The notes under the pieces are model-generated. The model did not search any database, was not told where the DNA came from, and was given only the letters and a program-made list of their open reading frames with translations. From the NCBI GenBank assembly GCA_963674825.1, contig OY771587.1, positions 2,624,001-2,688,000 on the forward strand: DNA of 64,000 bases. The letters run 5' to 3'. Origin of the DNA: Candidatus Cloacimonadales bacterium. GTDB lineage: Bacteria; Cloacimonadota; Cloacimonadia; Cloacimonadales; JAIOQZ01. A program made the position numbers and the translations under genes. The first letter of the stretch is position 1, and every line of letters starts with the position of its first letter. Below, piece by piece: positions 1 to 64,000 of the stretch.

Positions 1-1302
1 ACTTCCAGGGATCACATCGCTCAGCAGAACACCAGCAGCAAAATACCCATCGTAATCAAGAGCCACAACATCGTAGTCGGTAAGAAGCTGGATCATGCCA
101 ATAAAAAACCGCGTCCGAGCTCTGGAATCGGCGATGCCGCTTTCGATTAAAGCGTCAGCGGAATTGCCTGATGAGGATGTAGCCTGATCCTGTCGGAATG
201 CGGATTGGGTGAACCGCAGGATGATATTGACTGCCTGCGCGCGATTTTTTCCGGCAAGTATGGGGGAGATAGCGGTAACGAGCGATTGCTCCAGCTCAGA
301 TGAAAAAGCGATGGGTGCAAGGTTCGATTCTTCCGGCTGACTGCTGTAGTAGTCCACGAAAGATGGATTAAAAGCAATGCTGGCTGTGTAGGTTGAGTCG
401 TCGTAGCTGAATTCGATGGCGCGATTCTGCTGTATTTTACCGACCAGCGGTTTCTTTCCTGATCGCATGTTGAGAAGGTTGTTGGCTTTGGGATATTTGC
501 CATCATAGGTTTTGATCTTAATCGGCTGTGCCTTGGTGTTCTCGAAATCGAGGATGTAGTATGTACGATCATCGACCATGAGGTAGCGTGTGTCGAGTAG
601 CTCCTGATCGGTGGGCACCATAAGATAGACGGTATCCTGCTCAAACCCGAGTCGTGCGTCGTAGCCTGTTTTGAGCAGCATAAACCAGATAAATACGTTG
701 GTTTCGCTGGGGTCGTTGGCGGTGAGCTTGGAGCCTATCTTGTGCAGGAGGCGGCAATAGCCCCAGTCGTTGAGGTTGAGGTGCTCGCGATGCTTCCCGA
801 GTTGTTCCGAGAGATCTTCCCATGGTGTGTTCGAAAGCTTGAACCACGCGTTGGCGATCGATTTCTCTTCGATGGGCAGGCTCAAATGCATGGTAAGCGA
901 ATCGACGTAGCAGAACTCGAGCGGCAAGCCGAAATAGTCGATCTCAAATGATGTGCATGCCGCGGCCGGTGCGTAGGCGAGCTGCTCGTAGTTGGTGGGT
1001 TGATCGGCAGTTTTCACCTTGATGGGCAGCTCGTACATCGTCTTGGCCTGGTTGAGCTCCGGAGCTTTCCGGGCTTCCACTACAGGAATTCTTTCCGGTA
1101 GATCGGGCATGGGTGTCGTTTTACCGGTCGAGAGTTCGAACTCGGTCCAGTCGCGCTCCAGGAATCCCACAAAGAGCGAGTCCTGGCTGCTGCGATAGGA
1201 TGTCCAATCGTTTGACTGCCCATCGAGCCAGTCCTGGTAATCATCAGCCGGAAGCAGACTCAATGCCACCAGCATGCATGCGAAAAACAGTATTCTCTTC
1301 AT
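1..1302 (-). CDS. Secreted hypothetical protein with a degenerate transglutaminase-like C-terminal region; runs off the left edge
   Basis: Not in the ORF track; translated by hand. GAGG RBS, ATG at 1302, signal peptide MKRILFFACMLVALSLLPA, and open frame to position 1. It contains LNLNDWGY, WFMLLKTGYDARLG and AVNIILRFTQSAF, resembling a Bacteroidota-type conserved hypothetical family. Confidence 0.75.
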   Translation of the reverse strand, partial: MKRILFFACMLVALSLLPADDYQDWLDGQSNDWTSYRSSQDSLFVGFLERDWTEFELSTGKTTPMPDLPERIPVVEARKAPELNQAKTMYELPIKVKTADQPTNYEQLAYAPAAACTSFEIDYFGLPLEFCYVDSLTMHLSLPIEEKSIANAWFKLSNTPWEDLSEQLGKHREHLNLNDWGYCRLLHKIGSKLTANDPSETNVFIWFMLLKTGYDARLGFEQDTVYLMVPTDQELLDTRYLMVDDRTYYILDFENTKAQPIKIKTYDGKYPKANNLLNMRSGKKPLVGKIQQNRAIEFSYDDSTYTASIAFNPSFVDYYSSQPEESNLAPIAFSSELEQSLVTAISPILAGKNRAQAVNIILRFTQSAFRQDQATSSSGNSADALIESGIADSRARTRFFIGMIQLLTDYDVVALDYDGYFAAGVLLSDVIPGS

Positions 1303-1359
1303 CGTTAACCTCGTGCCTGAAGGATGCCCCGCGCACCGATTTTCGTCAATGAAAATGAA

Positions 1360-1388
1360 TTGACATCTCCGCCCTGGCTACGTACCTT
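1360..1388 (+). promoter_or_regulatory. Putative sigma70 promoter for the DUF1858 gene
   Basis: TTGACA-17 bp-TACCTT upstream of the ATG at 1426. Confidence 0.5.
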
Positions 1389-1425
1389 TTGCGGTATAAA
1401 CCAAGCAAACGCGAAAGGAGACACT

Positions 1426-1659
1426 ATGTCAGAATTCAAACCAGTAACAGCCGATCAGTGGATCGAAGACATTTTAAGGGCCTATCCCGATTCTCAGGAC
1501 TTTCTGAGCAAACACGGCATCGTGTGCGTGATGTGCGGCGAGCCGGTTTGGGGAAGCCTCGAGGAGCAGATGGAAGAAAAGGGTTTTGATGACGAAAAGA
1601 AGCAAGAGCTTGTGGCCGAACTGAATAAATTCCTTGAAGCTCGGTACGGCGAGTCTTAA
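1426..1659 (+). CDS. DUF1858-family small CxxC protein (hybrid-cluster-associated redox disulfide domain)
   Basis: AAGGAG RBS then ATG at 1426 (77 aa). The pattern IEDILRAYP...FLSKHGIVCVMC...SLEE...G matches the family. Confidence 0.75.
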   Translation: MSEFKPVTADQWIEDILRAYPDSQDFLSKHGIVCVMCGEPVWGSLEEQMEEKGFDDEKKQELVAELNKFLEARYGES

Positions 1660-1683
1660 AGCTTATAAAAAACAAGATTGCGG

Positions 1684-1713
1684 TTGACACGAAACAGAAT
1701 TCATGTCTATTCT
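1684..1713 (+). promoter_or_regulatory. Putative sigma70 promoter for the WOR-Bfu operon
   Basis: TTGACA-18 bp-TATTCT about 95 bp upstream of the ATG at 1808, which has an AGGAGG RBS. Confidence 0.5.
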
Positions 1714-1807
1714 GACCAGTTATTTCTGTTTTAACGAGATAGCGCGATAACCACTAAAAACAACACCTGTGAGAAATACGTGATTCTTGCAGAGAAGGAG
1801 GATGTGA

Positions 1808-3100
1808 ATGCCTGCGATGCAGCTCGAAAAGATGCGTCAGGCTCACAAGATTCTTGCTGATATCCCCTTCGAGATCGTGCAGATTGACCGCGGATATGCT
1901 AACCGTACCCTGCATGTCGATATCAGTTCGAATACCGTCGAGACCAAACCCGTTTCCCAGGAGATGAAGGATCTCTGGATAGGCGGTAAAGGCTTCGATC
2001 TGTGGCTGACTTTCCAGCAAATCACCAAAGACACCAAGTGGAATGACCCGGAAAATCCGCTGTGTTTCAGCTCAGGACCTCTGGGCGGAACTACCTCGTT
2101 CCCGGGCTCCGGAAAGACCATCGCAACCGCGATCTCACCACTAACCAATTCCATGATGGACTGTAATGTCGGCGGCTATTTCGGCCCCTACCTCAAATTT
2201 GCCGGTTTCGACGCACTCAGCGTGTCCGGTAAGGCAACTGAAGAGACCATCGTGATGATCGACGCCGTGAAAGGTCGAATCACCATTGAACAGGCCCCGA
2301 TGGAAAGCGTCGATTCGCACATTCTTGCCGAAGAACTCACCGATATGTATGCCGACGACGAGCTCGACAAGCGTAACATCGCCGTGATCTCTGCCGGTAG
2401 TGGCGCAGACCACAGTCGCATGGGCGTACTCAACTTCTCTTTCTACGACTGGCGTCGTCGCGTTCCCCGGCTCAAACAGGCCGGCCGTGGTGGCATCGGT
2501 ACCGTTTTCCGCGACAAGAAGCTCAAGGCCATCGTGATCAAGAATCGCGGTATTACGCCGGCATGGCGCGTTCACGAGAGCAAGCCTGCCAAAATGATGC
2601 GCCCGAAAGAGCTTATAAGAGTCACTGATGATCGTATGCAGACCATTAGCGATATCATCGCCAAATGGAGCCGCGATCCCGAGTATGTAATCGAGATGAT
2701 GCAAGATATCCAGAACGAATTCCGGTGTATTCCGCAGGCAGCCATAGACGAGCTGACCGCACAGACCGGAACACCGCGTTCCTGGCTCTATCACATCGCA
2801 ACATTCTATAAAGCGTTCAGCCTGGAAGAAAAGGGCGAGACCATCATTCAGGTCTGTATGGGGACCGCTTGTCACGTCAAGGGCTCCGCGAAGCTTCTGG
2901 ACGCGTTCCAGCGTGAGCTGGGCTGTCCCGTTGGCGGAACCACGACAGATCGCAAGTTCAGCCTGGAAGGCGTTGCCTGCCTGGGCGCATGCTCCATCGC
3001 GCCGGTTGTGAAGATCGGCGAGGAGGTTCATGGCGGCGTGCAGGTCAAGGACGTGAAAAAGCTGATCGAACAAGCAAAGAAGGAGAAGGACCATGCCTAA
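1808..3100 (+). CDS. Fusion of the aldehyde:ferredoxin oxidoreductase N-terminal domain (AFOR_N) and a NuoE/HydC-like [2Fe-2S] domain
   Basis: Residues ~1-245 carry WIGGKG, ISPLT...DCNVGGYFGPYLKFAGFDAL and AGRGGIGTVFRDKKLKAI. Residues ~275-430 carry ATFYKAFSL, CMGTACHVKG and CLGACSIAP. Confidence 0.92.
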   Translation: MPAMQLEKMRQAHKILADIPFEIVQIDRGYANRTLHVDISSNTVETKPVSQEMKDLWIGGKGFDLWLTFQQITKDTKWNDPENPLCFSSGPLGGTTSFPGSGKTIATAISPLTNSMMDCNVGGYFGPYLKFAGFDALSVSGKATEETIVMIDAVKGRITIEQAPMESVDSHILAEELTDMYADDELDKRNIAVISAGSGADHSRMGVLNFSFYDWRRRVPRLKQAGRGGIGTVFRDKKLKAIVIKNRGITPAWRVHESKPAKMMRPKELIRVTDDRMQTISDIIAKWSRDPEYVIEMMQDIQNEFRCIPQAAIDELTAQTGTPRSWLYHIATFYKAFSLEEKGETIIQVCMGTACHVKGSAKLLDAFQRELGCPVGGTTTDRKFSLEGVACLGACSIAPVVKIGEEVHGGVQVKDVKKLIEQAKKEKDHA

Positions 3101-4973
3101 GCTATCACCACACGATATTCCTCGCATCGCCGGTGAAGAAAAGGCACGTCAGGCAGCCTGGAAGGGCATGTTGATGGTCTGTACCGGTACCGGTTGCGTA
3201 TCCGCGCATGGTTTCGACATTCTCCATGCATTACAGAAAGAAATCAAGGACGCCGGACTGGACAAGGAATGGGTCGCGGTAGGCACAGGCTGTAACGGCT
3301 TCTGCGCTGCCGGTCCGATCGTGGTTGTCCAGCCGCAGGGCGTATTTTATCAGAAGGTGCAGGTCGCGGACGCTAAAGCGATCGTTGACGAGCATCTCAA
3401 GGGCGGTACGCCGGTCGAGCGCATCCTGTTCAAGGATCCTGTCAGCGGTGTGGTAGCCCATACGATGGACGAGATCGGCTTCTTCCGCAAACAGCAGTTG
3501 ATCGCGCTCCGCAACAAGGGTCTCATCGATCCCGAGAATATCCAGCACTACATCGCGCGTGGCGGATACGAAGCGTTACGCAAGGTTCTGGAGCGGAAAG
3601 AACCGGAAATGGTCATTCAGGAAGTGATCGCATCCGGTATTCGCGGACGTGGTGGCGGTGGTTTCCCGACCGGCATCAAATGGAAATCCGGTCGCAAGGC
3701 TGCCGAAGAGCGTAAGGAAGAAATCTATGTGGTCTGTAACGCGGACGAGGGCGATCCCGGTGCATACATGGACCGCAGTATCATCGAGACCGATCCGCAC
3801 TCGGTGCTGGAAGGTCTGCTGATCGGTGGTTTTGCCGTGGGCGCGAAAGAAGGCTTCGTCTATATCCGTAAAGAATATCCGCTGGCTATGGATCGACTGC
3901 ACATCGCGATCGACCAGGCTCGCGAGATGGGCCTGCTGGGCAAAGACATCCTTGGTTCGGGCTTCGATTTCGATATCCACGTGCATCGCGGCGCAGGCGC
4001 GTTCGTCTGTGGCGAATCGACCGCACTCATGGCCTCCATGTCAGGTCGTGCGGGTGAGCCGCGCGCCAAGTATGTCCACAACGTCGAATATGGCTATCGC
4101 GACAAGCCCACTGTGCTTAACAACGTTGAGACCTGGGCAAATATCCCGGTGATCCTCGAAAAGGGCGCGCAGTGGTTTGCAAGCATTGGCTCCGGCGACG
4201 TGAGCGAAAACCCGTGGAACGGCTCCAGCGGTGCGAAAGTGTTCTCGCTGGTAGGGGATATCCGCAATACGGGTCTCGTTGAAGCGCCGATGGGCATCTC
4301 ACTGCGAGAGATCATCGAAGATATCGGCGGTGGCATCCCGAACGGGCGGCAGTTCAAGGCCGTGCAGACGGGTGGCCCCAGTGGTGGCTGCATTCCCGCA
4401 TCCATGCTGGATATGACCGTCGATTTCGATTCGCTGACCGACGCCGGCTCCATGATGGGCTCAGGCGGCATGATCGTAATGGACGACCATACTTGTATGG
4501 TTGACGTGGCGCGCTATTTCATCGACTTCCTCGTCGATGAGAGCTGCGGTAAGTGCACGCCTTGCCGTGAGGGACTTTTCCATATGCGGAACATCCTTCA
4601 GCGCATCTGTGACGGGAAAGGCAAGGAAGGCGACATCCAGACACTTGAAGAGCTAGCGTATACGATTCGCGAGACAAGCCTCTGTCAGCTCGGTGCGAGC
4701 GCACCCAATCCGGTGCTGTCTACGCTGCGTTATTTCCGTGAAGAATACGAAGAACACATTCGAGATAAAACGTGCCGTGCGGGAGTCTGCAAGGCATTGA
4801 TACACTACGAGATCAACGACAAGTGCGTAGGCTGTACGGCGTGCGCGAAGGCCTGCCCGGTAGATGCAATTCAGGGCGAGGTCAAGAAATTGCACACCAT
4901 CGATCTCGAGAAGTGCATCAAGTGCGGCATCTGCTATGAAACCTGTAAGTTCGATGCAGTGGAGGTGAAGTAA
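3093..4973 (+). CDS. NuoF/HydB/BfuB-like FMN-NAD(P)H subunit, bifurcating type
   Basis: N-terminal [2Fe-2S] (CTGTGC...GCNGFC), GRGGGGFPTG, NADEGDPGAYMDR, GGPSGG, ESCGKCTPCREG, EHIRDKTCRAGVC and a C-terminal 2x[4Fe-4S] domain. Confidence 0.93.
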   Translation: MPKLSPHDIPRIAGEEKARQAAWKGMLMVCTGTGCVSAHGFDILHALQKEIKDAGLDKEWVAVGTGCNGFCAAGPIVVVQPQGVFYQKVQVADAKAIVDEHLKGGTPVERILFKDPVSGVVAHTMDEIGFFRKQQLIALRNKGLIDPENIQHYIARGGYEALRKVLERKEPEMVIQEVIASGIRGRGGGGFPTGIKWKSGRKAAEERKEEIYVVCNADEGDPGAYMDRSIIETDPHSVLEGLLIGGFAVGAKEGFVYIRKEYPLAMDRLHIAIDQAREMGLLGKDILGSGFDFDIHVHRGAGAFVCGESTALMASMSGRAGEPRAKYVHNVEYGYRDKPTVLNNVETWANIPVILEKGAQWFASIGSGDVSENPWNGSSGAKVFSLVGDIRNTGLVEAPMGISLREIIEDIGGGIPNGRQFKAVQTGGPSGGCIPASMLDMTVDFDSLTDAGSMMGSGGMIVMDDHTCMVDVARYFIDFLVDESCGKCTPCREGLFHMRNILQRICDGKGKEGDIQTLEELAYTIRETSLCQLGASAPNPVLSTLRYFREEYEEHIRDKTCRAGVCKALIHYEINDKCVGCTACAKACPVDAIQGEVKKLHTIDLEKCIKCGICYETCKFDAVEVK

Positions 4974-6964
4974 TGGAAAAGGTCGATATCGTAATCAACG
5001 GTAAGAAGACTACCGTCCCGAAAGACACCTACCTGCTGAAAGCGATCCAAAATGCCGGACTCACCGTTCCGACGCTGTGCCACCACAAGGATCTGACGCC
5101 TTCGGGCACCTGCCGTCTATGCGTGGTCGAGATCGAACAGAACGGGCGCAAGAAGATCGTGACGAGCTGCAACTATCCCGTTCGCAGCGAGATCAGCGTG
5201 GAGACCGACAGCGAGCGCATCAAGCAGCATCGCAAAGTCCTGGCTGAGATGTACCTGGGGCGCTGGCCGAACGTACCGGTTATCCAGGACGTAGCCAAAC
5301 GCTGTGGTGTGACCGAAAGCCGCTTCACCAGCGAGCTCACCGAAGAGAGCGAGAAAGCTTGCATCCTCTGCGGTCATTGCGTGCGGGGTTGCCATGAATT
5401 CATCATGGAAGACATCCTCGATTTTGCGGGACGCGGCATCAAGCGTCACCTGACGATGCCGTTTGGAGAGGTAGATCCGCATTGTATAGGCTGCACGAGC
5501 TGTGCCTATGTATGCCCGACCGGGGCGATCGAGGTTATCGACGATCTCCAGAATCCGGTCAATCCCAAGCTGATTCGCGACTACGGTATGCGTATCAACG
5601 CCGAGATGGCGACACTCGACCAGAACCAATGCCGCATGCGCGACGTTGGTACCGCCAACATTGTGGACGTGATGGACGCTTATGATCTTTTACCAGTGCA
5701 CAACTATAAGTTCGGTAAGCATGAAGAGACTTGGAAGATCGACTCTAAAATGCTGAAGAGAGAGTACTTTACACAGCAAATGCCTGATGGCTGCTGGAAA
5801 GGTTGCTCGATGGCGTGTGCGAAAGCGGTAGATGATTTTGAACTCAAGACCGGACCCTACAAAGGACAGAAAGTCTGTGTGGACGGACCAGAGTACGAAA
5901 CCGCGGCTGGTGCGGCAAATATGGGCTGCTTCGATGCTGACTTCCTGGTTGAATTCAACTTCTACTGCGATACGTACGGTGTGGATACCATCTCGGTGGC
6001 TACCTGTACGGCATTCGTGATGGAGGCGTTTGAAGCAGGCCAGATAACGACAGAACATACCGGCGGACTCGAGCTTAAATTCGGTGCTACCGACGAAGTG
6101 CTGGAGTTGTTGCATCAGATGGCGCGCGGCGAAGGATTTGGGGTGGATGTCGGGCAAGGTATCCGCTGGCTGAAAGAGAAGTGGGCTCGTGAGTACGGTG
6201 CCGACGCAGCGTTCCTGCAAGATATCGGTATGGAGGTCAAGGGCCTCGAATACTCCGAGTATGTTTGTAAAGAATCGCTGGCGCAGCAGATCGGATATTC
6301 CGCGGCTGTAAAAGGACCGCAGCACGACGAGGCCTGGCTGATTTTTATGGATATGGTCAACAACCAGATTCCGACATTTGAGGACAAAGCAGAAGCGCTC
6401 TACTACTTTCCGCTGTGGAGAACCTGGTTTGGTCTTCTGGGCCTGTGCAAGCTGATCTGGAACGACGTTGTTCCGGCAGACAACAGCAAATATGCACCAC
6501 CAGTAGCTGCGAAGGTTCCGGGGCATGTCGAGGACTTCTTTAAGTTCTTCGAAGGCATGACGGGACAACCGCTGGACGAAGAGAAGATGCTGGCGCAGTC
6601 GGCAAGGGTTCACAACCTTCAGCGGTTGATGTCACGCATGCTGGGCTATGGTACGAGAAAGGACGATATTCCTCCTTATCGCGCCGTAGGACCGGTTACC
6701 GAAGAGGAATTCCTTTCACGGCAGGATCGTTTCGATAAGCAGTTAAAGGAAACAATCGGCGTCGATCCCGAAAAGATGACGACCGAAGAGAAGATGAAGA
6801 CGCTACGAGAATATCGCATGCAGCAATACAACAAGGCTCTCGATGCCGTTTATCAGAGACGTGGCTGGACACCTGATGGTGTACCGACAGTCGAACGCCT
6901 GAAAGAACTGGGCATCGATATTCCTGAGCTGGTAGCAATCGCGAAGGATGATAAGACAGCCTGA
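4973..6964 (+). CDS. Fusion of a HydA/NuoG-type N-terminal FeS domain ([2Fe-2S] + 2x[4Fe-4S]) and the AOR C-terminal domains (AFOR_C)
   Basis: PTLC...CRLCVVE...TSC, CILCGHCVRGC and CIGCTSCAYVCP are followed by the AOR motifs GCWKGCSMAC, DGPEYE, CDTYGVDTIS, GPQHD, GLCK and YQRRGWTPDGVPT. Confidence 0.92.
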   Translation: MEKVDIVINGKKTTVPKDTYLLKAIQNAGLTVPTLCHHKDLTPSGTCRLCVVEIEQNGRKKIVTSCNYPVRSEISVETDSERIKQHRKVLAEMYLGRWPNVPVIQDVAKRCGVTESRFTSELTEESEKACILCGHCVRGCHEFIMEDILDFAGRGIKRHLTMPFGEVDPHCIGCTSCAYVCPTGAIEVIDDLQNPVNPKLIRDYGMRINAEMATLDQNQCRMRDVGTANIVDVMDAYDLLPVHNYKFGKHEETWKIDSKMLKREYFTQQMPDGCWKGCSMACAKAVDDFELKTGPYKGQKVCVDGPEYETAAGAANMGCFDADFLVEFNFYCDTYGVDTISVATCTAFVMEAFEAGQITTEHTGGLELKFGATDEVLELLHQMARGEGFGVDVGQGIRWLKEKWAREYGADAAFLQDIGMEVKGLEYSEYVCKESLAQQIGYSAAVKGPQHDEAWLIFMDMVNNQIPTFEDKAEALYYFPLWRTWFGLLGLCKLIWNDVVPADNSKYAPPVAAKVPGHVEDFFKFFEGMTGQPLDEEKMLAQSARVHNLQRLMSRMLGYGTRKDDIPPYRAVGPVTEEEFLSRQDRFDKQLKETIGVDPEKMTTEEKMKTLREYRMQQYNKALDAVYQRRGWTPDGVPTVERLKELGIDIPELVAIAKDDKTA

Positions 6965-7565
6965 TCTGTTTAGTCGCAATGTGCCTGGCTCCACCGAAGT
7001 GCTTCAACGTGCTACGGTGGGGCTGGCGGGTTGCGGCGGACTTGGCTCCAATGTTGCCGTTGCGCTGATTCGCGCCGGGATCGGGAAGCTTGTTCTGGCA
7101 GATTACGATCGCGTCGAGCCAAGCAACCTGAACCGTCAGCACTACTTCCAATCCGATATCGGTAAACTCAAGACAATTGCCCTTGCTGAACACTTACAAA
7201 ACATCAATCCCGAAATTGAATTGAAATTAATCTCGAAAAAGCTTGCACCTTCGGATATTGCAGTAAACTTTGGCTCGGCTGACATCCTGATCGAGGCATT
7301 CGACAGGGCAGAGGCCAAGCAATGGCTGATCGAAGCCTGGTGCCGGCTGTTTCCCGATCGTCCGATCATAGTAGGGAACGGCATTGCAGGCTTGGGCGAG
7401 ACCAGCTCCATTAAGGTCCGGCAAATGGGCAACATCTGGTTCTGCGGAGACGGATGCAGCGACATGAGCATTGGACTGAGTGCGCCACGAGTAGGCATCG
7501 TAGCAATGATGCAGGCCAATGTGGCAATATCGATTCTTACAAAGGGAGTACATGATACTGGTTAA
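6948..7565 (+). CDS. thiF: ThiF/MoeB-family sulfur-carrier adenylyltransferase (short form)
   Basis: GCGGLGS, DYDRVEPSNLNRQ, IGKLK and EAFD; no Zn-binding CxxC pairs. Confidence 0.85.
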   Translation: MIRQPDLFSRNVPGSTEVLQRATVGLAGCGGLGSNVAVALIRAGIGKLVLADYDRVEPSNLNRQHYFQSDIGKLKTIALAEHLQNINPEIELKLISKKLAPSDIAVNFGSADILIEAFDRAEAKQWLIEAWCRLFPDRPIIVGNGIAGLGETSSIKVRQMGNIWFCGDGCSDMSIGLSAPRVGIVAMMQANVAISILTKGVHDTG

Positions 7566-7752
7566 TGACCGAGATGAGGTCGAATTCCGGGATAACATGA
7601 CCGTCCAGGATGTTCTGGACGAAATGGGGTACGATTGGGCGCTGTTGACAGTTACCGTCAATGACACCTATGTTCCTCAGGAAGAATATCAACATTATCA
7701 GGTGCCTGACGGTGCTGATTTTAAAGCCATGCATCTCTTTCATGGCGGATGA
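7552..7752 (+). CDS. thiS: ThiS/MoaD-family sulfur carrier protein
   Basis: GGGAG RBS, ATG at 7552, 66 aa ubiquitin-like protein ending in FHGG. Confidence 0.85.
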   Translation: MILVNDRDEVEFRDNMTVQDVLDEMGYDWALLTVTVNDTYVPQEEYQHYQVPDGADFKAMHLFHGG

Positions 7753-7933
7753 CCTGACAGTCATTCGTGTGGGGTTAGTTGAATCCTATGAAAACACATT
7801 CTTTTTCACTTGTACTTGATCGTAATCCACGAATCAATGCGCATTTCATGAGCGCTTTCGCCAACGAATAGCCCCAACTCTCTCATTCTATCCGACACTA
7901 CCAATCTACTTATACAACGGAGGAAGACTACAC

Positions 7934-9460
7934 ATGCAAGAATTCTTAACACGACTCGGCATCAAGGAAGTGAATCCTGGAGCTTATTGCGGACGCTGGC
8001 TGGACACACAGGGCGAAATGATCGAAGTGTACTCACCGGTTGATGATTCTCTGATCGCGAAAGTAAGATCCGCTACCGCGGAAGACTATGACACCGTTGC
8101 CAAAGAAGCGCAGGAAGCCTTCAAGGTATGGCGTATGATCCCGGCACCCAAGCGTGGTGAAATCGTGCGTCAGCTCGGTGAAGCACTGCGTGAGCAGAAA
8201 GAAGACCTGGGCAAGCTCGTTACGCTTGAAATGGGGAAAATTCTCACAGAAGGACTCGGCGAAGTCCAGGAAATGATAGATATGGCTGATTTCTGCGTGG
8301 GACTTTCCCGTCAGCTTTACGGCATGACAACCCATTCCGAACGCCCATACCACCGTATGTACGAACAGTGGCATCCTATGGGTGTAGTCGGCATCATCTC
8401 CGCGTTCAATTTCCCAGTCGCGGTGTGGTCATGGAACGCGTTCATCGCGGCTGTTTGCGGTGACACCATGATTTGGAAACCATCCTCATCAACTCCGCTT
8501 ACCGCCATCGCTGTACAGAACATTGTTCACAAAGTGCTGGAAGCAAACGATATCCCGAAAGGTATCTTTGGAATGGTGATCGGTCGCGGTAGTGTAATCG
8601 GTGAGAAGCTTATCAACGATCCGCAGATTCCGCTCGTTAGCGCAACCGGTAGCTGTGCCATGGGTAAGAGAGTTCATCAGGCTGCGGCAAAGCGCTATGC
8701 TCAGGTGATCCTCGAGCTGGGCGGCAACAATGCTGTTGTCGTGATGGAAGACGCCAATGTCGAGCTCGCTCTCAAGGCAGTGCTCTTTGGCGCAGTGGGA
8801 ACAGCCGGACAGCGCTGTACCTCCACTCGTCGCGTGCTGCTTCACGAAGACCTGCACGACAAGTTTGTCGAATCGCTCAAGAAGGCGTACAGCTCCGTGC
8901 CGATCGGCAATCCGCTGGACAGCAAGACACTTATGGGTCCGCTCGTCGATGGAGCTGCGGTCAAGGCGTACCAGAATGCAATCGAAAAGGTCAAGGAACA
9001 GGGCGGCGAGATCGTCTACGGTGGCGAAGTGATCGAATCCGGTGTGCCGGGTAAGCTCTATGTTAAGCCTACCATCGTGCTGGCGGAGAACGAATGGCAG
9101 ATCGTTCAGGATGAAACATTCGCTCCGATTCTGTACATCATCAAGATCAAGGACATCGACCACGCGATCGAGCTGCACAACGCGGTTCCGCAGGGTCTAT
9201 CATCCTCAATCTTCACCAATAATATGCGCTACAGCGAACGCTTCCTCTCGCATGCCGGTAGTGACTGCGGTATTGCCAACGTCAATATCGGAACTTCCGG
9301 TGCTGAGATCGGCGGTGCGTTCGGTGGTCAGAAAGAAACCGGTGGTGGACGTGAAGCCGGCAGTGATGCCTGGAAGGCCTACATGCGCCGTCAAACCAAC
9401 ACCATCAACTGGTCGACAGAAATTCCGCTCGCACAGGGTGTCAAATTCGATATCGATTGA
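7934..9460 (+). CDS. Aldehyde dehydrogenase family 7 (aminoadipate-semialdehyde / piperideine-6-carboxylate dehydrogenase-like)
   Basis: GIISAFNFPVAVWSWN, LELGGNN, GTAGQRCT, ETFAPILY, SDCGIANVNIGTSGAEIGGAFGG and INWS..PLAQG. Confidence 0.92.
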   Translation: MQEFLTRLGIKEVNPGAYCGRWLDTQGEMIEVYSPVDDSLIAKVRSATAEDYDTVAKEAQEAFKVWRMIPAPKRGEIVRQLGEALREQKEDLGKLVTLEMGKILTEGLGEVQEMIDMADFCVGLSRQLYGMTTHSERPYHRMYEQWHPMGVVGIISAFNFPVAVWSWNAFIAAVCGDTMIWKPSSSTPLTAIAVQNIVHKVLEANDIPKGIFGMVIGRGSVIGEKLINDPQIPLVSATGSCAMGKRVHQAAAKRYAQVILELGGNNAVVVMEDANVELALKAVLFGAVGTAGQRCTSTRRVLLHEDLHDKFVESLKKAYSSVPIGNPLDSKTLMGPLVDGAAVKAYQNAIEKVKEQGGEIVYGGEVIESGVPGKLYVKPTIVLAENEWQIVQDETFAPILYIIKIKDIDHAIELHNAVPQGLSSSIFTNNMRYSERFLSHAGSDCGIANVNIGTSGAEIGGAFGGQKETGGGREAGSDAWKAYMRRQTNTINWSTEIPLAQGVKFDID

Positions 9461-9481
9461 TAAGATCAATTCATACGATAC

Positions 9482-9511
9482 AAGGGAATCCGAAAGGAAT
9501 CCCTTTTTTTT
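9482..9511 (+). terminator. Intrinsic terminator after the ALDH gene
   Basis: AAGGGAATCC-GAAA-GGAATCCCTT stem (one mismatch) followed by a T run. Confidence 0.75.
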
Positions 9512-9529
9512 GTCAATGCTCCTATTAGT

Positions 9530-9692
9530 AGAGCCCTCACCCCAGCCCTCTTCCACAATTGGGCGTGGGAGTATGGCATGTTTGTGTGCTGATGGTATCC
9601 ACGCGCATATTCGCCCGATCCCTCACGCCGTGAATGAACACGCCTTCGTCGTGTAACACCACGGCTGGTGCGATCAAACGAATCTGCTGCGC
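9530..9692. repeat. Composite palindromic intergenic repeat, copy 1
   Basis: Shares CCCTCACCCCAGCCCTC..CCACAA, GCATATTCGCCCGATC, GTGTAACACCACG, ATGAACACG and CGAATCTGCTGCG with 25628-25880. Confidence 0.75.
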
Positions 9693-9772
9693 GGAGGGTG
9701 TGTGGGATCTGAGTTTACTTCGAGTAGGGGAGTGATAAGAGGTGCAGAGCTGGAGCTCGGCGTACCCAGGAG

Positions 9773-9807
9773 AAAAGAAAAAGCGACCCCTTTGAAGAGG
9801 TCGCTTT
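9773..9807 (-). terminator. Intrinsic terminator for the minus-strand GlmL cluster
   Basis: AAAGCGACC...GGTCGCTTT hairpin with a T-rich tail on the minus strand. Confidence 0.75.
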
Positions 9808-9825
9808 GTTGTATGCGAATGTTGT

Positions 9826-10950
9826 TTACTCGGAGATGATCTCGACATTGGCGCGGGGAATCATAACCCGTTCGCCGGTTTCGAGTTCGGCCTCGAGGAT
9901 ACGCACGAGGGTCTCTGATTCGACCTTTGTGAGTTCCTCAGGCATTGCGATGACCTTACCGATCTTACCGAAGTTGGGCTGGCGGATCACGCGTATGACC
10001 TTGCCGACTTCGATCATGGGCAGCTCGGATTCCTGCATTACAAGCTCGTCTTCCCTGAATTCGATCGGCCTGATAATCTCGGGGCGGATAACGCCGGCAC
10101 GAATCTGTGTGAAGCCGTGCATTGAGACGTTCTTACCCTGGAATCTCTTGAGCAGGTCGAAAGTCTTGTTTGCCATCTTGATCGGTCCGAAGCCTTCGGT
10201 AACCACGATGGTGAGTCCGATTTCTTCATGGCCTGTGATGGCGACACCGATGTCGTATCCGAGGAGCTTCTTGAGATCCTGGTCGTGGATACCGCCGGTG
10301 ATGATACCACTCACACCCACTTTCTGTGCTTTCATGATGACTTCGTAAGGCAGCATGGAGCCGGTAACAACGATTTTGCCTTTGTGGCTATCGTTGAGCA
10401 TGTCAGGCTTGAGGACTTCGTCGGCTGTGTTAACGACAACATCGATCTCGGCATTGATTTCGCCGCCGATACCGAAGATACCCTGGATGTAGGATGATTT
10501 ATTCTCGATAACGACGCCCTGCTCGGGGATAACCTCGACCACAACGCCATCGATGAACGCTTTGACTTCAACCGGGATACGCGGTTCGTTGAGAAGAACC
10601 TGGCCAGTGTGCCGGGAGATGCTCTGCACCTCACCCGCCGTGGGTGAGCGGACGGTAGTCTTGAACATACCGAGGAATCCGTTCGTCTGAGCGAGAATCT
10701 GGCCCTGGGTGATCTGGTCGCCTTCTTTCACTCTGAGGTATTGATCTACGAGCTGTGCCGTGACACCCAGCTTGTTCGCCAGGTTGATCGGGACAACTTT
10801 ACCCGGAAGCATGGTGACCGCGACGATCTGGTCGGCTTTGACCTTATCGCCTTTCTTGACCTTAACTTCGCCTTTCAACGGAAGGATTCGTTCTTTACGT
10901 ACGATGGTGCTGTCAGTTACGGCAAGTCCTTGCGAAAATGATTTTCCCAT
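9826..10950 (-). CDS. Conserved hypothetical partner of the GlmL-like ATPase (barrel-sandwich hybrid motifs, C-terminal KOW/SH3-like region)
   Basis: GGGAGG RBS. Repeated GEVKVKKGDKV / LRVKEGDQITQGQILA / SPTAGEV motifs, QGIFGIGG, TEGFG, TQIRAGVIRPE and GKVIRVIRQPNFGKIG. Confidence 0.7.
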   Translation of the reverse strand: MGKSFSQGLAVTDSTIVRKERILPLKGEVKVKKGDKVKADQIVAVTMLPGKVVPINLANKLGVTAQLVDQYLRVKEGDQITQGQILAQTNGFLGMFKTTVRSPTAGEVQSISRHTGQVLLNEPRIPVEVKAFIDGVVVEVIPEQGVVIENKSSYIQGIFGIGGEINAEIDVVVNTADEVLKPDMLNDSHKGKIVVTGSMLPYEVIMKAQKVGVSGIITGGIHDQDLKKLLGYDIGVAITGHEEIGLTIVVTEGFGPIKMANKTFDLLKRFQGKNVSMHGFTQIRAGVIRPEIIRPIEFREDELVMQESELPMIEVGKVIRVIRQPNFGKIGKVIAMPEELTKVESETLVRILEAELETGERVMIPRANVEIISE

Positions 10951-10960
10951 GCGATCCTCC

Positions 10961-12853
10961 CTATTTCAGTATTTCTTCGGGGTACACATCAAGCTCACGC
11001 ATCCACTTCTTCAGAAGTCTACGACGCTCAGCATGATCGGTCGGCAGAACGAACGGATTACGGCCACGTGTATCAATCACGATACCCACGACGCCGCCCC
11101 AGAGGGTGGTTTCCAATTCCTGATTCTTACCGGCACCGATGTCGAGTCCCCGACCCGGTTTAAGTTTAGCTTTGGCGGTTTCGCCGACTCCACACGGAAT
11201 CAGGCGCATCTCGCCGAATGGAATGTCTTCTTTGAATGATTTTCCGCCGGGAAGCTCTATCTCGACGGTCAGTGCGGTTCCCTTGCCCTTGAAGGGGCCA
11301 ACCGGCGCGACGACGGTTCCGAGGTAGATCATACAGTCTTTGTCGAACACTTCGGTCGCAGCTTTTTCGCTGATCTCGGCCAGCACGCCAAGGTGCGGCA
11401 TCATGAAGATACTATCGACGCCAAGGCGGGTGATGCCTTCGGGAAGAAACGCGTCGATCAGCATAAGAACGGTCTGATTACGGCGCGGTGCGTGCGATGC
11501 CACACCACCGGAACCGACCAGCAGGTCGAGAGACATCATGTCAACGATGGTTCCGCCAGAGACGCTCTGGCTGAATGCTTCGGAGATTTCGCGCTTCTTC
11601 TGCGTACCCTTGAGGGTCACGGCAAATTCTTTGTGCTGCACGAATGCGAGCCGCAGCGCTTCCTTGGCGATCGCCTGCTCCAGAACCAGCTCTTCCAGCT
11701 TCTGCGGAATGGTGGTCGGGCGGATCATCTTGTTCTTGATCATGTTGCGCAGTTCGGATTCGTCGATATCGAGCGGAACCCAGCGCAGGATGTTTTCCAG
11801 ACCGGCGGAGGCGAGAACGTTGGAGATCGAGTAACTCATACCCAGGTTCGCGCTCACGGTACGGTTGAAGATGTATTTCGGTGGCTCGCCTTCTTTGACG
11901 TCTTTATCCTTGAATACGGAGAAAACGTCGGTGGTTGCGCCGCCAATGTCCACGCCCAGCACCTCGATGCCTTCATTACGGGCGATGGTTTGCATGATGT
12001 TACCCACAGCAGCCGGAGTCGGCATGATGGGGATATTCTGCAGCTTGCCGTCGAGCGGACCGCGGGTCCACTGCATCAGCTTGTTGTAGCCGGGGGCTTG
12101 CTGCATAACGTGCTCCATGAAAAGATCATGGATTTTGTCGCGCGCTGGTCCGAGGTTTTCCACTTCGAGAGTGGGCCGGATGTTCTCAGTAAGAATCAGG
12201 TCGCTCTTCTCTGCGAGCGTTTCCTTGATGATATCCTGCGCGTCTGTGTTACCTGCGTAAATAACCGGAAGCTTGTAGCTCGAACCGAGGCGCGGCTTGG
12301 GATCCGCGGCTGCGACGAGCTCTGCAAGCTCGGCAACATGCTTCGTGGTACCGCCATCGACCCCCCCCGCCATCAGGATCATATCTGGGCGCAGATGACG
12401 AATACGTTCAATCTTCTCGTAGTTGGCACGCTGATCGTTGCTTGCGATCAGGTCCATCACGATCGCGCCAGCGCCAAGCGCGGCACGTTCGGCACTTTCA
12501 CCCGTCATTCGGGCGACAACACCTGTTACCATCATCTGAAGACCACCACCAGCGCTACTGGTCGATACGTACGCATCGACACCAACATCGCCGTTACGAG
12601 GGATGATGATTTCTTCGTTCTCGATGAACTTGATGTTCTTGTTGCCATACTTGAGCTGCGCAAGCTCTTCAAGCTCCTGCACCGAGTTGATGACACCTTT
12701 GGTCACGTCGTTGAGCGGCGCTTCAACAGTCGTAGGCGCCTCACCGCGAACAGTCTGACGAAATTCGCCATCAACGTACTCGATGAGGATGGCTTTGGTC
12801 GTCGTACTGCCGCAGTCGGTGGCGACAATTCTCCGTAACTGCTCATTTGCCAT
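10961..12853 (-). CDS. GlmL (glutamate mutase L)/OraF-family ASKHA ATPase, putative B12-mutase reactivating factor
   Basis: ATDCGSTTTK, STSSAGGGLQM, GGVDGG, IMPTP, VDIGGATTDVFS and RTVSANLGM. GGAGG RBS before the ATG at 12853. Confidence 0.8.
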   Translation of the reverse strand: MANEQLRRIVATDCGSTTTKAILIEYVDGEFRQTVRGEAPTTVEAPLNDVTKGVINSVQELEELAQLKYGNKNIKFIENEEIIIPRNGDVGVDAYVSTSSAGGGLQMMVTGVVARMTGESAERAALGAGAIVMDLIASNDQRANYEKIERIRHLRPDMILMAGGVDGGTTKHVAELAELVAAADPKPRLGSSYKLPVIYAGNTDAQDIIKETLAEKSDLILTENIRPTLEVENLGPARDKIHDLFMEHVMQQAPGYNKLMQWTRGPLDGKLQNIPIMPTPAAVGNIMQTIARNEGIEVLGVDIGGATTDVFSVFKDKDVKEGEPPKYIFNRTVSANLGMSYSISNVLASAGLENILRWVPLDIDESELRNMIKNKMIRPTTIPQKLEELVLEQAIAKEALRLAFVQHKEFAVTLKGTQKKREISEAFSQSVSGGTIVDMMSLDLLVGSGGVASHAPRRNQTVLMLIDAFLPEGITRLGVDSIFMMPHLGVLAEISEKAATEVFDKDCMIYLGTVVAPVGPFKGKGTALTVEIELPGGKSFKEDIPFGEMRLIPCGVGETAKAKLKPGRGLDIGAGKNQELETTLWGGVVGIVIDTRGRNPFVLPTDHAERRRLLKKWMRELDVYPEEILK

Positions 12854-12894
12854 AGAGTCCTCCATTTATCTGAGAAATTATTCTATACTCTGGT

Positions 12895-13260
12895 TTATGA
12901 TTTCCGGAACAGCCTCTTGAAAAGCTGCTTCATTCTGTTCCTGCGCCGCTTTCGCATAAGTCGAGCCTTTTCGCGCTCTTCCCAATGCATTTCGTGATCG
13001 AGCCGCTCGATTTTCTTTAGCAGCATCTCGATATACTCGTCACGTTCGATCAACGCGGCAAATTCCTGATACTCTTTCGCTTGAAAGAGCAGTTCAGCGA
13101 ACGGCGCAACAAAATACAATGCCTGGCTGCCTAGAAAGTTCAAGGGCTTTAGGGACTCGATACTCATAATCGCTGGAGCTGCCATTTTGCGTTCCACGAT
13201 GAATTTAGCGTATCGATCCGTAAGTTCGTTCGCTCGTTCCTGAGAAATTTCAACTATCAT
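12895..13260 (-). CDS. Conserved hypothetical protein with a basic C-terminus
   Basis: AAGGA RBS and ATG at 13260; contains PAIMSIESLKPLNFLGSQ; co-oriented with the GlmL-like gene. Confidence 0.65.
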   Translation of the reverse strand: MIVEISQERANELTDRYAKFIVERKMAAPAIMSIESLKPLNFLGSQALYFVAPFAELLFQAKEYQEFAALIERDEYIEMLLKKIERLDHEMHWEEREKARLMRKRRRNRMKQLFKRLFRKS

Positions 13261-13290
13261 AGCTATCCTTTGTCGTGTCAAGCAGAATGC

Positions 13291-14025
13291 TTAACTACTA
13301 CTGCCGGCTTTGGCGATCGTCAGCACATTCACGATCCTTGCACCGACATCTTTCAAAGCACCTGCCGCAGAACTTGCGGTAGAGCCTGATGTAAAGACAT
13401 CGTCAACCAGCAGGATCGTCTTGCCGTAAACGTCACTGTGCGTGACGAATGCGTCTTTCAAGTTCGTCTTCCGTTCGTTACGGTTCAGGCTGGTTTGCGT
13501 CTGAGTATAGCGGCAGCGTTTGAGAAGGTCCGGATTGTATTTCCAGCCCATAGTCTGTGCGACACCCTTCGCATAGCGATCAGCCTGATTGTAACCGCGA
13601 TGCCTGCGCCGTACGCTGTGGAGCGGAATCGGCGATACATAATCGATGTGCATATCGAAAGGACGGTAGTGCATCAGGAACGCTACCGATTTCTCAATCA
13701 GACAGTCCGCGATCGTCGGAAGATCGTGATATTTCATTTCGTGAATTATCTTTTGGGTCATTTTGTCAAATGGAAAAACCGATGCCGCGAAATCGAACCG
13801 ATAGTTCATCGACCGGCAATGCGAACATTGGCTTCCCTGCTGTATCGGCGATCCGCACCGAGGGCAAAGCAGTCCTACCGAATAGTCGAGTTGTGAATAA
13901 CAATCTTCGCATAGCCAACCCTCTTCGATATGCTCGCCGCAGCCTATGCAGATGCGAGGAAAGATCAGCGATATCAAATCACTGAAGCCAGTTCTCAATC
14001 GAGTCGAAAATACCTTTCCCGTCAT
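13291..14025 (-). CDS. comF: ComF-family protein (double zinc ribbon + phosphoribosyltransferase); start uncertain
   Basis: Four CxxC pairs, PIPLH..RRRHRGYNQA and LLVDDVFTSGST. Confidence 0.85.
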   Translation of the reverse strand: MTGKVFSTRLRTGFSDLISLIFPRICIGCGEHIEEGWLCEDCYSQLDYSVGLLCPRCGSPIQQGSQCSHCRSMNYRFDFAASVFPFDKMTQKIIHEMKYHDLPTIADCLIEKSVAFLMHYRPFDMHIDYVSPIPLHSVRRRHRGYNQADRYAKGVAQTMGWKYNPDLLKRCRYTQTQTSLNRNERKTNLKDAFVTHSDVYGKTILLVDDVFTSGSTASSAAGALKDVGARIVNVLTIAKAGSSS

Positions 14026-14668
14026 GGCTTGCCACAATGTCCTCCGCCGCACGTTCCGGATGCGGCATCATGCCCAGGATGTTCCCCTTCTCGTTGGAGA
14101 TCCCCGCGATGTTGTAGATCGCGCCGTTTGGGTTGGCAGCTTCGGTAATCTCGCCTTCGGCCGTGCAATAGCGAAACATGATCTGGTCATTGTCCTGTAG
14201 GCGCTTGAGTCCGTCGGCGTCGATGTAGTAGTTGCCTTCCTTGTGTGCGATAGGGATATCCAGCACTTGTCCAGCCTGGAGCTTGTTGGTGAACGGTGTT
14301 CCAGTCTTTTCGCAGCGAATATACTGGTGCTTGCATATGAATTGCAATGACTGGTTCATCATAAGTGCGCCAGGGAGCAGTCCAGTCTCTGTGAGAACCT
14401 GGAATCCGTTGCAGATACCAATGACGATGCCGCCCTTCTCAGCGAACTTCACCACTTCCTGAATGATGGGTGAGAACTTGGCGATCACGCCGGCACGCAG
14501 GTAGTCACCATAAGAAAATCCGCCAGGCAGGATCACCACATCGGGGTTACCAAGGTCGGTCTCTTTATGCCAGACCATATTCGCGCTCTGTCCGCGCAGG
14601 GTAGGGATCCAGATGCTGTCGTGGTCGCAGTTCGAACCGGGAAATTGAATAACGGCGTATCGGATCAT
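13979..14668 (-). CDS. purQ: FGAM synthase glutaminase subunit
   Basis: FPGSNCD, PGGFSYGDYLRAG, GICNGFQ and GMMPHPER. Confidence 0.97.
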   Translation of the reverse strand: MIRYAVIQFPGSNCDHDSIWIPTLRGQSANMVWHKETDLGNPDVVILPGGFSYGDYLRAGVIAKFSPIIQEVVKFAEKGGIVIGICNGFQVLTETGLLPGALMMNQSLQFICKHQYIRCEKTGTPFTNKLQAGQVLDIPIAHKEGNYYIDADGLKRLQDNDQIMFRYCTAEGEITEAANPNGAIYNIAGISNEKGNILGMMPHPERAAEDIVASHDGKGIFDSIENWLQ

Positions 14669-14916
14669 GAGAGCGTTCCTATCTCGTAACGGTAGGTTTC
14701 GGTGTTGGGGTTCGCCAGGATTTTATCGCAGATGGTCTCGATTTCCTGCTCTGCTTCATGCTGCGAACCAGCTTCCAGCTTGATCTCGATATATTTGCTG
14801 ACACGGACATCGGTCACTTTGTTGTAGCCGAGGTTGTTGATGGTCTGCTTGACGACCTTACCCTGAGGATCCAGAACACTGGGCTTCAATGTAACATAAA
14901 CTTTTGCCAGATACAT
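14665..14916 (-). CDS. purS: FGAM synthase PurS subunit
   Basis: VTLKPSVLDPQG...ILANPNTETY; its stop overlaps the purQ start. Confidence 0.95.
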   Translation of the reverse strand: MYLAKVYVTLKPSVLDPQGKVVKQTINNLGYNKVTDVRVSKYIEIKLEAGSQHEAEQEIETICDKILANPNTETYRYEIGTLS

Positions 14917-14918
14917 GA

Positions 14919-15647
14919 TTAGCTTCCTTTTATCTCTTGTTTTATAGTCGATGCATGAAATATTTTAATAATTGCGTACCGAACAAGGCAATACATTACG
15001 TAGAGCCCCATTACAACCATGTACATGAGGTAGGGATAGAAGATGCCGGCGATGATAAGCCCAAGCATTACATAGAATCGGACATCGATATATACTTTCT
15101 TCCATTTCAGTGCGCCAATGCTTAGAAATTCAATATGGCTGATCATCAGCAGTGCGATGACGGGGAGGATAATCAGCAAATATCCTTCCGGGAAATGGAA
15201 TGAATCAAAATGCTGCTCGAAAAGCGTCATGGATGATATGAATCCCGCTGCTGCCGGAATGGGAAGACCATAGAAGTTGTGTTTCTGGCCGTCTCCGGGG
15301 TCATTGAGATTGTAACGCACCAAGCGGTATCCTCCGCAGATAACATAGAAGAAAGCCGTCAATGCACCCAAGATTCCCAAGTGCTCCAGGCCGATCCTGT
15401 AGAATAGATATCCCGGCACCACGCCGAAGGATACGAAATCGACCAGACTGTCGTACTCAGCGCCGAAATTGCTCGTTGCGTGAAGCGCACGGGCTACTTT
15501 ACCGTCGAGCCCGTCGCAGATAATCGCGAAAAGGATAAGCCATGCTGCAGTAGTGTAATGCTCGAGCGTAATCAAATGCAGCGCAGTGAGTGAAAACGCC
15601 AGACTGCATGTCGTGATGACATTGGGGAGCAAATTTCTTATGCTCAA
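14919..15647 (-). CDS. pssA: CDP-alcohol phosphatidyltransferase, PssA type
   Basis: PNVIT, DGLDGKVAR...FGAEYDSLVDFVSFGVVP, RLVRYN and GLPIPAAA. Confidence 0.88.
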   Translation of the reverse strand: MSIRNLLPNVITTCSLAFSLTALHLITLEHYTTAAWLILFAIICDGLDGKVARALHATSNFGAEYDSLVDFVSFGVVPGYLFYRIGLEHLGILGALTAFFYVICGGYRLVRYNLNDPGDGQKHNFYGLPIPAAAGFISSMTLFEQHFDSFHFPEGYLLIILPVIALLMISHIEFLSIGALKWKKVYIDVRFYVMLGLIIAGIFYPYLMYMVVMGLYVMYCLVRYAIIKIFHASTIKQEIKGS

Positions 15648-16222
15648 CTGCGTCTCCCGATGATCGTTTCACCCGCGACGACCTTCTCGCCTGTCGCGAT
15701 ATCAATTGTCCAGCCCTGTGGGAAGATCATCGACGCTGTGCATTTCCCCACGGTCGCACCCTTCATCCTGCCCTGCGTTGTAACCTCGTCGGCGAAAACG
15801 TGGATGTGATTGCCGGTAAGCTCACATTGGACATCCGATCCCTGGAAACCGTAGATCACCTCGTTAATCTTCGTGAAGCTCATGCCAGTCATAAGGCTGC
15901 GGATATCGACATAGTTGAGGGCCTTCTTTTCGATCGTGAGTTTATTGCCTTCAATCGATACGACGGTGCCATGTACCGGAGCAAGGCAAATGCCCGTTTC
16001 CTGCGGCGGCATCGGACGATAGACTCGATGCAGGTATATAATACCGAGGAAAAGAAACAGCCCGACCATTGAAGATATCTTAACATAGTCATTCTCGTAA
16101 TACGAGAAAATCACAAAGCCCAGAACGACCAGCGCGATGGGGAAGATCGCCAGCTTGTATTTTAGACGCTGTACCTGCATCAGCATGGTGGTCGGAGTGA
16201 AGTCTTCCAGTCTGGTGTTCAC
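15644..16222 (-). CDS. Degenerate phosphatidylserine decarboxylase (Psd-A)-like membrane protein
   Basis: Upstream of pssA and translationally coupled. Two TM helices, LAPVHGTVVSI (cf. SPADGKV) and C-terminal GEKVVAGETIIG; lacks the FGS motif. Confidence 0.65.
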   Translation of the reverse strand: MNTRLEDFTPTTMLMQVQRLKYKLAIFPIALVVLGFVIFSYYENDYVKISSMVGLFLFLGIIYLHRVYRPMPPQETGICLAPVHGTVVSIEGNKLTIEKKALNYVDIRSLMTGMSFTKINEVIYGFQGSDVQCELTGNHIHVFADEVTTQGRMKGATVGKCTASMIFPQGWTIDIATGEKVVAGETIIGRRS

Positions 16223-17511
16223 ACGCCCACCCTGTCGTAAATTTTCTGGACGTTGCGTGTATAGCGATTGTAGGAGAAGGCTTCGTCGAGGTCTTCCGTT
16301 GTGAGGTATTGCATGATTTCCGGATCGCTCTCAACAAGCTCCCGAAGTGGCTTCTTGGTCTTCCAGCATTCCATGGCTGATTTCTGGACCAGTGCGTAGG
16401 CTGTCTCGCGCGAACTACACTTTTTTGTTACGGTAAGCAACAGTGGTTGGGAGAAGACGAGTCCGTTGGTCAGATCGAGGTTACGCTGCATGTTCTCCGG
16501 GTAGAGGAGGAGGTTATCGACCAAGTTAATGGTCTTGTGCAGCATGTAGTCGACCAGGATGGTGGAATCAGGGAAGATGACCCGTTCTACTGAGGAATGG
16601 CTGATATCGCGTTCGTGCCAGAGCGCAACGTTTTCCAGTGCTGCCACTGCGTTGGTGCGGATCAAGCGTGCAAGACCGCAGAGCTGTTCGCTAACGATGG
16701 GATTGCGCTTGTGCGGCATCGCCGATGATCCTTTCTGGCCTTTCGTGAAATTTTCTTCTGCTTCCAGCACTTCGGTGCGCTGGAGGTGCCGGATTTCAAG
16801 CGCGATCTTCTCGATGGTTGCTGCGATAATGGCGAGCGTGGTCATAAACTCGGCATGGCGATCGCGTTGAATGACCTGCGTGGAGATGTTTACGGGCTTG
16901 AGCTCGAGGATCTCGCAGGCGATGGCTTCGATCTCGGGATCGATGTAAGCGTAGTTACCCACTGCACCGGAGATCTGGCCCACGGATACGGTTTCGATAG
17001 CCTGTTCCATGCGACGGATGTTGCGATTGGTTTCGTCGAACCAGAGCGCGAACTTGAGCCCGAAGCTTGTCGGCTCAGCGTGGATGCCGTGCGATCTGCC
17101 CACGCAAAGGGTGTCTTTATATTTTCTCGCCTTCATCTTGAGCACTTCGGAGAGCTTATAGAGGTCGCTGAGGATCATCTCACCGGCCTGTTTGAGTTGA
17201 ATCGCGCTGGCGGTATCCAGCATGTCGGATGATGTCATCCCCAGGTGGATCCACTTGCCCGGTTCGCCCACGTATTCGTTAACGTTGGTCAGAAAGGCGA
17301 TTACGTCGTGTTTGGTTGTTGCTTCGATTTCGAGGACGCGTTCAGCGTCGAAATCAGCCTTCTCTTCGATTGTTTTCCAGTCTTCGTCTGGTACGATCCC
17401 AACCCGGTTCATCGCCTGGCAGACAGCCAGTTCCACATCAAGCCAGGTGCGTAGTTTATTTTCGATCGTCCAGATTCGTCCCATCTCAGGACGGGTATAG
17501 CGTTCAATCAT
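16219..17511 (-). CDS. purB: Adenylosuccinate lyase
   Basis: MIERY, HDVIAF, GRSHGIHAEP and GSSAMPHKRNP. Confidence 0.97.
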   Translation of the reverse strand: MIERYTRPEMGRIWTIENKLRTWLDVELAVCQAMNRVGIVPDEDWKTIEEKADFDAERVLEIEATTKHDVIAFLTNVNEYVGEPGKWIHLGMTSSDMLDTASAIQLKQAGEMILSDLYKLSEVLKMKARKYKDTLCVGRSHGIHAEPTSFGLKFALWFDETNRNIRRMEQAIETVSVGQISGAVGNYAYIDPEIEAIACEILELKPVNISTQVIQRDRHAEFMTTLAIIAATIEKIALEIRHLQRTEVLEAEENFTKGQKGSSAMPHKRNPIVSEQLCGLARLIRTNAVAALENVALWHERDISHSSVERVIFPDSTILVDYMLHKTINLVDNLLLYPENMQRNLDLTNGLVFSQPLLLTVTKKCSSRETAYALVQKSAMECWKTKKPLRELVESDPEIMQYLTTEDLDEAFSYNRYTRNVQKIYDRVGV

Positions 17512-18155
17512 CGGTTCCCCTGATTAAATGTTAGTTCTTTTACCTGTATCGGTTCCAGAGAGATTTTGTCAATGATAATATCGATAACTACCGCTCCGTT
17601 TTCGAGATAGCGAATCGAGGAGAGTCGATCGTTTTTGTTATACTCGAACCTGAGCTGGTGACGTCCATCGAGGCTGGTTATCGATTCAAGAAGATAGTTC
17701 CATGCGAATTCATACTTGAGGCCGTATTTCTCGAGCTCCCACTTTTGGAGGATCTCATGGTAATTGCTTTGTATAACGTTTGATAGCGATGAGAGCTGCC
17801 CCACCCAGTCGATATAGAGCGAATCGGAAGCCGGATCGGCAATACGGGTACCGTAACTGTCACGGATGAGAATCTCGTCCTCGCGGTAAACGGTAATGAA
17901 CGGAGTAGGTCTCGCTCCGAAAAGCCCGGTGTCGTATATATCGATGCGAAAGCGTTCGGCTGACTTGCGGATCACGATATTTTTACGGAAGGTGAGCTGC
18001 TCGTAGTTCATCTCGATGATGCCGTCGATGCGAAATTGCTCCCACATCTTGGCGTGCTGAACCAGGGCTTTTTCGGCCTCGATGGGTTTCTGCGTCATGG
18101 CGCAGCTGGAAAGAATCAGCGCGATCAGGATACCGAGGGTGATTTTCTGAGCCAT
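17508..18155 (-). CDS. Hypothetical lipoprotein (possible LolA/LolB-like beta fold)
   Basis: Lipobox LILSSC; beta-strand-rich; lies between lgt and purB with overlapping ends. Confidence 0.6.
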   Translation of the reverse strand: MAQKITLGILIALILSSCAMTQKPIEAEKALVQHAKMWEQFRIDGIIEMNYEQLTFRKNIVIRKSAERFRIDIYDTGLFGARPTPFITVYREDEILIRDSYGTRIADPASDSLYIDWVGQLSSLSNVIQSNYHEILQKWELEKYGLKYEFAWNYLLESITSLDGRHQLRFEYNKNDRLSSIRYLENGAVVIDIIIDKISLEPIQVKELTFNQGNR

Positions 18156-19078
18156 AAGAGGATAAACGCGATTACCGAAGCGAGGATCATCACGGAGCTT
18201 AATATCTGCCCCTGGGTGAAATGCATCCAGATGAATCCGAGATGCTCGTCGGGTTGGCGGAAGAATTCGACCACGAAGCGGAATACACCATAGAGGCCGA
18301 TAAACGCCCAGAACACGTAGCCTTCACGTCGGGTTGTCCGCAACAATACGTAGAGCGTGACGCTGAGGACGAGTCCTTCCAGAAACGCCTCGTAGAGCTG
18401 TGATGGATGCCGCGGAAGGTTGATAGCTTCACCGGCGATGAGCCCTTTGATGCGGTTGCCGTCGGTGTTAGTTACGATAGTCGCTGCCTGGTTGATCTTC
18501 CAGCCCAGTTTATGAATGACGGATTGAACGTCGGCACGGTCGAGCGACAACTTTTCCGCATAGGGAAACAGCATTCCCCATGCGTGTGACGTGATGCGCC
18601 CGTAGAGCTCGCCGTTGATGAAGTTTCCCAGTCTGCCGAGTCCTAATCCCACAGCCACGAGCGGCATGGAAGGATCGGCGATTTGGTAGAACCGTATCTT
18701 GTTTTTGCGACAATAAAACAGAACGAAGAGGATCACACCGAGCGCGCCACCGTGGAAGGACATCCCACGGATTCCCACAAAACGCCAGTTGTCGGTAGGA
18801 TCGAAAGGCAGGATGATCTCCAGCGGATGCGCTGCGTAGTAGGGCAGATTGTAGAATAGCACATAGCCAAGTCTCCCGCCGACAATCACACCCAGCATGA
18901 TGTTGAAGATGAACGACTCGTATTGATTGCGATCCATCTCCATGCCGCGATACTTGAAGTTCCTGCGGATGAAGAAATAGCCGAGTCCGATCGCGGCGAT
19001 ATAGGCGATCGCATACCAGTGGATTGCGAGCGGTCCGAGACGCAACGCGACAGGATCGAAATCTGGAAATCGTATCAT
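18125..19078 (-). CDS. lgt: Prolipoprotein diacylglyceryl transferase
   Basis: GGRLGYVLFY, GMSFHGG, GRLGNFINGELYGR, RHPSQLYE and RFVVEFFRQPD. Confidence 0.96.
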   Translation of the reverse strand: MIRFPDFDPVALRLGPLAIHWYAIAYIAAIGLGYFFIRRNFKYRGMEMDRNQYESFIFNIMLGVIVGGRLGYVLFYNLPYYAAHPLEIILPFDPTDNWRFVGIRGMSFHGGALGVILFVLFYCRKNKIRFYQIADPSMPLVAVGLGLGRLGNFINGELYGRITSHAWGMLFPYAEKLSLDRADVQSVIHKLGWKINQAATIVTNTDGNRIKGLIAGEAINLPRHPSQLYEAFLEGLVLSVTLYVLLRTTRREGYVFWAFIGLYGVFRFVVEFFRQPDEHLGFIWMHFTQGQILSSVMILASVIAFILLWLRKSPSVS

Positions 19079-19094
19079 GTTCAATTCCTTCTAT

Positions 19095-19129
19095 AAAAAC
19101 AGAAGAGGATGCGCAGGGCGATCCTCTTC
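19095..19129 (-). terminator. Hairpin/terminator after etfB
   Basis: GAAGAGGAT...ATCCTCTTC stem followed by TGTTTTT on the minus strand. Confidence 0.6.
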
Positions 19130-19141
19130 ATAAAACGTCAA

Positions 19142-19924
19142 TCAGGTTTGCAGCTCTTTCAGCCGCTTGTAGAGGATTTCAGCGGCGTCCTCCGGCGCAA
19201 CCTCGTGTTTCTCGCCATGCTTCTCGTGCTTGGGTGAGAAGATTCGAACCACCTGTGTGGGAGAGCCATTGAGGCCAACAGCGTTCTCTTCCAGGCCGAG
19301 GTCGTCAAGACCCCATACAGTCATTTCTGCATTACGCGCGGCGCGCTTTCCACGAAGGGACGGCAGTCGCGGTTCGTTGATTTCCTTAACAACGGTTATC
19401 AGTGCTGGCATTGGCATCTGGACTCTATCATAGCCGTCTTCCATCAGACGCTGGCAGATCATGTTGCCGTTCTCGATCTTCTCGATCTTACGAACAAAGC
19501 AGGTCTGCGGAAGTTTGAGGTGCGTTGCCACGCCGGGTCCCACCTGTGCGGTGTCGCCGTCGATAGCTTGCTGGCCCATGATGATAAGGTCGTAATCGCC
19601 GAATTTCTTGATTGCTGCGGCGAGCGTCAGGCTGGTTGCCCAAGTATCGGCCCCAGCGAACGGACGGCCTGATACGAGGATAATCTCATCCACACCGATA
19701 GAAACGGCTTCACGAAGGGCGTTTTCTACCTGCGGCGGCCCCATGCTGATCGCTGTCACCTTTCCGCCGTACTCCTCTTTCAGGCGTAGTGCTTCTTCGA
19801 TGGCGTACATATCGAACGGATTGATGATGCTTTCCACACCTTCGCGAACAAGCGTATTGGTTACGGGATCGATACGGATATCGGTCGTGTCCGGAACCTG
19901 TTTGATCGATACGATAATATTCAT
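19142..19924 (-). CDS. etfB: Electron transfer flavoprotein beta subunit
   Basis: KQVPDT, INPFD, SMGPP, FAGADTWATS, AIDGDTAQVGP, NEPRLPS and GLNGSPTQV. Confidence 0.95.
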   Translation of the reverse strand: MNIIVSIKQVPDTTDIRIDPVTNTLVREGVESIINPFDMYAIEEALRLKEEYGGKVTAISMGPPQVENALREAVSIGVDEIILVSGRPFAGADTWATSLTLAAAIKKFGDYDLIIMGQQAIDGDTAQVGPGVATHLKLPQTCFVRKIEKIENGNMICQRLMEDGYDRVQMPMPALITVVKEINEPRLPSLRGKRAARNAEMTVWGLDDLGLEENAVGLNGSPTQVVRIFSPKHEKHGEKHEVAPEDAAEILYKRLKELQT

Positions 19925-19936
19925 ACTGTTAACCCC

Positions 19937-21043
19937 TTACAAATTATAAAATTCCCGAATGGTGCGAATCACGTAGTCTTGGGATTCGCGCGGTAGCTCG
20001 GAATAAATCGGGATTGAAAGAACCTGATTGGCCCGTTCTTCCGAGATCGGGAAGTCACCCTTCTTGTAGCCGAGATACTGGAAGCATTCCTGAAGGTGCA
20101 GTGGCAGCGGATAATAGATCGCGCAGCCGATGTTGTTCTCTTGCAGGTGCTTCATGAGGTCGTCGCGGTTTTCGACGATGAGCGTGTATTGGTTATAGAT
20201 GGTCTCTGCGTCCGGATGGATGACCGGCGTCTTGACCATTGGCAGATTTTGCAGATTTTCATCGTAGTAAGCAGCGTTGTCGCGGCGCATCTTCGACCAC
20301 TGGTCGAGGTATTGCAGTTTCGCGATGAGCACGGCTGCCTGCATGGTGTCCATGCGGCTGTTAAGGCCTACCCATTTGTGATAATACTTCGGGTTTTCAC
20401 CATGAACGCGCATCTGACGGAGCTTTGCACCGAGTTCATCGCTCTGCGTGAGGCACATACCCGCGTCACCCATCGCGCCGAGGTTTTTGCTCGGGAAGAA
20501 GGAGAGCGTTCCGATATCGCCGATCGTTCCAGCGACCTGCCCCTTGTAACGTGCACCAATGCCCTGTGCGTTGTCTTCGATCACGTAGAGGTTGTGCTTC
20601 TTCGCGATTTCCATGATGCGATCCATCTCGCAGGCCTGTCCGAAGAGGTGCACCGGCATGATGGCTTTGGTGTTGGGCGTAATCGCCGCTTCGATAAGCG
20701 CTGGATCAAGATTGAAGGTGTCCGGCAGGATATCGACAAACACCGGTTTTGCGCCAACGCGCTGGATAGAGCCGGCGGTTGCGAAGAAAGTAAACGGTGT
20801 GGTGATCACTTCATCACCGGGGCCAAGGTCAAGCGCTTTGAGCGCAAGCACGAGTGCGTCCGATCCGGAAGCGCAGCCGATAGCGTTTTTAACTTCGTTG
20901 TATTCTTCCATCCTGGTTTCCAGTTCTTTGATCTGGGGTCCCATGATGTAGTAGTGGGTCTTGTATATTTCTTCGAGTCTGGTTTTAATCTCGTCCAGGA
21001 CGGGTTCGTATTGTGCGTGAAGATCAAGAAGCGGGACTTTCAT
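19937..21043 (-). CDS. DegT/DnrJ/EryC1/StrS PLP sugar aminotransferase
   Basis: TPFTFFAT, PVHLFGQ, IEDNAQ, SFFPSKNLGAMGDAG and NSRMDTMQAA. Confidence 0.95.
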   Translation of the reverse strand: MKVPLLDLHAQYEPVLDEIKTRLEEIYKTHYYIMGPQIKELETRMEEYNEVKNAIGCASGSDALVLALKALDLGPGDEVITTPFTFFATAGSIQRVGAKPVFVDILPDTFNLDPALIEAAITPNTKAIMPVHLFGQACEMDRIMEIAKKHNLYVIEDNAQGIGARYKGQVAGTIGDIGTLSFFPSKNLGAMGDAGMCLTQSDELGAKLRQMRVHGENPKYYHKWVGLNSRMDTMQAAVLIAKLQYLDQWSKMRRDNAAYYDENLQNLPMVKTPVIHPDAETIYNQYTLIVENRDDLMKHLQENNIGCAIYYPLPLHLQECFQYLGYKKGDFPISEERANQVLSIPIYSELPRESQDYVIRTIREFYNL

Positions 21044-21055
21044 CGAATATACTCC

Positions 21056-22135
21056 TTATTTGATATTTGCGTTTATAAGGATCGCTGAAGAAACGATACC
21101 TGCGATAATGCTGAGCGTGGTGAGGTAATTCTGCATCCAGCTCAGAGTATTCTGCGGAATATGCACAGTATCGCCTGGGCGTATGGGCTCGACGGCCAGA
21201 TCCTTTCGGTGTCCGTCGGGAGCGTAAACTTTTGCTTTCCTTAGGCTTCCGGTGTTGAGAAGACCACCGGCTTTGCTAACGTATTGTATGATTGAACCGC
21301 CGGAAATATACGGGTAGGGACCCGGTTCCGGAATGTTCCCGGTTACATATACAAATGCCGCTTCGACGGATACGAACACGCTGTCACCGGGAGCGACTAA
21401 AAAGTCTGTATTGGTCTTGATCAACTCGCCATTACGGAAAGCCGTGATGCGATCGAATTCAGACCACTTCAGCTTATGTCCGAGGTTCAGGAATATATCC
21501 CGAGATGGAGTCTCTTTATCGAGTTCGTAGTATTCCACGACGTAGGTGGTGTCGTTGCTGACATAAACCTTGGCGTAATCTTTCGCGAAGGGAACGAAGA
21601 CGATGTCATCTTCCATAATCAACGGGTTCTGAGTCAGATCGCCGTCCGAGAGATACTTACGCAAATCGTAAGTTGTCTTTCTGCCATCTCGGATGATTTC
21701 GATTTTCCGGCTGGAATAGGGCAGGAGTCCCCCGCTTTGAGCCAGCGCGTGACTCAGCGTGACCATTTTTTCGGAATAATATTCTCCCGGGGTTGTTACC
21801 GCGCCGGTTACATGGAATCGAGTTGGCCCGAGTTCGAAGAGCTCCACCGAGACATATCCGCGCTTGATATTCTCGCGGATCGCGCCTTCCAACATGGATT
21901 TTGCTTCGTGCAGTGTCAATCCGGCAACTTGCAGCGCATCAGTGAGTGGCGGAAGCTTAATGATACCTTCTGGCTGTACCGGAACAAAAACACGCATACT
22001 GTCGGCACCCATAATGTGCACCAGAAACGCGTCTCCGACCTTCATCCGGTACTGGTCGGGATCGAGATTGGACTTTGCACTCAGGCCAAGGCAAAGGATG
22101 GCCAGCACGAATAAAAGCAATACCTTACTTTTCAT
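21056..22135 (-). CDS. Polysaccharide export protein (Poly_export + SLBB domains)
   Basis: Signal peptide, YRMKVGD, VAGLTL, VTGAVTTPGEY, GGLL and PGDTVHIP. Confidence 0.8.
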   Translation of the reverse strand: MKSKVLLLFVLAILCLGLSAKSNLDPDQYRMKVGDAFLVHIMGADSMRVFVPVQPEGIIKLPPLTDALQVAGLTLHEAKSMLEGAIRENIKRGYVSVELFELGPTRFHVTGAVTTPGEYYSEKMVTLSHALAQSGGLLPYSSRKIEIIRDGRKTTYDLRKYLSDGDLTQNPLIMEDDIVFVPFAKDYAKVYVSNDTTYVVEYYELDKETPSRDIFLNLGHKLKWSEFDRITAFRNGELIKTNTDFLVAPGDSVFVSVEAAFVYVTGNIPEPGPYPYISGGSIIQYVSKAGGLLNTGSLRKAKVYAPDGHRKDLAVEPIRPGDTVHIPQNTLSWMQNYLTTLSIIAGIVSSAILINANIK

Positions 22136-23084
22136 AATGGGCTATGATTCTCTCTAGAATTTTGTCGAGGGATATCTGCGGTTCGTAACCGACGTATTCT
22201 TTGATCTTGCTGATGTCCGGTACGCGACGACGCATATCTTCGAAACCTTCTTCGTAAGCGTCTGCGTAATCGATAAACTCAATCTTGGAGCTGCTCCCGG
22301 TCATCTTCTTGATCGTTTCTGCCAAGTCTTTAATTTTGATTTCTTCGGTGTTGCCGATGTTGAAGATTTCGCCTTCGGCTTTCTTCTCGGCCATCAGTTT
22401 GATGAGTCCGGAAGAAACATCGTCAACATCAGCGAAACAGCGGGATTGTTCACCGTCGCCAAAGATGGTGATGGGGTGGTCCAGAAGTGCGTTTTTAACG
22501 AACTTGGGGATAACCATGCCGTATTGGCCGGTCTGACGAGGTCCGACGGTGTTGAAACAACGTACGATCACAACGGGCAGTTTTTTCTCGCGATAGTAGG
22601 CGAGAGACAGGAACTCGTCGATCGCCTTGGCGGAGCTGTAGCTCCAGCGAGAGATGTGGGTAGACCCCAGCAGACGGTCGTCTTGTTCTTTGAACGGCAC
22701 GTTTTCACTTTTGCCGTAGATCTCGGAAGTAGATGTGATCAAAACTTTCTTTTTATATTTGTTTGCCAATTCCAGAACGATTTCGGTACCTGTGATGTTG
22801 GTACGGAGTGAAAGCAGCGGATTATCGATGATATATTTCACACCGACAGCCGCAGCCAGATGATAAATTTGATCGCATTCTTTAATGAGCCGTTCCATTG
22901 TGGTCTGGTTCAGGATTGTATCGATAGTGAACGTAAAGCGTTCATGTGATATCAGATGTGATATATTGGAGAGTCTGCCTGTGGAAAGGTTGTCGATAAT
23001 CGCTACTGTGTTTCCGGCTTCGAGAAGCTTTTCGCTGAGGTGAGAGCCGATAAAGCCAGCGCCTCCTGTGATTAATATCTTCAT
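22125..23084 (-). CDS. NAD-dependent nucleotide-sugar epimerase/dehydratase
   Basis: MKILITGGAGFIGSH, STSEIYGK, YSSAK and FNTVGPRQ. The ATG overlaps the upstream TGA. Confidence 0.93.
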   Translation of the reverse strand: MKILITGGAGFIGSHLSEKLLEAGNTVAIIDNLSTGRLSNISHLISHERFTFTIDTILNQTTMERLIKECDQIYHLAAAVGVKYIIDNPLLSLRTNITGTEIVLELANKYKKKVLITSTSEIYGKSENVPFKEQDDRLLGSTHISRWSYSSAKAIDEFLSLAYYREKKLPVVIVRCFNTVGPRQTGQYGMVIPKFVKNALLDHPITIFGDGEQSRCFADVDDVSSGLIKLMAEKKAEGEIFNIGNTEEIKIKDLAETIKKMTGSSSKIEFIDYADAYEEGFEDMRRRVPDISKIKEYVGYEPQISLDKILERIIAHYEK

Positions 23085-23386
23085 TCGTTTTCCGTCCTGA
23101 TTCTTATTTTGCCTGCGCTTGGAGGCACTGCGTAGTAACCTTTTCTCGGTTCCGGGCAATTGAAGTACAGTTCCTGTTTGACGCCTCCATTCAGATAGTC
23201 GTGATGTTCTTCATTGCTCCAGAAATAAAGTTCTGTCTTGTCCATCTCAGCGATTTCAACTTCACGCAGCAGTGTAACCCGTCGAATAATGGCATCTGTC
23301 TCGTGATCGAAATCCCCAATTTTATTGATGGGAATGTCATAGTTGGTTGATGGATTCTTCTCAACCGTGTTCAGATTTTGTTTCAT
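23081..23386 (-). CDS. Small hypothetical protein, weakly GatC-like
   Basis: Translationally coupled to the epimerase. AII..V.LL.EVE..EMD.T and NCPEPRKGYYAVP resemble GatC. Confidence 0.5.
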   Translation of the reverse strand: MKQNLNTVEKNPSTNYDIPINKIGDFDHETDAIIRRVTLLREVEIAEMDKTELYFWSNEEHHDYLNGGVKQELYFNCPEPRKGYYAVPPSAGKIRIRTENE

Positions 23387-23640
23387 TTATATATCTAACC
23401 AAGTCCTTATGCTAATATTACAGCGATCATTCGCTGGTTCGGAAATTACCCTGAGCGCACACCCATGCACCCAGCATAAAGAACGAAGCTGATTTATACC
23501 CGGTTTTTGTCAATTATTTTCCACGAAAGAAGATGCCTCGTTGCGGATTCCTATCGTGTGCTTGTTTCGAGACATTTCTGCCCGGAAACCATTGCTTGAC
23601 AACAACGATCGGTAAAGTACCTTTATGCACGGAGGTACCG

Positions 23641-24333
23641 ATGGCGAAACAGAAATGGTTCGATGAGAATACACTGTCGTTCTTCCGACGGTTGGAAATG
23701 AACAACGAACGCGAATGGTTCGAGGCTCATCGTAAAGATTACGAGCATTTCGTTCTCAATCCTGCGAGGATTTTTGTCAGCGACGTTGGTGAACAACTGC
23801 TGAAGAAGAGACCAGAATTGCAATTTTCACCCAGCGTCAATCAATCGATCTTCCGAATTTACCGGGATATCCGCTTCTCGAAAGACAAGAGCCCCTACAA
23901 GACTTTCCTCGGGATTCTCTGGTGGGAAGGTGGGAGCAAAAAGCTGGAAAACTCCTCCTTCTATTTCCAACTGGACAGCGACCGGATTCTGCTTGGCTGT
24001 GGGATATACCAGTTCAGCAAGGAACAGCTCGAGACCTATCGACAAGCGCTTGTGAACGAAAAGACCGGTAAAGCGCTTATGGACGCGATCAGCAAGAGCG
24101 ATTCGAAGGGCATCTTTGAGGTTGATGGGAAATTTTACAAGAACGTCCCACGGGGTTTCGATAAAGAACATCTCTACTCCGATTACCTGAAGCACAACGG
24201 TCTGTATTTTTCCTACACCTCGCCGTTGCCACCTCAGTTTGGTTCGAGAGAGTTAGTTGATTGGTGTGTTGAACATTTTATCGATATGATACCGCTGCAT
24301 GTGTGGCTCGTCGAAACGATGAAGAGTCTTTGA
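23641..24333 (+). CDS. DUF2461-family protein
   Basis: GGAGG RBS; NNEREWFEAHRKDYE and FRIYRDIRFSKDKSPYK. Confidence 0.88.
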   Translation: MAKQKWFDENTLSFFRRLEMNNEREWFEAHRKDYEHFVLNPARIFVSDVGEQLLKKRPELQFSPSVNQSIFRIYRDIRFSKDKSPYKTFLGILWWEGGSKKLENSSFYFQLDSDRILLGCGIYQFSKEQLETYRQALVNEKTGKALMDAISKSDSKGIFEVDGKFYKNVPRGFDKEHLYSDYLKHNGLYFSYTSPLPPQFGSRELVDWCVEHFIDMIPLHVWLVETMKSL

Positions 24334-24791
24334 TGCGCCGAAAAGACAGAGAAATAACTGATCCTGCCGTCATCGAAGAGATCCTGAAAATTGGTGAAAC
24401 CTGCACGCTAGGATTGGTCGATGATGGAGAGCCTTACCTTGTGCCCATGAACTATGGCTACGTGAATGGTGCAATGTGGTTTCATTGCGCGCCAGATGGA
24501 CTCAAGCTGGACATCTTGAAGAAAAATCCACGAATATGCTTCAGCGTCGTTACCGACTACGAGATGGTTCGAACACCGGATTTCAGCAATTACACGAGTC
24601 ATTACCGGAGTGTCACCGGGTGGGGTAAGGTTGAGATCATGCAAACGGATGAGGAGATGATCGAAGGCTTGAACGTGCTCAAGGATCATGCCGGTTACCT
24701 GGAGAATTACGACTATCCAGCGTCTGTGCTCAAACGGGTGGTGGTCTTCCGTGTAGTGATCGAGAAGATGACCGGCAAACAGAACGTCTAA
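24333..24791 (+). CDS. Pyridoxamine 5'-phosphate oxidase-like (NimA-type) flavin-binding protein
   Basis: MRRKDREI, PYLVPMNYGY, FHCA..G.K...LKKNPRICF and YRSV. Confidence 0.88.
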   Translation: MRRKDREITDPAVIEEILKIGETCTLGLVDDGEPYLVPMNYGYVNGAMWFHCAPDGLKLDILKKNPRICFSVVTDYEMVRTPDFSNYTSHYRSVTGWGKVEIMQTDEEMIEGLNVLKDHAGYLENYDYPASVLKRVVVFRVVIEKMTGKQNV

Positions 24792-25582
24792 TCGCTCTGG
24801 ATCAGTTTATAGAGCTTCTCTCTTTCAGTTCCCAGAATACTGACGTGCGTTCCGCCATGCACCTCGTGATATTCCACACCCTCCAGTCTCGCCAGTTCCC
24901 GACTCATTTCGACTGATATCGAAGTATCTTTATCACCATGGAAGATGGTGACAGGTACATCAGGATGATTTTCATGCAAATTCTGTAGCCATTCCACATT
25001 GTTCATGCCGTCCGGGATAAGCCAGCCTAGAAGTCCGAACCGCTTGACCATTAACGTGCGCATTTTCGTAAAAGGGGCCATCAGGATGATGCGGTTGGGT
25101 GTTTTGTGTGAGGTGAATTGCATTGCTGCGCCTGTTCCGAATGAATGACCGATCAGGATAAGGCGATCATTAAAAATATCTTTATCCTCCTGGAACCGTG
25201 CAGCCAGTTTGCGTAAGGCTGCATCGACGCTCTGCCATACGCGGCTTGGCCGTAGTGAGCCCTCAGACGAACCACGTCCAGGATAATCGATCATGAGAAA
25301 ACCTGCGTCTTCGTCCGGATAATTCTGTGCAAAATCGAGCCAATCGAGTGCCCGGGACTTGATACCGGGGAAGATTACGACCAGTTTTTGAGGGATTTGC
25401 TCGGATTTGCTGAAATAGAGCGCTTGCTGCATTCCGGAGGAGATGTCGTAGTTGAGCTCGGTAAGGCGAGGCTCTTTCTGCATGCCGATGCGCTCTTCCT
25501 GGCTGTAGCGTAATTGGCTGCCACAGGCGGTGATAACGATCGATATGACGGCGGATACGAAGGGGATTCTTGATTTAACCAT
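24788..25582 (-). CDS. Alpha/beta hydrolase, probable lipoprotein
   Basis: ITAC lipobox, DYPGRG.S, GHSFG, HGDKD and GGTH. Confidence 0.85.
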   Translation of the reverse strand: MVKSRIPFVSAVISIVITACGSQLRYSQEERIGMQKEPRLTELNYDISSGMQQALYFSKSEQIPQKLVVIFPGIKSRALDWLDFAQNYPDEDAGFLMIDYPGRGSSEGSLRPSRVWQSVDAALRKLAARFQEDKDIFNDRLILIGHSFGTGAAMQFTSHKTPNRIILMAPFTKMRTLMVKRFGLLGWLIPDGMNNVEWLQNLHENHPDVPVTIFHGDKDTSISVEMSRELARLEGVEYHEVHGGTHVSILGTEREKLYKLIQSD

Positions 25583-25627
25583 GGGTTGATTTCGGGGGCT
25601 ATTGGGTTTTCTGTCAATGAAATCGTG

Positions 25628-25880
25628 GAGCCCTCATCCCAAATCTCCCTCGATACGTATTTGAGAGCCCCTCACCCCAGCCCTCTCCCACAAGTGGGAA
25701 GAGGGAGCAGAGAAACCCCATCCCTGCCTTCCCCTTTGGAAAAAGGGGAAGAGGAAGAGAGTGTTGTTTGCAGATGGTTGTCACATTGCATATTCGCCCG
25801 ATCGCCTCGCGACGCCGTGTAACACCACGTCTTCGAAGTGGATGAACACGGCTGCTCGGGTTCGACCGAATCTGCTGCGT
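25628..25880. repeat. Composite palindromic intergenic repeat, copy 2, with tandem REP-like hairpins
   Basis: CCCTCACCCCAGCCCTCTCCCACAAGTGGGAAGAGGG, two degenerate neighbours and the shared core also seen at 9530-9692. Confidence 0.75.
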
Positions 25881-25884
25881 GAGT

Positions 25885-28509
25885 TCAAATCTTCTTCTGC
25901 AGTTCCATGAGGTATTGAAGTGCCTCAAAAGGTGTCATCTTGTCGAGTTCGAGGTCGCGGACTTCGTCGAGCACCGACTGCTTTTCCTCGGATTTCTCGT
26001 AGAGGATTTCGAAGATGTTGCGTTGCGGACTCTGCGAAGCGAGCTGTTTGCGCATTCGCGCGGTGAGTCCTTGGGGCGAGAGCTCGTGGGCCTCGAGGTT
26101 TTCGAGGATCTGTTTGGCTCTGCGGATCACTTTGTCGGGCATACCGGCAAGCCGGGCAACCTGGATACCGTAGCTCTGGTCGGAACCTCCGCGCTCGATC
26201 TTGCGCACGAAGACCATCTGGTCGTTCCACTCTTTCACGGAGACATTGAAGTTCTTTACGCCGCTAAGCACGTTTTCCAGCTCGGTAAGCTCGTGGTAGT
26301 GCGTCGCGAAGAGCGTCATGGCCTGCAAGCGCTTGATATTGTGGATATATTCGACGATGGACCATGCAAGGCTGAGGCCGTCGAAGGTGCTGGTTCCGCG
26401 ACCGATCTCGTCCAGCAAAATGAGCGAACGGTTGGTGGCGGAATTGAGGATGTTCGATGTCTCGATCATCTCTACAAGGAACGTACTCTGGCCCATAGCG
26501 AGGTTGTCGGATGCGCCGACGCGAGTGAAGACTTTGTCGAACACGGGCAGGCAGGCGGATGTTGCCGGCACGAAGCTTCCCATCTGCGCCATGACGGCGA
26601 TGAGCCCCACCTGACGGAGGTAAGTCGATTTACCGGCCATATTGGGGCCGGTGATGAGCGCGATCAGGCAGTCCTGGTGGTCGAGCGAAACATCATTGGG
26701 GATGAACGCCTCTCCATTAAGCAGCCTCTCCACAACGGGGTGCCGACTATCCACGATGTCCACCTTGCCTTCGCTGTTGAATACTGGCCGGCAATAGTTG
26801 TTGTGGTACGCGATCCAGGCGAGGTTGGTGATGAAATCGATTTCCGCGATGATGCCGACGTATTTTTGCATGCGCGGTGTTTGCTCAAAGACCTTCTCGC
26901 GGATCTTGAGGAATAGCTCGTATTCGATGTTCTGGATGCGTTCTTCCGCGCCGAGAACCTTCGATTCGTAGTCCTTGAGGTCGGGCGATATAAAGCGCTG
27001 GCTGTTGACCAGGGTTTGCTTGGCGATGTAGTGCTCGGGGACCTTCTCCGCATGGGTTTTCGTCACTTCGATGTAGTAGCCGAAGACCTTGTTGAAACCC
27101 ACCTTGAGGCTGGCGATACCAGTCTGCTCGCGTTCTTTCTGTTCCAGTCGGGCGATCCAGCCTTTTCCGTCCCGACTGATCTGACGAAGCTCGTCCAGCT
27201 CCTCATGATAGCCGTCACGGAAGAGATTGCCGTCTTTAATCTGGATGGGCGGATTCTCAACCAGCGCGCTTTCGATCTCGTTGATGATCTCCGAATAGTC
27301 GCTGATCTGCTCGACACACTCGGTAAAAATGTCGTTCTGGAAGCCTTCGAGCATGTTGATGAGCTGCGGCGCAGTGGAGAGATATGCTGTGAGCGATAGC
27401 ATCTCGCGCGGATTGATGCGCTGCGTCCCGGCCTTGCTGAGCAGGCGACTGAGGTCGCCGATAGTGTCCAGCAGTGTGCGGATGTCCTCTGTGAGGTGAA
27501 AGAGGTCTTTGCATTCGTACACAGCGTCGAGCCTGCGATCGATCTCCTTCTGGTGAATCAGCGGCTGTAATAGTCTATGATGCAGAAGCCGTGCGCCCAT
27601 TGGGGTCATGGTCTTGTCCAACACTCCGATAAGGCTTGCTTCGCGTGTGTTTGTTCGGAGGTTTTTGACCAGTTCGAGGTTTCGTCGCGAGGTCTCGTCG
27701 AGCTGCATGGCGTCCTCGATGGCGTAGCGACGCAGGGTTCTGACGTGCTTGAGGTCTGTTTTTTTAAGGGATGCAAGATAAGATAGGAGCAACCCTGCGG
27801 CGATGGTGCCAGGATCGTTATCTTTGGCTCCGAATCCCTCCAGCGTGCTGGTACTGAGCTGACTCATCAGAAGACTGGTAGCTTCGGCTGCATCGAAGAA
27901 ACCGTTTTCGTAATGGGTCAGTACCGGCTGATGCGCCAATCGCATGTCGTTGAGCGCGTGGATTAGCTCTTCGTCGAGTGAGACGATCTCCACGGGCTCT
28001 TTACGCATTATTTCGTCAGCGAGTTGAGTATCTTTGAGGACAGTGAAGTAAAATTCACCGGTGGAAATGTCGATCAGTGAAAAGCCGTAGTTCTTGCGCC
28101 GGGTGCCTGTGTAGATCGCAGCAAGGAAGTTGTTCTCCTTGCCGTCGATATACTGGTCGTCCACGATTGCGCCCGGTGTGATGATCTCTACCACTTCGCG
28201 CTTGACCAGTCCCTTCGCCTCCTTGGGATCTTCCACCTGTTCGCAGATTACCACTTTGGTGTTACTGCGGATGAGCTTGTCCATATAGCGATCAATGGCA
28301 TGATGAGGGATTCCCGCGAGTGGAACCGGGTTGTCGGACTTCCGGTCGCGTGCGGTGAGCGTAATGCCCAAAATTTTGGATGCTTTGATGGCGTCGTCGA
28401 AAAAGGTCTCGTAAAAATCGCCCATGCGGAAGAGGAGAAGCTTGTCGGGATGCATTTTCTTGATGTCCATGTACTGTTGAAGCATGGGTGTGAGCTTCTT
28501 CTCAGCCAT
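25885..28509 (-). CDS. mutS: DNA mismatch repair protein MutS
   Basis: TPMLQQY, FRMGDFYE, TGPNMAGKSTY, DEIGRGTST, ATHYHEL and SYGIQVA. Confidence 0.98.
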   Translation of the reverse strand: MAEKKLTPMLQQYMDIKKMHPDKLLLFRMGDFYETFFDDAIKASKILGITLTARDRKSDNPVPLAGIPHHAIDRYMDKLIRSNTKVVICEQVEDPKEAKGLVKREVVEIITPGAIVDDQYIDGKENNFLAAIYTGTRRKNYGFSLIDISTGEFYFTVLKDTQLADEIMRKEPVEIVSLDEELIHALNDMRLAHQPVLTHYENGFFDAAEATSLLMSQLSTSTLEGFGAKDNDPGTIAAGLLLSYLASLKKTDLKHVRTLRRYAIEDAMQLDETSRRNLELVKNLRTNTREASLIGVLDKTMTPMGARLLHHRLLQPLIHQKEIDRRLDAVYECKDLFHLTEDIRTLLDTIGDLSRLLSKAGTQRINPREMLSLTAYLSTAPQLINMLEGFQNDIFTECVEQISDYSEIINEIESALVENPPIQIKDGNLFRDGYHEELDELRQISRDGKGWIARLEQKEREQTGIASLKVGFNKVFGYYIEVTKTHAEKVPEHYIAKQTLVNSQRFISPDLKDYESKVLGAEERIQNIEYELFLKIREKVFEQTPRMQKYVGIIAEIDFITNLAWIAYHNNYCRPVFNSEGKVDIVDSRHPVVERLLNGEAFIPNDVSLDHQDCLIALITGPNMAGKSTYLRQVGLIAVMAQMGSFVPATSACLPVFDKVFTRVGASDNLAMGQSTFLVEMIETSNILNSATNRSLILLDEIGRGTSTFDGLSLAWSIVEYIHNIKRLQAMTLFATHYHELTELENVLSGVKNFNVSVKEWNDQMVFVRKIERGGSDQSYGIQVARLAGMPDKVIRRAKQILENLEAHELSPQGLTARMRKQLASQSPQRNIFEILYEKSEEKQSVLDEVRDLELDKMTPFEALQYLMELQKKI

Positions 28510-29553
28510 TTAGTACCTCTGTATCAGCAGCGAGTTGATTTGCTCGCCAGAAAGTTTTTGTTTGATATCCAACGCTTCGTCTTTGGTTCGATAGGGCCCG
28601 GTTGCGACGACATACAGTTGCTTGCTGTTGACGATCTTGGTGAAGGTGATGGATGGATAGCCGGCGGTGATCATCTGCCGTTTATAGCGGTCGGCGTTGT
28701 CCTGCGTGCCAAATGCGCCTACTTGAAGGTAGTATTTGAGTGCATTGTCCGGGATCGGTTCTGGCTCGGCAGGCTTTTGGGCATTGCTCGTGTCGAACGT
28801 TGTGAAACTGGTGACATCCACATCGGCTTTATTCTGATCATCGAGTTGGTGCAGCCTGTCTTCGGCGGTGTAGCAATACTGTGTGTAGCGATATTCGTTC
28901 ATGATCTTGCGATAGGCGTTGATCGCCATCGTGAGGTTGCCGAGCTTCTCCTGGCATTCGCCGATCTTTAGCCACAGCAGTGGGATATTGGAGATATCGA
29001 CTGAATTCCGCATCATATCGAGCGTCTTGAGCGCGGTGGAGTAATCGCCCTTGTTCATCTGCGCTGAGGCGATGGTGAACCAGGTGGATTCGATCTTCAC
29101 GCTGTCTGTTGCTTGAGAGATAAAGACCTGAGCGGAGCTTACAGCGAGATTGTATTTTCCGAGCCGTTCGTAGTTCTTGGCTTCCCAGTATGATTTCTCA
29201 ACCAATCCAGAATCTTTCAACCCCTTCAGAGCGGTTTCAGCTTGATTGTACTCGCGCTCAAAAAAGTTGATTTTTGCTACCTCCAGAAGCGCTAGTTTTC
29301 CGTAGTGCGTTCCGGGATACGATTCGAAGATCACTTGAAGCTTCGCCTTTTGATCGGATGGTGCAAGTAGCGCTTTGTAGTAAGCTGCGCAGGCTTTTTC
29401 AGCGTCGGAAACGACCGGATTGTCTATAAGCGTTTTAAGTTGCGAGAGGTTTCCGATGTTATATGCACTCTCGCAGTCCTGCACGAAATCGGCAAACACG
29501 GCGCGTACCGATAACAGTAGGAGCAGCGCGACTAAAATTCGATTGGATGCCAT
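28510..29553 (-). CDS. Periplasmic TPR + SPOR domain protein
   Basis: Signal peptide, TPR-like helices, and C-terminal YYLQVGAF...NA...GPY. Confidence 0.85.
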   Translation of the reverse strand: MASNRILVALLLLLSVRAVFADFVQDCESAYNIGNLSQLKTLIDNPVVSDAEKACAAYYKALLAPSDQKAKLQVIFESYPGTHYGKLALLEVAKINFFEREYNQAETALKGLKDSGLVEKSYWEAKNYERLGKYNLAVSSAQVFISQATDSVKIESTWFTIASAQMNKGDYSTALKTLDMMRNSVDISNIPLLWLKIGECQEKLGNLTMAINAYRKIMNEYRYTQYCYTAEDRLHQLDDQNKADVDVTSFTTFDTSNAQKPAEPEPIPDNALKYYLQVGAFGTQDNADRYKRQMITAGYPSITFTKIVNSKQLYVVATGPYRTKDEALDIKQKLSGEQINSLLIQRY

Positions 29554-29587
29554 AACCTTTCCGTTGTTTATTCGTGTGTACCGGTGT

Positions 29588-30778
29588 TCAAGCTTTCTTC
29601 CTGATGATCGCTCCGGTGACGGGCATTTTCTCGACAGGTAATAGAATCTTCGTGTTCGGGCGCGCGGAATCGGTTGAACTACCGTCCTCTTCCAGAATCT
29701 TCTCGACGTTGATCAAACAATCGTCAGCCATATTGGGTGCAATCATCTCGATTTCATCGTCGACAATGAACTTTGCGCGGCATTCAATTTCCATCAAGCC
29801 GTCGTTCCAGCCGGTGACTTCTCCCAGAAATTGGTAGTCCTGGATATAGGCTGCGGAAGGATAGTGTTGCGCACCGGTGGATGAAAACCCATCGATGAAT
29901 CCATGATAGTAGGGCCTGTGACTGACCTTGTCCAGCTCTTCGCGGAGCCTTGTGTCTGGCATTTCACTCCGTACCGCGGCGTCAATGGCGGCGCGATAGG
30001 CGCGCGTTACAGCGGCAGTGTAATAGAGGCTCTTCATGCGACCTTCTATCTTTACGCTGTCCAGACCAGCTTCGATCAGTTCCGGGATGCGGTCGATAAG
30101 ATTGAGGTCGCGCGAATTGAAGAAATATGTTCCGCGTTCGTCTTCTGTGACGGTAAAGGTCTCGCCCGGTCGTGATTTCTCCTGTAGCTGGTATTCCCAT
30201 CGACAGGGTTGCGTGCAGAGGCCCTGGTTAGCGCTACGGTCGTTCAGGAACGCGCTGATCAGGCAGCGGCCTGACCACGCGATGCACATCGCGCCGTGAA
30301 CGAACATCTCCAGTTCGAGCTTCGGGAGCTTTTGCTTGATCTCCCTGATCTCGTTCAGAGTCAACTCACGTGCGAGAATGATTCGGCTTGCCCCCATATC
30401 GTGCCAGAACTTCGCCGTTCGCCACGAGGTGACGTTGGCCTGCGTGCTGATGTGGGTGATTAGTCCTGCCTCTTTTGCAAGTGTGAATACGCCCGGATCG
30501 GAGACAATGACCGCATCGACTCCGATGCCCTTGAGGAATTCGAGGTAGGGTGGGAGCTCTTCCAGATCGTGGTTACGCGCGTAAATGTTTACGGTGACGA
30601 AAACCTTCTTGCCAAGACCATGCGCGAAAAGAACAGCCTCTTCGAGCTCGCGATCGCTGAGATTGACAGCTTTCGCACGCAGCCCGAAACGTCTGCCTGC
30701 GGTATAGACAGCATCCGCGCCGTAAAGCAGCGCAAACCGGAGCTTATCGAAGCTGCCGGCGGGAGAAAGAAGTTCCAT
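29588..30778 (-). CDS. U32-family Fe-S protein (TrhP/YegQ-like tRNA hydroxylase)
   Basis: ELLSPAG, GADAVY, HISTQAN, EMFVHGAMC...GRC...CTQPCRW and KIEGRMKS. Confidence 0.9.
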   Translation of the reverse strand: MELLSPAGSFDKLRFALLYGADAVYTAGRRFGLRAKAVNLSDRELEEAVLFAHGLGKKVFVTVNIYARNHDLEELPPYLEFLKGIGVDAVIVSDPGVFTLAKEAGLITHISTQANVTSWRTAKFWHDMGASRIILARELTLNEIREIKQKLPKLELEMFVHGAMCIAWSGRCLISAFLNDRSANQGLCTQPCRWEYQLQEKSRPGETFTVTEDERGTYFFNSRDLNLIDRIPELIEAGLDSVKIEGRMKSLYYTAAVTRAYRAAIDAAVRSEMPDTRLREELDKVSHRPYYHGFIDGFSSTGAQHYPSAAYIQDYQFLGEVTGWNDGLMEIECRAKFIVDDEIEMIAPNMADDCLINVEKILEEDGSSTDSARPNTKILLPVEKMPVTGAIIRKKA

Positions 30779-32038
30779 TTACTGGCTCATGATGTTCAGG
30801 AATTCATCGTTGTTCTTCGATTGCAGCATTTTATTGCGCAATGTCTCGATTCCCTGATACGGGCTCATGGTCTTTAAGAATTTACGCATGACGAACATGC
30901 GGTTGATTTCGTTTTGAGAAAGAAGCAGTTCTTCGCGACGAGTACCTGATTTGACAAGGTCGATTGCCGGGAACAGACGAAGATCGCTGATGCTGCGGTC
31001 GAGAACCAGTTCCATATTACCGGTGCCCTTGAATTCTTCGAAGATCACCTGATCCATGCGGCTTCCGGTATCGATCAGCGCGGTTGCGATGATGGTCAGC
31101 GTACCAGATTCGAGCGTGTTACGGGCAGCGCCGAAGAACTTTTTCGGGCGATGCAGCGCGTTGGCATCGACACCACCGGAAAGAACCTTGCCGCTGGAGG
31201 GCTGCTGATTGTTGTAGGCGCGTGCCAGGCGGGTGATACTGTCGAGCATAATCACAACGTCTTTGCCCATTTCGACCATGCGCTTCGATTTTGCCAGAAC
31301 CATCTCTGCTACCTGGATGTGGTTGCGCGGGGTTTCGTCGAAGGTTGAGGCCACGACCTCGGAATTGGCAGGGATCAGCGTGCGACGCATTTCGGTCACT
31401 TCTTCCGGGCGTTCGTCAACGAGCAGCACGATCACGTAAACTTCGGGATGATTGGTCAGGATGGCGTTGGCGATATTCGCCAGAAGGACGGTTTTACCGG
31501 TTCTTGGAGCAGCCACGATCAAGCCACGCTGGCCTTTGCCGATCGGAGTGAAGAGGTTGATAATACGAGTGGAGATGTTCTTTTTATCGGTTTCCAGATT
31601 AAGCTTCTCTTCCGGGAAATACGGGGTAAGCGAATCGAAGTTCCTCACTTCTGTGACCATATCCGGTTTTTCGTAGTTAACCATGTCCACGCGCAAGAGA
31701 GCGTAATATTTCTCGCCTTCTTTAGGGGAACGTACTGGGCCGGATACGATATGACCTTTTTTCAGGTTGAAGCGACGGATCTGCGTGAGTGATACATAAA
31801 CGTCGTCGCGACCGGGGTTGTAATTGTTGTGCTGGAACCGGAGAAAGCCGTAGCCATCGTCCATGATTTCCAGACAGCCGGTTACGAAAGCGAGGCCTTC
31901 CTGGCCTGCGAGCGCTTCGAGCACCTTGAAGATCAGCTCGTTCTTGCGAAGGGTTGTCATAGAGGGAATCTCGAGTTCTGTGCCGACCTTGCGCAGTTCC
32001 TCGATTGTCATTGAATAAATATCTTCAGGAATGTTCAT
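30779..32038 (-). CDS. rho: Transcription termination factor Rho
   Basis: [38 protein letters not shown] and [10 protein letters not shown]. Confidence 0.98.
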
Positions 32039-32178
32039 CTGAATTCTCCTTTAATGCCGCCGGTCCAATCTGTTGAAATCCATACGGCCTGATTCGCTTG
32101 TAACATGATATGCTTTCATTTATCTTTCACTATAATTGTACGACACCTGAACCAGTCACACCCTGCGAAGAAAATGTG

Positions 32179-33558
32179 TCAAGATTTTTTGGGACGATAT
32201 ACCATTCCAACCGCATACGCCACAACGCTCAGCATCAATCCGGGGAAGAACGGCTCGATTCCAAGAGGGTAGGAAGCCCAACCATCCACTGCATTCACCT
32301 GACCCATCACAAACCATCCCGTGGAGAGCAGGAAGCTTCCGAGCATGACCAGGATCGTCGTGAGGTTCGGCAGGCGCAGCTTCGGAAAATAGGCTGCCAG
32401 CAGCACCGGTAACATGGGTGGAAGCGTGAGCGAACCGAGATTGTACCACATATCGATGATGGATGGGAAGAGGTAGATCAAGCCAATCGAAATCAGCGCG
32501 GTGACAATCAGCCCGATTTTAACGGCGCGGTTGATTTTACCCGGTTTCTTTGGTGCGAAGATATCCTTTCCCAGCGTGATAGCCGAGAGAAATGTGAAGC
32601 TGTCGATGGTTGACATGATGGTGGCGAGTAATCCACAGAAGAAGACACCCTTGAAGAGCGGCGGCAGGATCTTCACTGCGAGCTCTGGATAGGCGGTCTG
32701 AGCATCGGCGAGATTTGGCACCAGCACCAGTGCGTAGAGTCCAGTGGTCATGGTGAGCATGTCGAAGAAAAACCAGAAGCCGATGGATGTCAGTATGCCA
32801 CGACGGGCCGTACGTGTGTTCGATGCGGCAGTGACCCGTTGATGAAATCCGGGATCGATGAAAGTCCAGGATGCGATGAGGAACCACACCGCGAGTTGCT
32901 GCCAGCTTATGCCACCAGTAGGATCTTTATGGCTCGAGGGAAGCTGCTGCCAAAGTCCGGGCAGGCTTAGCTCGCGCATTGCGAAAATGAGGATCAGCAT
33001 GAATCCCAGGAACATGAAGACGAACTGAAGCTTGTCCGTCCCGACGATCGACCGGAATCCGCCACGCCACACATATGCCACTGAAATGGTGATGCCGATG
33101 AGCAGGCAAAGGAAGAACGGAAGGTTGAACAGCGTACGGAGCAAGATAGTCAGCATCAGGATGTACGGAGCGGGGGAGACGAGGATGAATACAAAGAACG
33201 CGCCAATTTTACTGACCTTCGAGGAAAAAGCGTCTTGTAGCATTTCAGGAATTGAGAGGCTCTGGCTCTTACGGATGCGCGGTGCCAGGAAGAACGCATA
33301 TAAGGCTGCGAAGAAATAGTAGGGCAAACCGAACACGAACCAGTTGGATATCCCGTATTCGTAGGTGAACTGCCCCACACCCAGAATTCCACCGTACCAT
33401 GTCGTAACGAGTGTAGCGACCATCGCCGGAAGGGTGAGTTTGCGACTCCCGAAAAGGTATTCTTCACTGTCGCGACGGTCAGATCGATGCCTGAACCCAA
33501 TATAGAGCAGCGCGATCAGGTAGATTGCAAACGGTATGTAGAAGGAAATCGATTCCAT
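32179..33558 (-). CDS. Sodium:solute symporter family transporter
   Basis: About 13 TM segments; ATLVTTWYGG, GGFRSIVGTD, DPGFHQR and LATIMSTIDS. Confidence 0.9.
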   Translation of the reverse strand: MESISFYIPFAIYLIALLYIGFRHRSDRRDSEEYLFGSRKLTLPAMVATLVTTWYGGILGVGQFTYEYGISNWFVFGLPYYFFAALYAFFLAPRIRKSQSLSIPEMLQDAFSSKVSKIGAFFVFILVSPAPYILMLTILLRTLFNLPFFLCLLIGITISVAYVWRGGFRSIVGTDKLQFVFMFLGFMLILIFAMRELSLPGLWQQLPSSHKDPTGGISWQQLAVWFLIASWTFIDPGFHQRVTAASNTRTARRGILTSIGFWFFFDMLTMTTGLYALVLVPNLADAQTAYPELAVKILPPLFKGVFFCGLLATIMSTIDSFTFLSAITLGKDIFAPKKPGKINRAVKIGLIVTALISIGLIYLFPSIIDMWYNLGSLTLPPMLPVLLAAYFPKLRLPNLTTILVMLGSFLLSTGWFVMGQVNAVDGWASYPLGIEPFFPGLMLSVVAYAVGMVYRPKKS

Positions 33559-33723
33559 TATTGTGTATCCTCTGTTTTTTTGCAAGAGTCGAAATTATAT
33601 CGTAAGAGTCTCGATGTCAAACGATATCGGAGATGTCTATCGAATTGCTTGACCTTTTCATTGCGCCCTACATTTTTGGAATGAAAATTGTTACGAATTC
33701 AAAAAAAATGTATGGAGCAATGA

Positions 33724-34152
33724 ATGGATCGAGTTCCTATTTACTATATCAGCCACGGTATCGCGACGGTTGCGTCAGTTCTGATCGTGCCGTGGATCGC
33801 ATACGGTCTCGCGATAGTGTTTGGTTTCCCAGTGACCGGTATGATGCGCCGGATGACCGGAACTGAAGACAGCAAGACCATCGACGTCAATTTCATCATG
33901 CTGGGCGGATGCCTGCTCGATGGCTTGGTGGGTGTTCTGTTGACGATTGGTGTGTTTACAATCTTCCGTTTTCATACCCCGATGCGAATGGTGTTCATCC
34001 TCGCATTGGCCAAGACGGTCTATACCGTATGGCGCCATGATATCCTGGGCATGAAGTCAGATGAGATTTTCAAGGAAATCGCGCACTTGTTCCTGTATTA
34101 TGGTGGATTATTTCTGGGCGCGCAGCTTTTCCTTACGAATATTCCAAAATAA
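33724..34152 (+). CDS. Hypothetical membrane protein (about 4 TM)
   Basis: GGAG RBS and hydrophobic segments; fills the gap between neighbouring genes. Confidence 0.6.
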   Translation: MDRVPIYYISHGIATVASVLIVPWIAYGLAIVFGFPVTGMMRRMTGTEDSKTIDVNFIMLGGCLLDGLVGVLLTIGVFTIFRFHTPMRMVFILALAKTVYTVWRHDILGMKSDEIFKEIAHLFLYYGGLFLGAQLFLTNIPK

Positions 34153-34155
34153 CGA

Positions 34156-34605
34156 TCAGGAATCGCCGTTTGGATTGTTGAGAATCAGATGGTGAATTCC
34201 CTTTTGTGCAAGGATGGCGATTGCTTCCTTGCTACCGAATAAACCAGCTTTTTTAAGGCATTCGATCTCCTGATCGTTGCCTGTAATCTGATAGCATTTC
34301 GCCAGGTTGATATACAGCTTGGCGATTGTTTGTTTAGGGTACTGCTTCTCAATAGCGAGATCAATCGACTTCGAGAGCGCTGCGACAGCATGCTTGGTAT
34401 CACGGATCATCCAGTATGCTGTACCGAGATTAGCCCAGATGTTTACCTTCTCGTATTCCATCGATGGCAGGATGTCGGTTGCTTTTTGCAGCGCTGCCAA
34501 CATTTTACGGTATTCAAGGATTGCGCTTCTGAAATCACCTGACTCCAGAAAATGGTTTGCGGACTTAAACAGGTCGTTGTACTGCGTTACATCCATCGAC
34601 GCCAT
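34156..34605 (-). CDS. Tetratricopeptide repeat protein
   Basis: WANLGTAY...A...LSKSI and YINLAKCY...CLKKA; AGGGG RBS. Confidence 0.75.
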   Translation of the reverse strand: MASMDVTQYNDLFKSANHFLESGDFRSAILEYRKMLAALQKATDILPSMEYEKVNIWANLGTAYWMIRDTKHAVAALSKSIDLAIEKQYPKQTIAKLYINLAKCYQITGNDQEIECLKKAGLFGSKEAIAILAQKGIHHLILNNPNGDS

Positions 34606-34723
34606 GTAGAAACCCCTTTATTGATAGTGCTTATGTCCTGTACCATGTACATGTTAATATAAACTATCTCAAAAAGAGGGGAAAAGCAAACAACTTCTTT
34701 ATCGTTGGAACTTTACGATTCAT

Positions 34724-35152
34724 TTAGTCGGATTTTGCATCTATATGGATCGTTTTCAACGGGCTATCGATGATGAAGCTCGCAGCTTTGAATTTGGGCG
34801 GTCCGAATCCTGGCCTGACATTGTTCGAGAAATAGACCGGTTCTTGCGGAATGCCCAATTCGTTTGATTTCAACTTCCCATCTCCGTCGATATCGTGGAT
34901 AATCGCGATCGCGTATTCTCCGTATGGAATGGGGCCGAAAAAGACCTCCAGTGAGTCAGAATCCACTTTGGTCATGAGAGCTTTTACGCGCGTTTCTCCT
35001 GTGCCGGGGAATCCCGCGGGACCGTTGTGCAACGAGAGCATCAGATTACCTTCAATTGGTTCCAGGCCTGAAATGGTGACGGTGAGTGTCCCAGTCTCGG
35101 CGAAGATGAATGATACCAGAATCAGCAGAATGCAGGTCGCTATACCTTTCAT
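34724..35152 (-). CDS. DUF2141-family secreted protein
   Basis: GEYAIAIIHDIDGDGKL..N.LGIPQE..FSNN...FGPPKF. Confidence 0.88.
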   Translation of the reverse strand: MKGIATCILLILVSFIFAETGTLTVTISGLEPIEGNLMLSLHNGPAGFPGTGETRVKALMTKVDSDSLEVFFGPIPYGEYAIAIIHDIDGDGKLKSNELGIPQEPVYFSNNVRPGFGPPKFKAASFIIDSPLKTIHIDAKSD

Positions 35153-35175
35153 TTCGGAAACTCCTTTTAGTAGAT

Positions 35176-35206
35176 AAAAAAGGAAGCCCCGTTGAACGAG
35201 GCTTCC
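35176..35206 (-). terminator. Intrinsic terminator of the adhesin/PorP-like operon
   Basis: GGAAGCC...GGCTTCC stem followed by a T run on the minus strand. Confidence 0.75.
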
Positions 35207-35240
35207 GATTAGTCATTATCGATCCCCACCTGGATGGGAA

Positions 35241-36935
35241 TTATTCTTCGTCTTTCTTCTTCTGTCGCTTTGCCGCGATGATGAACATGACAATCACGCC
35301 GATCACTGCGAGTGCGATTAGCACGTACCAGATCCAAGACATCGACGGTTCTTCCGGTGCCGGTGCCGGCGGTACGACGACCACTGTATCGACAGGCTCG
35401 ATGACCGGCTCTACGATCACAGGCTCTTCCACAACTTCCTTCACGACCGGTTTCGGTCTTGGCTTGCGTACCGGCTTCGGTTCCGGCTTGGGCTCTTCAA
35501 CCACTTCAACGACTTCCGGCTCGTAAACCGCGCCCTTGAAGAGTGAGCTCACGCTTTCTATGTTGTTTCCCTTCTCGACGATGCGAAGCTGATATTCGTA
35601 CTGATTCTCTTCGTCGTCCGGCATCAGTTCCATCACATCCCACGTGTATTCGTAGGTTTGATCCAGGCCATCCTGTGCTACCGACTGTGTAATCGGCTGT
35701 GCGTTCAGGCGAGCTTTCTCAGCACCGTTTTCGAAGAGGTAGATATCGAACTCAGGATTTTCGATCGTCGATACCCATTCGAGCACTACCTTGTCTTCGT
35801 TCCAGATCGTATCCGGAAGTGCTGCGACCTTGATTTCGCGGATGCGACGTGTGATGTTGATCTGGTCTTTGACCGGTTCGCCCAGCGCGCCTGCCACTTC
35901 GATGGTGATCAGGTTGTCGCCGATGTTCAAGTCGAAGTTATCTACGAAGTGTTTACCGTCATATTCGCGCACGTTGTTGCGAATCAGGATGGGATTGCCG
36001 TTTACGAAGGCGCGTACATAGTCGTAGCGCTTCTGGCCTTCTACGTGGAAGTCGATCCGTTCTTGTTCGTCCAGGGTCTCGTATCCGCCCAGCGCCCACC
36101 GGTTGTCGGTGTAGATGATGCTGGGTGTTTCGGAAGACTGCGGAGCGTAGGTCACGAATACACCGTAGTTGGTGCTGTTGATCTCGTCTTCGTAGTAGTA
36201 ATCGTAGTTGAACATGACATCCCAGTAGTTGAGGGTATTGATCTCCGGAGCAATGGAGACCTTTTCCGCGGAGCTGGTGACGTTTGTCGTGAAGAAAGGC
36301 GTAGGAAGGCTCACGCCGACCGAAACACCATAGTAGTCCTCATCCCCTTCGTGCATGTAGAACGCGCCAAGATTGAGGTATTTCTTCACCTGCCAGTCAA
36401 CTTTTGCCAGTGCCTTCATCGGCAGCTTGTATTCGTAATCGGTGTTTGCCATGGAGACATCGGGTCGGTTCAAGTGGAACAGACCAACGCCAACGTTCAG
36501 GCGGTCGTCGAAGAAGTTACCGTGCAGCGAAGCTCCGAAGGTCGGAACCAGAATGCTCGGGTCGTCCAGATGCTCTTTCTCGCTGAAGATCAGGTTGTCT
36601 TCGCTGTAGTCGCGGTAGATGATACCGGCAGAGACGGCAGCTGTGAGGAACGATGTCACCCGATAGCCCGGGCTGACGCTGAATGTGTAGTTCTTATAGA
36701 CATCATCCTGAAGTCCCGTCACGTCCGCTTCGATAGAGAAACGATTGTAAACGGGAACGTTGACCATCATGCCCAACTCGTGGAAACCGTCGTCGAAGTT
36801 CGAGAACGTCTTCTGATAATAGGTGCTGAGCTTGAAATAGTTACCACTCATTTCAGAGGCGGGGATGAAACCGTCAAAGGCAAGCAGTACTGCCAGGATG
36901 GCGACGAATGTGAGAGCTATAATCGTGCGTTTCAT
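35241..36935 (-). CDS. PorP/SprF-like beta-barrel fused to two Ig-like domains, a Pro/Glu/Lys linker and a C-terminal TM helix
   Basis: Signal peptide; amphipathic strands with GVGLFHLNRPDVS...KLP; EPKPEPKPVRKPRPKP linker; WIWYVLIALAVIGVIVMFIIAA-KRQKKK. GGAGG RBS directly after the adhesin stop. Confidence 0.7.
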   Translation of the reverse strand: MKRTIIALTFVAILAVLLAFDGFIPASEMSGNYFKLSTYYQKTFSNFDDGFHELGMMVNVPVYNRFSIEADVTGLQDDVYKNYTFSVSPGYRVTSFLTAAVSAGIIYRDYSEDNLIFSEKEHLDDPSILVPTFGASLHGNFFDDRLNVGVGLFHLNRPDVSMANTDYEYKLPMKALAKVDWQVKKYLNLGAFYMHEGDEDYYGVSVGVSLPTPFFTTNVTSSAEKVSIAPEINTLNYWDVMFNYDYYYEDEINSTNYGVFVTYAPQSSETPSIIYTDNRWALGGYETLDEQERIDFHVEGQKRYDYVRAFVNGNPILIRNNVREYDGKHFVDNFDLNIGDNLITIEVAGALGEPVKDQINITRRIREIKVAALPDTIWNEDKVVLEWVSTIENPEFDIYLFENGAEKARLNAQPITQSVAQDGLDQTYEYTWDVMELMPDDEENQYEYQLRIVEKGNNIESVSSLFKGAVYEPEVVEVVEEPKPEPKPVRKPRPKPVVKEVVEEPVIVEPVIEPVDTVVVVPPAPAPEEPSMSWIWYVLIALAVIGVIVMFIIAAKRQKKKDEE

Positions 36936-36946
36936 CTTTCACCTCC

Positions 36947-39900
36947 TTACCGAATTAAGTAAATTTTGCCACGTTTCTCGATACTGCCGTTTTTACGTAG
37001 CACGTAGATGTATGGTCCGCTTATACACTTGGAACCACCATCGTTTTTGCCGTCCCAGCTCAGGCTCATGCCTGTGCCGTCATAGACGCCCTTTACGTCG
37101 CGTACGCGTTTACCATGCAGATCGTAAATATTCATTGTAGCATCGATGTTTCCGCTGTTAATCAGCCGCACTGTGTATGTATCGTTCAGACCGTCGCCGT
37201 TCGGTGAGAAGGCGTTGGGCTGCGGTTCGATCGAGTTACCGCGAACCGTGATATTGACGTCGGTTTCATCGACACCGTTGTGCACGATTTCGATTTCACC
37301 GGTATAGACCTGTCGAGTACTCGGCGTAAACTTCACGTAGAAGTCTTCGCTGCCTTGGTATGGGATGGTCAGACTCAGGGTTTGTACCCAGCCTCCATCT
37401 GTTCCATGCCGTATCTGGAATCCGGGTGGAGCTCCGATCTCTGATACGACAAGCTCGTAGTTTCCTGTGTTCTCAATTGTGAACATCTGCGGATCCGATT
37501 CCTCACCCGCGAAGACATCTCCGAAGTTCATCGAAGTTACGTCAACAGCAATATTCGGAAGCGGTGTGGCTACGATCGCGCGGATCATCAGGTCACCGGT
37601 GGTGATTGCACCCCATCCGGTACCGCCATCCACGTAGCTGTGTCCGCTGATCGGGTCGCCTGTGTCAAAGCCAACCTGATACGGATGGGCGTAATCTACC
37701 ACGACATGGAATCTGCCACCAACAAATTCCGGTTGAAGGTCAGCCGGTACATCCAGGACGTTCCAACCGAGGTGAAGATCGCCAGCAGCGTAGTCAATCG
37801 CGGTGATGTAATTCTCGTTTGTAGGCGTATCGCCGTCACCGTAGAGGTTAATCAGCAGATCCTGCGTATCGAGTGTTTCCAGATAGATCGCGAATTTGAT
37901 CAGGGTGCTGGTCGGTGTGTAACGCTGGATCGGGCTCAGATCGAACTGAACGCCGAACTCGTTGCCCTGGCCGTAGCCCTGTTCCGATGTTCCGTCGTCG
38001 TAGAAGAGCGAGAACTCTGTAACCGGCAGCGGATAGACCGTCGTGATGACCGAGAATGTGGATTCGCCAGTCCAGTCGATGTGATCAACCTGGAGTACGG
38101 CAGCGACCTTGTAGAAGTTGTTCGCGCCAGTAACAGGATTCTCATCGATGTACTGTGTTGCATCCGCGCCCAGTTCGGCCAGTAGCTCATATTCGTCATC
38201 GTAAAGGTTTGAACGATAGACGTTGTATCCAGCCAGCCATTTCGAGCTTACGGGAGCGCTCCATGTCAGGGTCGAACCATCGTTGAACAGCTCCGGCGTC
38301 AGGTTGCGCGGTGCGTCGTTCTGGTTGATGACCGTGAAGGAGAAGCTCTTCTCGTCGAATCCGGCATCATTCTGCAGGTGGACGGTGATTTCATACAGGT
38401 TTGTCTGCTCTGCCGTCGGTGTCCAGCTCATTACGCCGGTTTCGCCATCGATGGTCATTCCTGCGGGAGGATCGACCAGCGAGTATTCGGCGACCGGGTA
38501 GAACTCGCCGGTAACGGTGAAGGTCCAAGGTGTATTGATATTATAAACGACCTGCGCGTCGATCGGATCGATTACCGGCACGTCGATGATGTTGATCACG
38601 GTGATCACAACATCTTGCTGTGCGGTTGCGCCATCGTTGTCTTCTGCATAGAAGGTGATCGTCTCGGTTCCATACCAGTCGGTTTCCGGATCGAGTGAAA
38701 CGATGCCGTCGTTGATTCCGACTACGATGTGGATGTTGCCGCTGTAGCTGTAGGTCAGCACGTCACCCCAGATGAGGTCGTCATCGGAGAACATGTTGTT
38801 CAGATCCAGCGACTGGTCGATCTCGTTTTCGTTGATCTGGAGGCTATCGACCGGGTTTGCCACGTAAGGTGCGTCATTGACGTTGATCACTGTGATGGTG
38901 AACGCCTGCATTGCGGTATCGCGCTTCTGCACGGATGCCTTAAGCGATGTGCGGTTGATACCGTCGTCGAGTACCAGCACGACGTCGTTGTCACCCACGT
39001 TGGCGTTGGTCGGCGTACCTTCCAACACTGCGCTGGTGTTGTCGGACTGGGTCAGCGTGAGCCACTCAGGACCAGTCGTCATTGTAATCGTCAGCACCGG
39101 GTTAGGATCGTCGTCGTTGAAGGCGATTGCATAGGAGTAGTTCTCGTCTTCGTTGATTTGAAGGACCGGTGTCGAAGTGAAGTACGGTGCGTCGTTGGTG
39201 TTGATAACCTCAATGTTGAAGGTATCGGTCGCTGATGCGCCTGCTTCATCGGTTGCCATTACGGTGATCATGTAGGTTCCCAGATCGTCGTTGGTCGGCG
39301 TACCGCTGAAGGTACGAGTCGCAGCATCGAAGCTCAGCCAGGCCGGCAGTTCAGAGCCATCAGATTCGGCAGCAGTGTAGGTTAGCACATCACCGTGAAT
39401 CAGGTCATCGTCACCGAATGTGTCTTCCGCGAAGGTGTAGCTGAAGGCTGCGTCTTCGTCGGTTGACTGATCAGGAATCTCGTTCGCCACGTACGGCGCA
39501 TCGTTCACGTTTGTCACCACGATGGTGAAGGACTGGATATCGAGCGTTATACCGTCGTGTACTTCGAGCCCCACTTCGTTATCACCAACGTTCTCGTTGA
39601 GCGGCGTACCTTCGAGCGTTGCAGTTCCGTTACCGTTATCGGTAAGCGTCAGCCAGGTCGGCAGGATTGTCGCGATGATATCGAGGTCGTCGTTCGGGTC
39701 GTCGTCGTCCGCGGTGATGTCATAGGTGTAAACGACATCTTCCGTAGCTGTCGTGAGCGGTGTCGATGTGAAATACGGTGCGTCGTTGGTGTTGTTCACC
39801 GTTAGCTGGAATACGTCGGTTGCTGTTGCACCGGCGTTATCTTCTGCGGTTACCGCGATCTGGTAGGTTCCGAGATCGTCGTTGGTCGGTGTGCCGCTGA

Positions 39901-42900
39901 ATGTGCGCGTTGCAGCATCGAAGCTCAGCCATGCCGGCAGCGGATCGCCGCCATCCTGCTCTGCGCTGTAGGTGAGCGCATCGCCGTGGATGATGTCGTC
40001 ATCGCCGAAGGTGTCGTCAGCGAAGGCGAAGCTGAACGCTGCGTCTTCGGTTGCGGTCTGATCCGGGATCACGTTCGCTACGTACGGTGCGTCGTTCACG
40101 TTCGCGACTTCGATATCGAAGATCTGAGTCGCTACCACGCGTACGCCGTCGCTTACTGTCAGTGTGACCGGGTTGGTTCCAACGTTTTCGTTGAGCGGAG
40201 TACCGGTGATGTCACCGGTTCCGTCGCCGTTGTCGGTGAGGGTCAGCCAGGTCGGCAGAACGTCAGCGCCGAGGACTAGGGTTGCACCCGGATCGACGTC
40301 GTTGGTTTCGATGTTATAGGTATAAACTGCGTCTTCGGTCGCGGTAGTTACCGGCTCGGAGACGAAGTACGGATCGTCTTGCGTGTTTTCTACGGTAAGG
40401 ATGAACACGTCGGTTGCTGTTGCACCCGCGATGTCTTCCGCGATGACAGCGATCGAATAGGTGTCGATGTCATCGTTGGTCGGCGTGCCGCTGAATGTGC
40501 GCGTTGCAGCATCGAAGCTCAGCCATGCCGGCAGCGGATCGCCACCATCCTGCTGAGCGCTGTAAGTCAGCGCATCGCCGTGGATGAAGTCGTCATCGCC
40601 GAAGGTGTCGTCAGCGAAGGTAAAGCTGAAGAGCTCATCTTCGATGGCATTCTGATCGGCGATCGGGTTCATCACGTACGGTGCGTCGTTGCTGTTCGCT
40701 ACTTCGATATCGAAGATCTGAGTCGCTACCACGCGTACACCGTCGCTTACTGTCAGTGTGACCGGGTTGGTTCCGACGTTTTCGTTGAGCGGAGTACCGG
40801 TGATGTTACCGGTTCCGTCGCCGTTGTCGGTGAGCGTCAGCCAAGTCGGCAGAACGTCAGCGCCGAGGACCAGGGTTGCACCCGGATCGACGTCGTTGGT
40901 CTCGATGTTATAGGTATAAACTGCGTCTTCGGTCGCGGTAGTTACCGGCTCGGAGACGAAGTACGGATCGTCTTGCGTGTTTTCTACGGTCAGCACAAAC
41001 ACGTCAGTTGCTGATGCACCCGCGATGTCTTCCGCGATGACAGCGATCGAATAGGTGTCGATGTCATCGTTGGTCGGCGTGCCGCTGAATGTGCGTGTTG
41101 CAGCATCGAAGCTCAGCCATGCCGGCAGCGGATCGCCACCATCCTGCTGAGCGCTGTAGGTGAGCGCATCGCCGTGGATGATGTCGTCATCGCCGAAGGT
41201 GTCGTCAGCGAAGGCGAAGCTGAACGCTGCGTCTTCGGTGGCGGTCTGATCCGGGATCGGGTTCATCACGTACGGTGCGTCGTTGCTGTTCGCGACTTCG
41301 ATATCGAAGATCTGAGTCGCTACCACGCGTACACCGTCGCTTACTGTCAGTGTGACCGGGTTGGTTCCGACGTTTTCGTTGAGCGGCGTACCGGTGATAT
41401 TACCGGTTCCGTCGCCGTTGTCGGTGAGCGTCAGCCAGGTCGGCAGTACGTCAGCGCTGAGGATCAGGGTTGCACCCGGATCGACATCGTTGGTAACAAT
41501 GTTATAGGTATAGACAACGTCTTCGGTCGCGGTGGTTACCGGTGCGGAGACGAAGTACGGATCGTCTTGCGTGTTCGTGACAACGATTTCGAAGTCGTCG
41601 AACGCTGTCAGTCCGCCAATGTCGGTAGCGGTCACACGGATGAGCCATGTACCGATGTCGGCGTTTTCAGGCATACCGCTGTAGGCACGAGTGGCATTGT
41701 CGAAAGACAGCCAGGCAGGCAGCGGATCGCCATCTTGCTGGGTTGATGTGTAGCTCAGTACATCTCCGAACCCGAAGTCTTCATCATCGAAGGTATCGGC
41801 TGCGAAGGTGAAGCTGAACGGCGTATCTTCGATCGCATTCTGGTCGGCGATCGGGTTCATCACGTACGGTGCGTCGTTGCTGTTTACAACCGTGATCACA
41901 AACACGCCTTCCGCGGTCTGATTCTCAATGTCGGTTGCAATAACTTTCACATTGTAAGTTCCGATGTCCGCGAATACCGGCATACCGCTGTAGGTGCGGG
42001 TAGCAGGATCAAATCCAAGCCAGGCCGGAAGTGCGGAGTCGTCATCCAGGGTGGATGTGTAGGTTAGCACGTCGCCATTGATCAGATCGTCGTCCAGGAA
42101 GGTGTTCTCCGGGAATGTGTATTCGAATGCCATATCCTCATGAGCTTCCTGGTTCGGAATCGCGTTTGCGTAGTACGGAGCGTCGTTCACGTTTGCCACG
42201 TTAATGATGAAGCTCTGTGCCATTGGATCGTTGATTCCGTCTGTGACGGTAATCTCCACCGCGTTCTCGCCGACGTTCTCGTTGAGAGGCGTACCGGTGA
42301 GGGTTGCGGTGTTATCACCGTTATCGGTGAGAGTCAGCCAGGCGGGAATTGTAACTCCGCTGAAGCTGAGTGCCTCGAGGTTGATATCAGAGGCTGTGAT
42401 GTTGTAGGTGTAGAGCGCGTCCTCAGTCGCATCGACAACTGGTGTCGATGTGAAGAACGGCGGCTCCTGGCTAAACACCACGTCGAGCATGAACACGTCT
42501 TCGACGCTTTGGAGGTCAAGATCGGTTGCGATTACTTTGATCTGCCATGTTGCAATCGCATCGGGCGTACCATTGAAGTTGCGCGTGGCAGGATCGAAGG
42601 TAAGCCATGCTGGGAGCGGACTTCCATCTTCCTGCGTTGCGGTGTAGGTCAAGACATCTCCCGGAGTCGGTTCGATGAACGTGTTAACCGGGAAGGTGTA
42701 GTTGTAGAGCAGGTTGACGAAGGTCGATTGATCCGGGATCGAGTTGGAGACCACCGGTGGTTCGACAACGTTCTGTACGTGAATGACGAACGATTGATCG
42801 ACCGGTACTCCGGTTGAATCGGCTACGCTAATAACGACTGGATTGTCACCGATATTGCTCTGGTAAGGCGTTCCAGCGAGGAGCGCTGTTCCGTTGCCGT

Positions 42901-45900
42901 TATCGGTGAGTGTCAGCCAGCTTGGCAGAGTGATCGCCGTGAAGGTCAGGTTGTCCATCACGTCGATATCTTCCACTACGATGTTGTACGCATAGGCTTC
43001 AGCTTCCACCGCAGTTGTGTCGGGTGTCGAGGTGAAGTACGGCATATCGTTCGTGTTGTGAACGGTCAGGATGAATACATCCGTAGCGCTCAGCTGATAG
43101 ATGTCCGTCGCTGTAACTGCGATCGCGTAGCTTCCAACTTCATTCTGAGTCGGCAGACCGTTGAAGTTGCGTGTGATATCGTTAAATCTCAGCCATACCG
43201 GTAGCGGATCTCCGTTCTCCAGTAATGCTGAGTAGGTCAGTGTATTGTTCACGTCGATGTCCGCGAAGGTGTTTTCCGGGAATGTGTAGCTGAAGGCTGC
43301 GTCTTCCCAGGCATCCTGATCGGGAATCGGGTTAGCGACATACGGTGCGTCCGGCTCGTCGAGAACGCGCAGGTTGAATTCGTCTGTTGCCTGGAGTCCT
43401 TCTTCATCGATCGCGATGACCCTGATGACATAGGTTCCTACATCTTCGTGAGTCGGGATACCGTTGAACGAACGAGTCTCCGATGTGAATTCGAGCCATT
43501 CAGGAAGTGCGCTTCCATCTGAGAGCTGTGCCTCATAGGTGAGCACATCACCCCAAAGGATGTCCGGATCGTAGAACGTATCGACGCGGAAGGTGAACGA
43601 GTAAGAGGTGAGTTCGTAGATCTCGTGATCCTGGATCGGATGAACGAGATACGGAGCGTCGTTCAGGTTCGCTACTGTCAGCACGAAGGAAGCGGTAGCA
43701 GTCTGTCCGGCCGGGTCTGACGCAATCAAGTCGATCGCCAGTTCACCGACATTGTCGTTGGTCGGTGTACCGCTGAAGTTCCGTGTCACAGCGTCGAAGG
43801 TCAGCCACAGCGGCAGTTCGCCATCTCCGCTTATGATCGCGTTGTAGGTCAGCGCATCGCCATCCAGGTCACCAAAGGTGTTTTCCGGGAAGGTGTAGCT
43901 GAATGCCATATCCTGCGTCGCAGTTTGGTTCGGAATCGCATTCTGTACGAACGGCGGTGAATTCACATCCAGCACCTCGATCGAGAAGCTTTGCTCAGTC
44001 GGAGGAACAGTGATGCCGTCGTCTGCGTTCAGGGTAACCGCGTTAGCTCCCACGTACTGCCAGGTTGGTGTACCGGAGAGGAGCGCAGTGCCGTCGCCGT
44101 TGTCGGTGAGTGTGAGCCATTCCGGCAAGACCGGCGCGGTGATGAGGATTCCGAGGTTTGTCCCATCGTCTGTCACGGTGATCGCGTAGGAGTAAAGCTC
44201 TCCTTCGTTGACTCTCAGGACAGGTTCGGATGCGAACTGCGGCGGGTTGTTCTCGAGAACCACGCGGAGCATGAATACATCTTCAGCAGATACCAGCGCA
44301 ACGTCGGTTGCAGTTACACGGACATTGTAGATACCAACATCGCTCAGTGTCGGTGTACCGGAGAATTCTCGGTTGGCCGCATCGAATGTAAGCCATGCCG
44401 GCAGCGGATTACCATCGGAAAGGTCTGCCGAATAGGTCAGGACATCTCCGTGGATGATATCGTCGTCGCCGAATGTGTTCTCCGCGAAGGTAAACGAGAA
44501 CAGCGTCTCGATCACAGCTCCGTGGTCGCGAATCGGGTTCGCGATATACGGTGCGTCGTTGACGTTCTGGACTTCCAGCGTGAACGACTGATCGGTCGAT
44601 TGGCGGATACCATCATCCACGCGAATGGTGATCGGGAACGATCCGACATTGTCGTTGGTCGGTGTTCCTTGAAGGACAGCCGTGCCGTTGCCGTTGTCGG
44701 TGAGTGTCAGCCAGTCTGCGATCTGGACGCCGGTGATGTTGATCTCTTCGCTGAATCCGTCATCGGTGGTTGTGATATTATAGATGTAAGCGACATCCTC
44801 GGTAGCCGTGGTTACCGGCGTTGAAGTGAATGTCGGCGGCATGTTGTCTGTGTAAACGGTCAGCACGAAGTCGTCATAAACGAATGCGCCATCTTCATCG
44901 GTTACTGTTACGCGGGTGTCGTAAAGACCGACATCCATCAAGTCTGGCATACCGGTGAATGTGTGGGTTGCCGGATCGAATATGAGCCAGGCGGGAAGCA
45001 CCGAGCCGTCCGCAATCTTTGCGCTCCAGGTCAGTACATCGCCCCACATGATGTCATCGTCGCCGAATGTTCCTTCTGGAATCTCATAGTCGAGCATGAC
45101 ACCCTGGCGGATACCAACATCCGCGATCGGGTTGATCAGATACGGTGTGTCGTTTACATTATTTACCGTGATGACGAATTCCTGCTCGGTAACCACCCGG
45201 ACATTGTCGCTTGCCTGAAGAACCACCTGGTGGTCGCCAACGTTCGCGTTTTCGGGGGTTCCGGTAAGGAGTGCTGTGCCGTCGCCATTATCGGTGAGGG
45301 TCAGCCACGCGGGAAGAATCGACGCACTGATCTGTACGCCGAATCCGACGCCGTCATCTTCGGTTGTGATGTTATACGTGTACAGTGCGTCTTCATCGAC
45401 TTCCGTAACCGGTGTTGAAGTGAATTCCGGTGGAAGGTTGCCGGAGAAGACCTGTAATGTGAATATGTCGGTTGCAGATTCCATCGCGTCGTCTGTGGCC
45501 GTTACGGAAATGGAATAGTCACCCGAATCTTGCAGCATCGGCGTTCCGCTGAATGTGCGCGTTGTTCCATCGAATGTCAGCCAATCGGGTAGCGCTTCTC
45601 TCGTTGTGAGCATTGCACTGTAGGTCAGATGATCACCATGGATCAGATCCGGATCGTCAAACGTGTTTTCCGGAATTGTGTACTCGAAAGCAGCATCGGC
45701 TGCAGTTGTGAGATCCGGAATCTCGTTTGCCACATATGGTGCGTCGTTGACGTTGTAGATCGTCAGTGTGAATTGCTGGCTGGACGCTTCGCGAATAATG
45801 CCGTCGCTGACGTAGAGGACGATTTCTTCCTCGCCAACATCGCCATTTGCAGGAGTACCCGAAAGAACGGCTGTTCCATCGCCGTTGTCCACCAGGGTCA

Positions 45901-48900
45901 ACCAAGCCGGGATCACACCATCGACGATGGTCAGACCAGCGTTGATCGCGTCGTCTTCTGCTACTACATTATATGTGTAGAGGCTGTTTTGCCATGCTTC
46001 GGTTACCGGAGTACTCACGAATTCCGGAGCACTGTTGTACGGGCGAATCGTCAAGTCGAAGAGATCGCTTGCCGAAGCTCCCGATTGGTCGAAGGCCGTC
46101 AGTTTGATAGTATAGAGGTTCGCCATGAATTCGCTTGGCGTTCCGGAGTATGTCAGACCATCAGGATTGAAGATAAGCCATGAAGGCAGAGGACTGCCAT
46201 CGATCAGGCTTGATCTGTAGATGATCTGATCGCCGTAGATAGCGTCCGGATCTTCGAATGTATCGCTGTTCGCGCTGAACTCGAAGTACTGGTTCGTGTA
46301 AGCGAACTGGTTTTCATTCGGGTTCGAGAGATACGGAGCGTCGTTCACGTTATTGACTGTCAGCGTGTAGGCTTGCTCGGTTGGGGTTGCGATACCGTCG
46401 CTGGCATAGACGATGATGTTGTAAGCTCCAACATTCTCGTTTGCCGGGACACCGGTGATGATCGCCACGCCGTTACCGAAGTCGTTGAACGAAAGCCATT
46501 CAGGCAGTTCGTTCGTCGTGATTTCGATTCCATTCAGGTTGATATTATCGTCTGTTACGAAGATCTCATAGGTATAGCGCGAATCCTGATCGATAGCTTC
46601 AACCGGTGAAGATGCAAATACCGGCGCAAGGTTCGATGTGATCACGCGCAGATTGAAATCATCATACGCAGTTTCACCCAGGTTATCGGTAACCTCTACC
46701 CGGATGGGTGTGATGCCTTCATCCCCAGGCTGCGGTGTACCGCTGATTGTGCGGGTCGCGTTATCGATGGTAAGCCATGCTGGTGCGGGGCTTCCATCTA
46801 CAGTCATGATCTCGTATGTGAGCGCGTCTCCCTGGTCTGGATCGACGAAAGCATTTTCATCGACAGTATAGCTGAAGAACGTGTTCACGATTGCGAACTG
46901 GTCGCTCAGCGGGATGGCAACGTAAGGCGGATGATTCAGCTCATTAACCAGGATCGAAAACGCCTGCTCGACCGGAGCTGCGATTCCGTCGCTGACTGTC
47001 AGCACGACAGCGTTCGGTCCAGTGTGTTCGACTGATGGCGTACCTGTCAGGGTCGCGGTTCCATCCTCGTTATCGTAAAGTGCCAGCCATTCTGGCAGAA
47101 CCGGTGCTTCGATCACGATACCACCGAAGTTGTTGCCGTCATCGTTGGTTTCCACTTCGTATGTGTAGAGGTGATCGACATCGATCATTTCCAGCGGCAT
47201 CGAGATGAATGCCGGCGGCTGGTTCTCTGTGAAGACGCGTAGCAGGAAGATATCTGCAGCGCTCAGGTCACCCTGGTCGGTCACTGTTACGCGGATATAA
47301 TAGAATCCGGCATCGGTGATCGCGGGAGTTCCCTGAAGTTCACGTGTATCCTGGTTGAATGCAAGCCACGCAGGAAGATCGTTTCCATCGGACAGCTCAG
47401 CGCTCCAGGTCAGGACATCTGTCGGATCCGGGTCGCTGAACGTGTTTTCCGGAACGATGTAGCTGAAGAGCTCTTCGGTTACAGTTGTCTGATCCGGAAT
47501 GTTGTTCACGAGAACCGGTGACTGGTTCACATCGTAAACCTCGATGGTGAATTCCTGCCATACTGGCGGCAGGATATTATCTGTAACGTTCAGGACAACA
47601 TTGTGTAGGCCCTGATCGGTTGCAGCCGGTGTGCCGGAAAGAACCGCCGTGCCGTCTCCGTTGTCGGTGAAGTTCAGCCATGCAGGCAGGGTTGTCGCGT
47701 TGATTGTGATGCCCAGGTTGATGCCATCGTCACGGGTTCTGATATCGTAAACATACGGAATATTCTCGTATGCTTCGGTCACAGGCAGTGATGTGAACAC
47801 GGGCGGTACGTCTTCGGCGTAAACAGAAATTGTGAAGTTATCCGAAGCGGATTCGTTACCGGTATCGGTCACGATCACACGGATGGAATAGGTACCGATG
47901 TTCGCAGCCGAAGGAAGACCGGAGAACCGGTGTTCTTCAGCATCAAAGATCAACCATGCCGGAAGCGGATTGCCGCTGGACAGCGTCGCCGTATAGGTAA
48001 GGACGTCGCCTTCGTCAGCATCGGTAAAGGTGTCTTCCGGGATCACAAACAGGAAGTTCTGGTGAATCAGCGCCGCCTGATCGGCGATCGGGTTGATAAG
48101 CACCGGTGGTGTATTGATGTTCGCCACGTTGATGTTGAACATCTGGGTTACCGGTGCTGCGATTCCATCGGAGACTGTCAGCAGCACGGTGTGGTTGCCG
48201 ACATCTTCGTTATTGGGTGTACCGCTCAAGGTGGCGGTACCGTCGTTATGATCGGTGAAATCAAGCCACAACGGAAGCTGCGGAGCGCTGATCGAGATAC
48301 CAAGATTCACGCCGTCGTCCGTGGTGGTGATGTCGTATTGATACGGAACGCCTTCGATAGCCGCTGTAATTGGGGTCGATGTGAAGGATGGCGCGATATT
48401 GCTGTCGATCACCTGGAGATCGAAGTCATCCGAAACCGAAGTCAGTTGGGTATCGGTTGCGGTGACGCGGATCGTGTAGGTTCCGATATCACTCAATCCA
48501 GGCGTACCTGTGAAGTAGCGGGAAAGAGGTGCGAAACTCAACCAGGCCGGCAGTGCCGAGCCATCGCTGAGAGTCGCGGTATAGGTCAGCACATCTCCGT
48601 GGATGAGGTCGTCATCTCCGAAGGTGCTTTCAGGGAATATGTAGTCGTAAGACTGGTCGATCATCGCAGCCTGATTCGGGATCGGATTCGCGACGTACGG
48701 AATATCGTTCGTATTCGCGACCGTGATCGTGAAGGACTGCGTTGCCAGTACGCGGGTACCGTCGTTGGCGGTAATAACCACGTTGTTTGCACCAACGTTC
48801 TCGTTGAGCGGTGTACCCTGAAGCAAGCCTGTGCCGTCACCGTTGTCGGTCAGCGTAAGCCATTCTGGAAGCTGCGGAGCAGCGAGAACCAGCACGGCAT

Positions 48901-51900
48901 CCGGATCCGAATCTTCGGCAACTACGTTGTACTGGTAGAGTGCATCTTCTGTTGCGTTAACAACCGGTGTCGATGTGAATACCGGGCTATCGCCGCTGTT
49001 GATGACCTCCAGCGTGAACAGGGCTGCTACCGTCGCACCGAGGTTATCGGTCGCGATGACCTTGATCTCGAGGGTTGCAACGTCGTTGTCGCCAGGTGTG
49101 CCGGAGAACGTACGGGTCAGTTCGCTGAAGCCAAGCCATGCAGGCAACAATGAGCCATCGGACAGCTCGGCACTGTAGCCCAGCATGTCGCCCCAAATGA
49201 TGTCGTCGTCGCCGAAGGTGTTCTCTGCGAAGGTGAAGACGAATGCTTCACCTTCCGTAGCAGCCTGATTCGGGATCGGGTTTGCCACGTACGGTGCATC
49301 GTTGCTGTTCTGGACGGTCAGCGTGTAAACCTGGTGGACCGGATCGGCGATACCGTCGGTGACCACGATGTCGATGTTATGGGTGCCCACGTCTTCATTA
49401 TCCGGTGTACCGCTGATCGTGGCAGAGCCACCACCGTTGTTTACCAGTGAGAGCCATTCGGGCAGATCGGAAGCGAGGAAAACGAGTCCGAAGTTCGGGC
49501 CCGAGTCGGTCGCTGTTGCTATATAAGTGTAGAGTACGTCTTCTGTCGCATCCTCAACAGGAGTCGATGTGAAGACGGGCGGGTCGTTCGAATCGATTAT
49601 CGTAAGCTCGAAGTCATCATACACACTCTCGAGTTGGCTGTCGCGAGCGGTAACTCTGATGATGTAGGTTGTACCAAGCAGTTCGATAGGCGCAGTTCCG
49701 GAGAACATGCGGTTCGCTGCATCGAAGCTTAGCCACTCTGGAAGCGGTTCGCCACTTGTCTGTCGAGCTGAGTACGTGAGCGCATCGCCATAGATCAGAT
49801 CGTCGTCGCCGAATGTTGTCTCGGAGAAGATGAACTGGTACGGTGTAAGCGCGATAGCAGCCTGGTCGGGCAGCGGGTTCTCGACGTAAGGCGGCGTGTT
49901 GACATTGAGTACCTGGAGCTCGAAGACATCGGTCGCGGTGCGTCCAGCGAGATCGGTAGCCGTTACTTCGATGCTATAAGTTCCAACATCTTCGTTAGCA
50001 GGAATACCGCTGAACATACGCTGTGACGGGATGAAGCTCATCCAGCCGGGAAGCGGATCGCCACTGGCGAGGGTCGCGCTGTATGCTAATGCGTCACCAT
50101 AGATGATGTCATCATCTTCGAACGTGTCTTCCGCGAACGAGAAGGAATATGCCGCGTTTTCGTAGGTGACGTGATCCGAGATCGGATTCACGAGCACCGG
50201 CGCGTCGTTGGTGTTAATCACATTGATCGAGAAGCTCTGCTCAATCACCGGAGAGATGCCGTCGCTGAGTGTCAGAACGATATTGTACAGGCCGACGAGT
50301 GAGTTGTCCGGAGTACCGGAAAGCAACGCGGTTCCGTCGCCATTGTCCTGAAGCGAGAGCCAGGCCGGAGCTGTCGGTGCCGCGATAACGATTCCACCAT
50401 TGTTTACTCCGTCGTCGGTTGTGACAACATTATATTGGTACAGGGCATCCTCGAAAGCCGTCGTAACCGGTGTGGATATGAATTCGGGCGGATAGTTCGA
50501 AGGAACGATGTTAAGCTCGAACACATCCGTAGCCATTGCGCCTTCAAGGTCGGTTGCCGTTACCAGGATGTTGTAGATCGCGATGTCGTTTGCCTGCGGT
50601 GTACCGCTGAATGTGAGTGTCTGATCGTCGAAGGTCAGCCATGAGGGAAGCGGATCGCCACCGTAAAGGCTTGCCGAATAGGTCAGCACGTCGCCGGCAT
50701 CGATATCGATGAATGTGCCGGCAGGGATCATGTAGCTGTAAGCCACGTCAGCCTGCGAGACCTGATCCGGGATCGCGTTTACAAGCTGTGGCGCGTCGTT
50801 GACGTTGATAACTTCAATGGTGAAGCTCTGCTCGACCGGATCTGCGATGTGATCCCACACAGTCAGTGTGACATCGTAAAGCCCGATATTGTCGTTGGTC
50901 GGCGTACCACTGAGAGAAGCACTACCCCTACCCAGATCGCTGAAGGTCAGCCATTCGGGTACGACGGGTGCAGCGATGGTGATACCAAAGTTCACGCTGT
51001 CGTCTTCGGCTTCGATGTTATAGACGTAAGGAATATCCTGCGTCGCTTCCGTGATCGGTGTCGAGACGAAGTACGGTACTTCATTCGATGAGAACACAAC
51101 GATCTTGAAGATGTCATACGCGGATTCCATCGCGGCATCCATTGCCGTAACGCGGATCTGATATTCCGTGTTCGGTGCGATACCAGCCGGAGTACCATAG
51201 AAGCGTCGGTCGCCGTCGTCGAATGTCAACCAGCCGGGTAGCGGAGAACCATTGGTGAGCTGCGCCGAGTAGTTGAGGAAGTCACCCGGGTCCGGATCGT
51301 TGAAAGTATCGATCGGGAAGGTATAATCGAACGGCGTATCGACAAAGGCAGCCTGATCGGGGATCGGGTTCACCAGTGACGGTGCGTCGTTGAAGTTATT
51401 GATTGTGAGTGTGAAGTCGTCATAGACCGATTCACCCGCGATATCGGTAGCAATCAACCTGATCGTGTAGTTACCGGTATCGTAATCGGAAGGCAAACCG
51501 CTGAACCTACGAGTGGCCGATGTGAGGGTCAGCCATTCGGGAAGCGGACTGCCGTCGTCCAGAGTTGCGGAGTAGGTCAGGACGTCACCATAGGGGAGAT
51601 CTGGATCGCTGAAGGTGTTCGACGGGAATGTGTAGTTGAATGCCACATCTTCCCAGCCGATAACCAACGTGATCTGATTGAGCACGTACGGTGCGTCGTT
51701 GACGTTAGCGACTGTCAGCGTGAATACGTCGGTTCCGCTTGCTCCTTCAAGGTCGGTCGCGATAACCGCAACATCGTAGGTTCCCACATCCGAATTGGCG
51801 GGGGTTCCGCTGAAGGTGCGTGTCGCTGCGTTGAAGCTGAGCCAGGCCGGAAGCGGCGATGTATTCTGGAGCTGTGCAGAATAGGTCAGTGCATCCGCGG

Positions 51901-54900
51901 CATCGATGTCGGCAAAGACATCCTCGCCAAAGGTAAACTGGAAGAACTGATCCTGGGTTGCGTCCTGATCCGCGATCGGGTTCACAACCTGCGGAGCGTT
52001 GTTCACGTTTGCCACCGTGATGGTGAAGTTCTGAATCACGTCCGGTGCGATGTTATCGGATACAGCGAGTACGACTTCGTTTGCTCCGACATTGTCATTG
52101 GTAGGTGTACCTTCCAGAAGTGCGGTGCCGTCGCCGTTATCGGTGAGCGTCAGCCACTCGGGAACGGTATTTCCGTTGATGAATATGCCGTCGTCGATGC
52201 CGTCGTCGCTCGTGTTGATATTATAAGTATAAAGGACGCCTTCTGTCGCATCCAGCGGCGGAGTTGTTGTGAACTCCGGAGCCTGGTTGTAAGGGATAAC
52301 GATCAGATCGAAGTCATCGAACACTTCTTCACCTGCGATATCGCTTGCTGTGACGCGTACTTCGTACGTTGCCACATCGGACAGTGCAGGCATTCCGCCA
52401 AAGTGACGGGTTGCTCCGTCGAAGGTCACCCAGGCCGGTAGATCAGATCCGTCAGACAGGGTTGCCGTGTACGTCAGCTCGTCACCATAGGAGAGATCGT
52501 CGTCCAAAAACGCGTTCTCAGCGAAGGTGTAGTCTAGGTTCATGTCGGCAGCGACAGTCTTGTTGGCGATCGGGTTCGCGACGTACGGAGCGTCGTTGAC
52601 GTTTGTCACCGTGATGGTGAATTCCTGCGTAGAGATAACGCGTACGCCATCGTTGACGGTCAGGATCACCTCGTTCGGTCCCACATTCGCGTTCAGCGGT
52701 GTGCCTTCGAGTACGCCGGTGTTGTCGCCGTTGTCGTTGAGTGTGAGCCAGGACGGTAGCAGATCGTAACCAATCTGGAGCACATTGCCCGGATCGTCGT
52801 CCGCAACTTCTATATTATAGGTATAAAGGGCGTCCTCTGTTGCCTGCAATACAGGTGAAGTGAGGAAGTATGGGTCATCCTGTGTGTTCAGAATTTCAAG
52901 GGTGAATACCGTGAATGTCGTTTCGTCGCTTGTGTCGGTAGCCGTAACCTTGATGCTGATGATTCCCGGGACGGTCGGAGTGCCGGAGAATGCGTTGGTT
53001 GCAGCATTGAAACTGAGCCATGCCGGTAGTGCCGAATCGTCTTCGAGTGTGGCGGAAAGCGTGAGTACGTCTCCCCACATGAGGTCGTCATCACCAAAGG
53101 TGTTTGCCGGAACCGTGAACGTGAATGGAGCGTCTTCCGTCGCCGTCTGAGCCGGGATCGAATTTGCAACGTAGGGTGCATCGTTCACGTTTGCGATGGA
53201 GATAACGAACTCGTCCGTCGCGGTCTCATCCGAGCGGTCACGAGCTGTAACAACGATTGTATAGTTACCTACATTTTCGTTGAGCGGCATACCGTTAAAG
53301 TTCCGCGCGGTCGGTGTGAAGGTCAGCCATTCGGGCAGCGGATCGCCACCGGTAAGTGTTGCGCTGTAGAAAAGTGTGTCGCCCACACCTACGTTCGTAT
53401 CGAAGAATGTATCGATCGGGAAGGTGTAGTCGAACAGTGTATCTTCAGAGCCGTTCTGATTCGGGATCGGGTTTGCGACGGTCGGAGCCTGGTTGAAGTA
53501 GCGTACTTCAAACAGGAAATCGTCGGTCACGCTCACATTGGAGCTATCGGTAGCTGTTACCCGGAGGTCGAAGATTCCGATATCGGCTGTTTGCGGTGTA
53601 CCGGAGAAGGTACGAGTCGCCGGATCGAAGCTCAGCCATACGGGCAGTGCCACCAGAGAGCCTTCATCAACTTTGCCTGCCGAGTAGGTAAGGAAATCGC
53701 CGTGAATTACGTCGTCATCGGCGAATGTATCGGCGGCAAAAGTGTAGCTGTAAGGTAGTGTTTCGGTGGTTATCTGGTTCGGGATCGGATTAACCAGCAC
53801 CGGTGCGTCGTTCACGTTTTCAACTTCAAGCTGGAATGTGTCTGTTGCTGTCGCGAACGCTGTATCGGTCGCGGTTACGGCGATTTCGTAAATTCCAACA
53901 TTGTTATTGAGTGGGATACCGGTGAAGGTTCTGAGTTCCGGTGTGAAGCTGAGCCAGTTAGGTAGCGGATCGCCACTGGCAAGCTCTGCACTGTAGGTCA
54001 GGATATCTCGTTGATGTTCGTTATCAGGGTCACCGAACACGTTTGTGCTGAAGGTGAATGTATAGGGGATATCCTCTGTGGCATGATGATCCAGAATCGG
54101 ATTGAGCACCACAGGGCCGTCATTTGTATTGAGCACTTCGATGCGGAAGGTTGTCGTTGCCGTGAGACCTGCTACGTCTTGTGCCGTAAGCTTGATGTTC
54201 CAGTTTCCGCGGTCTTCATTGGCCGGTGTACCGGTGAATGTACGGGTTGGTCCATCAAAACTCAGCCATTCGGGCAGCGGGATGCGAACACCCTGACTGT
54301 CTTGCTCGGCAGAGTAAGTAAAGGTGTCGCCATATGGTGCATCCGGGTCGCCGAAGGTAGAATCAGCGAAAGTGAATTCGAAATACTGATCCTCAATAGC
54401 GATCTGGTTTGGAACGATGTTCGCCACGAATGGCGGGTCGTTTGTGTTGGCGATCGAAATATCGAAGATATCCTCAGCGGTAAGGCCGGGAACGTCGGTC
54501 GCGATTACTTTGACCGAGAGGGTTCCGACGTCCTCGTTACGCGGGATGCCTGTGAATGTTCGGGTGTTTGGATTGAACTGGAGCCATGTGGGCAGCAGTT
54601 CGTCGTCAGCTTTAACAGCGCTGTATGTGAGAATATCACCTTCGGGAATATTCTCGTCCGTAAACGTATTGTCCGGGAAGGTAAAGATAAAGCCAGCGTC
54701 TTCGGTTGCGTTTCGATCACTGATCGGATTCGCAAGTTGCGGCGCGATGTTTATCCAAGTTACCCAGAGACGGAATACATCCGATGCTGTTGCTCCATCG
54801 AGGTCTTCTACCTGTACGCGAATATAAATCTGTCCAATATCTTCATGAACTGGCGTACCAGAGAAGGTCTTGGTTGCTGGATCGAAATCGAGCCATGCCG

Positions 54901-57379
54901 GCAGCGGTGAGAGATCTTGAAGCGTTGCTGAATAGGTCAGGACATCGTCCGGGTCGTCATCCGCGAAGATAGTATCGGGGAGCGTATAGTTGTATAAGTC
55001 CTGCTCCTGGGTCAGCTGATCCGGGATTTCGCTAACAAGATACGGAGCATCGTTGGTGTTTTGTACGGTCAGGCGGAACGTATCGATAACGGTCTCTTCC
55101 AGAATGTCCATTGCTGTAACAGCAATTTGATAAACGCCGATGTCTGTATTGACCGGAAGACCGGAGAAGAGCCTGTTTTCGGGATTGAAGCTCAACCATT
55201 CAGGTAGGGGATCGTTATCAGCAAGCGCAGCCGAGTAGGTCAAGGCATCGTTCGGATCCGGATCCATGAATGTGTTGGCTGCAAACTGGAAATTGAACTG
55301 GAAGTCTTCCAGTGCTACCTGGTTCGGGATCGGGTTCGCCACCTCCGGAGGGTCGTTGACGTTGATAACCTCGATATTGAACACCTGCTGAACCGGATCG
55401 TCGATGTCGTCACGAACGGTCAGTGTAACCTGATTATAGCCGATATATTCGTTGGATGGCGTGCCTTGAAGGATGGCAGTGCCATCGCCATTATCGGTAA
55501 GAGAAAGCCAAGCCGGCTTGACCGGTGCTGCGAAGTGGATTCCGCAAACACTTACGGTGTCGTCTTCTGCTGTGATGTTGTATTGATAAAGTTCATCTTC
55601 AAAGACGCTTAGCGTAGGTGTTGAGGTAAACACTGGCGGATCATTGGTAAGGGCGAAGTAAATCTTCCGTTCGATGTTTACGCCCGTACCCTGTCCGGTA
55701 AATCCCTGGTCGTTCATGATGATCGTCAGGGTCTCCATACCGGCTGCGCCAGGATTGGAAATGTAGTTGAAGTTCCGCAGGTAGTTATTCATGTTTGTCT
55801 GATTAACGACAATAACCACGTTATTCGTGCCATCACCGGAAATGAAACGTGAATTACCTTCGAAATCGAGAACACCCTTCACGACGTTCATGTTCACGAT
55901 GAGCTGATTAGAGCCGACGTCCGGGTCCCAAACTCTCAAGGAGTCTTCCTGCGTGAAGTGGTAATTCAGGTCTTCGTCCACTTCGAGCGGGATGTACATA
56001 CAGCTGTCGATCATCGTGCTCTTATAGAACACTTCGGGGTTGTCATTGATTTCCTGAACCTTGATCTGCGCTGTATCGTAGGCAAGGCTGAATGCCGTTG
56101 TGTCGCCGACAGTCACGATATCGAAGACGCTACCGGCGATACCTTCGCTACGATCCCATGCACGGAATGTGAAATTGGCATATCCGTTATAGTTTGATTC
56201 TGGAACGAATCGAATTCGGTGAAGCCCCAGCGTACCGTCAAGAAGAACAGCTGAGCTAGAGATATTCACACTTGAATCGATTGTGTCTGTGAAGTTATCC
56301 CAGGTAGCGCCATCGGTTGTTGAGTATTGCCATAAACCGTCGCTGTTATCGACACCAATAACTGCAATCGCGATGACTGTGCTGCCGTCAGGATCATAGA
56401 TCGCGCCGGGGTTGATGATATCTTCGATCAGGTCACCGTCGTTGTCGTAGTCATCTTCAGGGATCGTTGTAAGAGAGGCGGAGTAGTTCGTGTAGAGAAT
56501 AGGAGCATCATTTACGGGTTCGATCATGAAACCTATATAGCGGTTGACATCGTCACCGCCACCCTGACCGATATTGCCCTGGTCATTAATGCGGAATGTG
56601 AGTGTATCAGGTCCAGAATAGTTATCGACCGGATGCAATGAGAAATCCTCAAGGTAGCTGTTGATCTGATTGATCGTAGTGACAATGGTAACGTTGGCGG
56701 TTCCATTACCGGAGATAAAGCGGCTCATACTCCGGTCGATGGTGATCGTACAGTGATCTGTGAGCATATTAACGATAATGGGCGTGTCTGGATCGTCTTT
56801 ATTGATGATATCGACATCGTCAACCCGAATGGAATCCTGCTGCGTGAACGTATAAAAACCATCTTCGAAAATCGCAATATCCAGGTTGACCGGATCTGTA
56901 ATGAGATCGCCGTCCATGAAAAGAACCGGGTCATCATTTACAGCCGTAACGTTAAATCTAAAAGTATGGGAAGCGCTGAACTCGCCGGCGCTGTCCTGCA
57001 CACGGAAAGGGAAATTGGCGTAGTTGAGTCCGTTACCATCCAGCTCGGGTGTGAAGATCAAATCCCCCAGAGAAGTTACGGTAATGTAGATCGGGAAATC
57101 CGATGGATCCACATCCAATCCCTGGAAGTTGATCGTACCCTCACTTGGTGGGTCGTCGATCATGACAGCGGCAAAAGTGTCGCCATCGGAGGGATCGCTG
57201 AACGGGAAGTCCGTCTCGCCGAAGACCCATGGTGTGTCTTCGAGAATTGTTTTGGTTACATCGTCGCTGTTTGGCAACGTTCGATTCCGGGTGTCCAGAG
57301 ACTGAGCCGCGAGAGGGACGCTCGAAATCATGAAAATTGTCAAGAGTGCGAACAGAAAGATTACCCTTGAGTTTTTCAT
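36947..57379 (-). CDS. Giant (~6810 aa) secreted adhesin: ~56 cadherin-like/He_PIG (CADG) repeats, FN3, ASH-like Ig domain and type-B T9SS C-terminal domain
   Basis: AAGGAG RBS, ATG at 57379 and signal peptide. Repeats LP.WLSFD..TRTFSGTP and WLTLTDNGDGTA.L.GTP with NVNDAP linkers. C-terminus PNAFSPNGDGLND...IYD..G...WDG...GPYIY...GKIYLIR. Confidence 0.93.
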   Translation of the reverse strand: MKNSRVIFLFALLTIFMISSVPLAAQSLDTRNRTLPNSDDVTKTILEDTPWVFGETDFPFSDPSDGDTFAAVMIDDPPSEGTINFQGLDVDPSDFPIYITVTSLGDLIFTPELDGNGLNYANFPFRVQDSAGEFSASHTFRFNVTAVNDDPVLFMDGDLITDPVNLDIAIFEDGFYTFTQQDSIRVDDVDIINKDDPDTPIIVNMLTDHCTITIDRSMSRFISGNGTANVTIVTTINQINSYLEDFSLHPVDNYSGPDTLTFRINDQGNIGQGGGDDVNRYIGFMIEPVNDAPILYTNYSASLTTIPEDDYDNDGDLIEDIINPGAIYDPDGSTVIAIAVIGVDNSDGLWQYSTTDGATWDNFTDTIDSSVNISSSAVLLDGTLGLHRIRFVPESNYNGYANFTFRAWDRSEGIAGSVFDIVTVGDTTAFSLAYDTAQIKVQEINDNPEVFYKSTMIDSCMYIPLEVDEDLNYHFTQEDSLRVWDPDVGSNQLIVNMNVVKGVLDFEGNSRFISGDGTNNVVIVVNQTNMNNYLRNFNYISNPGAAGMETLTIIMNDQGFTGQGTGVNIERKIYFALTNDPPVFTSTPTLSVFEDELYQYNITAEDDTVSVCGIHFAAPVKPAWLSLTDNGDGTAILQGTPSNEYIGYNQVTLTVRDDIDDPVQQVFNIEVINVNDPPEVANPIPNQVALEDFQFNFQFAANTFMDPDPNDALTYSAALADNDPLPEWLSFNPENRLFSGLPVNTDIGVYQIAVTAMDILEETVIDTFRLTVQNTNDAPYLVSEIPDQLTQEQDLYNYTLPDTIFADDDPDDVLTYSATLQDLSPLPAWLDFDPATKTFSGTPVHEDIGQIYIRVQVEDLDGATASDVFRLWVTWINIAPQLANPISDRNATEDAGFIFTFPDNTFTDENIPEGDILTYSAVKADDELLPTWLQFNPNTRTFTGIPRNEDVGTLSVKVIATDVPGLTAEDIFDISIANTNDPPFVANIVPNQIAIEDQYFEFTFADSTFGDPDAPYGDTFTYSAEQDSQGVRIPLPEWLSFDGPTRTFTGTPANEDRGNWNIKLTAQDVAGLTATTTFRIEVLNTNDGPVVLNPILDHHATEDIPYTFTFSTNVFGDPDNEHQRDILTYSAELASGDPLPNWLSFTPELRTFTGIPLNNNVGIYEIAVTATDTAFATATDTFQLEVENVNDAPVLVNPIPNQITTETLPYSYTFAADTFADDDVIHGDFLTYSAGKVDEGSLVALPVWLSFDPATRTFSGTPQTADIGIFDLRVTATDSSNVSVTDDFLFEVRYFNQAPTVANPIPNQNGSEDTLFDYTFPIDTFFDTNVGVGDTLFYSATLTGGDPLPEWLTFTPTARNFNGMPLNENVGNYTIVVTARDRSDETATDEFVISIANVNDAPYVANSIPAQTATEDAPFTFTVPANTFGDDDLMWGDVLTLSATLEDDSALPAWLSFNAATNAFSGTPTVPGIISIKVTATDTSDETTFTVFTLEILNTQDDPYFLTSPVLQATEDALYTYNIEVADDDPGNVLQIGYDLLPSWLTLNDNGDNTGVLEGTPLNANVGPNEVILTVNDGVRVISTQEFTITVTNVNDAPYVANPIANKTVAADMNLDYTFAENAFLDDDLSYGDELTYTATLSDGSDLPAWVTFDGATRHFGGMPALSDVATYEVRVTASDIAGEEVFDDFDLIVIPYNQAPEFTTTPPLDATEGVLYTYNINTSDDGIDDGIFINGNTVPEWLTLTDNGDGTALLEGTPTNDNVGANEVVLAVSDNIAPDVIQNFTITVANVNNAPQVVNPIADQDATQDQFFQFTFGEDVFADIDAADALTYSAQLQNTSPLPAWLSFNAATRTFSGTPANSDVGTYDVAVIATDLEGASGTDVFTLTVANVNDAPYVLNQITLVIGWEDVAFNYTFPSNTFSDPDLPYGDVLTYSATLDDGSPLPEWLTLTSATRRFSGLPSDYDTGNYTIRLIATDIAGESVYDDFTLTINNFNDAPSLVNPIPDQAAFVDTPFDYTFPIDTFNDPDPGDFLNYSAQLTNGSPLPGWLTFDDGDRRFYGTPAGIAPNTEYQIRVTAMDAAMESAYDIFKIVVFSSNEVPYFVSTPITEATQDIPYVYNIEAEDDSVNFGITIAAPVVPEWLTFSDLGRGSASLSGTPTNDNIGLYDVTLTVWDHIADPVEQSFTIEVINVNDAPQLVNAIPDQVSQADVAYSYMIPAGTFIDIDAGDVLTYSASLYGGDPLPSWLTFDDQTLTFSGTPQANDIAIYNILVTATDLEGAMATDVFELNIVPSNYPPEFISTPVTTAFEDALYQYNVVTTDDGVNNGGIVIAAPTAPAWLSLQDNGDGTALLSGTPDNSLVGLYNIVLTLSDGISPVIEQSFSINVINTNDAPVLVNPISDHVTYENAAYSFSFAEDTFEDDDIIYGDALAYSATLASGDPLPGWMSFIPSQRMFSGIPANEDVGTYSIEVTATDLAGRTATDVFELQVLNVNTPPYVENPLPDQAAIALTPYQFIFSETTFGDDDLIYGDALTYSARQTSGEPLPEWLSFDAANRMFSGTAPIELLGTTYIIRVTARDSQLESVYDDFELTIIDSNDPPVFTSTPVEDATEDVLYTYIATATDSGPNFGLVFLASDLPEWLSLVNNGGGSATISGTPDNEDVGTHNIDIVVTDGIADPVHQVYTLTVQNSNDAPYVANPIPNQAATEGEAFVFTFAENTFGDDDIIWGDMLGYSAELSDGSLLPAWLGFSELTRTFSGTPGDNDVATLEIKVIATDNLGATVAALFTLEVINSGDSPVFTSTPVVNATEDALYQYNVVAEDSDPDAVLVLAAPQLPEWLTLTDNGDGTGLLQGTPLNENVGANNVVITANDGTRVLATQSFTITVANTNDIPYVANPIPNQAAMIDQSYDYIFPESTFGDDDLIHGDVLTYTATLSDGSALPAWLSFAPLSRYFTGTPGLSDIGTYTIRVTATDTQLTSVSDDFDLQVIDSNIAPSFTSTPITAAIEGVPYQYDITTTDDGVNLGISISAPQLPLWLDFTDHNDGTATLSGTPNNEDVGNHTVLLTVSDGIAAPVTQMFNINVANINTPPVLINPIADQAALIHQNFLFVIPEDTFTDADEGDVLTYTATLSSGNPLPAWLIFDAEEHRFSGLPSAANIGTYSIRVIVTDTGNESASDNFTISVYAEDVPPVFTSLPVTEAYENIPYVYDIRTRDDGINLGITINATTLPAWLNFTDNGDGTAVLSGTPAATDQGLHNVVLNVTDNILPPVWQEFTIEVYDVNQSPVLVNNIPDQTTVTEELFSYIVPENTFSDPDPTDVLTWSAELSDGNDLPAWLAFNQDTRELQGTPAITDAGFYYIRVTVTDQGDLSAADIFLLRVFTENQPPAFISMPLEMIDVDHLYTYEVETNDDGNNFGGIVIEAPVLPEWLALYDNEDGTATLTGTPSVEHTGPNAVVLTVSDGIAAPVEQAFSILVNELNHPPYVAIPLSDQFAIVNTFFSYTVDENAFVDPDQGDALTYEIMTVDGSPAPAWLTIDNATRTISGTPQPGDEGITPIRVEVTDNLGETAYDDFNLRVITSNLAPVFASSPVEAIDQDSRYTYEIFVTDDNINLNGIEITTNELPEWLSFNDFGNGVAIITGVPANENVGAYNIIVYASDGIATPTEQAYTLTVNNVNDAPYLSNPNENQFAYTNQYFEFSANSDTFEDPDAIYGDQIIYRSSLIDGSPLPSWLIFNPDGLTYSGTPSEFMANLYTIKLTAFDQSGASASDLFDLTIRPYNSAPEFVSTPVTEAWQNSLYTYNVVAEDDAINAGLTIVDGVIPAWLTLVDNGDGTAVLSGTPANGDVGEEEIVLYVSDGIIREASSQQFTLTIYNVNDAPYVANEIPDLTTAADAAFEYTIPENTFDDPDLIHGDHLTYSAMLTTREALPDWLTFDGTTRTFSGTPMLQDSGDYSISVTATDDAMESATDIFTLQVFSGNLPPEFTSTPVTEVDEDALYTYNITTEDDGVGFGVQISASILPAWLTLTDNGDGTALLTGTPENANVGDHQVVLQASDNVRVVTEQEFVITVNNVNDTPYLINPIADVGIRQGVMLDYEIPEGTFGDDDIMWGDVLTWSAKIADGSVLPAWLIFDPATHTFTGMPDLMDVGLYDTRVTVTDEDGAFVYDDFVLTVYTDNMPPTFTSTPVTTATEDVAYIYNITTTDDGFSEEINITGVQIADWLTLTDNGNGTAVLQGTPTNDNVGSFPITIRVDDGIRQSTDQSFTLEVQNVNDAPYIANPIRDHGAVIETLFSFTFAENTFGDDDIIHGDVLTYSADLSDGNPLPAWLTFDAANREFSGTPTLSDVGIYNVRVTATDVALVSAEDVFMLRVVLENNPPQFASEPVLRVNEGELYSYAITVTDDGTNLGILITAPVLPEWLTLTDNGDGTALLSGTPTWQYVGANAVTLNADDGITVPPTEQSFSIEVLDVNSPPFVQNAIPNQTATQDMAFSYTFPENTFGDLDGDALTYNAIISGDGELPLWLTFDAVTRNFSGTPTNDNVGELAIDLIASDPAGQTATASFVLTVANLNDAPYLVHPIQDHEIYELTSYSFTFRVDTFYDPDILWGDVLTYEAQLSDGSALPEWLEFTSETRSFNGIPTHEDVGTYVIRVIAIDEEGLQATDEFNLRVLDEPDAPYVANPIPDQDAWEDAAFSYTFPENTFADIDVNNTLTYSALLENGDPLPVWLRFNDITRNFNGLPTQNEVGSYAIAVTATDIYQLSATDVFILTVHNTNDMPYFTSTPDTTAVEAEAYAYNIVVEDIDVMDNLTFTAITLPSWLTLTDNGNGTALLAGTPYQSNIGDNPVVISVADSTGVPVDQSFVIHVQNVVEPPVVSNSIPDQSTFVNLLYNYTFPVNTFIEPTPGDVLTYTATQEDGSPLPAWLTFDPATRNFNGTPDAIATWQIKVIATDLDLQSVEDVFMLDVVFSQEPPFFTSTPVVDATEDALYTYNITASDINLEALSFSGVTIPAWLTLTDNGDNTATLTGTPLNENVGENAVEITVTDGINDPMAQSFIINVANVNDAPYYANAIPNQEAHEDMAFEYTFPENTFLDDDLINGDVLTYTSTLDDDSALPAWLGFDPATRTYSGMPVFADIGTYNVKVIATDIENQTAEGVFVITVVNSNDAPYVMNPIADQNAIEDTPFSFTFAADTFDDEDFGFGDVLSYTSTQQDGDPLPAWLSFDNATRAYSGMPENADIGTWLIRVTATDIGGLTAFDDFEIVVTNTQDDPYFVSAPVTTATEDVVYTYNIVTNDVDPGATLILSADVLPTWLTLTDNGDGTGNITGTPLNENVGTNPVTLTVSDGVRVVATQIFDIEVANSNDAPYVMNPIPDQTATEDAAFSFAFADDTFGDDDIIHGDALTYSAQQDGGDPLPAWLSFDAATRTFSGTPTNDDIDTYSIAVIAEDIAGASATDVFVLTVENTQDDPYFVSEPVTTATEDAVYTYNIETNDVDPGATLVLGADVLPTWLTLTDNGDGTGNITGTPLNENVGTNPVTLTVSDGVRVVATQIFDIEVANSNDAPYVMNPIADQNAIEDELFSFTFADDTFGDDDFIHGDALTYSAQQDGGDPLPAWLSFDAATRTFSGTPTNDDIDTYSIAVIAEDIAGATATDVFILTVENTQDDPYFVSEPVTTATEDAVYTYNIETNDVDPGATLVLGADVLPTWLTLTDNGDGTGDITGTPLNENVGTNPVTLTVSDGVRVVATQIFDIEVANVNDAPYVANVIPDQTATEDAAFSFAFADDTFGDDDIIHGDALTYSAEQDGGDPLPAWLSFDAATRTFSGTPTNDDLGTYQIAVTAEDNAGATATDVFQLTVNNTNDAPYFTSTPLTTATEDVVYTYDITADDDDPNDDLDIIATILPTWLTLTDNGNGTATLEGTPLNENVGDNEVGLEVHDGITLDIQSFTIVVTNVNDAPYVANEIPDQSTDEDAAFSYTFAEDTFGDDDLIHGDVLTYTAAESDGSELPAWLSFDAATRTFSGTPTNDDLGTYMITVMATDEAGASATDTFNIEVINTNDAPYFTSTPVLQINEDENYSYAIAFNDDDPNPVLTITMTTGPEWLTLTQSDNTSAVLEGTPTNANVGDNDVVLVLDDGINRTSLKASVQKRDTAMQAFTITVINVNDAPYVANPVDSLQINENEIDQSLDLNNMFSDDDLIWGDVLTYSYSGNIHIVVGINDGIVSLDPETDWYGTETITFYAEDNDGATAQQDVVITVINIIDVPVIDPIDAQVVYNINTPWTFTVTGEFYPVAEYSLVDPPAGMTIDGETGVMSWTPTAEQTNLYEITVHLQNDAGFDEKSFSFTVINQNDAPRNLTPELFNDGSTLTWSAPVSSKWLAGYNVYRSNLYDDEYELLAELGADATQYIDENPVTGANNFYKVAAVLQVDHIDWTGESTFSVITTVYPLPVTEFSLFYDDGTSEQGYGQGNEFGVQFDLSPIQRYTPTSTLIKFAIYLETLDTQDLLINLYGDGDTPTNENYITAIDYAAGDLHLGWNVLDVPADLQPEFVGGRFHVVVDYAHPYQVGFDTGDPISGHSYVDGGTGWGAITTGDLMIRAIVATPLPNIAVDVTSMNFGDVFAGEESDPQMFTIENTGNYELVVSEIGAPPGFQIRHGTDGGWVQTLSLTIPYQGSEDFYVKFTPSTRQVYTGEIEIVHNGVDETDVNITVRGNSIEPQPNAFSPNGDGLNDTYTVRLINSGNIDATMNIYDLHGKRVRDVKGVYDGTGMSLSWDGKNDGGSKCISGPYIYVLRKNGSIEKRGKIYLIR
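39870..41575 (-). repeat. Near-identical 594-bp tandem repeat (about 3 copies) within the adhesin gene
   Basis: GCTGAATGTGCG recurs at 39896, 40490 and 41084, a spacing of 594 bp (198 aa). Confidence 0.9.
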
Positions 57380-57966
57380 TGCGTTTGCTCCTTTATGCAT
57401 GTATTATTCTCATAAACGTATATCAGGCGATGAACGCAGTCCATCCCACACACCATATAGTTATCAGGGATGCCATTGTCAATCACATTATTCCTTATAT
57501 AAAAAGAAAATTTTTTCGAGTCAGTTCTTTCTTTAGGTGTCATTAATGAGTAATATGCTGTAAATAAACGAGATGTATGTATCTGTTCATTATTGGCACC
57601 ACATTCGTGCAGATCAAAGCTTTTCCCCATTCTGAACCCCATGCTTTGCCTGCTATGTATTTCTAAAGCTTGAGTCAATCCCTGTTAATTCGTCATTGTA
57701 CCCGCAGGATGAGGCGTACTGGCTGTTGCTGCATCAAAGACAAATAGGCGGCTAAAAACTGATAGTTTGATTGACATCATCGTTCCTTCCGGCATTTACT
57801 GAATCTATGGAAAAAATACGTAAATTCAAAGCAATTGCCACTTTTAAATGTCCTTGGTGGGAGAGCATGTCTCGTAAAAGAGAACAATTGCGTGCGTTGC
57901 CTTATTCTGTCTTGACAATAATTTGCAGATGTTAAAGAATGCGGAACACTCACAAATGGAGATGAA

Positions 57967-59178
57967 ATGAATAAAACGTTTGCACTGGAAGCGCTATCCA
58001 TTCTTGCATTTCTTGTCATCGCCACGACAATCATCGGTTATCTGGGGCTTGATATGCGCCTTGAGAAGATGTTCTATTCGGCTGACAAAGGCTGGTCGAT
58101 CGGTGAGATGCAACCTTGGAAATTCCTCTATCACTATGGTAATATTCCTGCGCTTTTGCTGTCAGTAGGATCACTTGTCCTCCTGCTCATGTCATTTATC
58201 AGCCTGAAATACATGATCTATCGCAAAATCGCAATGTTCTTTGTACTGGTGATGCTGATCGGCCCCGGGCTTGTCGTGAATCTCGGATTCAAGAGCTATT
58301 GGGGTAGAAACCGTCCGCGCCATGTGGAAGAACTCGGTGGGCAGGATCGTTACATGGAAATCTGGGAGACTGGAACTGCCGGTCAGGGGAAGTCGTTCCC
58401 CTGCGGTCATGCGACGATGGGATTTTACCTGTTTGCTCCGTATTTTCTGGCCCGTGGAAGAAAGCGGTGGATGGCAGCGGGGTTTCTTGCGCTTGGGCTT
58501 GTGATGGGGTTCCTCATCGGCCTGGCTCGTATGCTTCAGGGTGGCCATTTTCTCAGCGATGTGCTCTGGGCAGGAGGGATGGTCTATCTGGTCACGTTGT
58601 TGTTTTACCGTTTGTTGCGACTCGATAGGAACCTGCTTCTGGAAGAGCGAAATGTCGAATATGGACGGCACCGCAAAACAGCCATCTGGGTGGGGATTCC
58701 TCTGGTGCTGGTCGCGGTTGCGACTTTCCTTCTCGCATCGCCATATTACAAGCATCGCTCTGTCGCGTTGGAAAACGAGCGATTGAAAGATAAGCTGCTG
58801 ATCGAGATTGATAAGGGCGACTTGATTCTTGTATCCGCTGACAGCTTGGAAATCGAATGGAAGGCTGGCGGATTCGGATTCCCCGGCTCCAAGGTGCGAA
58901 ACAACTGGGATGTGGATCTGCCCGATGGCATGAAGCTCAAGCTTTTCCACAAGGGCTTTTTCACCGAGTACGACAATGAGGTGCAGGCGATGATTCCCTG
59001 GGAGAAATTGAGGGTACTCGAAATCGTTATCGACGAAGGCGACCTTTATCTCGAAGATGTGCCGACTGATGTGCAGGTGCTCACGGATCGGCAAACGATT
59101 CCGGAAGAGAAAAGTGGCACGATAATATTGGTTGATTTGAGGAATGGAAAGTTAATGAGCGAAAGAGGTGGGAAATGA
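57967..59178 (+). CDS. PAP2-family membrane phosphatase with a C-terminal soluble beta-rich extension
   Basis: KSYWGRNRP, SFPCGH and ARMLQGGHFLSD. Confidence 0.88.
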   Translation: MNKTFALEALSILAFLVIATTIIGYLGLDMRLEKMFYSADKGWSIGEMQPWKFLYHYGNIPALLLSVGSLVLLLMSFISLKYMIYRKIAMFFVLVMLIGPGLVVNLGFKSYWGRNRPRHVEELGGQDRYMEIWETGTAGQGKSFPCGHATMGFYLFAPYFLARGRKRWMAAGFLALGLVMGFLIGLARMLQGGHFLSDVLWAGGMVYLVTLLFYRLLRLDRNLLLEERNVEYGRHRKTAIWVGIPLVLVAVATFLLASPYYKHRSVALENERLKDKLLIEIDKGDLILVSADSLEIEWKAGGFGFPGSKVRNNWDVDLPDGMKLKLFHKGFFTEYDNEVQAMIPWEKLRVLEIVIDEGDLYLEDVPTDVQVLTDRQTIPEEKSGTIILVDLRNGKLMSERGGK

Positions 59179-59618
59179 ATGAAATCGTCAAAGCAAACCC
59201 TAAATATCGCACAATTCTGATCTTTATCGCGATTGGGGTAATCGTGTTTCTTTTTGCTGTGGTCATGTGGGGTGGACCGTGGTTCAGACACTACATCAAC
59301 AGTATGGTTGAGCAGAATCGAATGGATGATCTTAAGCGCGCCATGATGTATCTGGAAATTGCCATGGTAGCTATTATAGCTGTGTTTTCCGTGTTTGGCG
59401 CAAAGTTTGTAATCATGGGTAAACGAACGATTCGTGAGCGGAGATTTCCGCCCACAGGTGTCAGGGTTATTCGTGATACCGAGATCGTTATTGAAGAAGA
59501 TGCACTTAGCCGTGGACGACTTGTATCAAGGCTCGGATACGTGCTGATCATTACCTCGGTTGTAACAATTGTCGTAATCGTTATGCTGTTTCAAAATCTT
59601 TTCACGATGATGCAATAG
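59175..59618 (+). CDS. Hypothetical membrane protein (3 TM)
   Basis: ATGA overlap with the PAP2 gene; RFPPTGVRVIRDT between TM segments. Confidence 0.7.
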   Translation: MNEIVKANPKYRTILIFIAIGVIVFLFAVVMWGGPWFRHYINSMVEQNRMDDLKRAMMYLEIAMVAIIAVFSVFGAKFVIMGKRTIRERRFPPTGVRVIRDTEIVIEEDALSRGRLVSRLGYVLIITSVVTIVVIVMLFQNLFTMMQ

Positions 59619-59628
59619 GAGTTGTTTC

Positions 59629-61410
59629 ATGAAAAAATCCGTTGTTTTGTTACTTGCCGTTTTCGCCGCGGTTCAGTTGATTGCAATGCCTGTTTCAAAC
59701 GATACCATGGACCTCATCGCCGATAATTTTCTGAGCACGAATGGGGTCGATGGTCAACTTGCTCCGGTATTCGATCACGCGCTAACAAATGGCGACGTTC
59801 TGCTCGCCCGTGTTTACAATCTTTCACCCACCGGGTATCTGGTTATCACTGCCGATACCGATCTTCCGCCGGTCCTGGCATATTCTTTCAAGAATCCTTA
59901 CGAGACTATTCTTCCCGATGGAAGCAATTTATTGGATGTGCTGATTTCTACCGACCTGGGCGACCGCATTGTGGGCTATTCCCAGCCGAGTCGTGAATAT
60001 CATCACGCGAGATGGGAGCATCTGATGGAATCCTCAGCGATGGACCGACCGGAACAATGGCCGCCGGCTGGTTCAACCGAAACAGGTGGCTGGATCGAAA
60101 CACAATGGAACCAGGGCAACCCATGGAATGGGATGTGTCCACTTGATCCGCTCAACGGTAACCGAAGCCTGGCTGGATGCCCAGCAATAGCCATGGGACA
60201 AATTGTCAATTACCACAAAACCTTGAATGGAACACGTCTGGACGATACGGACGACTATCACCACACGTACGGTGGCAGAAATTACTGGATTGATGATGAT
60301 TGGGAAGAAAACGGTTTCCCATCGTTCCCTACGCTGAACACTCATCTGGATACGCTCGAATACAAGATGATGTATTACAAGAACCTGAATAATGATGATA
60401 TGGCAGCGCTGGTCTTCGCATGCGGAACAGCAGCGTATCAGGTCTATTCTACCAGCGCTTCAGGTACGTTCGGGGTAAATCAAATCGTCGATGCCTTCAA
60501 TCGTTTTAACTTCGAAGGATTCGAGCTTCTCGATAACGATTCGGAAGATCTCTTTGAAAGGATGTCCAGCAACATGATGGAAGGCAAACCAGTCCATCTC
60601 GCGATTGTCACACCGGAGTGGGATGCCGGGCATAACATTGTTGTCGATGGATACAACGACACCGATCACTATCACCTCAATTTTGGATGGGGTGGAAATT
60701 CCGACGGCTGGTACACGCTCTTCGAATACATTCCGTACAATCTAACAGTAGTAGAGGGTGCAGTCGTAGATATCCAGCGTATTCAGGCCTATGCTATGTT
60801 TCCAGATCAGATTCCCATGACTGCTTATGTGGATAGCGATATCGAGTTCAACATGATGAACATAAACGAGGAAGCAATCACGATTGATGATTTCATCATT
60901 CACGTGGATGATTCCGAAGAAATTATCGATGTCGAGGGATTTTCCATTACACCAGCATTGCCAATCGAGATACAGTCGGCTGAGACAATTGTCTGCACGC
61001 TGCACATCGACTGGACGGATGCAGCCTGGGATCGCCTGGTTTGCGAGTATACGCTGCATGCAATCTCGGCGGAGTTCGGAAACGATATCCAGCTTCAGGT
61101 CAATTACAATTCGAACGATAACGCTGCCGAAACTCCGAACCTTCAGCTTAGTGCTTATCCGAATCCCTTCAATCCGGAGACGACGATCCAATTCAGCCTG
61201 GCAGGTGATTCTCCTGTCGAGCTGAGTATCTACGATATTCGCGGAAGGAAGGTGCGAACGGTGGTCAATGAAGTGATGCAGATGGGTGAACATCGTGTTG
61301 CCTGGGACGGAACGAGCGACAGCGGAAAGAACGTTGCATCGGGAATCTATCTGATCCGGTTGAATGCTGAAGATCAGACGACTACCTGTAAATCTCTGCT
61401 GTTGAAATAG
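59629..61410 (+). CDS. C10 (streptopain-like) cysteine peptidase with prodomain and FlgD/T9SS type-A-like C-terminal domain
   Basis: QWNQG, AGCPAIAMGQIVNYH, GHNIVVDGY and HLNFGWGG; C-terminal YPNPFNPETTI...IYDIRGRKV...WDG...ASGIY...LLLK. Confidence 0.93.
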   Translation: MKKSVVLLLAVFAAVQLIAMPVSNDTMDLIADNFLSTNGVDGQLAPVFDHALTNGDVLLARVYNLSPTGYLVITADTDLPPVLAYSFKNPYETILPDGSNLLDVLISTDLGDRIVGYSQPSREYHHARWEHLMESSAMDRPEQWPPAGSTETGGWIETQWNQGNPWNGMCPLDPLNGNRSLAGCPAIAMGQIVNYHKTLNGTRLDDTDDYHHTYGGRNYWIDDDWEENGFPSFPTLNTHLDTLEYKMMYYKNLNNDDMAALVFACGTAAYQVYSTSASGTFGVNQIVDAFNRFNFEGFELLDNDSEDLFERMSSNMMEGKPVHLAIVTPEWDAGHNIVVDGYNDTDHYHLNFGWGGNSDGWYTLFEYIPYNLTVVEGAVVDIQRIQAYAMFPDQIPMTAYVDSDIEFNMMNINEEAITIDDFIIHVDDSEEIIDVEGFSITPALPIEIQSAETIVCTLHIDWTDAAWDRLVCEYTLHAISAEFGNDIQLQVNYNSNDNAAETPNLQLSAYPNPFNPETTIQFSLAGDSPVELSIYDIRGRKVRTVVNEVMQMGEHRVAWDGTSDSGKNVASGIYLIRLNAEDQTTTCKSLLLK

Positions 61411-61506
61411 TGCCGTTCAATGCATTACGTCTTGTATGAGAGTTGGATAAAACATAGCTTAATGCGAAAATAATCGGTCTTCGGATCGAAAATTGCCTTA
61501 CATTTC

Positions 61507-61536
61507 AGGAAAGCGGACCTCTGTCCGCTTTCCTTT
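61507..61536 (+). terminator. Terminator hairpin after the C10 peptidase gene
   Basis: Perfect stem AGGAAAGCGGAC-CTCT-GTCCGCTTTCCT followed by TT. Confidence 0.7.
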
Positions 61537-61579
61537 AAAATTCTGGATATGATTAGGATTCATGAGAGTTGGGGGATTT

Positions 61580-64000
61580 ATGCGATATGGCATTACTGTA
61601 ATCATTCTACTGATGGCATGCTTTCTGGCAGCCGAAACAATTCAATACGATCTTCATTTTAACGCGCCCGATGTGGTTCAACATCGCGGCGAAACATTGA
61701 TATCATTCGACAACACCATGCAGAGCGGTCTTCCGGGTGAACCGACGTTACCGTATCGGGCTGTTCGTCTGATGCTTCCACCATCCTCGACGGTTGCTGA
61801 TATCACCGTCTACCGTGAGGATCCGATTCAGCTCGAAGGAAGCTGGTCGTTGTTCCCGACGCAAGCTGTCAGGCCCATCTCAAAAGGCGGTGATGGTAAC
61901 TACTTGCGCGACAACAAGGTTTACACATCGTCCGTTTCGTACCCATCGCGGTATTACGGCGATGTAAAAGTGGACTACTACCGTGGTTACGGCTTTGCGA
62001 GCGTCAGCGTGACGCCGGTGGAGTACATTCCAGCAGAAGGCAGCGTAACCTATTATTCCACTATCCGCATCGAAATCGAGACCAAGCCCGATTACCGTAG
62101 CGATATCCTTCCCGTGAGTGCTCGGGAGACGGTACGACTCGACGCCGAAAAGTTTGCAGAGAATCCCAGCATGTCGAGCCGCTACATGGTTCCGGCCATG
62201 CGTAGCTCAGGCTACGAGATGCTCATCGTGACAAGCGATGATTACATGGATGATTTCGATCCACTCGTCGAGCTCTATGCACAGAAGGGTATCCGTTGCC
62301 AAAAAGTAACCATCGATGAAGCGACCGGTAGTCAGACTGGCCAGGATGATCAGGAAAAATTGCGCAATTACATCATTCAGGAATACACTCAGAACGACAT
62401 CGAGTATGTGCTTCTCGGCGGCGATGTAGATATCATCCAGTATCGCGGATTCTTTTGTCAGGTGGAATCGGGTGGAATCGTGGAAGACAATAACATTCCT
62501 TCGGACCTCTACTACTCTGCCCTCGACGGTACCTGGAATGACGACGATGATAATCTCTGGGGCGAGATTGGCGAAGACGATCTGCTGCCGGATGTTGCCG
62601 TGGGCCGTATGCCGTTCGACAACCACGATGAATTCGATGCGATGCTGAACAAGATCATGATGTATCAGACAGAGCCGGTTGAAGATGAACTCGATCAACC
62701 GCTGCTGGTTGGCGAGAATCTATGGGACGATCCTCTTACCTGGGGTGGCGATCTGATCGATACCATCGTCGGAGAGTGCGATATCGCCGGATACACAACC
62801 AATGGCATCCCTGATTCGGATCCCTTCGAAAGGCTCTACGACCGCGATCATGGCGAGTGGAGCACCGGCGAACTTATTAATGCCATCAACGAAGGGCATC
62901 CCTATATCCACCACTCGGGACACTCCAATTCCAGTTACAATATGCGTCTGATGATCTTTCAGATCTCAAACAACAACTTCGCGAACGTTAACGGCACCGA
63001 TCACAACTTCACCAACGTCTATTCGCATGGCTGTATAGCTGGATCGTTTGAAGAAGAGGATTGTATCGGTGAGAGAATGGTGCTGATCGACAATTTTGCC
63101 GCATCGTATATCGGTAACAGCCGATACGGATGGTTCAATGAAGGTCAGCTTGAAGGCCCTTCACAGCACCTACACCGTGAATATACCGACGCGCTATACA
63201 ATGATGGTGTCCGACAGATTGGTATGGCGCACCTCGTGTCTCGTATCATGACCGCGCCCTACGTGAATGCACCCGGTCAGCATGAGCAAGGTGCTCTGCG
63301 CTGGTGTTTCTACGACTGCAATGTTCTGGGCGACCCTGCGATGAGTATCTGGTGCGAACAACCTCACGAAATCACGGCCACCTTCGACGAACCGCTGCCA
63401 ATCGGCTCAACCTCGATGCAGGTAGATGTGGAAAGCACGGATGGGAACGCAGAAGGAATCGTCTGCACGCTGATTCAGGACGACGAAGTTATTGGAAGCG
63501 GCATAACAGACGCCAGCGGTACAGTGGTGATCTTCTTTGACGCCCCCGTGGCGAATACAGGTCAAACTACACTCTATGTCAGTGGAAACGATATCCTCAT
63601 TCATCAGTACGAGGTCGAGATCGCCGAAGTGGAGGATCCGTGGATCGCTCTGCTGCACGTCGATACACATGACGATAACAATCAGATCCCCGAGTACGAG
63701 GAGAATATCTATCTCGATATCACTGTGCAGAATATCGGGCAGGCCGCATGCAGTGATCTGACCGCATACCTCTACACCGACGACGAATATATCAATCTTG
63801 CCGGGCTCAATGCAAGCTTTAGTGCGATGGCTTCTGGCGATAGCGTCACCTCCACCAATGCGTTCAATTTCGATACATCCGACGGCATCCCGGATCAACA
63901 CGAAGCGCTGCTCTATCTCGTGTTTGTGGATCACCCGGAATGGAGTTTACCATTTACGATCACGTTCGCAGCACCAGAACTTGCTTGTGACGACTGGGCG
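61580..64000 (+). CDS. C25 (gingipain-family) cysteine peptidase with propeptide; runs off the right edge
   Basis: Not in the ORF track; translated by hand and spot-checked in one frame. MRYGITVIILLMACFLAA, PGEPTLP, LRNYI...IEYVLLGGD, PSDLYY, VAVGRMP, HHSGHS (catalytic His), YSHGCIAG (catalytic Cys) and VLGDP. Confidence 0.9.
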   Translation, partial: MRYGITVIILLMACFLAAETIQYDLHFNAPDVVQHRGETLISFDNTMQSGLPGEPTLPYRAVRLMLPPSSTVADITVYREDPIQLEGSWSLFPTQAVRPISKGGDGNYLRDNKVYTSSVSYPSRYYGDVKVDYYRGYGFASVSVTPVEYIPAEGSVTYYSTIRIEIETKPDYRSDILPVSARETVRLDAEKFAENPSMSSRYMVPAMRSSGYEMLIVTSDDYMDDFDPLVELYAQKGIRCQKVTIDEATGSQTGQDDQEKLRNYIIQEYTQNDIEYVLLGGDVDIIQYRGFFCQVESGGIVEDNNIPSDLYYSALDGTWNDDDDNLWGEIGEDDLLPDVAVGRMPFDNHDEFDAMLNKIMMYQTEPVEDELDQPLLVGENLWDDPLTWGGDLIDTIVGECDIAGYTTNGIPDSDPFERLYDRDHGEWSTGELINAINEGHPYIHHSGHSNSSYNMRLMIFQISNNNFANVNGTDHNFTNVYSHGCIAGSFEEEDCIGERMVLIDNFAASYIGNSRYGWFNEGQLEGPSQHLHREYTDALYNDGVRQIGMAHLVSRIMTAPYVNAPGQHEQGALRWCFYDCNVLGDPAMSIWCEQPHEITATFDEPLPIGSTSMQVDVESTDGNAEGIVCTLIQDDEVIGSGITDASGTVVIFFDAPVANTGQTTLYVSGNDILIHQYEVEIAEVEDPWIALLHVDTHDDNNQIPEYEENIYLDITVQNIGQAACSDLTAYLYTDDEYINLAGLNASFSAMASGDSVTSTNAFNFDTSDGIPDQHEALLYLVFVDHPEWSLPFTITFAAPELACDDWA

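Follow-up and report, generated by a model that had tools for sequence, protein, structure and literature searches.

A putative tungsten aldehyde oxidoreductase split between the BfuC and BfuA chains of a bifurcation-type module in a Cloacimonadales bacterium

The window (the whole stretch of 64,000 nucleotides analysed) contains three overlapping genes encoding AOR_N-BfuC, BfuB and BfuA-AOR_C, i.e. an aldehyde oxidoreductase (AOR) divided over two polypeptides with a Bfu module between its halves. This three-gene arrangement is confirmed. As a whole explanation we favour a cytoplasmic two-chain tungsten-pyranopterin oxidoreductase with Bfu coupling and an imported cofactor, to which we would give a probability of roughly 0.6.

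Gene arrangement and split point

ORF1 (1808..3100, + strand, 430 aa) joins WOR/AOR domain 1 (aa ~26-253; Pfam AFOR_N aa 33-246, E 7e-48) through a linker to a NuoE-like BfuC/HydC part (2Fe-2S_thioredx, the NuoE-type 2Fe-2S domain, aa 281-423, E 5e-42), and its PDB matches are HydC 8a6t_C, WorC 9mqx_C and AOR 1aor_A. ORF2 (3093..4973, + strand, 626 aa) is a BfuB/HydB (NuoF/HydB) protein comprising, in order, an N-terminal thioredoxin-like 2Fe-2S domain, FMN, SLBB and NADH_4Fe-4S domains and a C-terminal 2x[4Fe-4S] domain. ORF3 (4973..6964, + strand, 663 aa) consists of a BfuA-like N-part (4973..5545, + strand; best PDB match WorA 9mqx_A, E 5.6e-41) followed by WOR/AOR domains 2-3 (5546..6964, + strand, from alignments to 1aor, 8c0z and 9g7j); Pfam places Fer2 at aa 2-80, 2x[4Fe-4S] at aa 127-187 and AFOR_C at aa 207-648 (E 3.5e-90). 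ORF1 and ORF2 overlap by 8 nt and ORF2 and ORF3 by 1 nt, so that domain calls and overlaps alike bear out the preliminary description of three coupled genes reading AOR_N-NuoE, NuoF and FeS-AOR_C. Beyond ORF3 the operon continues into thiF, a ThiF/MoeB-type E1 adenylyltransferase gene that overlaps ORF3 (6948..7565, + strand; NF006395 above cut-off), and then thiS, a ThiS/MoaD-type sulfur carrier of 66 aa with GG at its end (7552..7752, + strand; Pfam ThiS). The likely role of the E1 is activation of this sulfur carrier during maturation or repair of the cofactor. thiF is conserved behind most split loci, and thiS beside both split and many intact members.

In ORF1 the similarity to AOR stops after KKLKAIVIKNRG (aa 237-248, nt 2516-2551); it is taken up again in ORF3 at LQNPVNP (aa 192, nt 5546). 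When 13 split proteins were compared with 9 intact ones at the junction, a P-x-W motif emerged after the N-half end (together 2516..2566, + strand) in both split types, whereas it is absent from the intact relatives; these run uninterrupted through the split point, with essentially no residues lost or duplicated. Among 80 related GTDB loci from many phyla, 42 are split at this same point and 38 look intact, in agreement with the earlier placing of the break in the linker between AOR domain 1 and domains 2-3. The host genome (closed, one contig, 99.57% complete) contains exactly one AFOR_N and one AFOR_C, namely the halves in ORF1 and ORF3; both score above the Pfam cut-off, but on two genes, and the catalytic subunit that is a single polypeptide in the AOR/WOR family is here spread over ORF1 and ORF3.

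That the arrangement is an assembly error, or an AOR gene killed by an insertion, can practically be dismissed: two genomes of the genus share it at 87-94% identity, as do dozens of further genomes, the frames are open and the ligands are invariant. Misassembly and a pseudogene are each ruled out by the independent genomes of many phyla that have the same split. One public contig spans the stretch with 0 differences, but may itself be the source of the same DNA.

Catalytic residues and the Bfu module

ORF3 carries the [4Fe-4S] ligands C274, C278, C282 and C492 (the last mapped through 8c0z) and the second-shell residues T227, E307, Y308, E309, Y430 and H451, among which T227, E309, Y430 and H451 match Thr243/Glu313/Tyr427/His448 (residue roles from PMC12096430). 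The catalytic and cluster residues are invariant in 81/81 alignment rows. Identity to solved AORs is only ~20-22%. Two positions differ: the Tyr452 equivalent is Trp (W455), and Gly (G487) replaces a conserved Asp ahead of the fourth cluster Cys. The fold, cluster Cys and second-shell residues are those of the Pyrococcus furiosus (1AOR) and Aromatoleum aromaticum (8C0Z) enzymes; however, these have a single-chain catalytic subunit, CxxCxxxC and Tyr452, whereas here we find a split subunit, CxxxCxxxC and Trp. The BamB/YdhV type combines a Cys metal ligand with second-shell loss; here the second-shell residues are kept, and in the alignment the GPEYET motif shows no apparent Cys in the place of the metal ligand.

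The preliminary description proposed a heterotrimer whose W site is assembled from two chains. In the predicted complex of ORF1 and ORF3 the halves dock, with a score of 0.93 against 0.00 for the best control, runs agreeing in at least 95% of contacts and partner pLDDT of at least 91; the mark applied is reached by 116/157 solved pairs versus 2/215 mismatched pairs. In the model, contacts to ORF1 come from the ferredoxin domain of BfuA as well (aa 121-130, 167-196). The docking pass may stem from likeness to intact, solved AORs. An AF2 model of ORF3 (pLDDT 83, pTM 0.75) is poor over aa 142-170 and therefore yields no cluster geometry. Taken with the residues above, a two-chain catalytic enzyme is very likely, and its putative W-pterin cofactor likely. 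AOR domain 1 would come from ORF1, and domains 2-3, together with the [4Fe-4S] cluster and the catalytic residues (Thr, Glu, Tyr, His), from ORF3; the halves, whose separation is observed and whose docking is modelled, would close round one presumed W-bis-pterin.

The Bfu criteria (Schut 2022) and the bifurcation signatures were taken from PMC9304861 and PMC7311640. ORF1 has the C1 [2Fe-2S] ligands (C350, C355, C391, C395), and ORF2 has the FMN site, B1, the B2/Zn site with its His and Cys (C468, C506, H555, C561, C566), B3/B4 and B5, together with the Losey signatures (A224/M226, F304, GGPSG 427-431) and a family-specific insert at aa ~366-379. The BfuA part of ORF3 contributes the A1 [2Fe-2S] (C36, C47, C50, C66) and two [4Fe-4S] clusters (C130-C140, C171-C181), A2 included; these 12 Cys are invariant in 81/81 rows, and neither an A3 nor an A5 motif occurs in this part. 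A complete C-B-A module, with the full BfuBC cofactor set, thus lies between the halves as originally described. The BfuA cluster set fits the pattern of BfuB clade 45 (Wor, Bam, FdhFeFe), but the bit score of ORF2 is 762 against A. woodii HydB and ~740 against WorB; its CGEST motif matches the NADP-using T. kivui HydB, whereas the NAD-using WorB has CGESS.

WorABCSL of Acetomicrobium mobile (Wor-Bfu Type 2, PDB 9MQX; PMC12318220, PMC9304861) shares the W site and the BfuABC core. WorA resembles the BfuA part of ORF3, both being without A3, and the KY-H motif is present in WorB and ORF2. However, WorL is intact and wired via three WorS nanowire subunits plus a WorA zinc finger and helix, whereas ORF1-3 include no S subunit and the WorL equivalent comes in two pieces, one joined to BfuC and one to BfuA; the separate, intact clade 87 WorL and polyferredoxin WorS that define Type 2 are lacking. 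Type 1 Bfu enzymes (FeFe-HydABC, Nfn/Stn-Bfu, Fdh-Bfu, F420-Bfu; PMC9304861) place the catalytic domain behind the BfuA Fe-S domains and use a C-B-A gene order, as here. As far as the text of that catalogue goes, no Wor is listed in Type 1, BfuC never carries part of a catalytic site, unlike ORF1, and a split Wor architecture is absent.

In the mechanism that we favour, electrons would pass from W to the AOR cluster, through the three clusters of the fused BfuA part (two [4Fe-4S], one [2Fe-2S]), to B1/FMN of BfuB. By analogy with solved Bfu enzymes, BfuB would split them between NAD(P)+ and ferredoxin, with C1 on ORF1 assisting. The fusion would replace the polyferredoxin small subunit found beside many intact members. 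Aldehyde oxidation (about -560 mV) can reduce NAD(P)+ or ferredoxin downhill, and the Bfu part of a split tungsten enzyme might be a plain outlet to either acceptor in place of a strict bifurcator. The split is indeed kept in relatives whose BfuB lacks B3/B4/B5 or the FMN domain (L007, L013, L018, L020, L036, L040); in split loci, 18/50 BfuB frames do not pass all of the crude motif tests, and most of BfuB has been lost from 4 loci. Moreover, a partly purified E. limosum WOR showed no bifurcation and reduced ferredoxin without NAD. However, the copy here keeps every Bfu-defining ligand and signature, and the A. mobile Wor-Bfu reportedly reduces neither acceptor alone, which makes a plain outlet unlikely; tightly coupled bifurcation is predicted with fair confidence. 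For Wor-Bfu itself, according to a review, only electron distribution to ferredoxin and NAD+ is proven.

Homologues and origin of the split

The split design is widespread in uncultured anaerobes. All 42 split loci carry the A-AOR_C fusion, and for each fused gene the 120 best of the listed homologues have the same fused Pfam set without exception (120/120), so that the AFOR_N plus NuoE-type and Fer2/Fer4 plus AFOR_C architectures recur as such. Layouts vary (a free AOR_N gene, AOR_N-C, AOR_N-C-B, decayed Bfu parts), and the heterotrimer is one of at least four, not the sole form. No description of a split or fused AOR-Bfu was found in the article texts searched; supplementary tables of the Bfu and WOR surveys may list such proteins. 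A metagenome scan with a degenerate paralogue yielded one locus, which does not extend to its N-half.

The 37 split rows with both halves group together as a single clade, nested within the intact proteins, whether the tree is built from the N-halves or from the C-halves. The congruence of these trees, with one AFOR_N and one AFOR_C in the genome, rules out halves from different AORs and supports the common descent of both from one uncharacterised clade of ~720-aa WORs, for which no characterised member was found in the literature searched. This intact clade (Cloacimonadota, Bacteroidales, Clostridia, Bipolaricaulota; e.g. L054, Fervidicella) is the parent group in the trees, with 58-63% C-half identity and ThiS/ThiF often adjoining; its members differ in being one chain with no Bfu genes, often beside a 127-140-aa polyferredoxin (21 loci). 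bfuCBA would have entered the linker of such a WOR, probably once, although tree support for a single origin of the two split types (I+II) is weak (74/55), and a clade test of I+II neither demonstrates nor rejects it. The insertion itself stands, but the single, doubly in-frame event first envisaged is less likely: the four-gene form with a free AOR_N gene suggests that the fusions came stepwise, with A-AOR_C first, then AOR_N-C, and AOR_N-C-B in some lineages.

The WOR-Bfu pairing looks independent of that in A. mobile, because the WOR here comes from a distant clade (20% identity to 9mqx_D). It would be a second, apparently independent coupling of a tungsten oxidoreductase to a Bfu core, with 2-4 chains against nine in WorABC(SL)3. 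This offers a smaller system for asking how HydABC-type cores bifurcate, accompanied in nature by forms that are without B3/B4, B5 or the FMN domain, and a naturally split AOR in which cofactor insertion could be studied by mixing halves.

Cofactor supply and substrate

Profile searches of the closed host genome found no MoaA, MoaC, MoaE or MoeA (each control positive in 11/14 genomes), and no WtpA or ModA. No genes for making pyranopterin or for taking up W/Mo are recognisable in the host; therefore, while the catalytic residues of the proposed tungsten site are kept, the site could form only with imported cofactor. A hidden W transporter was rejected, since the two PBP_like_2 matches are PstS and the ModB-like permeases are parts of a sulfate ABC system; TupA was searched through PF12849 only. 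Sulfate systems can admit molybdate at high concentration, a route that would not supply pterin. Other candidates also fell away: a MoCF_biosynth match is a CinA-like frame on reading its sequence, a strong ~200-270-aa sulfite-oxidase-fold protein does not track AOR, and ThiF/ThiS do not appear to serve thiamine, the genome having no true thiG, only a weak 64-residue match. Sulfur carrier and E1 also adjoin AOR in known MoaD/MoeB neighbourhoods (PMC1779556); unlike these, the host encodes no MPT synthase.

Across the phylum, MoeA was found in 10/145 AOR-bearing genomes and a MobB-like protein in 142/145. An ECF S-component occurs in 124/135 genomes with AOR and without MoeA versus 2/10 with both, although the genomes are related and the counts not independent; it also occurs in 20/54 genomes with neither, and among the genomes of the 80 loci 11/25 MoeA-negative ones have no S-component match. 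In the host, an ECF transporter and its partners of pterin-binding fold are encoded at G000:C1:3010955-3014539, with the S-component at 3010955-3011512 and EcfT at 2952570. RF01055 (the Moco riboswitch) lies upstream of the ECF operon in 8/11 full operon loci scanned, recalling vitamin importers of the ECF type, whose S, T and A/A' components are likewise under a cofactor riboswitch (PMC3766115). The riboswitches aligned (4/4, the host's own included) are without P3, the tungsten-associated type; the host's own ECF operon has no riboswitch match and no clear TonB-receptor orthologue. Most likely, the host would import the tungsten cofactor or a late precursor via this transporter, and the MobB-like protein with the adjacent ThiF/ThiS would mature it; we regard such import as probable. 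No Moco/Wco ECF importer is described in the parts of the literature covered by our search.

A review names C. elegans as the only organism known to take up Moco, and 127/133 phylum genomes with the ~720-aa clade lack MoeA while ThiF/ThiS remain attached without MoaE. The enzyme might thus be pterin-free in the host, with another ThiF/ThiS-built sulfur cofactor, an unrecognised pterin pathway, or an apo-enzyme kept for its Fd:NAD(P) module. However, ordinary AORs of the phylum show the same pathway gap (44/54), for which reason a pterin-independent clade was downgraded. Moreover, hosts elsewhere have MoeA (32/42 split and 23/38 intact hosts among the 80 GTDB loci), and in 7 loci the split operon is immediately preceded by wtp genes for tungstate transport (WtpA above cut-off in 2/2 tested). 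With the cofactor-sensing riboswitch and the complementary ECF pattern also pointing to outside supply, a pterin-free enzyme is very improbable. The fullest form of the import reading, a self-contained bifurcating tungsten enzyme of unlisted type, its W site clamped between BfuC and BfuA chains, in a tungsten-cofactor-auxotrophic phylum of abundant digester and sediment bacteria that imports the cofactor ready-made via a riboswitch-controlled ECF, falls slightly short of an even chance. If true, bacteria would cross-feed a cofactor thought to need home synthesis, and a MobB-like GTPase with ThiF/ThiS would be a minimal insertion and repair kit. W-enzymes without the synthesis of their pterin are a phylum-wide gap that opens Moco/Wco uptake by bacteria to testing and is relevant to the cross-feeding of trace elements in anaerobic digesters.

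Lastly, we considered the substrate. The enzyme is likely to act on an aldehyde, probably derived from peptide or amino-acid fermentation, which would be oxidised to the acid. A narrower or different job, such as oxidation of glutamate or aminoadipate semialdehyde, or reverse acid reduction with Fd(red) and NAD(P)H, would suit a deep, uncharacterised clade with W455. An NAD-linked glutamate-semialdehyde dehydrogenase gene lies 33 nt behind the only tungsten-type riboswitch of the host, as expected of a back-up isoenzyme that is off when the cofactor is present, and a piperideine-6-carboxylate dehydrogenase gene (7934-9460) follows the operon. However, the riboswitch-dehydrogenase link is seen in one genome only, and across 120 loci the dehydrogenase next to the operon does not figure as a conserved neighbour; such a job is decidedly unlikely, the four AOR second-shell residues being standard.

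Layout and distribution of the split enzyme

The preliminary description had read three coupled genes as AOR_N-NuoE, NuoF and FeS-AOR_C, and domain searches bore out this layout. ORF1 (1808-3100) encodes AFOR_N and a NuoE-like domain, ORF2 (3093-4973) a full HydB/NuoF protein and ORF3 (4973-6964) Fer2, two [4Fe-4S] domains and AFOR_C. ORF1 overlaps ORF2 by 8 nt, ORF2 overlaps ORF3 by 1 nt, and overlapping thiF (6948-7565) and thiS (7552-7752) come next. These are the only AOR halves in the host genome (single contig, 99.57% complete). A junction comparison revealed that intact, single-chain relatives carry KQAGRGG...K-KA-V followed within ~10 residues by an N-P-D...G-[KR] helix. In split proteins the N-half terminates in P-x-W and the C-half restarts at the N-P of this helix; therefore, almost no sequence was lost or duplicated at the split.

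Upstream of the operon (1426-1659, plus strand) lies a 77-aa protein resembling hybrid-cluster-associated redox-disulfide proteins (TIGR03980, below cut-off), kept in two genus relatives only. Just downstream (7934-9460, plus strand) is an L-piperideine-6-carboxylate (ALDH7-type) dehydrogenase, which is not a conserved neighbour. A GlmL/MutL-type (PF13941) gene with a 374-aa barrel-sandwich partner follows (9826-12865, minus strand); the same pair is found near an AOR at another locus, L175.

The same fused Pfam set was found in 120/120 homologues of each fused gene, a figure that does not measure family size because these are the best 120 of thousands of matches. Of the 80 GTDB loci kept from 575 confirmed matches, 42 carry a split AOR and the other 38 look intact (37 of them whole, one a fragment). 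Split hosts include Krumholzibacteriota, Aminicenantes, Myxococcota, Cloacimonadota, Elusimicrobia, Bdellovibrionales, Synergistia and Bacillota. The fusion of BfuA to the AOR C-half (A-AOR_C) is present in all 42 split loci. At the other end, AOR_N-C precedes a separate B gene in 16, AOR_N-C-B forms one frame in 16, AOR_N is joined by a decayed B in 4, and the N-half is off the contig in 6. Within Cloacimonadota, the host's phylum, the WOR clade occurs in 133 of the 201 genomes sampled, 11 of these carriers having a copy like the window's type (at least 67% identity). Twelve lower-identity loci from one group of the phylum (L114-L125, family f4) were fetched for a frame length suggestive of fusion: 8 have a four-gene form (free AOR_N / C / B / A-AOR_C), one is partial and three stop short of the N-half. 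The free AOR_N gene is about 264 aa long (262-302 aa as called).

Unusual relatives were also seen. A BfuA-AOR_C paralogue behind BfuB (L083:791-2806; proteins P0246, P0247) has lost the catalytic motifs (EYET to DYRA, no His) and kept its Fe-S Cys, and is possibly a pseudo-enzyme. P0241 (862 aa, Cloacibacillus cluster), an intact clade member, has a ~130-aa insertion within AOR domain 2.

The design might already have been catalogued as a Wor-Bfu type, but the main text of the Bfu survey (PMC9304861) lists Wor-Bfu as Type 2 alone, in which S and L are distinct subunits, and the words 'split', 'fused' and 'fusion' are absent from it. The split enzyme falls outside this type, represented by WorABCSL of Acetomicrobium mobile. 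No split or fused design appears in the portions available of PMC12318220, PMC12096430, PMC13390469, PMC1779556, PMC3766115, PMC10021017 and PMC13556243. The same holds for the available portion of a Cloacimonadota preprint (10.1101/2021.10.08.463351), which records AOR in 23/35 clade I genomes and never mentions molybdenum or tungsten. Our literature search, which covered the main text of the Bfu survey and passages of the other papers, found no description of the design. The split enzyme is a real and widespread variant within both the WOR and the Bfu family, firm in architecture and predicted in function.

Catalytic site and origin of the split

Alignments to 1aor, 8c0z and 9g7j place Thr243, Glu311, Tyr312, Glu313, Tyr427 and His448 of AOR, with roles as in the part of PMC12096430 available, at T227, E307, Y308, E309, Y430 and H451 of ORF3, and the cluster ligands at C274, C278, C282 and C492. 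All are invariant in 81/81 rows. The Mg-binding Asn93 and Ala183 regions map to ORF1, so the cofactor pocket would be built from both chains. Departures from AOR are W455 for Tyr452, G487 for the Asp that stands five positions ahead of the fourth Cys, and a Lys (K103) at 1aor's Arg. In P. furiosus numbering the residues compared are Arg76, Asp489 and Cys494.

The fold of ORF3 resembles AORs and WorA in a structure comparison. The expectation that the two halves dock was upheld by modelling: ORF3 with ORF1 aa 1-265 scored 0.93, where the highest-scoring of 3 controls reached 0.00 (contact agreement at least 95%, pLDDT at least 91), on a score whose mark was reached by 116/157 solved and 2/215 mismatched pairs. 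The model shows fit, not binding, because the halves of a split gene can reach the mark through their resemblance to solved AORs. The BfuA ferredoxin domain of ORF3 is also predicted to contact ORF1, near the AOR cluster; we know of no solved template for these contacts.

Halves falling in different AOR clades would have counted against the preliminary description; the split rows are monophyletic in separate FastTree trees of the N-half (support 0.84) and C-half (0.96), as in the joined tree (0.94; 37 split, 37 intact and 7 distant representatives). IQ-TREE on 53 rows (9 long, duplicate or incomplete rows excluded) gave 100/100 for each split type and 74/55 for their union. Both types end the N-half in P-x-W and carry a BfuB insert that is absent from the four aligned HydB/WorB chains of known structure. 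The simplest reading, still a tentative one, is that a single insertion came first and the fusions arose later in steps. A 127-140-aa polyferredoxin adjoins the gene in 21 loci, every one of the intact kind; the Bfu module therefore appears to have taken the place of a WorS-like partner.

Predicted bifurcating core

ORF2 carries all ligands for B1, B3, B4 and B5 and the five B2/Zn-site residues of NiFe-BfuB (criteria from the available part of PMC9304861), together with the three sequence signatures of bifurcating beta subunits (from PMC7311640, likewise in part). The BfuA part of ORF3 is like WorA, with A1 and two [4Fe-4S] clusters and no A3. Of 50 BfuB frames from split loci, with two loci counted twice, 32 satisfy every one of seven crude motif tests. 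Several relatives lack B5, B3/B4 or the FMN domain, yet are still split: a decayed Bfu has lost the FMN domain at loci L018, L020, L036 and L040 and B3/B4 and B5 at L007 and L013, and the AOR_N-C-B fusion lacks the B5 domain at L008, L034, L035 and L043. Bifurcating aldehyde oxidation with an imported tungsten cofactor is our best reading of the predicted activity, at a probability of roughly 60%.

The host contig has other HydBC-type modules (G000:C1:2447594-2453251, 3378607-3382490 and 3520007-3527134), one of which includes a 1134-aa Nfn/Stn-like A subunit; there are also hydrogenase-like clusters, and in one of these NuoF is present twice. The contig carries an Rnf operon as well (G000:C1:333356-338565).

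Cofactor supply

An HMM search of the host genome found no MoaA, MoaC, MoaE or MoeA, and no orthologue emerged there when tblastn was queried with MoeA, MoaA, MoaC, MOSC-like, Mog-like, ModA and WtpA proteins from the phylum itself. Across the phylum sample, MoeA occurs in 12/201 genomes and MoaC in 14/201; AOR of any kind occurs in 145/201, MoeA in 10 of these, and 44/54 ordinary-AOR genomes have neither MoeA nor MoaC. MoeA is present in the genomes behind 32/42 split and 23/38 intact GTDB loci, and in 7 loci, which appear to belong to one lineage, the split operon has wtp tungstate-transporter genes next to it. Because MoeA is common elsewhere and wtp genes adjoin the operon, the enzyme looks tungsten-dependent and the pterin-synthesis gap is a host trait. 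Orphan molybdoproteins are recorded as unexplained in PMC6147048 (part available). Ordinary AORs with MoaD/MoeB neighbours occur at L161 (G020:C1, closed genome), L163, L172 and L173, in genomes without moeA and moaC; that at L161 has its own RF01055 (Moco/Tuco) riboswitch.

A MobB/FeS-type protein was found in 142/145 AOR-positive vs 15/56 AOR-negative phylum genomes, 16 weak matches (E above 1e-6) being set aside. Near mobB, a fold search identified a ~305-aa sulfite-oxidase pterin-fold protein without a conserved Cys. Its conserved operon also holds a lipoprotein, a YkoE-like ECF S component (PF09819), two small proteins, two ATPases, a TonB receptor, EcfT and often mobB. RF01055 lies upstream in 8/11 full operon loci and occurs in 5/12 shorter S-component loci, one from a Tissierellales genome. 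P3 is absent from 4/4 aligned copies, a form tied to the tungsten cofactor (PMC2408646, in part). Within the phylum the S component is present in 124/135 AOR+/MoeA-, 2/10 AOR+/MoeA+ and 20/54 AOR-/MoeA- genomes, and MoeA or the S component in 134/145 AOR genomes. Among genomes of the 80 GTDB loci it is in 14/25 MoeA-negative (8 weak matches) and 5/55 MoeA-positive (counted by hand).

The host's S component, pterin-fold, small-protein and ATPase genes lie at G000:C1:3010955-3014539 (L230:7956-11540), EcfT at G000:C1:2952570-2953319 and mobB at G000:C1:158006-158755; the host genome has no riboswitch at the ECF genes and no clear receptor. From this gene pattern we infer a candidate tungsten/molybdenum cofactor importer, whose ligand could instead be a precursor or the metal. 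Pterin binding in the absence of the Mo Cys is known for proteins of the sulfite-oxidase fold (PruR; PMC13259868, in part), and the available part of a review (PMC9026282) names C. elegans as the only organism known to take up Moco. The host's one RF01055 riboswitch (G000:C1:1242477-1242599, minus strand; L232), one of the 4 aligned copies without P3, lies 33 nt upstream of the gene for an NAD-linked glutamate-semialdehyde dehydrogenase, which may be a back-up for a W-enzyme and may hint at its substrate. Lastly, G000:C1:158768-161991 (L182) holds a conserved set of four membrane genes, DUF6754 and its partners, which in family f4 often separate the ECF operon from mobB.
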